From Methanothermobacter thermautotrophicus str. Delta H (GTDB lineage Archaea > Methanobacteriota > Methanobacteria > Methanobacteriales > Methanothermobacteraceae): a stretch of 32,000 bases of DNA. Of the stretch, positions 1-32,000 are shown one piece after another (positions within the stretch are counted from its first letter, which is position 1; each line of letters starts with the position of its first letter). The translations under genes and the position numbers were made by a program. The stretch covers positions 450,001-482,000 of the forward strand of contig NC_000916.1 of the NCBI RefSeq assembly GCF_000008645.1, given 5' to 3'. The notes beneath the pieces were generated by a model. The model was not told the origin of the DNA. It made no database searches and saw only the letters and a list, made by a program, of their open reading frames with translations.

Positions 1-218
1 GTGATGTTTACAAGATGCACAGCTACAAGGATGCCATACTGCGCAGTGTGGGGGCCTACATACTCTACCCCGGGGATGAGGATGTTTTATTCAGTGAGGG
101 AGGCGGTGAGGTGCCATCGGTTGGTGCATTTCCACTGAGGCCCGGCGAATCCCATGTGGATGAGAGGAGACTGCGTGACTTTATAGAGAGGGCTATTCTG
201 AATATAATCGAAGGGTAA
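1..218 (+). CDS. 3' end of a gene truncated by the window edge; C-terminal part of a PD-(D/E)XK-type nuclease domain (McrC / DUF524-DUF2357-like, tentative)
   Basis: Frame is open from base 3 (..DVYKMHSYKDAILRSVGAYILYPGDE..) to the stop at 216-218. The YKMH-x-YKDAI .. GAYILYPG pattern resembles the (D/E)xK core region of restriction-type nucleases. Not verifiable without a search. Confidence 0.4.
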   Translation, partial: DVYKMHSYKDAILRSVGAYILYPGDEDVLFSEGGGEVPSVGAFPLRPGESHVDERRLRDFIERAILNIIEG

Positions 219-317
219 TAACCTTTTATACATGGAATCCCCCCAGAGAACTCACCGGGAGATCAGGAATTTAGAAGAAAGAATCAGCGCAGAACTTCTC
301 CACATCAAAAAAAGAAT

Positions 318-666
318 TTACCCGAGAAGGTCACTGACCCTCTCGGAGCTCCTCTTCATCTCTATCCTTATCATACCCAGGTTCACATCAACATCCGTTA
401 TGACAACGAGGATCCCCTCCCCTGCATCTATCATGAGGGTCTTACCACGTTTACCCTCAATCATGACCTGCTCGAGGGGCTCATGTTTTATCTCCTCGGC
501 TGACCTCTCGGCTGTACCGAAGACCGCTGATGCCATGGCAGCCACGAGTTCAGCGTCAATGTCACCCGGGACTTCACTCTCTATTATGAGACCATCCTTA
601 CCCACAACAAGTGAGCCGTTAACACCGTTGAATCCTTCCAAGGTCCTTCAGTATCCTCCCTATCAA
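318..666 (-). CDS. Roadblock/LC7 (MglB-like) domain protein; N-terminus apparently frameshifted as assembled
   Basis: ORF 318..641 ([45 protein letters not shown]) has a typical Roadblock/LC7 pattern. The TTG at 666 lies exactly 7 nt after a GGGGG SD and 12 nt after the Hmd-paralogue stop. It reads MIGRILKDL in another frame and joins the ORF only if one base near 638-640 is removed. Confidence 0.75.
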
Positions 667-677
667 CCTGAAACCCC

Positions 678-1703
678 CTATTCAAACATCTTCCTCATGC
701 ATCTCCTTATGGTACCCTCAGCTGCACGGTCACCAATGACGGTCTTCAGTTCACCTGTAAGGGCCTGTGCAGCCACCAGGTCAGTGTGGTTAACCTCTGC
801 CCCCTCAATCCACTTCATGACGTCATCGTTGAGGTCTGAGATCTTCTTGAGGGCTGCGTCGAGTTCCTCCTGCTCATCCAGCAGGTGCATCGACCTTGCA
901 CTTTTTACGAGCAGCTCAGGGTTGATGGCGGCTGCCATCCCGTCAACACCTGATGTCTCAACCAGGGACGCCATTGTCTGGAGTGTCATGAGTATCTGCT
1001 TCTCAACCATCTCCTCGGGGGCCTTTATGATCTGTGTACCCACATAGTAGTAGTCCAGTACACCTGCAAGTGCCACCGCTGTGACCAGTGACCCCATATC
1101 GGCCACCGCTGAGGTCACATCTGCCGGTACTATGTAGGCCTTCTTGCCTGTGCTCTCTGCCAGTTCAGCGCACCTTGATACCTGTTCATCGGTTGCCATG
1201 TCCAGTTCAGCTGTGGGTCTCCCGCCGATGACGTAGTGGCCATGCTGTGGTGTCCCTGGCACGGCTGCCGGGTGCATGGAGGATACCCCCACGTCGGTCC
1301 TCTCCAGTTTGAGTTCCTTCTCAAGGACGTAGTAGAGGACCACCGGTGATACCGTGCATGTGTTGGCTATGACTGAGCCCTCAGGGAGTTCAGGGAGTAT
1401 CTCCCTGGCTATACTGAAGGTACCCTTACCGAAGGGGGTGAAGAGCACTGCCACTTCAGCCTCACTGGCGGCCTCCTTATCGTTATCTGTTACCGTTACA
1501 CCGGCCTCCTCGACCATGCTCCACTGCTCATCGTCCAGGAATTCCCTTGAAGGTTCCGCCAGTATAACATCATGTCCGGCCATTGCAAACTCCATGGCCA
1601 TCCTGCTTCCACCGTAGGGTGCCTCCCCACCATACCTTTCAGGGAGGTTCAGTTCATCGGTATATAACTTCTGATTACCAGCACCGTAGACTGTCACCTT
1701 CAT
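678..1703 (-). CDS. Hmd paralogue (HmdII/HmdIII-type homologue of H2-forming methylene-H4MPT dehydrogenase)
   Basis: MKVTVYGAGNQKLY.. N-terminal Rossmann-like motif. The roughly 340 aa length and overall sequence match my recollection of the HmdII/III paralogues of Methanothermobacter. ATG 1703 (preceded by GAGTGATAGCA) is preferred over the track's GTG 1721. Confidence 0.8.
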   Translation of the reverse strand: MKVTVYGAGNQKLYTDELNLPERYGGEAPYGGSRMAMEFAMAGHDVILAEPSREFLDDEQWSMVEEAGVTVTDNDKEAASEAEVAVLFTPFGKGTFSIAREILPELPEGSVIANTCTVSPVVLYYVLEKELKLERTDVGVSSMHPAAVPGTPQHGHYVIGGRPTAELDMATDEQVSRCAELAESTGKKAYIVPADVTSAVADMGSLVTAVALAGVLDYYYVGTQIIKAPEEMVEKQILMTLQTMASLVETSGVDGMAAAINPELLVKSARSMHLLDEQEELDAALKKISDLNDDVMKWIEGAEVNHTDLVAAQALTGELKTVIGDRAAEGTIRRCMRKMFE

Positions 1704-1839
1704 TGCTATCACTCTTTTCACATTGGAAATCTACAGAAGAAAAGTTTAGTTCTGGAGCCTCACCCTATTAAAGTTTTTTCCTGATTGGGGATTTTATGGG
1801 CCCTGTTATTAACTTCAGGGCCCTTTGAATGCTTCTAGT

Positions 1840-1858
1840 GTCTGAAAATATTTCAGAC
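1840..1858. promoter_or_regulatory. Perfect 8-bp inverted repeat GTCTGAAA-ATA-TTTCAGAC, a candidate operator in the divergent hmd-paralogue / K+ channel intergenic region
   Basis: Read directly. It lies just upstream of a TTATAAATA TATA-like box (1872-1880), about 56 nt before the channel start codon. Confidence 0.3.
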
Positions 1859-1935
1859 CATCATGGGGTGGTTATAAATAATCATCTCGACAGATAGTAA
1901 TTCTGGTTCATGATTCCAGAGGTGGGGGTTTTGCC

Positions 1936-2706
1936 GTGAAAGATCTTCAGTCAGGGCTGAGGGTATTATTTGAGGTGGTATTCCTTGCTGTGCTGGGCCT
2001 CGATGGCTTCGCACTCTTCATAAGCGTATTCCTGCCGCTGCAGTCGGGTACCTTCCAGGCGGTGGTCCTCCTTGACCTTGCAGCCAGTGCAATGGTCTTG
2101 GTGGCCTACCTCACCAGGCCGGGGGTACGTGACAGGTGGAACGTCCCCCTCGTCGCCGCGCCCTTCTACTTCATAGGCGTGACCATCCTCGGTGTGCCGC
2201 AGCACTCACCCATACTTGCAGCCCTGAACCTGGTGAAGGTTGCCGGCATCCTCATGGCCGTCAGGGACCTTGCAGGTTCCGTGGGTGAGTTCATGAGGAG
2301 GAGCAGGCTCGGCTACGGGGTGGGACTCTTCATATCCGTGATATTCGTCTTCACCATACTCTTCTACATCGTCGAAAGCCCGGTCAACCCCCTGGTGGTG
2401 ACCTATGAGGACTCCCTCTGGTATGTGCTGCAGACCATAACAACGGTGGGCTACGGGGACATAGTACCTGTAACCTCCCTGGGAAGGTTCACAGGTATGG
2501 TCATAATGTTCAGCGCCATCGCATCCACGAGCCTCATAACAGCCTCCGCCACATCCACACTCCTTGAGACCCTCAGGGGGGAGCAGGAGAGGATAGAATC
2601 AAGGAGGCGGGATGAGTTCAGGGAAATCGAGGCCAGAATCAGTGGAGTTGAGGAGAGGCTTGAGAGGATAGAGGAGATGCTGGGGGAACTCAGGAAAGGA
2701 CCATGA
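1936..2706 (+). CDS. Potassium channel (TVGYGD selectivity filter) with multi-TM N-terminal part and C-terminal coiled coil
   Basis: TITTVGYGDIVP signature between two hydrophobic helices, four further upstream TM segments, and an ERIESRRRDEFREIEARISGVEERLERIEEMLGEL tail. GTG start 7 nt after a G-rich SD. Confidence 0.85.
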   Translation: MKDLQSGLRVLFEVVFLAVLGLDGFALFISVFLPLQSGTFQAVVLLDLAASAMVLVAYLTRPGVRDRWNVPLVAAPFYFIGVTILGVPQHSPILAALNLVKVAGILMAVRDLAGSVGEFMRRSRLGYGVGLFISVIFVFTILFYIVESPVNPLVVTYEDSLWYVLQTITTVGYGDIVPVTSLGRFTGMVIMFSAIASTSLITASATSTLLETLRGEQERIESRRRDEFREIEARISGVEERLERIEEMLGELRKGP

Positions 2707-2708
2707 TA

Positions 2709-3359
2709 CTATTCAATGGCTGTGCCGGTTGCAGTCACAGCCAAGAGCTCACCGCCAATCACCGTAACCTTAACTTCGATGTCAACAACTCCCCTGCCAC
2801 CCATGGACTCTGCATCTGAGAGCATCCTCTCAACCGCCAGCCTCCTGAGTCCATCGAGGTCCCCTGGATCCCCCACGGCCTCACCAGCAGCTATACCTAT
2901 CCCCACCCCATGGGGCCCATACTCCAGGGGTACGGTATCATCTCCCCCTGATAAACGATCCCCCAAACCCTTACCCAGGAGTCCCAGGGCGTATGTGATG
3001 GCAGCTGCAAGGATGAAGTTCACGGTGGTGGGGAATGCTGCCTGGAATGCCAGGAGGAGGCCCCCTACCGTGAAGACATTCCACTGGATGGGTTCGGCCG
3101 GGAACAGCCAGCCATAGATGTTCACGGCGAAGAATACCAGTATGGCGCTCAGGGCACCTGTGCTGGCCCCATATTTTCTCCCGGCGACGTATGACTCCAT
3201 GAAGCCCGCAAGGAGTGGTGATACTATGTACATTATGTTGAAACCGAATATGATAAGCTCTAACTTAACAGATACCGCCGCAGATGCGAGGCCCGCTGCA
3301 AGGCCTGCCAGCACAGCCAGTATGGCCCACCTGTAACTCCTCAACTCAGACACCCTCAC
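2709..3359 (-). CDS. Integral membrane protein with C-terminal YbjQ/UPF0145-like segment
   Basis: About 5 TM helices, then ..[39 protein letters not shown], which resembles the C-terminal half of YbjQ-family domains. GTG start at 3359. Confidence 0.6.
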
Positions 3360-3430
3360 TCCTCATCCTCAGATTCTGGCTCCATCCAGTTCATACATCC
3401 ACCCGGACACCCCTCACTCCTCATCCTCAG
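3349..3430. repeat. Direct repeat GACACC(C)CTCACTCCTCATCCTCAG, 24 nt (3349-3372) and 25 nt (3406-3430), offset 58 bp
   Basis: Read directly. The copies differ by a single C. On the minus strand each encodes ..EDEE-stop, in two different frames. Confidence 0.9.
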
Positions 3431-3745
3431 TGGATACTGCCGTGCCTGTGGTGATACGAGTATGGTGTTCCCCATGGTCCCCCCGAGGTTGTGGTAGTCC
3501 AGGCGCACCCCGATGATGGCGTCTGCACCGAGCCTCTCAGCTGCACTTGCCATGGAGGACAGTGCTAGCTCCCTGGCCCTTGCAAGTTCCCTCTCATAGG
3601 CCGAGGTCCTGCCACCCACAACGTCCCTGACACCCGAGAAGATGTCCTTGTATATGTTGGCGCCTATGAGGGCATCCCCTGTAACTATACCATGGTACCT
3701 GGATATCCTCTTACCATCAATCGTCTGTGAAGTCAGCATAAGCAT
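3356..3745 (-). CDS. YbjQ / UPF0145 family (putative heavy-metal-binding) protein; C-terminus frameshifted as assembled
   Basis: [70 protein letters not shown] is canonical YbjQ. The expected terminal strand [13 protein letters not shown]-stop lies in a different frame (stop at 3414-3416), and the frame switch is near 3452-3460. ATG 3745 is 8 nt after GGAGG. Confidence 0.8.
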
Positions 3746-4055
3746 CCTGAAGTCCTCCACCCACCTCTATGTTTAAGGGGACCCATATATCTACCGGCCT
3801 CCGGGTCCATCAGTAGATAGGTGGGATTTTAAAGATAGAGGTGATGCCACAACGAGATAAGTGGGAGTCCAGGACCCTCCCCCTGTATGGGGGTCCCCAT
3901 TTAGAATTTAATCCCCTCCCGAGGAATCATTAAACAGGTGCCCGAGCTAAATCTGGAGATGGATGATGCTCATTCTTCGAGATACTCATGAAGATTAGGA
4001 ATAAATAAATAGAAGGTGGGGCAGATACATTACCGTTTTAATGGGGGGAATCTAT

Positions 4056-4611
4056 ATGAGAGAAACTTATAGCTGTGGGGGTTCTGCTTCTGGCCGTTAT
4101 GGTTTCAGGCTGCACAACAACCACTGAAACAGGTAACACAACCGTGCCTGACATACCATACAGGACCTACTCTGACAGTGAAATTTCCTTCAGGTACCCT
4201 GAATCCTGGACCTCTGAAAATCTAACCGTCCAGACACCAAATACCATTGCCGCCGTTGCGGATCCAGCATCTGTGGAGTCATCAGGGAACATCGTAACCC
4301 TTGTGATCATACAGAGCATTCCACTGCCATCAGGTAAGACCCTTAAGGACGTCTATGACGAGACCTACAGGTCCTTTGAACAGCAGTCAGGGTATCAGCT
4401 CATATCCGAGAGAACACTGACCATCGATGGCGTTACAGCCTACGAAAACATACACAGGATAAATGTTGATGGTGTCACTAAACAGGAACGTGCAACATGG
4501 CTCGAGAAGAACGGTAAGATATACGTCATCCTCTGTGGAACATCACCTGAAAGGTTTGACACAGAGAACAGGAACTTCGACCTCATAACATACTCATTCC
4601 AGGTGAAATGA
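4056..4611 (+). CDS. Secreted lipoprotein, paralogue family A (PsbP/DcrB-like alpha/beta domain, tentative)
   Basis: ORF 4075..4611 begins ..LLLAVMVSGC (lipobox-like). ATG 4056 lies exactly 7 nt after GGGGGG and would give M(R)EKLIAVGVLLLAVMVSGC, but it is out of frame by one base within 4056-4075. The ISFRYPESW and NFDLITYSFQVK motifs are shared with 4640..5104 and 17632..18329. Confidence 0.7.
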
Positions 4612-4639
4612 AAAAACCTCATAACATGAAAGGGTAAAA

Positions 4640-5104
4640 ATGAAAAAAACGGTATTCCTCATCCTGATCTTTTCAGTTGCCGTTTCAGGATGCCTCGGCA
4701 ACGGCTACAGGGTCTTTGAGAATCAGGAGATCATATTCCACTACCCTGCATCCTGGAGCCAGGTTTCCTTCATACACCCACCCGGTGACGTGGACACCTA
4801 CTATGAATATGCCGTGACGGTGGCAGAACCAGGAGGAGGACTTGATACGGTGGCCACAGTTGAGAAGCTGAAGGCGAACCGCAGTTATCCCACCCCGGAG
4901 GGTGTGCCTGATAAAAGGAACATCAGCCTGAGGGGTTACCCTGGAGTCGAGTTCAGGTACCCTGAGAATGAGAGCATGGTGAGGGTTACCATTATAAGCA
5001 CACCACGCGGACGCTATTGCCTGGTGTGCCGTGCAAGGAGTGAGGACTTTGAGGGTGAACTGGAGAACTTTGACCTCATAAAGTACTCCTTCAGGGTGAA
5101 GTAG
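4640..5104 (+). CDS. Secreted lipoprotein, paralogue family A
   Basis: MKKTVFLILIFSVAVSGC signal/lipobox. The IIFHYPASW and NFDLIKYSFRVK motifs parallel the upstream gene. Confidence 0.75.
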   Translation: MKKTVFLILIFSVAVSGCLGNGYRVFENQEIIFHYPASWSQVSFIHPPGDVDTYYEYAVTVAEPGGGLDTVATVEKLKANRSYPTPEGVPDKRNISLRGYPGVEFRYPENESMVRVTIISTPRGRYCLVCRARSEDFEGELENFDLIKYSFRVK

Positions 5105-5131
5105 GATCCACGCTCCTGTAGGCGTGCAGCT

Positions 5132-6553
5132 CTAGCCATACCTTACCTCTCCAAACCTCTGGAGTATATCCATCTCCTCCTCACCTATCTCAGGGTCTCC
5201 CCTTAGTATCACGGGTATCTCGCTGAGGGGCTTTGCCCTTGTAACATCGTTTTTGAGTCTCTGGTACACCGCGTTTATGGCCCACCCATAATCCATATCC
5301 CCGGAATCAGTAACCCAGAGGACGTCTATGTCAGCATTTCTCGCCCTCTTAGATTCCTCGTCCCACATGCTGATGAATAACCTGTCTTCCTGCCTCCATG
5401 AGTATTCCTCATCACCTATTATGCCCACAACCTCCCTTACTCCATCCTCAAGGAATTTTGAGTGGCCGCAGACACGGCAGACCACGAACTGGCCCTCAGG
5501 TGTGTGGATCTTTTTGGGTTTGAACAGGTCCCTCCCGCATATGAGGGTCTGATAATCCTCCTTAAGAGCCCTCTGAGCCTTTTTCAACCTCTCAATGGCC
5601 CTCCTGGCAGCTATCCTGACCCCCTCCCCAGGGTCATTGAGGGCCTCCCTCAGCACATCAAGGGCCACGGCATCCCCTGCCTCTCCAAGGTAATCAGCGG
5701 CCCGCGCCCTGACCTCAGGGTCATGGGAGTTTCTGAGGTACCCCATGATCCTCTCCATGGCCTCCACGTATCCATCCATGTCATGAGGGTCAAGGTCCCT
5801 GAAGGCCCTCCTGAGGTCCTCTGCCTCACCACCGGCTCCTGCCTCCTGTCTTCCATTGATGTAGGTGCAGATGGAGCGGAATATGCAGAGACTGCAGAGA
5901 TTGTTCTCCCTTGGAGGGAACTCCTCCCGCCTTATCCTCTCAGCCACGTCCTCAAGGAGCCCCTCGATGTCTGCTGCCGGTTCTATCAGGTGCCATTCTG
6001 AATCCTCAAAGGTGTAGGCCAGGAAGCCGTCGAAGTCAAGGTCCAGGGCGTGCCTGTACACTCCCAGCTGGAGTTCAATGTCCCGTGCATGGATGCCCGA
6101 CCCTGACATTGACTTGAAGTCCACCAGCTCCAGGCCGCCTTCACGGTTCCTTATGATGAGGTCTGTCTGACCAGTTATCATGAAGCCGTCCTTCATTATG
6201 CTGAAGGGCTTCTCTGCAGAGACTATCTCTGATGCGCGGCCCCTTATCTCCTCAAGGTAGCGTTTTAGTTTTGATATGAATGCCCTGAATCCATCAGGGG
6301 ACATTTCGATGTCCCTGAGTGCATGTGATGCCAGTTCCTGAAGGTAATCATCTGTCACAGCCTCGCCACGCATCAGGCGCCTGTTTATCCTCCGGAGGCA
6401 CTCATGGACCGCTATACCGTAGAGCTGGTCCCTGGTTGAGGGGACGTCGAATCCGTACTCATAGAGCAGCATGTACCTGAAGGGGCAGGTGAGGTAGGTG
6501 TTGAGCTCTGTGAAGCTGATCCTGAAGATCTCCCTGGTCTCAATGTCCTCCAA
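5132..6553 (-). CDS. Cas4/AddB-like PD-(D/E)XK nuclease with 4-Cys (Fe-S type) signature, fused to HEAT-like repeats and a C-terminal Cys-pair domain
   Basis: N-terminal Cys (LTCPFRY), core QTDLII..LELVDFKS, and C-x2-C-x5-C (CSLCIFRSIC). Then EVRARAADYLGEAGDAVALDVLREALNDPGEGVRIAARRAIERL (PBS-lyase/HEAT type). Then CGRD..x18..CRVCGH plus about 110 aa with no match I recognise. The gene overlaps the helicase gene by 14 nt. Confidence 0.7.
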   Translation of the reverse strand: MEDIETREIFRISFTELNTYLTCPFRYMLLYEYGFDVPSTRDQLYGIAVHECLRRINRRLMRGEAVTDDYLQELASHALRDIEMSPDGFRAFISKLKRYLEEIRGRASEIVSAEKPFSIMKDGFMITGQTDLIIRNREGGLELVDFKSMSGSGIHARDIELQLGVYRHALDLDFDGFLAYTFEDSEWHLIEPAADIEGLLEDVAERIRREEFPPRENNLCSLCIFRSICTYINGRQEAGAGGEAEDLRRAFRDLDPHDMDGYVEAMERIMGYLRNSHDPEVRARAADYLGEAGDAVALDVLREALNDPGEGVRIAARRAIERLKKAQRALKEDYQTLICGRDLFKPKKIHTPEGQFVVCRVCGHSKFLEDGVREVVGIIGDEEYSWRQEDRLFISMWDEESKRARNADIDVLWVTDSGDMDYGWAINAVYQRLKNDVTRAKPLSEIPVILRGDPEIGEEEMDILQRFGEVRYG

Positions 6554-8582
6554 CCTGGCAGCTGTTCTTTATGATCTCTATCCTGGCATCCTCTGGGTCT
6601 ATCCTCCCCAGCCTGTCACTGGTTATCCTTGAAGTTTTGATGAGATCCTCTATGAACTCCGAGTAACCGATCCGGCCCCTGTGGTTTTTGGTTGCTGATA
6701 CTATGAGCATGTCCTGGGCCCGGGTCATCCCCACATAGAAGAGGCGCCTCTCCTCGATCTCATCAGTCCTCATGGTGCTCCTACGGAGTTCCTCGGGTAA
6801 TTCGAGTTCACTCCTCTCCCGGACCTTCCTGGGGAATTTCCCGTTGAATACAGAGCATATTATGACCACCGGAAACTCGAGGCCCTTGGCCCTGTGCATT
6901 GTCATTATGTTGACTGAGTAGGGGTTATCAAGGAGTATCTGGTCGTACTTTTTGATTCTACCCGACATGGCCATCCTTATGAACTCCATGAGGCCCTCCA
7001 CGCCTGGCTCCAGGGATATGCGCTCGTAGTCCTTTATGAGTGAGCTGAACCTTGCCAGGTTGTAGAGCTTCTCCCTTGACTCATCATCACCCCTCTCAAG
7101 GAGCCTGTGGGGGTACTCTGTCAGTTCAAGGATCTCATAGTACCTCTCAAGTACTCCGAGGTCGCTGTCGATGAGTCTGTTGAGGGCCACAAGTTTCCTG
7201 ATGTCATCGGGGTCTGTGAATCCTGCCCCCCTGAATTCCCTGTGCTCCCTGAGGCCCCTTAATTCCTCCTCATCCATGTCCAGGATGCGGTTGACGCTGC
7301 CGGGGGTCAGGTCCATGAACTCGCCCTCAAGGTGTTCGTATTTCAGTTTTCTGATTATCTTCCTCCTCTCATTCCGGGTGTGGTGGAGGAGGTGCATGAT
7401 GTAGAGTATTTCCTCCCGGTCAAAGAAGCCTCCCTCACCGTATACATTGAAGGGTATGCCCTCCCTGCGTAGTTCATTCATTATCTCCACTGCATCGTGC
7501 TTCACGCTTCTGAAGAGGAGGGTCACGTAGCCCTGGTGGGGTATTACACCGTGGTCAACGAGGGCCCTTATTATTCCCACCACATTGGATGGTTCATCCT
7601 GGTGTGTGGGGTTGTCCAGGATGAATACCCTGTTCTCTGAGTCCCTCACGGGCCTTATGTCCTTGGGGTACTCTCTGTAACCATCCATGAACCGCTGGGT
7701 GACGTCAACTATGCTGGGGACGGACCTGAAGTTCTTCTCAAGCATGACAACCTCGGCACCGTACTTCTTCTGGAAGCCCAGGAAGTTTTCGGGGGTGGAT
7801 CCCCTGAAACCGTAGATGCTCTGGTCCTCGTCTCCAACAGCGAAGATGTTGCATTCCTCCCCTGCCAGGAGTTCAAGGAACCTCTCCTGTATCTGGTTGG
7901 TGTCCTGGTACTCGTCCACCATGAGGAACCTGTACCTTGACCTGAGGTCATCCAGGATCTTACTGTCGTTTTCAAGGAGTCTGACGACCCTCCACTGCAT
8001 CCCTGCAAAGTCAAGCAGGCCGTTCTCATCCATGAGGTTGAGGTACCTCTGGTAGGCCTCTGCAACGGTCATCTCGAACCTCCCTGCACCCTTATTTCTG
8101 TAGTGCTGGATCAGGGTCTCGGGGTCGACCATGTTCTCCTGGCACTCGCTGAAGAAGCCCTGGATGAGGGGGAACCTCTCCCTCTGTACATTGCCAAGTC
8201 CCAGCTGTTCCCTGTGTTCGTATATGAACATGAGCTGGTTTTCCTCATCCAGGACATGGAAGTTTGAGCCGAGGGTGTGGTGGTCGGGGTACATGCGGAG
8301 TATGCGGTTGCAGAAGGAGTGTATGGTTGATATCTGCATCTCCTCTGCCCTTCCACCCACACGTCTGATTATCCTCTCCTTGAGTTCATCTGCGGCCTTC
8401 CTGGTGAAGGTTATCACGACCAGGGATGATGGTTCAGCACCCCTCTCATCTATGAGGTGGGCGACCCTCTCCACTATGATCCTGGTCTTCCCGGCCCCCG
8501 GCCCTGCAACAACGAGGAGGGGTCCGGTGAAGTGTTCAACTGCTCTGCGCTGTTCATCTGTGAGCTGAATCTCCCCTGTCAT
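6540..8582 (-). CDS. UvrD/Rep/PcrA-family superfamily-1 DNA helicase
   Basis: LTDEQRRAVEH, Walker A GPGAGKT, VVITFTRKAADEL, MVDEYQDTNQIQ, VGDEDQSIYGFRG and MTMHRAKGLEFPVV motifs. ATG 8582 (8 nt after GGGG) is preferred over GTG 8591. Confidence 0.9.
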   Translation of the reverse strand: MTGEIQLTDEQRRAVEHFTGPLLVVAGPGAGKTRIIVERVAHLIDERGAEPSSLVVITFTRKAADELKERIIRRVGGRAEEMQISTIHSFCNRILRMYPDHHTLGSNFHVLDEENQLMFIYEHREQLGLGNVQRERFPLIQGFFSECQENMVDPETLIQHYRNKGAGRFEMTVAEAYQRYLNLMDENGLLDFAGMQWRVVRLLENDSKILDDLRSRYRFLMVDEYQDTNQIQERFLELLAGEECNIFAVGDEDQSIYGFRGSTPENFLGFQKKYGAEVVMLEKNFRSVPSIVDVTQRFMDGYREYPKDIRPVRDSENRVFILDNPTHQDEPSNVVGIIRALVDHGVIPHQGYVTLLFRSVKHDAVEIMNELRREGIPFNVYGEGGFFDREEILYIMHLLHHTRNERRKIIRKLKYEHLEGEFMDLTPGSVNRILDMDEEELRGLREHREFRGAGFTDPDDIRKLVALNRLIDSDLGVLERYYEILELTEYPHRLLERGDDESREKLYNLARFSSLIKDYERISLEPGVEGLMEFIRMAMSGRIKKYDQILLDNPYSVNIMTMHRAKGLEFPVVIICSVFNGKFPRKVRERSELELPEELRRSTMRTDEIEERRLFYVGMTRAQDMLIVSATKNHRGRIGYSEFIEDLIKTSRITSDRLGRIDPEDARIEIIKNSCQVGGH

Positions 8583-8623
8583 GAATGGCACCCCATAAAT
8601 GTTATTCTATGGTTTCCATCCAC

Positions 8624-8631
8624 TTTTATAG
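8624..8631 (-). promoter_or_regulatory. TATA-like box (CTATAAAAG on minus strand) for the helicase-nuclease operon
   Basis: AT-rich element about 40 nt upstream of ATG 8582, inside an AT-rich 240-bp divergent intergenic region. Confidence 0.3.
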
Positions 8632-8831
8632 TTTTTCCATTGAATTCTCATGGCCGGTAGCCTCCCCTGAGATTATTGAAAATACATTAACATTAAAATT
8701 AAAGTTATTATGAAGAATTTAATAGGCTGATGAATTCAATAAAAAAATTTATATTCAATAATTTTAATGTACATTATTATGTCATACTCAGACTATAAGG
8801 GCTGTGCATCTATAATTTCAGAGGTGATGTT

Positions 8832-9866
8832 ATGAATGAGACCGTCAGGGAGTACCTTAATGGACTTGAGTTCCTGAAGCCCCAGGTTTCAGGACCCATG
8901 GAGGTCATACCGGTCCGGGCTCCCGGGGGAAGTCTGAGCTATCTTACATTATCAGAGGCCATGGAAAGGGAAGTGCTCTGGATGGGGGAGGTGGATGAGT
9001 CAGGCTCGGTGCCGCAGGTGCGTGCAGTGAACCGCTCCTGCGAACCCGTGCTCTTAATTGATGGTGAGGAACTTGAGGGTGGCAAGCAGAACCGTGTGAT
9101 CAATGCAACGGTTCTATTACCTGAGGAATCCGAGACAATCATACCTGTGAGCTGTGTTGAACAGGCAAGGTGGTCCTACACCTCAAAGGAGTTCAGGGAC
9201 CCGGGGAGGGTTGCTGCCCTGAATGTCCGCCTTACAAAGACAAGGACAGTTACAGAGAACCTGGAAGGGATGGCCGGACACATCATTGATTCAGGACCAG
9301 AGCAGACACCTGAAGAGAGAGCCATGGAATTCTACCGTTCAAACCAGGGAATGGTATGGGAGGAGGTGAACAGGCTCCACAGGAGGACAGGTACAGAATC
9401 AGGGACCGGAGCAATGGGGGATGCCTACCGGAAGGAGGAAGATAAACTCAACAAATTCAGAAAACCATTCAGACCCGTGAAAGACCAGAAAGGTGTTCTT
9501 GTAGCTATAAACGGGACGATAGCTGGACTCGAATTTGTTTCAAGAGCTGAGGCCTACATGAGGCTCCATGAGAGGATCATAGGAAGCTATGCCATTGAGG
9601 CCATGCTGCATGATAGGGTAGAACATGGCCCCCTGAATGAGGGTAGCTTCATTGAGGAGATAATGGGTGCAGATGAGAAGAGCTACCCATCCCCCAGCTA
9701 CGGTACAGACCACAGGTACACCTCAGATCACATTACCGGTTCAGCCCTCACACACAGGGGTGAGGTGGTGCACTCTGTTTTCTTCAGCCTGGAGAATGAC
9801 CGGTTACCTTGCAGGGCCATGGAAATGATGAGGAGCAATCATCACATATCACAGAACCATCAATGA
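8832..9866 (+). CDS. DUF6569 / ARPP-1-like domain protein (tentative), function unknown
   Basis: GPMEVIPV..LSYLTLSEAMERE..V.EVDESGSVPQVRAVNRS.EPVLLIDGEELEGGKQNRVINATVL.....IIPVSCVEQARWSY matches my recollection of this family's N-terminal signature. The SD GAGGTGATGTT is in the canonical register before the ATG. Confidence 0.5.
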   Translation: MNETVREYLNGLEFLKPQVSGPMEVIPVRAPGGSLSYLTLSEAMEREVLWMGEVDESGSVPQVRAVNRSCEPVLLIDGEELEGGKQNRVINATVLLPEESETIIPVSCVEQARWSYTSKEFRDPGRVAALNVRLTKTRTVTENLEGMAGHIIDSGPEQTPEERAMEFYRSNQGMVWEEVNRLHRRTGTESGTGAMGDAYRKEEDKLNKFRKPFRPVKDQKGVLVAINGTIAGLEFVSRAEAYMRLHERIIGSYAIEAMLHDRVEHGPLNEGSFIEEIMGADEKSYPSPSYGTDHRYTSDHITGSALTHRGEVVHSVFFSLENDRLPCRAMEMMRSNHHISQNHQ

Positions 9867-9977
9867 GGAAACACCATCACCCAGTTAATATAAATTTTAC
9901 CTTATAATAATTAAAGTTAACTTTAAATACTGCCTCCCTTAAAGTAAAGCTGAATAAAATTAAAGGGAGGTGAAATT

Positions 9978-12900
9978 ATCAGGAGATTAATAGCACTGCT
10001 TGCAGTGATACTCACAGTTTCACTCACAGGAGCTGTCAGTGCAGCAGAGGTGACAGGACACGTCAGGGAGATATACAATGAAACATCAGGGAGCTACACA
10101 ACCCTGGAAGGTGCGCTACCAGTCAGAAACGCCACTGTAACCATAATACATAACGGATCTGTTCTCAATGAGACACGTACAGCGCCGGATGGCTCATACA
10201 GAATCAACTTCAACGACACATTCCCTGCGGTTGTCCAGATAAAGTATTCCAGCTACAGGACAGCCAGCTACACCATCAACGGCTCATGCACCATCAACCA
10301 CACCTTCATGCCAGATATAGCCATAATAAGTTCGGTTCCAGAGAAGGGCCGCATCCTCAAATCAATGGAGAACCGGAGGATAATCTACCATGACATGTGG
10401 GATCCATCATCATCGGCAAACGACTGGATAATGGAGTACGTGAACTTCGCCTACCTGGACATGGCCATGCCCGGGACAGGATGGGGCGACTCATGGTACC
10501 CCTACCTTCTGAGGAGCCCTGCGAACCAGAGGAACATGATAGCAGCGGCCTTCGGTTACCCCACCGATACAGACAGCGACCATGGGGGGGCACGGGGCTG
10601 AACCTCCTCGGAGGGACACCCGGCAATGACACCCCCGGTACCATTGAGAACACCTACATTGCAAGCTACTATGCCCTTGCATCAGGAACAGCTGCCAGGG
10701 AGAACCTGGAGAACATGGTGAAGTACATCCAGTACCTCATGGGTGAGACCACATCCAACCCAGTGGAGAACGGCCAGGGCCCGGTTATGGCAGCCCCTGA
10801 CTGGGGACTATACCACCCTGACCGTGGCGTCATGAGCGTCGCAGCAAGCAGGGAGCAGATAAGAACCTGGATAGAGGGCAACCCGGGACTCATCCCACCC
10901 TATGACAGCCTCAGGTGGATAGACCAGAACTTCTCATCATGGGCAGAAAACCAGCGAAACGATGTCTACAGAGAATTTGAGAACTGGTACAGTGCAAACA
11001 AGAACATCACAGGACCCTTCATCGTCGTTGTAAGCTACAACCCATCAAACACCGTGGATGCCATAATCCGGGAGGCTGAGAGGCAGGGAAGGGCAGCATT
11101 CAACCTCTACCAGGGTGCCACCAGCCCCGCAGTGAGTTCCCTCCTCGAGGAGCTCACACTGGGTGTCAACGGTAAGGGGCCCCTGAACCGTAACATAAGC
11201 GCCGTCATATCCCTCTACTCCTGGTCCCTCAACTACGCGAACCTGCCATCCGGCGGGGCCCTCAGCGAACTTGAGAGGATCAATCTGCCCGTACTGAAGG
11301 CTGTGCAGCTCTACAGCAACTCAAGCCTGACAAACCCCCTGGGTGCACAGTACGAGTGGACCTGGCAGGTCACAATACCCGGATTTGAGGGCGTGTTCTC
11401 ACCCGTGGTTGTATCATACACCGATTCATCACAGAATGAGGTCGTGATTCAGTCAGGGGTCCGGAAGATGGTCGAACTGGCGAATGCATGGGCCAGACTC
11501 AGGGAACTTGAAAATTCAGAGAAGAAAATTGCGGTGATACTCTACAGCTACCCTCCGGGTAAGGATGGATTCACGGCATCATACCTTGACGTCTTCAGGA
11601 GCCTCCATGAACTCCTTGTGAAGCTCAATGAAAGCGGCTACAGGGTTGAGAGGATACCATCACCTGAGGAGCTCTACACCATCGTCTCAGAGTTCGGTAA
11701 TAAGGGCACCTGGGCCCAGCCACTTCTTGAGAGGTATGTGTCAGAGCACAGGAGGGAGCTGGAAGCCAGAGGTCAGCTGCTCGACATCCAGAGGTACCTT
11801 GAATGGTTCAACGCCCTCCCTGAGAAGCTGCGCTCAGAGGTCATATCAAGGTGGGGCCAGCCCCCAGGCAACATAATGACGGTTAACGGGTCCATCGTCA
11901 TCCCTGGTCTGATGCTGGGGAACATCTTCATAACTGTCCAGCCGGCCCGTGGCTGGGATGAGGTCACAGACTACCATAACCCATATCTGCCACCCCACCA
12001 CCAGTACCTGGCCTTCTACCGCTGGATCGATGAGGTCCTAGGCGCCGATGCCATGGTCCACCTGGGGACCCATGGAACCCTCGAGTTCCTCCCGGGAAGG
12101 ATGATCGGCCTCATGGAGGATGACTGGCCCTTCCAGCTCACCAGTCTGCCCAACATATACCCATACATAGTCTCAAACCCTGGTGAGGGAATGGTGGCAA
12201 AGGACCGCAGCGGTGCACTCATCATAGACCACATGACACCTGCAATGGTCCAGAGTGGCCTCTACGGTGCACTCATTGAGATCCACGACCTCATCCACCA
12301 GTACGAGAACGCCCTTAAGGTCGGTAACAACCAGATACTCCCTGCACTGGAATCCCGGATAAAGACTGAGGCCTCAGAGATGGGCTTCAACATGACCGGT
12401 AACTTCACAGAGGCCCTTGAGAGACTCCACCTCAGTCTACATGAGATAGAGTCAGACATAATACCCCTGGGACTCCACAGCCTCGGCAGGGTCCTTGAGG
12501 GTGACGAGCTCCTGGAGGAGGTTCTCACCATAGCATCATCAAGGTCAGATCTCCTCGAGAATATCAGGAAACAGCTCTATCCGGGTCTGCCAGCCTACAC
12601 TGAGATGCTGAAGGACCCACTGCGCTACAGTGACGAGATAGCCTCAGTGAAGAACCTTGCACGTCTATGGATAGGCAGCATCATAAACGGTACTGTGCCC
12701 TCCGGGATAAATGCCACGGACCTTGAGTTCATCAATGACACCATCATGAAGATACGTGGAAACACCGAATGGCAGAGCATCCTCGCAGCGCTCTCAGGTG
12801 GATTCATAAGACCTGGACTTGCAGGGGACCCTGCCTGGTGTGACGTACTTCCAACAGGCGCCAACTTCTACTCAACAAACCCCAGGAAGATGCCCACAAG

Positions 12901-14448
12901 GGCTGCATGGGAGACCGCAGTGAGGATAGTTGATTCGATGCTTGCAGAGTACTACCAGAAGCATGGCAGCTTCCCTGAACTCATCGGTATGGTTATGTGG
13001 GGCACTGAACTCCTGAGGACCGACGGGATAGCCATTGCAGAGTTCCTATACCTTCTCGGAGTTAAACCCCAGTGGAACAGTAACGGTGACGTCAACCCAG
13101 CCCCGGTCCTCATGAATGCATCAGAACTCATGATAACAGTGAACGGTACCCGGATACCAAGGCCACGTATAGACGTATTTGTAACAGCAGTCACAGGTAA
13201 CCAGCTCTGGATAGACCTCATGAATAAGGCCGTTGAACTTGCAGCTTCAGCCAGTGACACCGAGAACTATGTGAAAAAACATTACAGTGAATGCGGATCC
13301 CTTGACCGTGTATTCGGTCTCAGGGGACTCGTACTCGAGGGTACTGGTGTATCTGATATGACACCTGCAACCTCAAGGTGGAACACCAGCAGTGAACTCG
13401 CAGACGTCTACCTGTCAAGGGTATCCTATGCCTGGAGGTCCACCCCAGGAGGCGTGGATATACAGCAGAACCGGGGCACGTTCCAGTACCTCCTGGGTAA
13501 GGTGAACCTGGTGACACAGAACCTGGACAGCACATGGAGGCTGATGGACACCGACGACTACTATGACTGGTTCGGTGGAATGGTCCTCGCATCAAGGCAC
13601 CTGGGAGGTAACCCCGATACAGCTCTTATAGATATAAGGAACAGGAACACGGTTACAGTGAGAACGGTGGCCGAGGAGATTGAACTTGAGATCAGATCCC
13701 AGCTCCTCAACCCCAAGTACATGGATTCCCTCCTCAATCACCCAGCGGGTGGCTTGAATATGCTTCAAGGTACAAAAATGTCTTTGGAATTGCAGTTACA
13801 ACCGGCAGCGTCAGCAATGAACTCTGGGACCAGCTCGCAAGGAACCTTCTGAGTGACCGCTTCAGGGCATCCGGGGGCTATGAGGCCACTGCAACACAGT
13901 CCATGATTGCCTGGGTCCTTGAAGCCGCAAGGAGAAACATCTGGAGCGCCGACGGTTCCCTGGTGAGGGATCTTGCAAACCGTTACATTGAACTCGCAGG
14001 AGAGTACGGTGTTGTCTGCTGCCACCACACCTGCGCAAACATTGTCTTCAATAACTGGGTGGTGAAGGTCTCATCCCTCAACCAGGCATCCCTCAAGAAG
14101 TTTGCAGCTGCACTGGCTGCAGCCACAGGGAAGTCCATTGATGTCCCTGGCTCTGATGGTTCACAGCCAGGATCAGCAAATGATGGTAGTGGGGTCGGCG
14201 AGACAGGTAAACCGGATTCAGGTTCCGCAGGATCTGCAGGTAGCAGTTCATCAGGCAGTGCATCCACTTCATCATCAGATGCTGCTGGAGAGTCATCATC
14301 CAGTGAAGGAAGAGAATCAGGGAAGGCCTATGAGGTTTCAGCCTCAAATAGCAGCGGTTCAGCAGAGAGTCAGGTGCCCCTCTATGCAATTCTGGGTGTC
14401 GTGGCACTTGTACTGCTCGTAGGATTTGGTTACTTCAGGGGTAAATAA
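9978..14448 (+). CDS. Large secreted, C-terminally membrane-anchored CobN/Mg-chelatase-H-like protein (signal peptide + CarboxypepD_reg-like domain + CobN body + Ser/Gly linker + TM); split by two frameshifts as assembled
   Basis: Track fragments 10005..10601, 10397..13852 and 13903..14448 form one reading. DSDHGG|TGLNLLGG joins across the G7 run at 10584-10590, and LLNH|PSGWLEYASRYKNVFGIAVTTG joins across the C-run at 13741-13743. CobN signatures: MVHLGTHGTLEFLPGR and DVLPTGANFYSTNPRKMPTRAAWE. N-terminus (I)RRLIALLAVILTVSLTGAVSA-AE. Many N-x-S/T sequons. C-terminal VPLYAILGVVALVLLVGFGYFRGK. Confidence 0.85.
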
Positions 14449-14458
14449 CCCCAATTCC

Positions 14459-14466
14459 TTTTTTTT
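14459..14466 (+). terminator. Oligo-T (T8) tract, an archaeal-type terminator after the CobN-like gene
   Basis: T8 run 11 nt after the stop at 14448. Confidence 0.5.
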
Positions 14467-14525
14467 AAGGCTCATAAAATTAATCATGGCCATGAGCTGC
14501 ATCAGCTCTTAAACTAAGCATCATT

Positions 14526-15386
14526 CTAAAGGCAGCCCACCTGTTTCCTGAGTTCAGTCAGAACACGCAGCAGAAGTTTGCTGGTGAGGTGCCACTCCCC
14601 TCCCCTCAGCTCCACGAGGCCCCGGAGCTCAAGCCCCTCAATTTCCTCATCACCAACAGCCCCCTCTGGTATGGGGGCGTCACAGAGATCAGAGAGGATT
14701 CTCTTCTCCACGGGACTGAGCTGTGATAGCTCCACCATCCAGGGAAATGCGATCTGCTGAAACTTGGCAGTGAAGTTCTCCTCCAGCAGCGCCGGCCCAT
14801 AGATGACCCCATCTGAGAGGACGTTCAAGAAGCTGTCAATGAAGAGGGGAAGCCCCTCTGTGAGTCTGTAGATGTAATCCAGGCCTGCAGCTGTGGCCCT
14901 GAATTTGGGTGCCTTCATGCGGATGTAGTTCTCTGTTTCCCTATCCCTAAGGGGTGGTATGTTGACGATGGCCAGTTCAGGTATTCCCTCTTTAATCTCA
15001 TCCAGTAAGTGTCTGCTGTAGGTGGTGGAGACCGCGCATCCCATTGAGTACATACTGCTCATCTTCCAGGCCTCCCTGAAGGCTGATGGTTCAGGTGGCA
15101 TTGAATCTATGAGGATGTTCCACTCAACAGTCCTGGCCAGCGCCATTATCCTCCTGAAGTCTTGTATCCCCTCATGGACCTCCCTTATATCGGCGCACCT
15201 CATATCGATTAGAGTTGTCCTGCTGGGGTTCTCCCCATGGAGTTTCCTAAGAATAGCTGTTTTTCCGGAGCCCCTCATACCTGTTACAATCACGAATCCA
15301 GGGTCATTGAGGCATTCCCTGATCCTTACAAGTTCCCTTTCCCTTCCAAAAAACACATCAGTCCTGTTCAGGGAGATTATGGGCAT
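14526..15386 (-). CDS. Archaeal ATPase family (Arch_ATPase/AAA-like) ATP-binding protein
   Basis: FFGRERELVRIRECL..VIVTGMRGSGKTAIL (Walker A), with an N-terminal layout typical of PF01637-type archaeal ATPases. It starts 19 nt after the stop of the upstream CARF gene. Confidence 0.65.
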   Translation of the reverse strand: MPIISLNRTDVFFGRERELVRIRECLNDPGFVIVTGMRGSGKTAILRKLHGENPSRTTLIDMRCADIREVHEGIQDFRRIMALARTVEWNILIDSMPPEPSAFREAWKMSSMYSMGCAVSTTYSRHLLDEIKEGIPELAIVNIPPLRDRETENYIRMKAPKFRATAAGLDYIYRLTEGLPLFIDSFLNVLSDGVIYGPALLEENFTAKFQQIAFPWMVELSQLSPVEKRILSDLCDAPIPEGAVGDEEIEGLELRGLVELRGGEWHLTSKLLLRVLTELRKQVGCL

Positions 15387-15405
15387 AAATACACTTATTC
15401 ATGTT

Positions 15406-16008
15406 TTAGAGTACTGCGAGTTCGCCGGCTGAGGTTATTTCAAGCTTTTCCCGGTCGATGAACCCCATGTCACGGAGTTCCCTTATGTGGTTGTAGGTCA
15501 TCCCCCTGCTTATGCCTATCTTAACTGCAAGGTTTTTAACGGATTTTTCACCGGCCTTGAGCTCCTCAAGGACCTGTTTCTTTGTCTTGGAGATTCCGAA
15601 GCTCAGTATCGGGAGGTCTATCAGTTCATTGTCCTCCTCAGTCACATAGACTATGCGCTGGACGTCGTGGTTTCTTGCGTAGCAGCCAAAGAGTGCGCCG
15701 AGTGCCTGGGTCTTCCTGCCCCCGCTTATGTTCACAACCACACGCCTTCCATGGGCCCTTTCCTCGTCTATGATCTCCACCATATCCCTTGCAATGCTCA
15801 CAACGTCATAGAGGCTGGTCTCAAAGGTTGTTATCTCGACGAAGTTGCCGAGGGTGTCCCTGAGAACCTGCTCCACCTGCTCCTTTTCCCTGGGAGCCTT
15901 GTCCTCCTTGAGTAAAACCACCTTTCGCGGTGAGAACTGTGTTATGCAGAACATCACCGGTTCAATGGAGTATATCGTGGATATAAGCGTGGTATCCATT
16001 ATTATCAC
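15406..16008 (-). CDS. CARF domain + winged-HTH transcriptional regulator (Csa3-like, 'CRISPR locus-related DNA-binding protein' type)
   Basis: N-terminal Rossmann-like domain with the [10 protein letters not shown] loop at the position of the CARF ligand-binding motif. C-terminal [38 protein letters not shown] is a wHTH. The start is GTG 16008 or ATG 15999. Confidence 0.6.
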
Positions 16009-16366
16009 GTCCCTCCTGTTTTCCTATCCCAAAGTTTTGTTCACGGAAAACAATTCATCATATTTGAGTTTATATTCTCTGATTACTCTATATATAATTT
16101 TCCTATTTTGATTTTACATTCATAAAAAACGCTTTTTTCTATCAGATCATGAGGTATCCTGCAGGATTAAATTTACAGCTAGCAGCATTCATCATCATAC
16201 CTTGAATTTTAATTCATCCCAATATGGAGATGATGAGATTTCTCTGAGGATACCATGACAGTGAAGGATTGTATAATGAAGTTAATGAAGGCGGCATCCT
16301 ACCAGTGAAAAAAAATTTCTTATCGATGTGGGTAGTATTTGATTATGTCAATAAAAAATGTTAATA

Positions 16367-16374
16367 TTTAAATA
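16367..16374 (+). promoter_or_regulatory. TATA-like box TTTAAATA upstream of the DUF2085 gene
   Basis: Lies within a 400-bp AT-rich spacer, about 50 nt before the start codon. Confidence 0.3.
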
Positions 16375-16417
16375 TAATGAGATGCCTATCATATTTTAGA
16401 TCCATTGATACATTGTA

Positions 16418-16753
16418 GTGGTGTGTATGAGGTTCAGGTACATATGTCACAGAAAACCGGAGCGAACATTCTCATTCAGGGGGCACTACTTCCCTGTTTG
16501 TTCAAGGTGTACCGGCATATACCTGGGGGCCTTCACCTATTTCCTGTATGCATTCCTCATACCTGTGAAGTACACAGCAGCCACTGTGCTTCTGGCATTG
16601 CTTCTTGTGATCCCCACATTCATTGACGGATTCACCCAGCTGATGGGTTACAGGGAAAGCAACAATGTTCTGAGATTCTCAACTGGCCTGCCAGCAGGTA
16701 TTGGACTGGCAGTGCTCACAAAGGTCCTCAAACATCTCATACTCCACATCTGA
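16418..16753 (+). CDS. DUF2085 family membrane protein
   Basis: The [24 protein letters not shown] motif followed by TM helices is the DUF2085 signature. ATG 16427 is an alternative start. Confidence 0.7.
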
Positions 16754-16786
16754 TACTCAATGGATCAAAAAGAGGAGGTATTTTAA

Positions 16787-17270
16787 ATGAGCTGGTGGAA
16801 GGAACAGAGTTCAGCCACCAAGGCCGGCGTTCCTCATAGGGGCACTGTGCCTTGGTATGATACTGGTAGTTGCGATAGTTGGAATGATGGCCCCGGATAA
16901 TTCTCAGACCGGAGTAGAATCCGTAGATGAGAGTTCTGGGTCCACAGGAACTGAATCAGATATCGTGGTTGAGGACCTTCAGGTTGTCTCAGAGGGGTAT
17001 GGAAGCTACTCTGTGAAGGGAAAGATCACTCCCAGCATTGACTTCTCCTACCTTGAAATGCACCTGAAGTGGTACGACTCAGAGGGGAACCTTCTCTATG
17101 ATGACCCTCTGGCATGGAACATAAACAATGCCAAGGCAGGGCAGACAGTTAAGTTCAGTGCAGTTGACTATATTGACACAGGGACCCCCTCCAAGGTTGA
17201 AGTTATGATCTTTGACTCACTGGCAGCGGATGATAGCTCAGCCATCTACAGGACAACAGTGAATGTTTAA
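16787..17270 (+). CDS. Single-pass membrane protein with extracytoplasmic beta-rich domain (FxLYD-like, tentative); start region frameshifted as assembled
   Basis: ATG 16787 (8 nt after GGAGG) reads MSWWKEQSSATKA. The TM segment AFLIGALCLGMILVVAIVGMM continues in the frame of ORF 16857..17270, so there is an indel somewhere in 16791-16857, probably near 16820-16830. The domain contains ..WYDSEGNLLYDD... Confidence 0.6.
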
Positions 17271-17285
17271 GGGAGGTGAACGGGT

Positions 17286-17600
17286 ATGGCGGACGCTCCA
17301 GAAACATCAAGGACACTTGAACTTGTCCTTGGAGTGATAGGCGGGATTTTCGGTTTACTGGGAGGACTTTTTGCCATTGTTTTCTCGGTATTTGGACCCG
17401 AACTCCTGTACCTGGGTATGAGTGCAATTCTGGCCTCAATTCTGGGTATCATAGGATCTGTGTATGTGAGGAATAACCCCCGCAGGGGTGGTGCTGTACT
17501 CATAATAAGTGCAGTATGGCTCCTCATAAGCATATCTGCCTTTGCGATTCCAGGTACAGTTTTCATTGGTATCGCAGGAGTCCTTGCCCTCATAAGGTAG
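17286..17600 (+). CDS. Small multi-pass membrane protein (DUF4064-like)
   Basis: ETSRTLELVLGVIGGIFGLLGGLFAIVF plus two to three further TM helices. Confidence 0.6.
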   Translation: MADAPETSRTLELVLGVIGGIFGLLGGLFAIVFSVFGPELLYLGMSAILASILGIIGSVYVRNNPRRGGAVLIISAVWLLISISAFAIPGTVFIGIAGVLALIR

Positions 17601-17631
17601 GGCTCCACCAATTTTTTTATATGGAGGTATC

Positions 17632-18329
17632 GTGTTGAAAACTTGCTCGGAATGTGGATCAGAAAACAGGGATGGTGCAGCATTCTGTTCAAAATGTGGA
17701 TCAGAGCTTCCCCATGAAGACGGGATTAAAGGATGGTGGAAAAGGCAGAACAGATCCTCAAAGTTTCTTATCATCACACCCTTTGCCATTCTGGTCCTGA
17801 TTCTACTGTTAGGTGCATTTACAGAGCCGTCCGGTTACAGCGATGTTAATTATGATGATGCAACAGTCTATGATAACGATGCAGCTGACGTTTCAGGCGC
17901 ATCCAGCACAAAAACATTTGGGGAAGCGGAATCTCGTTCAGCTATCCAGACACATGGGAAATCTACATACCGGATGAGAGTAGTGATGATAACGTTGTTT
18001 CCCTCAAGTCATATGAGCAGGGCATGGTTTCAATTCTTTCCGTATATAAGAGGCCAGCCACCGTGGACCTTGAGACCGAGCGCGATACGTGTCTTGGAGC
18101 CATCTATGAAAATGGGGATGATGTAACCTATGTTAAGAAGACCACTGTGGACGGTAACAGCGCCTACATCATAGGATCCTCATACTACTATGAGGGTGAT
18201 GAAGGTGAACAGGAGTACGTGGTATTCATTGAAGGGGACTATGCCTATGATATCCTCTTTACAACCGATGACCTGTCACTTATACAGGATGACATAGATA
18301 CCATAATATACAGTTTCAGGGTTGATTGA
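17632..18329 (+). CDS. Zinc-ribbon + TM + family-A (PsbP/DcrB-like) domain protein; frameshifted as assembled
   Basis: N-terminus (M)KTCSECGSENRDGAAFCSKCGSEL, then WWKRQN and a TM segment. After the G4 run at 17920-17923 the family motif GISFSYPDTWE continues in the frame of ORF 18024..18329, which ends DTIIYSFRVD. TTG 17635 is in the 7-nt SD register. Confidence 0.75.
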
Positions 18330-18879
18330 GGTGTCTGATAGGACCATCCTGGTAATTGTGGCTGTCATGGTTATCCTCGCCGGGGCGGCGGTGGCACTGC
18401 AGCTCATGGACACCTGCAGCACTTCAGGTGCCGGTGAAGAGGCTATCATCAAAAAAACAGATGATGGATACTACCTCAACCTCCAGGCAGCCCTGGAGCT
18501 TGCAGAGATGGACCCTCGCAATGGAACCGTGAACTACAGGGGCTTCAACTTCACCGGACCACAGCGCCTCTACATCTTCTCAAGGGCCGTGGTAATGATA
18601 GGATTCAATGACACTGGCATGATACACGTCAGGGATTACGGGGGACCTGAGGACCCCTACGGCTACCTTGACACCGCCACCCTCACAGAGAGCGAGTACC
18701 TTGACATGGCAGAGCGCACCTACACATGGATGGAATCCCATGGCAGAAGCCCCAACCATGTGGGGATCTACGTGAAGGGCTCACCTGATATAACGCCAGA
18801 GCTTGCAGAGAAGATCTTCAGGGAGGTCCTCCTTGAATACATGAGGACAGGAATGCTCCCTGAAATCATAAGCGTCTGA
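18322..18879 (+). CDS. Membrane-anchored protein with C-terminal pseudomurein-binding repeats (PMBR)
   Basis: N-terminal TM (ILVIVAVMVILAGAAVAL). C-terminal SEYLDMAERTYTWMESHGRSPNHVGI and ITPELAEKIFREVLLEYMRTGMLPEIISV resemble the PMBR consensus (..A.R....+...G+.PN.V.. / ..LP..+.V). The start is TTG 18322 or GTG 18331. Confidence 0.65.
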   Translation: MIEVSDRTILVIVAVMVILAGAAVALQLMDTCSTSGAGEEAIIKKTDDGYYLNLQAALELAEMDPRNGTVNYRGFNFTGPQRLYIFSRAVVMIGFNDTGMIHVRDYGGPEDPYGYLDTATLTESEYLDMAERTYTWMESHGRSPNHVGIYVKGSPDITPELAEKIFREVLLEYMRTGMLPEIISV

Positions 18880-18891
18880 AGAACCATTCCC

Positions 18892-18901
18892 TTATTTTTT
18901 T
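18892..18901 (+). terminator. Oligo-T tract (TTATTTTTTT) after the PMBR gene
   Basis: T7 run 15 nt after the stop. Confidence 0.45.
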
Positions 18902-19018
18902 AACAGGGATACCCATAAATCCTGTTACTGACAGATCAGAGAGTATCTGAATAGGTGCGTCAGCAGAACCAGAGAGAATAACTGTGAACCCCACAGAATC
19001 ACAGAGGGATGCGATAAC

Positions 19019-19720
19019 TTGAGAAGGAAACTGATCTTAACGCTACTTGTCTTAACCCTGATTACTGCAACATACTACCTTATGGACCCCTTTGCGCCCT
19101 CTCAGGGCATCCATGAGTCTCCAGATGATGTCATCGGCTCGGATGAACTTGGAACCGTTGAAAGGCTGGGACCCTATGGTAACCATGATTCATCCATCAG
19201 GATAGCCATAATAACCGGCGTCCACCCCCTGGAGGCGAAGGCCCACAGTGCCATGATACAGGCTGTGGAGGAGAACTCAGACAGCCTCAGGTACATGTAC
19301 GTCATCTACCATGTGAATGTAACCCGGGCCCCATCAGACTATGAGAAGGGGAGGATGGCTGGCCAGATACTCGCAAGAAGGTACGTGGTCCCTGACATCT
19401 CGGCCGGAGACTACGACCTTGCCGTTGATGTGCACTCCAACAGGGGCAACTACGCCATGAGGAGGTTCGTATTCACACCACTTCCTGAGGATAGGAGCAG
19501 AAGGATAGCCCTGGAACTCTCATCGAGGATCAGCTGGCTATCCTACCACTTCCCGGAGTCGCAGACAAGCCCGGCCTATGTGACAGAACCCCTTATAAGG
19601 AACGGGACACCTGCAATCCTCTATGAAAACTTCATGTACCAGGACCAATCCAGGACACTTGAAAATGCCAGGGAATTCCTGATGACACTCGACTCACTTG
19701 ACGTGTCCATGTTCAACTGA
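19019..19720 (+). CDS. Membrane-anchored putative zinc peptidase/amidase (HxxE ... H pattern, M14/AstE- or poly-gamma-glutamate-hydrolase-like; tentative)
   Basis: TTG start giving MRRKLILTLLVLTLITATYYL (signal anchor). IAIITGVHPLEAKAH and DLAVDVHSNRG sit at positions consistent with an HxxE..H metal site. The family call is weak. Confidence 0.4.
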   Translation: MRRKLILTLLVLTLITATYYLMDPFAPSQGIHESPDDVIGSDELGTVERLGPYGNHDSSIRIAIITGVHPLEAKAHSAMIQAVEENSDSLRYMYVIYHVNVTRAPSDYEKGRMAGQILARRYVVPDISAGDYDLAVDVHSNRGNYAMRRFVFTPLPEDRSRRIALELSSRISWLSYHFPESQTSPAYVTEPLIRNGTPAILYENFMYQDQSRTLENAREFLMTLDSLDVSMFN

Positions 19721-19821
19721 GAGAACAGCCACCACCGGATCAATCAGGAAGTCACCAGCGAAGGTCCCTTGAGAAAACCACCGCCAGATTAATATACGTG
19801 GTGGATGAAATATTATAGTCG

Positions 19822-20004
19822 ATGATACACTACAGAATGGACCAGCCAGACAGGGTGAGGTGCAGTGTCTGCGGCGGCATCGCAGATGAGGTCGATGAGA
19901 CCTACCCTGAAGAGGGGGACTTCATCCTGGTGATCTACAGGTGCCGTGACTGTGGCCATCTAGAGAAGCGCCAGTACGGTAAACCCGTGAAGATAATTGA
20001 TTGA
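19822..20004 (+). CDS. Small zinc-ribbon protein (CxxC ... CxxC)
   Basis: RCSVCGG ... YRCRDCGH. Its stop is 9 nt before the DUF169 gene. The start is uncertain (19822 or 19837). Confidence 0.5.
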   Translation: MIHYRMDQPDRVRCSVCGGIADEVDETYPEEGDFILVIYRCRDCGHLEKRQYGKPVKIID

Positions 20005-20013
20005 GGTGATCCA

Positions 20014-20700
20014 ATGGTTGATGTGTGCGGTGTTAATGGATACGATGAGATCTCAGGAAAACTGAAGGACCTCCTGGGGCTTGAAAAATCCCCGGTGGCA
20101 ATTAAACTCGTTCTGAGGGAGGATGACCTCCCTGAGGGTGTTGAAAAGATAGGAAAACCAGCAAGGCACTGTGAAATGGTCCAGATGGCTGCAGCTGGTG
20201 AGGTATTCTATGCCACCGCAGAGGCCCAGGCATGCAAGGGAGGTGCCGATGCCCTCGGAATCGATGAGGCCCCTGAGAAGGTCAAAACAGGAGAGTTCTA
20301 CTATGACCTTGGACGTTTTGCAAGCTTTGCATCAGCCAAGAGGACCTTCGATAGGATACCATCCGTTGACCTCAGGTTCTATGCAGCAGTCTACGCTCCC
20401 CTCGAGAAGGCCACATTCGACCCTGACGTCATAGTGATAATCTGCAACCCTGCCCAGGCCATGAAGATCTCACAGGCCCTCGTATACACCCTCGGTGGCC
20501 GTGTGGAGGCAGACTTCTCAGGCATTCAGTCCCTCTGTGCAGATGCCGTTGCAGGGCCATACATGAGGAAGAGACCCAACATAACCATGGGATGCAGCGG
20601 ATCAAGGCAGTACGCGGGTGTGCGGGACGATGAACTCATTGTCGGTCTTAACGGTGAAAACATAGGATGTGTCCTTAACGCCCTTGAGGCCATAAGCTAG
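20014..20700 (+). CDS. DUF169 family protein
   Basis: SPVAIKLV...P.G.....KPARHCEMVQMAAAGEVFYAT.EAQACKGGADALGI ... DPDVIVIICNPAQAMKISQAL ... ITMGCSGSRQYAGVRDDELIVGL matches the DUF169 pattern as I recall it. Perfect GAGGTGATCCA-ATG. Confidence 0.7.
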   Translation: MVDVCGVNGYDEISGKLKDLLGLEKSPVAIKLVLREDDLPEGVEKIGKPARHCEMVQMAAAGEVFYATAEAQACKGGADALGIDEAPEKVKTGEFYYDLGRFASFASAKRTFDRIPSVDLRFYAAVYAPLEKATFDPDVIVIICNPAQAMKISQALVYTLGGRVEADFSGIQSLCADAVAGPYMRKRPNITMGCSGSRQYAGVRDDELIVGLNGENIGCVLNALEAIS

Positions 20701-20720
20701 ACCATCATGGGGGTGATAAA

Positions 20721-20930
20721 GTGGTTGAGACGAAGACCTTCAGGATCCTTGAGGATGTTGCCGACCTTGAGGAGAAGATAAAGAAGTATGAGGGTGAGGC
20801 AGACCAGGAACTTGTGATCAACTGGATCTACGACACCCTTGAGATCCTCAGGAACGTCGGTAAACTCCTCGAGGAGGTTGAGGACCGTCTGGATCTACTT
20901 GAAGAGGAGACCGAGGAAAAGAAATTCTAG
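20721..20930 (+). CDS. Small acidic coiled-coil protein, function unknown
   Basis: GTG start in the canonical SD register (GGGGTGATAAA-GTG). 69 aa, Glu/Leu-rich. Confidence 0.5.
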   Translation: MVETKTFRILEDVADLEEKIKKYEGEADQELVINWIYDTLEILRNVGKLLEEVEDRLDLLEEETEEKKF

Positions 20931-20940
20931 GTCTCCACCT

Positions 20941-20953
20941 TTCTATTTTTTCT
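20941..20953 (+). terminator. Oligo-T tract TTCTATTTTTTCT between convergent genes
   Basis: T6 run 10-20 nt after the stop at 20930. Confidence 0.45.
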
Positions 20954-21012
20954 GGGGAATGAAGAATAACTCCAGTTTTTCCATAATACCGCTGTTCTGG
21001 TGAAGGATAACC

Positions 21013-21678
21013 CTAATTTCCATCAGCATTGGTCCTGAGAAAATGGTCTCTTATCCTCAGGTAGTCACTGTAATGGTTTATGTTCACAAGCTCAATGGGG
21101 CGAGAGGCCTCCACACCATAGAGCCTCACACCGTCCTCCAGCATCATCCAGAGGAGGGGGTTTATGTTGCCATCCCCAAGGGGCAGGTAATCCCTGAGGA
21201 GATCGGCACCTGCTGCAAGGGGCATGCCGATCCCCCGGGCATTATCAAGCCAGCCACTCTCACCCCTCGCAAGGATTGAAACCGTGGACCCATCAGCATG
21301 TTCAGCTATCCTCCTGAGGGTTGCAGGTGATACCGCAGGCTGGTCCCCTGCGGCACAGAGGATTATGTCCCCCCCTGCGGCCCTCACACCCCTCAGTAGT
21401 GACGCTGACAGGGGAACATCCACGGGGTCGTTTCTCACCACACGGACATCCATGCCTGAGAGGGCCTCCTCAACCTCCCCTGCCCTGTGGCCGGTCACGA
21501 CTATGCACTCATCAACCCCCGCCGAGAGGACAGCCTTAACTGTGGCCTCTATGACGGTCACCCCATTGAGGGGGAGCAGGAGTTTGTGGACCGGTTCGAG
21601 GCCAAGTTCAGCCATATCCCGCATCATCCTGCTTCCCCTGCCGGCTGCAGCAACAACAGCTGAGATCATATTACCCAC
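21013..21678 (-). CDS. MobA/MocA-like nucleotidyltransferase (NTP_transf_3 type)
   Basis: ISAVVAAAGRGSRM (G-x-G-x-R-M NTP loop), LL.L.G, VVTGH, and LCAAGDQPAVSPATLRRI (the D-x-P motif). The GTG follows the VanW-like stop codon directly. ATG 21669 is an alternative start. Confidence 0.7.
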   Translation of the reverse strand: MGNMISAVVAAAGRGSRMMRDMAELGLEPVHKLLLPLNGVTVIEATVKAVLSAGVDECIVVTGHRAGEVEEALSGMDVRVVRNDPVDVPLSASLLRGVRAAGGDIILCAAGDQPAVSPATLRRIAEHADGSTVSILARGESGWLDNARGIGMPLAAGADLLRDYLPLGDGNINPLLWMMLEDGVRLYGVEASRPIELVNINHYSDYLRIRDHFLRTNADGN

Positions 21679-22847
21679 CTATGCCGGTTCAAGCCTGTAT
21701 AACCTGGCGTATATCCTTGTATTGGCACCTGAACCCGTTGTCCACATCTCTATGAGTACCGGGTATTTCCCTGTGTTCCGGACCTTTATACCTGTTGCCG
21801 GGTTGAAGCCAAAGAGGACCGCATGGAACTCCCAGGTCATACCCCGCGGGAGGGGCATGCCAGCCGAGGTCACGATGGCCCTCAGGGCCCTTGCAGGTGG
21901 GCATGAACCATGGGATGCATAACCCCCGGGGGCTTCAGGGTCCCTTGATGCTGTGAATCTCACGGTCTCCTTACCCGAGGCCTCACTGCCAGGCGGGATT
22001 ATGGTCCCGTTCCATGCTGAGGCGAAGGCCCTCGCATTGAAGGCCCTCCTGTTATCATCGTACTGGGGGTAGAATCCAAGGTAACTCACTGCACTGGATA
22101 CAAGGGACCTCCTGCTGTTATCAATGTAAACCATCACAGGTGAACCAGAGGGGTAGTTCTCCATGTACTCAAGCACGGTATCGCCAAAGAGTTTCTCTAT
22201 CATCCCTGGAGGTACAGGGAGCCTTCCGTCGCTGAAGTTTGAGAGCTGGTAGTCCAGCGCAATCCTGTCGCCCTCATCGGCCCTCCTGTACCATCTCTTT
22301 ATCCTCTCAATGGATCTGTACCGGTGGGGGACTGTGCTGTTGCTTATGCTCCCTGCCGGTACAAAACGGACCCTTTTTCCATTTTCAACTATCTCCACAC
22401 CATCCTTCCTTTTAACCCCGTAGGTGTAGGGTGTCTTGTAGGCCCAGAGGAAGGTGGGGGGCTCCTCCACCACGAGCCTCTCCCCCTGCACCCTGAGGGA
22501 CCCCGGACCGCTGACGGCGGACCTGCCACTTGCATCCACACCCTCTGTCATCTCGGATATGGGGACATGAACGGCTCCTGTCAGCACGGCCTGGAGGAGG
22601 TTTGATGGGTTGAAGTAGTTGAATTCGTCAAGGATGTAGTCAGGGTGCAGCATGATGGGCACGCTCCTCACCCTGGACTCGTCGATGACGTCCTGGCCCT
22701 CAAGTACTGTACTGCCCAGGGCAGGGCCGCTATCTCCACAGGGTTCTGGGGTTCAACCGTTCCCTCAAGGTACCGGCCGCCAGCCGCTGCAGCTGCAACC
22801 AGAATTATTAAAATGATGACGTGTTTACCTGATAGACTCCTCAGCAT
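21679..22847 (-). CDS. VanW-like domain protein with N-terminal TM anchor; N-terminus frameshifted as assembled
   Basis: C-terminal SHGSCPPARALRAIVTSAGMPL ... GIKVRNTGKYPVLIEMWTT parallels the VanW pattern GGG-x-CQ-x-S..L....AGL ... +F+NTT..P..I..W.T. ATG 22847 reads MLRSLSGKHVIILIILVAAAAAGGRYLEG.. (TM) in another frame, with the frame switch somewhere in 22671-22752. This start overlaps the ligase stop by 23 nt. Confidence 0.6.
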
Positions 22848-25813
22848 ACCTGTATCCCCCCTCTCCTATTATGAGCACCGTGTCATCAGGTCCTGCAAGT
22901 TCAAGGGCCTTCCTGACGGCCTCAGCTACCTGCTCCCTGCTGGCACCCAGGGTGCCTCCACCGGCCCTCATCCTGCTGGACCCTATGTGGACCGCTCTCT
23001 CTCCAAGGATGTCTGAGGCCCTCCTGGCGGCGTAGGATGCTGGTATGACCACATCCGCATCCTTGAGGATCGCTGCAATCTCCCTGTCCCCATCGATCCC
23101 GCTCTCAGATGCCACGGTGTTGACCACTATGAGTCTGCCCTTTCCCCTGAGGTCCTGCATCACTGCCCTGACACCTGCAGGGTTGTGGGCGTAGTCCAGG
23201 ATTATCCTGGGCGACTCTGAGAGTTCCTGGAACCTCCCCGGGACGCCTTTGAATGATTCCAGACCCCGGACTATGTCATCAATTTCCAGTCCCATGGTCC
23301 ATGCGGTTGCAGCTGCCGCCAAGGCGTTGTAGACATTGAATATCCCGGGGGTTGCAAGCCTTACCTCCCTCATCTCCTGACCGATTACGAGCTTGAAGCC
23401 CCCGGGGGATGCCTCGATGGCCATGACATCTGGCTGGGGTCTCAGGTACCCGCAGATGCACTGGTAGTCGCCGAGGTGCCCAATGGTTCTCCTGGTGTAC
23501 CTGAGGGGCTTCCCGCACTTGGGGCACTCCCTGCCCTCAGGCACCACGCCACCGGATTCAGAGCTCTGTATGCCATAGAACACAACCCTCTCACGGGGGA
23601 GTCCGTCTGCAAGGGAGGCTACAATGGGGTCATCTGCATTCAGGACAAGGTCCTCTGCAACCTCCACCATTTCACCCTTGCATTCAATGTAGTCAGAGAA
23701 TCTCCGCCCAGCTGAGAGGTGGTCCCTTGATATGTTTGTTATAACACCCACCGAGACACCTGAGAGCATCGCGGAGCTTCTTATCTCCCCCCTCCTGCCG
23801 AAGGTACCTATCTCAACGACGGCGACGTCACCCGGCAGCCTTGCCTGGAGGGCAGGTACAAGTTCAGTGTTTCCCTGGATGTTCAGGTGGTGCTCCGGGA
23901 CCCTCATACCTGCAACCCGCATTATGGATTTGAGCATGCCAGTGGTTGTTGTTTTCCCGTTTGTCCCTGTAACACCCACCACCGGTTTATCCACAGGGCA
24001 CATGTTGAGTACGTCCTCAACACCTATGACGTCGGCGTCAAGGCCACCTGTGAGGTCAAGGATCTTCCGGTTATTCTCAAGGGCAGGTGTTATGGCCACC
24101 GTCCTCGCCCTCCTGAGTATCTCAGGGTCATGTCCTCCGAGGTCGAGGTGTATGCCCTCCTCCCTCAGCACATCCGCCAGGGGTGTGTCCTCCCGGAGAT
24201 TCCGAGACCACGACCCTGTGGCCCCGGGCCTGAGGTTTCTTGCCATCAGGTCTCCGACGTTCCCCAGACCCCCAAGGACGACCACACAGTCCTCCACGGA
24301 TTTCAGGGCCTCCTCTATGTCGGACCTTACATTTTCGTAGGTGTTGACAACCCCGGGGCCTATGTGAAGGATGGTGTCCCCTGGCTCCGCGATCTCAAGG
24401 GCCCTCCTTATGCTGTCGTATACGCTCTCAGTCTTTATGGTCCTCTCCTCGCCGGCGCCCCACGCCACCTCATCGGCGGCCTCCATGTCTGTGACGCCTG
24501 TTGTCTCGTTCTTTGCACTTACGATGATGGTGTGGGCCCTCTCAGCCAGCACCCTCCCTATCCTTTCCTTGTCCCTCACCGTGAGGGTGTCAGGGTTGTC
24601 GAGGCTCACTATGAGTCTGCCCTGGAACTCCATGCCCTCGAAGAGTTTCTCCATGCTCTCGGGGTTGTGGGCTGCGTCCATGTATACCCTGACACCGTCA
24701 ACCTCGTCTATGAACTCAAATCTGCCCCTTATGCCCCTGAAGTCCTCGATACTCCTCTTAATATCCTCCATGTCGAATCCGAGTATGAGTGCGACGGTTA
24801 TGGCTGCGAGGGCATTTTCAATGTTGAATATGCCCGGGACCCTGAGGTTTATCCTCTCCCTCAGGGGCCCCACAGAGACGGCCTCATCATGTTTCCTGCA
24901 GTTGAGGGCTCCGCAGGTGCTGCAGATGGCTGTCTGTATCTCTGATACATTCAGGGTGAAGGTGGATCCTGCAAGTCCCCTCAGCTCTATATCGGAGGCC
25001 CTGACCTGGATACTGGCTGAGCATGAATCTCCTTCCCATGAATTCAACGGTCCTCCTCTCACCCACACCATAGACCACATTTTCTACTTCAAGGTCGTCC
25101 AGGAGGCTCGATATGACCGGGTCATCACCACATAGTGCCAGAACTCCGCCAGGAGCCATGAGGTCCTTTATTGAGAAGTTCCTCTCAATGTACTCATCGT
25201 AGTTACTGAATTCGTCCATGTGATCCGGTGTGAGGTTTGTCACAACCCCTGCTGAGAGTTCAAGGCCCTCAGCCATCCTTATCGTCCCGTGGGGGAGTTC
25301 AAACACTGCAAGATCCCTGTCGTCGATATCCCCATTTACCACAAGTTCCACGAGGCCCTCTATCACCAGTGAATCCTGGAGTGATGAGAATGATACTGTC
25401 CTGTAACGTGAGGAGAGGATGTGGTCTATCATGTTGGTTGTCGTGGTCTTCCCATCGGTTCCCGCAACTCCGACCATTGGGAGCCCTATGAGTTCATTGA
25501 GGGTCCTCCCTATATCAGAGGTTGTTATGTGGACCAGGTCCCCTGCTTCCCTTACCATTTTACGTACCGGTGCGTCCTGGGGGATGTTGGGTGATATGAA
25601 AACAGCGTCAGCCCAGAGTATGTCCTCCATGCTGTGACCCCCGAACCTGAACATCACGCCCTCATCCTCCATCTCAGCTATCCTCTTCTGGGCCTTCAGG
25701 GGTAGTTCATGGAGTTCCCTGACGTCGTTCACAAGTACCCTGTTGTTCAGGTGGTTGAGCAATCTCGCTGCGGGTCTACCTGCGTTTCCAGCTCCAATCA
25801 CAAGCACTTTCAT
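22825..25813 (-). CDS. Tandem double Mur-ligase-family protein (pseudomurein peptide ligase type); the second unit carries a MurT-type Cys4 zinc ribbon; frameshifted as assembled
   Basis: Track ORFs 24887..25825 and 22825..25080 overlap and join near 25030-25045. Unit 1: MKVLVIGAGNAG.. + GVAGTDGKTTTT + ..DAAHNPESM... Unit 2 (from about 24297): VVVLGGLGNVG + GVTGTNGKTTTT + ECPKCGKPLRYTRRTIGHLGDYQCICGYLRPQP + DYAHNPAGV. There is no stop codon between the units. Confidence 0.8.
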
Positions 25814-26116
25814 GTTCCTGATCAATTAAATGCACCCATAAACGTTTTTATTAAACACGCGTTCCTTCCTGATTAATCTGTGAATAAGAGTCACCTGATG
25901 GCACCCGTCCTGACCGAGGTAGTGGGTGTACCTATGGATCATTCGGTGGGATATCTACCAGAGGCAGTCTACCTAAAGATCCTCACCCGGGAGGATATGT
26001 ATCCACCCATAGACACTCTACCTATAAAGATATGTTCTCATCCTATATAGCTATCAGATCCCGGGTCAGGCATCTGGCTCAGTAATCCATGAACTCCCTG
26101 GAGTGTTAGAGGTGAT

Positions 26117-27331
26117 CTAGAGACAGGATGCAAGTCCCTCAAGTTCCTCCTGGACCCGGATTATCACATCCTGACCGTTACCAGCCACAAGTATCCTCCT
26201 GTACTCCCTGGAGAACTCCCTCACCATTTCAGGGATATCCCCCGGGTCATGGACAGTCAGGATCTCTGATGGAATCCTGAGGCTCTTAAGGTGCTCAAGG
26301 GCCATGTCAACTGTATCATCGAGGCCCGGGAAGAGTACCAGGATTTCGGGTGGAGACTCTGCGATTTCATCAAGAATCCCCAGGCGCCACTCCTCTGATC
26401 TTCGTGGTGTGCCAAGGAATATGACATCAAAATTAGATTCCCTGAGCAGTGCCCTCATGGCGTGGGGGTTATCGGTTTTACCTGCAACTACCAGTGCATC
26501 GTTTACACTGAAGGACCTTATACGGCCAGCCACCGGTCTGAATACTGAGAGGTGCCTGGAGATGACTTCTGAGGGTACCCCGAGGAATTCCAGTGCCTCT
26601 GCAGCGGCCCCAGCGTTGAGCCTGTTGAACTCCCCCTCCAGGACGAGTTCGCCCCTGTAGGGGGTGTACTCCATGACACTGCTGGCCCCTGATGTTAGTT
26701 CCTCCAGGTGGGGTTCATCTGCAGAGATCACCACAGCCCTGCCCTCCAGGAAGCTGGCCACTGATTCCCTGTAGTTCTCCATGGAGCCATGGAAGTTCAG
26801 GTGGTCCTCGCCGAGGTTTGTGATGACGGCCAGATCAATATCGAAGCACTCAGATGCGAATTCAAGGGTCATGTCGCAGACCTCAACCACGATGTAATCG
26901 AATTCCTCCTCAGCTGCCCTCAGGATTACCTCTGTGTATCCATCAAAGCCTCCCCCGGCGTTTCCACCGAGAAGGACCCTCCAGCCTGAACTCTCCAGTA
27001 CATGTGCTATCATTGACGCCGTCGTGGTCTTCCCGTTGGTCCCTGTAACTGCAACGGTGACAGGGACCCTGTGCCCCCTGAGTACCCTGCAGAGAAGCCT
27101 GTCACTGAAGCTCTCCCAGAGCCCCGTGCCAAAGATCGAGGGGCTCAGCACCACAGCATCCGATGATGCTATCCTTTCGGTGTCATGGAAGCCCAGGTCA
27201 ACGTCCACACCCTCGAGGTTCAGATCAATGTCCGCCCTTATATCACTGGCGTATACCCTGTGTCCCCTCCTCCTGAGGGATTCAACAGCCTTTAAACCCT
27301 CAGCTCCAAGTCCCAGAACCGCAACCTTCAT
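26117..27331 (-). CDS. Mur-ligase-family protein (MurD-like N-terminal Rossmann domain; pseudomurein peptide ligase type)
   Basis: MKVAVLGLGAEG, AVTGTNGKTTT (P-loop), ITNLGEDHL, and a C-terminal domain. CGGTGAATCA-ATG is in the canonical SD register. Confidence 0.85.
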   Translation of the reverse strand: MKVAVLGLGAEGLKAVESLRRRGHRVYASDIRADIDLNLEGVDVDLGFHDTERIASSDAVVLSPSIFGTGLWESFSDRLLCRVLRGHRVPVTVAVTGTNGKTTTASMIAHVLESSGWRVLLGGNAGGGFDGYTEVILRAAEEEFDYIVVEVCDMTLEFASECFDIDLAVITNLGEDHLNFHGSMENYRESVASFLEGRAVVISADEPHLEELTSGASSVMEYTPYRGELVLEGEFNRLNAGAAAEALEFLGVPSEVISRHLSVFRPVAGRIRSFSVNDALVVAGKTDNPHAMRALLRESNFDVIFLGTPRRSEEWRLGILDEIAESPPEILVLFPGLDDTVDMALEHLKSLRIPSEILTVHDPGDIPEMVREFSREYRRILVAGNGQDVIIRVQEELEGLASCL

Positions 27332-27359
27332 TGATTCACCGTTAACTGCTCTTTAAGGA

Positions 27360-27629
27360 TCATTTCTCATCCTTCTCATCAGAGAATCCCTGCTCCTCTT
27401 CATTTTCTTCATCATCGGAGATTCCGTACTCCTCCTTGAGCTGGGCTATTAGATCCTCATTCATGGATACCTCTGGTATCACAGCCTTTTCATCCTCGCT
27501 GGCTCCCCTTTTCCTTCCTATGGAAACAATCAGTACAACTATAACTGCAATGGCCACTATAACGGCTGCAACGGTTATCAGAACATCAATGCCTATTGCT
27601 GGAGTCTCTGTGCCGGCGCCGGGTCCCAT
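27360..27629 (-). CDS. Small single-pass membrane protein with strongly acidic C-terminal tail
   Basis: IDVLITVAAVIVAIAVIVVLIVSIG followed by RKRG and ..DDEENEEEQGFSDEKDEK. ATG 27629 is in the 7-nt SD register (GAGG-TGTGACC-ATG). Its stop is 28 nt before the ligase start. Confidence 0.6.
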   Translation of the reverse strand: MGPGAGTETPAIGIDVLITVAAVIVAIAVIVVLIVSIGRKRGASEDEKAVIPEVSMNEDLIAQLKEEYGISDDEENEEEQGFSDEKDEK

Positions 27630-27643
27630 GGTCACACCTCAAT

Positions 27644-27653
27644 TTTATATAAA
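27644..27653. promoter_or_regulatory. Palindromic TATA box TTTATATAAA in a 47-bp divergent intergenic region
   Basis: Its centre is about 28 nt upstream of ATG 27677, which has no SD, implying a leaderless mRNA. A second AT element at 27663-27672 could serve the minus-strand gene. Confidence 0.4.
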
Positions 27654-27676
27654 TAATCATACAATATATATCTTAC

Positions 27677-28240
27677 ATGATAATCAAGGATTTAAGGGGA
27701 CAGGGTGGTGCTGAGTACATACTCCTTTTTGCGGCCATAATAGTGATAGCCGTTGCAGCTCTCTACATATACAGCTCCTACTTCAGGTTTTCAGGGAACG
27801 AGGCCGTTGATGTTAAACTCACCATAACAAATATCGGTCCATCCAAGAGCAAGTTCATCTATGAGGCCAACAACACCACCGGCGGCGGAAGCAGACACAT
27901 AGTATCCGGGGATCCAGGTAACAGGTTCTTCCTTCTCCAGCCCGGTGCAAGCCGTACCTTCAACCTTGGAAGGATGAGTGGAGGTACGAGCTTCACCATA
28001 GAGGGAGGAGTCGGAGACCCCAAAGGCGGAACAGATGACCTCAAGGGTATAGGGCAGAGGGGCCGGTGGACGCTGAAAATAGGCAACCAGAGCTACTCAT
28101 GGGTTATAAGCGGACCATATGATTACCGCAGGAACCCCACCGGTAGCGTGCTGATGTCATTCTCCATAAGCGGAGGTGGAGGTTCACCCTTCAAATTCAC
28201 CAGCGACCAGGTCAAGGTGAGGGGAAACGTGTCAGGATGA
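27677..28240 (+). CDS. Archaeal type IV pilin-like protein (class III signal peptide, DUF361-type N-terminus)
   Basis: [31 protein letters not shown] has R-G before the predicted cleavage site, Glu at +5, then a hydrophobic helix. The remainder is Gly-rich and beta-like. Confidence 0.6.
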
Positions 28241-28302
28241 GCACCTAAACTGAAAACCCATGGCTAAATGCCGCGGGGAATCAGGATGAAAACCTTCAAG
28301 GG

Positions 28303-28812
28303 GTGATGTGTTTGAGCAGATATGAGAAGGCGACCTTCGGGGCCGGATGCTTCTGGGGGGTCGAGGACGCCTTCAGAAAGGTTGATGGTGTTGTATCAAC
28401 CCGTGTGGGATACATGGGGGGTCACCTTGAGAACCCCACATATGAGGATGTCTGCACCGGTCTTACAGGACACGCAGAGGTGGTTGAGGTAACCTTTGAC
28501 CCTGATGTTGTGGGTTACAGCGACCTCCTTGATGTGTTCTGGAGCATACATGACCCGACGACCCTCAACAGGCAGGGCCCGGATGTGGGAGAGCAGTACC
28601 GCTCGGTCATATTCTACCACAGCGATGAGCAGCGAAGGGCTGCCATTGAGTCAAGAAGGAGACTTGAGGAGTCTGGAAGGTTCAGAGACAGGATAGTTAC
28701 AGCCATTGAACCAGCAGGGACCTTTTATGAGGCCGAGGAGTACCACCAGCAGTACCTTGAGAAGAACCCCCGGAGGAGATGCTACCTCATGAGACTACTC
28801 TCAACGAGGTGA
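28303..28812 (+). CDS. msrA: Peptide methionine (S)-S-oxide reductase MsrA
   Basis: [12 protein letters not shown] active-site motif, [22 protein letters not shown] and EEYHQQYL. Confidence 0.95.
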
Positions 28813-28816
28813 TCCA

Positions 28817-30483
28817 GTGAAGATCAATGATGATGCTTCAATCGTCCTCTGCGGTGAGGCAGGGCAGGGCATACAGACCGTCGAGGCCCTCCTCATAAGG
28901 CCTTCAAGGCCACCGGCTACCACATATTCTCCTGCAAGGAGTACATGTCCCGTGTGCGTGGAGGGGAGAACTCCACACTGATAAGGGTATCATCCACACC
29001 GGTCCGGGCCTTCATAGAAAGGGTGGATGTGCTGTTTGCACTGAGCCCCGGTGCAGTGGAACACATGGATGGCCGTGTGAAGGATACACTGGTCATTGCA
29101 GATGAGGAGTTCCATGAGGAGGGCGCCATCAGCCTCCCGATAATGGGGGAGGCAGAGAAGCTGGGGGGCAGGATATTCGCCAATGTCGTTGCAGCGGGTG
29201 CAGCCGCAAACCTCTTCGGTGTCAGAGAGGAAACATTCGATGAAGCCGTGCGGTCCCTATTCGAACGCAAGGGCCCTGACATAGTAGAGGCCGACCTCAG
29301 GGCCGGGAGGAAGGGCTATGAACTGGGTGATGAACTCAGGGAGCACCTTGAGATCAGCATTGAACCCCAGCCATCGGTGAGGGAACACGTTGTCCTCAAC
29401 GGGACAGAAGCCGTTGGCATAGGGTGCATCGCCGGGGGCTGCCGCTTCATGTCATCATACCCCATGACACCATCAACTCCACTCCAGGTATTCATATCAG
29501 AGAACGCCGCTGAATTCGACATGGTATTCGAGCAGGCAGAGGATGAGATTGCAGCCATCAACATGTGCCTGGGGGCCTCCTATGCGGGTGCACGGTCCCT
29601 TGTCGCAACCTCAGGTAGCGGATTTGCCCTCATGGAGGAGGCCGTTGGCCTTGCAGGTATGATAGAAACACCTGTGGTTATATACATAGGCCAGAGGCCG
29701 GGGCCGGCTGTTGGTCTTCCCACCAGGACAGCCCAGGAGGACCTGAACCTCGCCCTCTACGCAGGCCCCGGTGAGTTCCCAAGGGCAATTCTGGCTCCAG
29801 GGAAACTCGAGGATGCCCCTGAAATCGCGGCCCATGCCTTCAACCTGGCAGACAGGTACCAGATACCTGTATTTCTGCTCTCAGACCAGTACCTGGCAGA
29901 CCTCTACTACGACCTACCCTCACCCCAGATCGGTGAGGAACCCTCTTACCATATCACCCGGACATGGGAGGGTTACAGGAGATTCGAGTTCACAGCTGAT
30001 GGTATATCACCCAGGGGTATTCCAGGCTACGGGTCCGGGACGGTACGGGTGGACTCAGATGAGCACGATGAGGAGGGCCTGATAACAGAGGACCTTGATG
30101 TGAGGAGGAGGATGGTTGAGAAGAGGAACCTGCGCCTTGAGATGCTGAAGGATGACACCCTGAAGCCTGAGGTGTACGGTGATAACTCCTCTGCACTGAT
30201 ATGCTGGGGTTCCACCTACTGGCTGGTACGGGAGGCCATCGAGTCATCCGGTGCAGATGTGAGCATGGTGCACTTCAGCCAGGTCTACCCCCTCCCCCAT
30301 GACACCCTGGAGCTCCTGGAATCATTCGACAGGACCGCTGTGGTTGAGAACAATTACCGCGGACAGTTCGCGGACCTCCTCAAGCTTGAGGGATTTGAGG
30401 CCGATGAAAGGTTCAGGAGGTACGATGGCATGCCCTTCAGCGTTGAGGGGGTTGCCGGATTCATCGAGGAGGTTCTCCTATGA
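28817..30483 (+). CDS. 2-oxoacid:ferredoxin oxidoreductase, alpha subunit (gamma-alpha fusion type); 5' end frameshifted as assembled
   Basis: GTG 28817 (GAGGTGATCCA-GTG) reads [27 protein letters not shown] (gamma-domain N-terminus). [24 protein letters not shown].. continues in the frame of ORF 28945..30483, and one G appears to be missing at 28899-28900. The alpha-domain motif is YPMTPSTP. Confidence 0.85.
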
Positions 30484-31346
30484 GGCCAGAGGATTATGAC
30501 ATGAATGTTGAAATTGCATGGTGTCCAGGATGCGGTAACTTCTCCATCCTGAGGGCCCTCAAGATGGCCCTTGCAGACCTGGATATACTCCCTGAGAGGC
30601 TTGTCCTTGTCTCGGGGATAGGCCAGGCAGGGAAGCTCCCCCAGTACCTGAAGTGCAACCACTTCAATGGACTTCATGGCAGATCCCTCCCTGCTGCAGT
30701 GGCCATCAAGGCCACGAACCCCCAGCTCACAGTCATCGATGTGAGCGGTGACGGCTGCATGTACGGTGAGGGCGGAAACCACCTCATCCATAACATCCGG
30801 AGGAACCCGGACATAACCACCATCGTTCATGGCAACATGGTCTACGGTCTCACCAAGGGCCAGGCGTCCCCCACAAGTCAGCCCGGCTTCAGGACTCCTG
30901 TGCAGGTTCAGGGGGTCTTTGAGGAACCATTCAACCCATTAGCCGTGGCGGTTGCCCTGGGGGCCACCTTCGTTGCAAGGGCCTTCTCAGGGGATGTTGA
31001 GAGGACGCGTGACATACTGGTCGAGGCTATCAGCCATCATGGTTATGCCCTCGTGGATATATTCCAGCCCTGTGTGACCTTCAACCGTGTTAACACCTTC
31101 CAGTGGTTCCGGGAACACACATACTACACCGATCATGATCCTGCAGACAGGTTGCTGGCCCTTGAGAAATCCCTTGAGGGATACGGTGGGGGTAGGTTTC
31201 CACTGGGTGTCATATACAGAGTTGAGGGTGAGAGGACCTTCGAGGAAAATCTCAGTGTATACCATGGGGATGCCACTCCCCTCTGGAGGCGGAGCCATGA
31301 CCCTGATAAACTGAAGCGTCTCATTGAATCAAAGAGGATGGTGTAG
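30480..31346 (+). CDS. 2-oxoacid:ferredoxin oxidoreductase, beta (TPP-binding) subunit
   Basis: [26 protein letters not shown] and [10 protein letters not shown] motifs. ATGA start/stop overlap with the alpha subunit. Confidence 0.9.
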
Positions 31347-31387
31347 CTTCAGTCAAACTGATGTATTTTATTTAATAGGGTGATAGA

Positions 31388-31723
31388 GTGACAGCTGAAA
31401 TCAGGCTCTACATAACTGAGGGTGAGGTTGAGGATTACAGGGTGTTTCTGGAGAGGCTCGAACAGTCGGGCCTCGAGTGGAGACCTGCAACCCCTGAGGA
31501 TGCCGATGCGGTCATAGTACTTGCGGGTCTATGGGGCACCCGGAGGGATGAGATACTGGGTGCTGTGGATCTTGCACGTAAATCATCAAAGCCCATAATA
31601 ACCGTGAGACCCTACGGCCTTGAGAATGTACCCCCTGAACTGGAAGCAGTGAGTTCCGAGGTCGTCGGCTGGAACCCCCACTGCATAAGGGATGCTCTCG
31701 AGGATGCCCTGGATGTGATCTAA
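31388..31723 (+). CDS. MTH538-type TIR-like / flavodoxin-like fold protein (DUF1863 family)
   Basis: The 111-aa [28 protein letters not shown].. matches my recollection of the Methanothermobacter MTH538 structural-genomics protein. GGGTGATAGA-GTG is in the canonical SD register. Confidence 0.6.
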
Positions 31724-31854
31724 TTCGTTAAGTAGTAGCTACGATCAGGCTGAAGCTGTCTACGCATCCTCTGCAAGGCCTGCAGAACCATCATTATTCA
31801 GGTACCTCAGCTGATAACAGGTCCATAAAAATGATCACAATATTCAGAGGATAA

Positions 31855-31880
31855 TAACTCCTGGTATTAACTCCTGGTAT
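31855..31880. repeat. Perfect tandem duplication of a 13-mer (TAACTCCTGGTAT x2)
   Basis: Read directly, in the convergent intergenic region. Confidence 0.9.
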
Positions 31881-31963
31881 CAATAAGGTTGCCTGCTTGA
31901 CTGATGGGAATTCAAAAAAAAAGAAAAGGTTAGGGTTAGGGTGGCCATTTTCAGGCCGATGAC

Positions 31964-32000
31964 TTAACCACAAACATGCCGGGCTTCCTTGAGGTCGGGT
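31964..32000 (-). CDS. Possible 3' end of a minus-strand gene running off the window (..PDLKEARHVCG-stop)
   Basis: Only 11 open codons ending at TAA (31966..31964). On the minus strand it is followed by TTTTCTTTTTTTTT (31914-31927), a plausible archaeal terminator. Confidence 0.25.
   Translation of the reverse strand, partial: PDLKEARHVCG

What the first reader, a model, noticed from the sequence alone, without database searches (positions are those of the whole stretch)
21013..27629. Minus-strand Mur-ligase / VanW-like / MobA-like block: candidate extended pseudomurein peptide-stem synthesis and processing locus
Five consecutive minus-strand genes run in this order: a small TM/acidic protein, Mur ligase (404 aa), a 290-bp gap, a tandem double Mur ligase (about 1000 aa, one unit with a MurT-type zinc ribbon), a VanW-like membrane protein, and a MobA-like nucleotidyltransferase. 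Spacings are tight or overlapping (28 nt; 23-nt overlap; stop-start abutting). Mur-ligase homologues of pseudomurein methanogens are already recognised as peptide ligases. To my knowledge the co-linear VanW-like, NTP-transferase and small TM partners have no assigned role. Enzymes are still missing for nucleotide activation of the first residue and for cross-linking of the isopeptide-containing stem. A PMBR protein and a peptidase-like gene lie 1.3-2.7 kb away, which makes this an envelope neighbourhood.
Basis: partly seen in the sequence, partly recalled or inferred. Interest (0 to 1): 0.75.

Follow-up and report, generated by a model that had tools for sequence, protein, structure and literature searches.

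The report
Known pseudomurein gene cluster; VanW-like PmurA
This is the already published pseudomurein cell-wall peptide gene cluster of Methanothermobacter thermautotrophicus Delta H, but its unexplained membrane protein PmurA appears to carry a distant VanW-type domain, which makes it a testable candidate for the missing wall cross-linking enzyme.

Summary
The block is real, but it is not new. The window is the 1997 M. thermautotrophicus Delta H genome, genes MTH_528 to MTH_533. This is pseudomurein "Gene Cluster 1, type 1A" of Subedi 2021 and "cluster B" of Lupo 2025.

NCBIfam names the parts PmurB, PmurA, pMurC, pMurD1 and pMurD2. Crystal structures exist for MTH_528 (6PLJ) and for a pMurC orthologue (6VR7). 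PmurB and pMurC have been assayed in vitro (Cha 2026).

In the window as given, indels break two genes. The 996-aa pMurD1-pMurC fusion is split into 312-aa and 751-aa ORFs, and PmurA loses its membrane anchor. The re-sequenced strain has both genes intact, so these are sequencing errors.

PmurA-PmurB adjacency held in 76 of 76 related loci, and a ligase lay directly upstream in 74 of 75. The small TM/acidic gene is confined to Methanothermobacter.

One new point concerns PmurA's last 130 residues. They match bona fide VanW domains in profile-profile comparison (P = 7.8e-5; 0 of 400 permutations reached the score). The VanW catalytic Cys aligns with an invariant PmurA Cys. PmurA is predicted to face outward. 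This conflicts with the published cytoplasmic kinase idea and suggests a cross-linking or trimming role.

The parts
27360..27629 (-). Small membrane protein with an acidic C-terminal tail (MTH_533). It is 89 aa from the ATG at 27629; the 1997 annotation starts at the GTG at 27635, giving 91 aa. It is specific to Methanothermobacter and is not a conserved member of the cluster.
   Evidence: ORF. No Pfam or NCBIfam family. The exact sequence occurs only in Methanothermobacter records. By tblastn it was found in 1 of 85 related loci (L006, 58% identity), and no analogous ORF lies upstream of pMurD2 elsewhere.
26117..27331 (-). pMurD2 (MTH_532), a 404-aa Mur-type peptide ligase. Its P-loop GTNGKT starts at residue 97 (27043).
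   Evidence: NCBIfam NF053647 pMurD2, 558.7 bits against a cut-off of 550. Pfam Mur_ligase_M and MurD-like_N. Exact match to AAB85038.1.
25814..26116 (.). Non-coding spacer between pMurD2 and the fusion gene. An A/T-rich TATA-like box (TTTAATAAAAA, minus strand) lies at 25845-25855, about 35 nt upstream of the ATG at 25813. This is a possible second promoter (inferred).
   Evidence: Sequence read. The region is poorly conserved and rich in indels against a 98%-identical relative. No Rfam family.
24298..25813 (-). pMurD1 unit (residues 1-506) of the pMurD1-pMurC fusion, annotated in 1997 as MTH_531 plus the start of MTH_530. A 2-nt deletion at 25022/25023 shifts the frame. A partial Cys cluster CSTCGALNC lies at about 24924.
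   Evidence: NCBIfam pMurD1 hits on both ORF pieces and on residues 1-506 of the intact relative (489 bits). Indel mapped. Re-sequenced Delta H protein WBF06792.1 is 100% identical over residues 1-263 and then continues in the other frame.
22825..24297 (-). pMurC unit (residues 507-996, plus stop) of the fusion (MTH_530). The P-loop starts at 23967. The Cys4 zinc ribbon CPKCG...CICG lies at 23449-23526. Compensating -1/+1 indels at 24228/24200 garble 10 residues of the Rossmann-like N-domain.
   Evidence: NCBIfam pMurC scores 530 bits in the window and 630 bits (cut-off 560) in the intact relative. PDB 6VR7 (M. fervidus pMurC) matches residues 511-995 at 548 bits, and MurT chains match residues 722-895. 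Ten consecutive mismatches to the re-sequenced strain at residues 530-539.
21679..22847 (-). PmurA (Mfer335 family; MTH_529), 389 aa when repaired. A 1-nt deletion at 22718 separates the N-terminal TM anchor (22767-22823) from the 330-aa ORF. The C-terminal VanW-like domain lies at 21682-22080, with invariant His313 (21910-21912) and Cys316 (21901-21903).
   Evidence: NCBIfam NF053640, 493 bits. Frameshift mapped. Conservation from alignments A1 and A4. AF2 model with pLDDT 91.4. hhalign against VanW alignments. Topology analysis.
21013..21678 (-). PmurB (Mfer334 family; MTH_528), a MobA/GlmU-like nucleotidyltransferase. It is 221 aa from the GTG, or 218 aa from the ATG at 21669.
   Evidence: NCBIfam NF053639, 262.6 bits against a cut-off of 260. 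Pfam NTP_transf_3, 87.6 bits. PDB 6PLJ matches all 221 residues of this protein at 474.7 bits. In vitro work on the M. ruminantium orthologue is in Cha 2026.
20014..20700 (+). DUF169 protein (MTH_526), convergent with PmurB. It is a conserved neighbour of the cluster in Methanobacteriales and has no known link to pseudomurein.
   Evidence: Pfam PF02596, 233.7 bits. It lies on the opposite strand within 2.5 kb of the PmurA end in 57 of 66 loci with room, and was detected in 78 of 85 loci overall. It is not mentioned in the pseudomurein papers.
19019..19720 (+). Exported 233-aa protein with HPLE...H (an HxxE...H metal-site-like motif).
   Evidence: Translation. No Pfam, NCBIfam or PDB sequence hit. 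Position matches the text of Lupo 2025. Found near the cluster only in Methanothermobacter-type loci.
18322..18879 (+). Protein with two pseudomurein-binding repeats (PMBR).
   Evidence: Pfam PF09373, 61.3 bits, two stretches.

Best explanation
The block is the published pseudomurein (PM) peptide-stem biosynthesis cluster of Methanothermobacter thermautotrophicus Delta H, genes MTH_528 to MTH_533. It corresponds to Gene Cluster 1 type 1A of Subedi 2021 and cluster B of Lupo 2025.

Shown here or in the literature:
- Three Mur-type ATP-dependent peptide ligases are present. pMurD2 is separate, and pMurD1 and pMurC are fused into one 996-aa protein.
- They are followed by PmurA and by the nucleotidyltransferase PmurB.
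- The apparent breaks in the fusion and in PmurA are errors of the 1997 sequence.

Proposed working model:
- PmurB makes the UDP-activated glutamate starter. This is a literature hypothesis with partial assays.
- pMurC adds Ala or Thr. This was assayed in vitro on the M. ruminantium enzyme.
- pMurE, encoded elsewhere, adds Lys.
- pMurD1 and pMurD2 add the remaining residues. So far only ATPase activity has been shown for them.

My own inference for PmurA is that it is not a cytoplasmic kinase. I read it as a type-II membrane-anchored protein that faces outward. Its C-terminal roughly 130 residues are a divergent VanW-type domain built around an invariant His-Gly-x-Cys-Pro motif. By analogy with VanW L,D-transpeptidases, it most likely forms a thioacyl intermediate with the PM stem peptide outside the membrane and then cross-links or trims it.

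The cluster may be transcribed as two units, MTH_533-pMurD2 and fusion-PmurA-PmurB. This rests only on TATA-like boxes and gene spacing.
For: Identity of the locus:
- Exact protein matches to Delta H records AAB85034/35/37/38 and to PDB 6PLJ.
- NCBIfam equivalog models for PmurB, PmurA, pMurC, pMurD1 and pMurD2.
- The cluster is described in the literature.
- Assays of PmurB and pMurC.

Sequencing errors:
- Two independent relatives (98-99% identity) and the re-sequenced strain carry an intact 996-aa fusion and a 389-aa PmurA. They are identical to the window apart from the indel sites and a few substitutions.

Synteny:
- PmurB follows PmurA in 76 of 76 loci, and a ligase precedes PmurA in 74 of 75.

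PmurA:
- 32 of 44 family members carry an N-terminal TM segment. The net charge is +2.3 before it and -1.8 after it, which predicts N-in and bulk outside.
- Several members have N/S/T-rich C-terminal tails.
- His313, Gly314, Cys316, Pro317, Arg320 and Arg323 are invariant in 43 sequences, including a Methanopyrus-like one.
- hhalign against 20 bona fide PF04294 proteins gave P = 4.4e-4 and then P = 7.8e-5 as diversity was added. It aligned 117 columns spanning the whole VanW domain, with the VanW nucleophile Cys on Cys316.
- In the domain-only comparison the score was 34.5 against a permutation mean of 12-13.5 (sd 2.3). None of 400 permutations reached it, z is about 9, and the Gumbel P is about 3e-6.
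- The order and spacing of secondary-structure elements agree between the two AF2 models, and in both the Cys sits at the N-cap of a 13-residue helix.
- PmurA has no Walker A motif, no helix after 'SGKE', and no NTPase or kinase hit in the PDB by fold or by sequence.
Against: - Pfam's own VanW model scores only 14 bits against a gathering threshold of 27.
- A HMMER profile search of 1.84 billion proteins found no bacterial VanW protein.
- The first comparison, against a narrow VanW-B-only alignment, was not significant (P = 0.11; permutation P = 0.02-0.06).
- The VanW segment that carries the invariant His152 (ER..HS) has no counterpart in PmurA, and the conserved VanW Asp178 aligns with a PmurA position that is not Asp. 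A shared Cys-His-Asp triad is therefore not demonstrated.
- Four of seven foreign VanW proteins showed no LDT activity in C. difficile.
- Cha 2026 saw ATP hydrolysis with recombinant PMurA, though no product was detected.
- Lupo 2025 favours exported transglutaminases as the cross-linking enzymes.
- In a Methanopyrus-like genome PmurA is unlinked from the ligases.
- Co-transcription was not tested.
Confidence: 0.85

Rival explanations
1. PmurA has a VanW-like fold but is not the cross-linking transpeptidase. It could be an extracytoplasmic carboxypeptidase or endopeptidase that trims or remodels pseudomurein stems. It could attach proteins to the wall. It could also be a non-catalytic partner of the export and polymerisation machinery.
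For: - The VanW His segment is missing in PmurA, and the conserved VanW Asp178 aligns with a non-Asp position.
- Only three of seven foreign VanW proteins had LDT activity.
- LDT-family enzymes are known to act as carboxypeptidases and endopeptidases as well.
- Exported transglutaminases are the published cross-linking candidates.
Against: - The His-Gly-x-Cys-Pro..Arg..Arg motif is invariant across Methanobacteriales and a Methanopyrus-like lineage, which argues for catalysis.
- The family appears confined to PM archaea, and in Methanobacteriales the gene sits tightly between the stem-peptide genes. This fits a core biosynthetic step.
Confidence: 0.35
2. PmurA is a cytoplasmic ATP-dependent enzyme that phosphorylates or activates glutamate for the first step of stem-peptide synthesis. 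This is the published hypothesis of Subedi 2021 and Cha 2026.
For: - The gene lies next to PmurB, which needs an activated Glu.
- Recombinant PMurA degraded ATP to ADP and AMP.
Against: - The predicted product was not detected.
- An N-terminal TM anchor with positive-inside charge bias puts the bulk of the protein outside.
- The conserved 'SGKE' is not a Walker A motif and is not followed by a helix in a model with pLDDT 91.
- There is no fold or sequence match to any kinase, NTPase or ATP-grasp protein in the PDB.
- The C-terminal domain matches VanW.
Confidence: 0.08
3. The frameshifts are real. On this reading, strain Delta H carries pseudogenised or programmed-frameshift versions of the pMurD1-pMurC fusion and of PmurA.
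For: They are present in the window and in the deposited 1997 proteins MTH_529, MTH_530 and MTH_531.
Against: - The re-sequenced Delta H record (1,751,429 bp) encodes the intact 996-aa and 389-aa proteins. These are 100% identical to the window up to each indel.
- A nearby -1/+1 pair garbles a conserved Rossmann motif, which is typical of base-calling error.
- Lupo 2025 notes other spurious pseudogenes in this genome.
Confidence: 0.03
4. The small TM/acidic protein (MTH_533) is a functional partner of the pathway, for example a membrane tether for the ligases.
For: It lies 28 nt upstream of pMurD2 on the same strand, with a TATA-like element in front. It is conserved within Methanothermobacter and in L006.
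Against: It is absent upstream of pMurD2 in all other Methanobacteriales loci examined. It belongs to no family. Pseudomurein is made without it in most lineages.
Confidence: 0.1

Closest known systems
Pseudomurein biosynthesis Gene Cluster 1, type 1A (Subedi et al. 2021), also called cluster B (Lupo et al. 2025)
   Same: This is the same locus in the same organism. The gene order is pMurD2, pMurD1-pMurC (annotated as fused or overlapping), Mfer335-like PmurA, then Mfer334-like PmurB. It is restricted to pseudomurein archaea.
   Different: Nothing differs in gene content. The 1997 sequence in the window carries frameshifts. The published functional guess for PmurA (phosphoryl transfer or NTPase) differs from what I find.
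VanW-domain L,D-transpeptidases (C. difficile Ldt4 and Ldt5; Pfam PF04294)
   Same: - Both are membrane-anchored with a large extracellular part.
- Both act in a cell-wall context.
- The roughly 130-aa domain aligns end to end with PmurA 257-388 (P = 7.8e-5).
- The nucleophile Cys, at the start of a 13-residue helix, aligns with the invariant Cys316.
- Other conserved positions also line up: Asn75/Asn271, Pro90/Pro286, Asn183/Asn358, and the AG(L/F) motif after the helix.
   Different: - PmurA is below Pfam's threshold.
- It lacks the VanW beta-hairpin before the Cys and the ER..HS segment that carries the invariant His.
- It has its own invariant His three residues before the Cys, in a GG-x3-HG-x-C insertion.
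- It has no PG4 or G5 domains. Its middle domain is unrelated to them.
- The substrate would be an all-L pseudomurein stem with isopeptide bonds.
Bacterial dcw cluster (mraY-murC/D/E/F together with ftsI)
   Same: Mur-type ligase genes are clustered with a bitopic membrane protein whose catalytic domain works outside the membrane. I cite the ftsI-murE adjacency from general knowledge, and it was not tested here. Ligase fusions also occur in bacteria, as MurE-MurF.
   Different: - The starter is a UDP-amino acid rather than UDP-MurNAc.
- No PBP is present.
- The nucleotidyltransferase PmurB is part of the cluster.
- MraY and pMurE lie in a second cluster elsewhere in the genome.
MurT of the MurT/GatD lipid II amidotransferase
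   Same: A Cys4 zinc ribbon is inserted in the central ATPase domain, as in the pMurC unit. PDB MurT chains match fusion residues 722-895.
   Different: pMurC is a ligase with a MurC/D-type N-domain. NCBIfam places it in pMurC (630 bits) and not in MurT (154 bits).

Membership tests
Pseudomurein Gene Cluster 1 / cluster B | At least one C/D-type pMur ligase lies next to an Mfer335-family gene and an Mfer334-family gene on one strand. | tested here: met
   NCBIfam hits for pMurD2, pMurD1, pMurC, PmurA and PmurB in that order on the minus strand. The same order is seen in relatives.
Pseudomurein Gene Cluster 1 / cluster B | Restriction to pseudomurein-containing archaea. | tested here: met
   A PmurA profile found 68 proteins among 1.84 billion. 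All were family members or fragments, apart from one spurious hit. All 80 loci fetched from 185,579 species genomes are Methanobacteriales-type contigs, two of them with evidently mislabelled bins.
Mur ligase family (each of the three units) | A central ATPase domain with a GxxGKT P-loop, plus a Mur_ligase_C domain. | tested here: met
   Pfam Mur_ligase_M on all three units and Mur_ligase_C on the fusion units. P-loops start at residue 97 (pMurD2) and at residues 118 and 617 of the fusion. Mur_ligase_C was not reported for pMurD2 at E <= 0.01.
pMurC (NF053645) | Score above the curated cut-off, and the Cys4 Zn ribbon in the middle domain. | tested here: met
   630 bits against a cut-off of 560 on the intact relative. 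The window copy scores 530 bits because of the garbled stretch. CPKCG...CICG lies at 23449-23526. 6VR7 matches at 548 bits.
pMurD1 (NF053646) | Score above the curated equivalog cut-off of 610 bits. | tested here: not met
   489 bits on the intact relative, with pMurD1 as the best family for that half. It is the positional and best-hit orthologue, and the literature treats it as pMurD1. The low score reflects an insertion in the Methanothermobacter lineage.
MobA-like NTP transferase / PmurB (NF053639) | An NTP_transf_3 domain and an equivalog score at or above the cut-off. | tested here: met
   Pfam 87.6 bits. NCBIfam 262.6 bits against a cut-off of 260. PDB 6PLJ matches all 221 residues of this protein at 474.7 bits.
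VanW family (PF04294) | A match to the Pfam model above the gathering score of 27 bits. | tested here: not met
   14.3 bits for P0002. Ten of 44 members hit at E <= 10, with a best E-value of 0.012.
VanW family (PF04294) | Profile-profile homology across the whole domain. | tested here: met
   hhalign gave P = 7.8e-5, probability 62% and 117 aligned columns. Domain-only comparison gave E = 3.8e-5. None of 400 permutations reached the score, and z is about 9.
VanW family (PF04294) | A nucleophile Cys in GGGxC at the start of a helix. | tested here: met
   VanW Cys129 aligns with the invariant Cys316. Both are the first residue of a 13-residue helix in the AF2 models. The glycine run is interrupted in PmurA (GG-yas-HG-x-C).
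VanW family (PF04294) | The catalytic His (ER..HS) and the conserved Asp completing a Cys-His-Asp triad. | tested here: not met
   The VanW His152 segment falls in a gap of the alignment, and Asp178 aligns to a non-Asp position. PmurA instead has an invariant His313 next to the Cys.
VanW family (PF04294) | Superposable three-dimensional fold. | not testable with these tools
P-loop NTPase or kinase (published proposal for PmurA) | A Walker A motif GxxxxGK[ST] on a strand-loop-helix, and an NTPase fold. | tested here: not met
   Only 'SGKE' is conserved. The first Gly is not conserved, there is no Ser/Thr, and no helix follows it in the model. Foldseek against the PDB and a profile search of PDB sequences found nothing.
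YkuD-type L,D-transpeptidase, sortase, or transglutaminase/papain-like enzyme | A fold match to solved members. | tested here: not met
   No PDB match at E <= 0.001, although these folds are well represented in the PDB.

The most novel reading that the evidence does not exclude
PmurA (MTH_529, Mfer335 family) is the long-missing enzyme that cross-links pseudomurein. On this reading it is an archaeal, highly divergent VanW-type cysteine transpeptidase. It is anchored in the membrane with its catalytic domain outside. Its catalytic His has moved next to the Cys (His-Gly-x-Cys). It forms a thioacyl intermediate with the stem peptide and transfers it to a neighbouring stem. If so, murein and pseudomurein would share extracellular cross-linking chemistry of the VanW type as well as Mur ligases and MraY. 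I found no paper in the searchable library that links VanW and pseudomurein.
Probability: 0.3. Interest if true: 0.85.

Novelty: already known. Interest (0 to 1): 0.5.

Why it matters
The locus itself adds nothing. It is the reference pseudomurein cluster of the reference strain, with curated family models, two crystal structures and first enzyme assays.

The re-reading of PmurA is the part that matters. The enzyme that cross-links pseudomurein has never been identified. The field has considered PmurA as a possible cytoplasmic glutamate-activating enzyme and has pointed to transglutaminases for cross-linking.

A statistically supported link between PmurA and the VanW domain, which was shown in 2024 to be a peptidoglycan transpeptidase, turns this into a direct experiment. 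So does PmurA's predicted outward topology and its invariant His-Gly-x-Cys motif. The experiment would use the ectodomain, a C316A variant, sacculi or stem-peptide assays, and depletion in the genetically tractable Delta H strain.

PmurA would also become a specific target for inhibitors of rumen and gut Methanobrevibacter. It would extend the shared ancestry of murein and pseudomurein to the extracellular steps.

There is also a practical lesson. The 1997 Delta H records, and several current annotations that call PmurA as 330 aa, hide its membrane anchor. This may have contributed to the '0 TM' entry in Lupo 2025's table and so to the cytoplasmic reading.

Tried and rejected
- Pfam and NCBIfam scans at normal thresholds give no VanW hit for PmurA.
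- A HMMER profile of 44 PmurA sequences, searched against 1.84 billion representatives, reached no bacterial protein.
- A PDB sequence search with the PmurA profile gave only noise.
- The first hhalign run used a narrow VanW-B-only alignment and was not significant (P = 0.11; 3 of 150 and 9 of 150 permutations reached the score). I would have dismissed the VanW idea at that point. Significance appeared only after I diversified the VanW alignment with 12 annotated VanW genes from plasmid records, and then diversified the PmurA side.
- The middle part of PmurA was compared with the PG4-containing parts of long VanW proteins, with no similarity.
- The sigma-70 promoter scan is irrelevant for an archaeon and was at background level. 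I read TATA-like boxes by eye instead.
- Rfam found nothing in the window.
- The small TM protein was rejected as a conserved partner.
- The 'peptidase-like' gene at 19019-19720 could not be assigned to any family with these tools.
Only the database proteins it retrieved were used, and all of them carry PF04294.

Full report
**What is in the window**

ORF listing and family scans show five co-directional minus-strand genes between 21013 and 27635.
- An 89/91-aa protein with one TM helix and an acidic tail.
- A 404-aa Mur ligase, NCBIfam pMurD2 at 558.7 bits against a cut-off of 550.
- A spacer of about 300 nt.
- Two overlapping ORFs of 312 aa and 751 aa. Together they carry a pMurD1 unit and a pMurC unit.
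- A 330-aa ORF of the Mfer335 family, 'PmurA', at 493 bits.
- A 221-aa MobA-like nucleotidyltransferase of the Mfer334 family, 'PmurB', at 262.6 bits against a cut-off of 260.

On the plus strand downstream lie several further genes.
- A 69-aa ORF.
- A DUF169 gene.
- A 60-aa zinc-ribbon-like ORF.
- An exported 233-aa protein with an HxxE...H motif.
- A protein with two pseudomurein-binding repeats.

The rest of the window encodes an HMD paralogue, an ion channel, a UvrD helicase, CobN, STAND and Csa3-like genes, MsrA and 2-oxoacid:ferredoxin oxidoreductase subunits. None of this is related to the cell envelope.

**Where the window comes from, and the frameshifts**

Exact-sequence look-ups identify the window as the 1997 genome of Methanothermobacter thermautotrophicus Delta H, a 1,751,377-bp record.
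- PmurB = AAB85034.1
- PmurA = AAB85035.1
- The 312-aa ORF = AAB85037.1, 'MTH_531'
- pMurD2 = AAB85038.1
- The small protein = AAB85039.1

I compared the window with two contigs that are 98-99% identical, L001 and L002. Relative to them the window has these differences.
- A 2-nt deletion at 25022/25023.
- A -1/+1 pair at 24228/24200.
- A 1-nt deletion at 22718.

The relatives encode a single 996-aa pMurD1-pMurC protein. They also encode a 389-aa PmurA whose ATG overlaps the ligase stop by 23 nt.

The re-sequenced Delta H record (1,751,429 bp) encodes the same 996-aa protein (WBF06792.1) and 389-aa protein (WP_269889776.1). Against the window, these proteins are 100% identical up to each indel and then continue in the other frame. 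The only cluster of mismatches is the ten residues between the -1/+1 pair. There the window reads PGATGSWSRN in place of the Rossmann motif ARGHRVVVSD.

The breaks are therefore sequencing errors and not biology.

**What is already known**

This locus is in the literature.
- Subedi et al. 2021 define 'Gene Cluster 1'. They name Delta H as type 1A and note that the ligase genes are annotated as fused or overlapping. They state that Mfer335 relatives are restricted to pseudomurein methanogens and have a membrane insertion domain near the N-terminus. They propose Mfer334 as the nucleotidyltransferase, and Mfer335 (or an ATP-grasp protein) for phosphoryl transfer.
- Lupo et al. 2025 recover the same genes as 'cluster B'. 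They mention the Mur-alpha/Mur-beta fusion in Methanothermobacter and Methanobrevibacter. They also note a Sec-exported 'Zn peptidase' three genes from the NTP transferase in Delta H.
- Cha et al. 2026 assayed PMurB, PMurC (adds Ala or Thr) and PMurE (adds Lys). For PMurA they saw only ATP hydrolysis and no product.
- PDB 6PLJ is MTH_528 itself, and 6VR7 is the M. fervidus pMurC.

An alignment of 44 PmurA homologues was used to scan one genome for each of 185,579 species. It found 173 PmurA-encoding stretches, and I fetched the best 80. All are Methanobacteriales-type contigs.
- PmurB lies directly downstream of PmurA in 76 of 76 loci with room.
- A pMur ligase lies directly upstream in 74 of 75.
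- The ligase next to PmurA is pMurD2 in most genera. pMurD1 and pMurC are inserted between them in Methanothermobacter, many Methanobacterium species and termite-gut Methanobrevibacter.
- pMurD1-pMurC is one open frame in 11 of 21 such loci. In the other 10, pMurD2-pMurD1 share one open frame instead; in M. oryzae this is a 928-aa ORF.
- The small TM/acidic protein was found only in the Methanothermobacter lineage.
- A GC-rich (62.7%) Methanopyrus-like lineage has PmurA away from the ligases and PmurB.

The small protein is not a conserved partner.

**PmurA and its topology**

The family is very narrow. A HMMER profile found 68 hits among 1.84 billion representative proteins, all family members or fragments apart from one spurious hit.

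His313, Gly314, Cys316, Pro317, Arg320 and Arg323 are invariant, including in the Methanopyrus-like member. So are Arg268, Asn271, Trp279, Pro285 and Asn358.

Thirty-two of 44 members have an N-terminal hydrophobic segment. The other 12 have N-terminally shorter sequences and look like truncated gene calls. The mean net charge is +2.3 before the segment and -1.8 in the 15 residues after it. By the positive-inside rule, the bulk of the protein is outside. Some members end in N/S/T-rich tails with N-x-S/T sequons.

An AlphaFold2 model is confident, with pLDDT 91.4 and pTM 0.82. It has no significant match in the PDB or in BFVD. The only P-loop-like string, 'SGKE', lacks the first Gly and the Ser/Thr, and no helix follows it.

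I therefore find no support for an NTPase domain or for a cytoplasmic role.

**Is PmurA VanW-like?**

Pfam's VanW model is the most recurrent sub-threshold hit. It matched 10 of 44 members, with a best E-value of 0.012 and 14 bits against a 27-bit threshold.

I kept only database proteins that carry PF04294.
- Against this narrow VanW-B set, hhalign was not significant (P = 0.11; permutation P = 0.02-0.06).
- I then added 12 annotated VanW-family genes from plasmids of Bacillus, Bartonella, Arthrobacter, Enterococcus, Rubrobacter, Paenibacillus, Deinococcus, Streptomyces, Cytobacillus and Rhodococcus. All 20 members of the new alignment match PF04294, with a best E-value of 3.7e-52.
- The comparison then gave P = 4.4e-4.
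- With a more diverse PmurA alignment it gave P = 7.8e-5 and probability 62%. The alignment has 117 columns and covers PmurA 257-388 against VanW 61-209, which is the whole Pfam domain.
- Restricted to the domains, the score is 34.5. The permutation mean is 12.3-13.5 with sd 2.3. None of 400 permutations reached the score, z is about 9, and the Gumbel-extrapolated P is about 3e-6.

Significance rose as diversity was added on both sides. That is the expected behaviour of true remote homology.

The alignment puts the VanW nucleophile Cys (GGGxC) on Cys316. It also pairs Asn75 with Asn271, Pro90 with Pro286, Asn183 with Asn358, and the AG(L/F) motif 13-15 residues after the Cys. In both AF2 models the Cys opens a 13-residue helix, and the flanking elements come in the same order with similar spacing.

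There are differences.
- PmurA lacks the VanW hairpin before the Cys.
- PmurA lacks the ER..HS segment with the invariant VanW His.
- PmurA's own invariant His sits in a short insertion three residues before the Cys.
- The middle domain of PmurA is unrelated to the PG4 regions of long VanW proteins.

No structural superposition could be done.

I estimate about a 70% probability that the domain is a VanW homologue. I estimate about 30% that PmurA is specifically the cross-linking transpeptidase.

**Mechanism**

VanW domains were shown in 2024 to be cysteine L,D-transpeptidases. The tested enzymes are membrane-anchored and have large extracellular domains.

By analogy, PmurA would attack the donor stem peptide outside the membrane with Cys316, helped by His313. 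The thioacyl intermediate would then be resolved with an amine of a neighbouring stem (cross-link) or with water (trimming). That pseudomurein cross-linking releases a terminal residue is from my own knowledge of the König/Hartmann pathway and was not checked here.

The rest of the cluster supplies the cytoplasmic steps. PmurB provides UDP activation of Glu, and pMurC, pMurD1 and pMurD2 extend the peptide.

Rivals for PmurA are a non-transpeptidase VanW-like role and the published kinase idea. The published cross-linking candidates are exported transglutaminases.

**Transcription**

Only inference is available.
- The 47-nt divergent intergenic region 27630-27676 holds two A/T-rich TATA-like elements. 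They could serve MTH_533 and the pilin-like gene at 27677.
- A TTTAATAAAAA box lies at 25845-25855, about 35 nt upstream of the fusion ATG.
- The fusion, PmurA and PmurB overlap or abut.

**Verdict**

The small TM partner is not conserved.

The 'VanW-like' remark is the valuable part. It is not in the papers I could search, it contradicts the current functional guess for PmurA, and it is now statistically supported.

Noticed in passing
window 20014-20700 (+); loci L006-L085: A DUF169 (PF02596) gene lies convergent to PmurB in 57 of 66 Methanobacteriales loci with room (78 of 85 loci overall). This neighbour is as conserved as the cluster itself. It is not mentioned in the pseudomurein papers, and DUF169 has no known function.
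   Followed up: partly
L022 5602-8388 (Methanobacterium oryzae DSM 11106); also L016, L018, L020, L021, L024, L028, L035, L042, L048: In these loci pMurD2 and pMurD1 share one open frame. L022 has a 928-aa ORF scoring pMurD2 683 bits and pMurD1 436 bits, while pMurC is separate. This is a different ligase fusion from the Mur-alpha/Mur-beta (pMurD1-pMurC) fusion mentioned in the papers I read.
   Followed up: partly
window 25022/25023, 24200-24228, 22718; substitutions at 24534, 24462, 24342, 24252 and 22074: These are differences between the 1997 Delta H sequence and the re-sequenced strain within this 4-kb stretch: two frameshifting indels, one compensated pair, and five amino-acid substitutions. 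Other genes of the 1997 record probably carry similar errors.
   Followed up: yes
PmurA records WBF07217.1, WBF09006.1, NLU04284.1, MBC7111619.1; L002 3482-4651: Several current annotations call PmurA as 330 aa from an internal GTG, although the 389-aa ORF with the TM anchor is intact in the one I checked (L002). This hides the membrane anchor and may have contributed to Lupo 2025's table listing the family with 0 TM segments.
   Followed up: partly
L097 (Streptomyces fungicidicus) and L099 (Rhodococcus sp. WAY2), VanW-family genes: These two actinobacterial VanW-family proteins have Ser instead of Cys at the nucleophile position (GGGVSAV, GGGISQF). They may be serine-based or inactive variants.
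   Followed up: no
window 27630-27676: Only 47 nt separate the divergent starts of MTH_533 (-) and a class III signal peptide (pilin-like) gene at 27677-28240 (+). The region holds two back-to-back A/T-rich TATA-like elements, TATATATT and TTTATATAAA.
   Followed up: no
window 19019-19720 (+): This exported 233-aa protein carries HPLE...H, which resembles an M14-type metal site. It matches no Pfam, NCBIfam or PDB sequence. It is probably Lupo's pseudomurein-specific OG0000169 and lies near the cluster only in Methanothermobacter.
   Followed up: partly
L086 8001-9179 (GC 62.7%, Methanopyrus-like MAG): The PmurA homologue (NF053640, 289 bits, below the cut-off of 400) sits between a TP_methylase gene and a MoaA-like radical SAM gene followed by AlaRS. 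No ligase or PmurB lies within 8 kb. The His-Gly-x-Cys-Pro..Arg..Arg motif is kept.
   Followed up: partly
window 14526-16008 (-): A STAND/AAA_16 NTPase gene lies next to a gene for an HFX_2341_N / Cas_APE2256 (Csa3-like) protein with an HTH domain. The same pair is seen in relative L003. It may be a defence or signalling module.
   Followed up: no

Follow-up and report, generated by a model that had tools for sequence, protein, structure and literature searches.

The window is a stretch of 32,000 nucleotides from the genome of Methanothermobacter thermautotrophicus str. Delta H. On its minus strand it carries a genuine open reading frame of 221 codons, which runs from 21678 to 21013 and occupies that whole interval. 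A plus-strand reading of 21013-21678 was rejected, as several stops fall at the same coordinates. The reading frame corresponds to pmurB, and together with the genes upstream of it, it forms the cluster listed here.

21013..21669, minus strand: pmurB (Mth528, Mfer334 family), nucleotidyltransferase gene; assigned from NF053639, identity to 6PLJ and conservation of the start
21676..21680, minus strand: AGGTG, a Shine-Dalgarno-like sequence of putative function, which overlaps the pmurA stop and lies 6 nt before the ATG at 21669
21679..22847, minus strand: pmurA (Mfer335 family), encoding an N-terminal membrane anchor and a C-terminal VanW-like domain; NF053640, 493 bits against a cut-off of 400
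22825..25825, minus strand: pMurD1-pMurC fusion ligase gene; partial matches to NF053646 and NF053645, and a DNA alignment with a relative
26117..27331, minus strand: pMurD2 peptide ligase gene, the first gene of the cluster; NF053647, 558.7 bits against a cut-off of 550

The sequence of the pmurA/pmurB junction is TAG-GTG-GGT-AAT-ATG. This agrees with the initial annotation, which had placed a GTG directly against the upstream stop codon and an ATG 9 nt further on. Translation from the GTG at 21678 would yield a product of 221 aa, and translation from the ATG at 21669 a product of 218 aa. We consider the ATG the likelier start, because the orthologue starts exactly 9 nt past the pmurA stop in two genomes of the same genus (with ATG and TTG, respectively) and because AGGTG lies 6 nt ahead of it. 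The construct crystallised as 6PLJ began at the GTG, not at the ATG.

In the nomenclature of Subedi 2021 the cluster in the window is cluster 1 type 1A, and in that of Lupo 2025 it is cluster B. The start of pmurA (ATG at 22847) and the end of pMurC, with its stop, overlap by 23 nt. Compared with the intact genes in other Methanothermobacter genomes, pmurA has a 1-nt frameshift here (1 nt missing) near 22720-22725, and pMurD1-pMurC, which is a single frame of 1011 codons in another Methanothermobacter genome, is interrupted by a gap of 2 nt near 25023. Both frameshifts are probably sequencing errors. Between pMurD2 and pMurD1, the ~290 nt at 25826-26116 contain no open reading frame of at least 90 aa and are AT-rich near pMurD1; this gap could possibly hold an internal promoter. 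On the other side of pmurB, a small acidic open reading frame of 69 codons (20721-20930, plus strand) follows a DUF169 gene (20014-20700) and converges on pmurB, and an oligo-T run comes after it.

The pmurB product is identical to chain A of PDB 6PLJ, an entry whose title names Mth528 of Methanothermobacter thermautotrophicus. It matches the NCBIfam family NF053639, 'pseudomurein biosynthesis protein PmurB', over profile positions 1-209 of 209, with 262.6 bits against a cut-off of 260, and it also matches Pfam NTP_transf_3 well beyond chance (E 1.4e-24, 87.6 bits against 27). The gene thus encodes the pseudomurein enzyme PmurB (Mfer334), which already has a name and a crystal structure. The role suggested for it initially, to attach a uridine nucleotide to the glutamate with which the wall peptide begins, was already published in 2021 and was assayed in part in 2026. 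We found no difference of substance between the window gene and this family (NF053639; 6PLJ), which Lupo 2025 (PMC11915815) recovered as OG0001146. In detail, PmurB of this lineage has AAGRGSRM where most family members have AAGKNxRM, and it is without an insertion of ~6 residues that other members have near position 126. The initial annotation had stated that the enzyme forming the UDP-activated glutamate is not assigned; this is contradicted by the proposal of Subedi 2021 (PMC10117817), the NCBIfam name, the PDB entry 6PLJ and the assay of Cha 2026 (PMC12996149).

The catalytic residues of the window protein are intact. It contains the loop AAAGRGSRM (residues 10-18, counted from the GTG), the lysine of a KLL motif, GDQP and a late NIN. 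Thus, the G-x-G-x-R-M and D-x-P motifs named in the initial annotation are both present, but G-x-G-x-R-M is not a motif of the family, as it was found in 6 of 103 PmurB sequences. The family form is AAG-K-N-x-RM, with AAGKNSRM in 55 and AAGKNRRM in 29 of the 103. Using ATG numbering, G10, R14, K29, D109-Q-P and N196-x-N198 are invariant (G10, R14, K29 and D109 in 23 sequences). Invariant residues specific to PmurB are found in the C-terminal half (R135, G139, G146, M149, N170, P171, Y184 and E193), and these probably shape the acceptor site, with a putative role in glutamate binding.

An AlphaFold model of PmurB (pLDDT 94.7) matches 6PLJ with a Z of 38 and an rmsd of 0.9. The next structural matches are GlmU domains (Z 24.0, rmsd 2.3, 206 aligned residues), followed by IspD (Z 22.6) and Rv0371c-like proteins (Z 22.3), all of which are NMP-to-phosphate transferases. 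PmurB has the Rossmann-like fold, the N-terminal Gly/Arg loop, the Lys and the metal-binding Asp of the GlmU-like nucleotidyltransferases. In our own alignment its nucleotide pocket is MocA-like, or pyrimidine-like (AAG, N80, DQP), and not MobA-like (CGG, DKG, GPLxG, CDxP); a pyrimidine nucleotide would therefore fit.

These comparisons place PmurB among three known groups. As its best structural matches, the sugar-1-phosphate uridylyltransferases GlmU and MurU (Z 22-24, rmsd 2.2-2.6) have the same presumed chemistry, NTP + R-phosphate, with UTP; PmurB differs from them in having ~20% identity, no acetyltransferase domain and, as proposed, an amino-acid phosphoramidate as the acceptor in place of a sugar phosphate. 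The nearest group by sequence is MocA/PucB, which has AAG, N80, DQP, G-x-P and a late N/D-x-N/D in common with PmurB, whereas PmurB is a separate, long-branched clade with family-specific insertions at 16-27 and 135-146. MobA belongs to the same superfamily and has the Arg-Met loop, the Lys and D-x-P, but its pocket motifs L-C/A-GG, D-K-G, GPLxG and CDxP are absent from PmurB.

NF053639 was above its cut-off in 223 of 230 Methanobacteriota genomes and in none of 14 control genomes, which include two methanogens without pseudomurein. The Methanobacteriota genomes that missed the cut-off comprise one divergent member and fragmentary assemblies. All 10 genomes examined for copy number have a single PmurB, and the PmurB clade is confined to pseudomurein-containing methanogens, as seen in the tree and the genome survey and, for Methanopyrus, as described in PMC10117817. 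The gene is linked to the pMur genes. Coupling to the ligase operon had been noted initially and is borne out both in the window, where pMurD2, pMurD1 and pMurC lie upstream, and in relatives, where a pMur ligase was present within 6 kb upstream of pmurB at 70 of 70 loci. Furthermore, pmurA was directly upstream on the same strand at 40 of 41 short loci and 78 of 78 longer loci. Because the genomes are related and the sets of loci overlap, these counts speak for order-wide conservation of the linkage and are not independent trials.

It had been suggested as an alternative that PmurB is simply a MobA- or MocA-type molybdopterin nucleotidyltransferase, present in the operon by chance. The Pfam NTP_transf_3 match is consistent with this, as are MocA being the second-best NCBIfam family (68 bits) and a weak grouping with MocA-like proteins (89/76), on which we do not rely since the bootstrap of that tree did not converge. 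We nevertheless give this explanation almost no weight. The MobA profiles TIGR02665/NF001457 score 25.4 bits on PmurB against a cut-off of 151.85, and the guanine-pocket motifs are absent; the MocA profile TIGR03310 scores 68.4 bits against 186.45 and covers the N-terminal part only. The initial annotation had called for a phylogeny and a search for a second mobA in the genome. In the tree, the PmurB sequences make up a clade of their own (100/99), distinct from that of MobA (100/99), and among the nine NTP_transf_3 matches of the genome there is a separate mobA-like gene at genome positions 94807-95397, whose seven best matches are all MobA families (97-104 bits, under the cut-offs). Its product and PmurB barely align (E 0.028). 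A molybdenum enzyme of the xanthine-oxidase family (MCD), the client of MocA, sought with PF02738 (MoCoBD_1), was found in none of 61 genomes of the phylum, while 6 of the 14 controls were positive. Orthologues of the mobA-like gene are present in 55 of these 61 genomes and in 0 of 6 genomes of the genus labelled g23. This genus has no match for MobA (0/6), MoaC (0/4) or MoeA (0/4), yet PmurB is kept there at E 1e-82 to 1e-91; the four genomes searched for MoaC and MoeA are 99% complete, and a control genome was positive for both. Loss of Moco synthesis has been published for Methanosphaera, with the same pattern as in g23, and we infer that g23 is Methanosphaera. PmurB is independent of the Moco genes, and because it is retained in genomes without MobA, MoaC or MoeA matches, a role in molybdenum cofactor synthesis is very unlikely. 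The conserved position of pmurB in the operon across the order also argues against placement by chance.

The gene directly upstream, pmurA, had been called VanW-like. Pfam VanW matches to PmurA orthologues are faint (7 of 21, best E 0.012), the ESM feature matches of PmurA are all VanW (0.92-0.93), and the nearest non-self shapes are VanW clusters (TM 0.34-0.41 by query). A comparison of the PmurA model with solved structures gave no clear relative, the best Z being 5.7 (as of 2024, structures of VanW were not known). The evidence for the label is remote. The orthologues of PmurA share a hydrophobic helix at the N terminus and the motif H-G-x-C-P, which is invariant, and VanW domains have been described as cysteine L,D-transpeptidases (PMC11348318). 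It seems more likely that PmurA is an outward-facing cross-linking or trimming enzyme, a candidate transpeptidase, than that it is the kinase partner of PmurB, and the adjacency of pmurA and pmurB therefore does not imply consecutive steps. A role of PMurA as glutamate kinase, proposed in 2026, was tested in Cha 2026 (PMC12996149), with no product.

The UDP-N-Glu pathway is based on intermediates that were isolated in the early 1990s, and the classical route passes through N-alpha-P-Glu (PMC11915815). [quoted passage not shown] In Cha 2026 (PMC12996149), PMurB of M. ruminantium was expressed, and UMP-Glu + ATP gave UDP as well as a mass that was attributed to phospho-Glu. The only substrate was the analogue UMP-Glu, which is one phosphate short, and the reaction was not run in the forward direction; the conditions were phosphate buffer, 12 h and 20 uM enzyme, and the reaction is described inconsistently. 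On these data, which are weak, the assignment of PmurB to UDP-N-Glu formation is plausible, not proven.

In the pseudomurein peptide pathway PmurB would act as the uridylyltransferase, presumably in the cytoplasm and dependent on Mg2+, and there is good reason to think that its reaction is UTP + N-phospho-L-Glu -> UDP-N-Glu + PPi. Enzymes of this fold (GlmU, IspD, MobA) attach an NMP to an acceptor that carries a phosphate and release PPi in the process, and the NMP is normally moved onto a phosphate oxygen, not an amine. We propose N-phospho-Glu as the acceptor because the fold uses phosphorylated acceptors and because the classical route runs via N-alpha-P-Glu. UTP would be bound in a GlmU/MocA-type Rossmann pocket formed by the AAG-x-x-x-RM loop, Lys29, Asp109-Gln-Pro and Asn196-x-Asn198 (ATG numbering), and the phosphoramidate oxygen of N-alpha-phospho-L-glutamate would attack the alpha-phosphate, yielding UDP-N-alpha-glutamate and PPi. 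The former would then serve as the handle for the pMur ligases encoded alongside, which would extend it with amino acids. Both the UTP specificity and the identity of the acceptor are presumed; UTP and CTP cannot be told apart on the basis of sequence alone. The N-phosphoryl donor would probably be, as Subedi 2021 and Lupo 2025 proposed, an ATP-grasp enzyme encoded in the second cluster, and not PmurA. The initial annotation is supported in part: the gene is taken to encode a nucleotidyltransferase of the pseudomurein pathway and not a Moco enzyme. The step, however, was already assigned, and in the assay that the annotation proposed, UTP with free L-Glu, the acceptor is probably the wrong one. 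Free Glu would yield UMP-Glu, not the reported UDP form, and such an assay could therefore give a false negative.

Within the pseudomurein pathway, PmurB might instead activate a sugar phosphate or a linker in the manner of GlmU or MurU, for example the second wall amino sugar or a recycled fragment. Its top structural matches are, after all, domains of GlmU, and its synteny and distribution suit any pseudomurein step equally. A recent preprint reportedly revises the wall sugar and the peptide linkage; the classical pathway would then be open to question again, which would count in favour of such an acceptor. We consider it unlikely, however, given that pmurB is linked to peptide ligases and not to glycan genes, that the PmurB sequence is closer to MocA-like than to GlmU-like proteins and that several further NTP_transf_3-type genes in the genome have the size (293-426 aa) and motif of sugar nucleotidyltransferases. 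In addition, the acceptor chamber of PMurB was too small for MurNAc in the docking of Cha 2026 (PMC12996149). A sugar or linker acceptor, if true, would call for a revision of the classical route via UDP-N-glutamate and of the interpretation given in 2026.

It is also conceivable, but in our judgement quite improbable, that PmurB activates an amino acid or small phospho-acceptor with CTP or at another step, for example by direct transfer of UMP to an amine group, in free Glu or in a peptide, as the assay in the initial annotation assumes. Such a transfer would depart from the usual preference of the fold for a phosphate oxygen over an amine, and the reported intermediates are UDP-linked. Points on the other side are that MocA-like cytidylyltransferases are the nearest sequence relatives of PmurB and that UMP-Glu was accepted by both PMurB and PMurC (Cha 2026, PMC12996149).

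For inhibitors specific to methanogens, the first committed steps in the synthesis of pseudomurein are attractive targets, and PmurB is single-copy (10 genomes), nearly universal in Methanobacteriales and already crystallised. Since the hypothesis on its role has been published, the present finding adds little to it. What is of some use is that PmurB persists in a genus lacking Moco synthesis, a strong argument against MobA/MocA, and that the decisive assay, in the forward direction, needs N-phospho-glutamate.

Among metagenomic proteins, we observed some of 411-581 aa that join a degenerate PmurB domain, in which the NTP loop is lost, to a DUF2254 membrane domain and that are nested in the PmurB clade. 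These are probably paralogues that have lost activity and been re-employed as a binding domain. Elsewhere in the window, a large chelatase-like gene, CobN-type by appearance (10005-14448, plus strand), seems to be split over the overlapping open reading frames 10005-10601, 10397-13852 and 13903-14448, which suggests further assembly frameshifts. Finally, at 5132-8591 on the minus strand, a gene for a UvrD/Rep-like helicase (6540-8591) adjoins one for a RecB-like nuclease with HEAT-like repeats (5132-6553), as judged from their translations.
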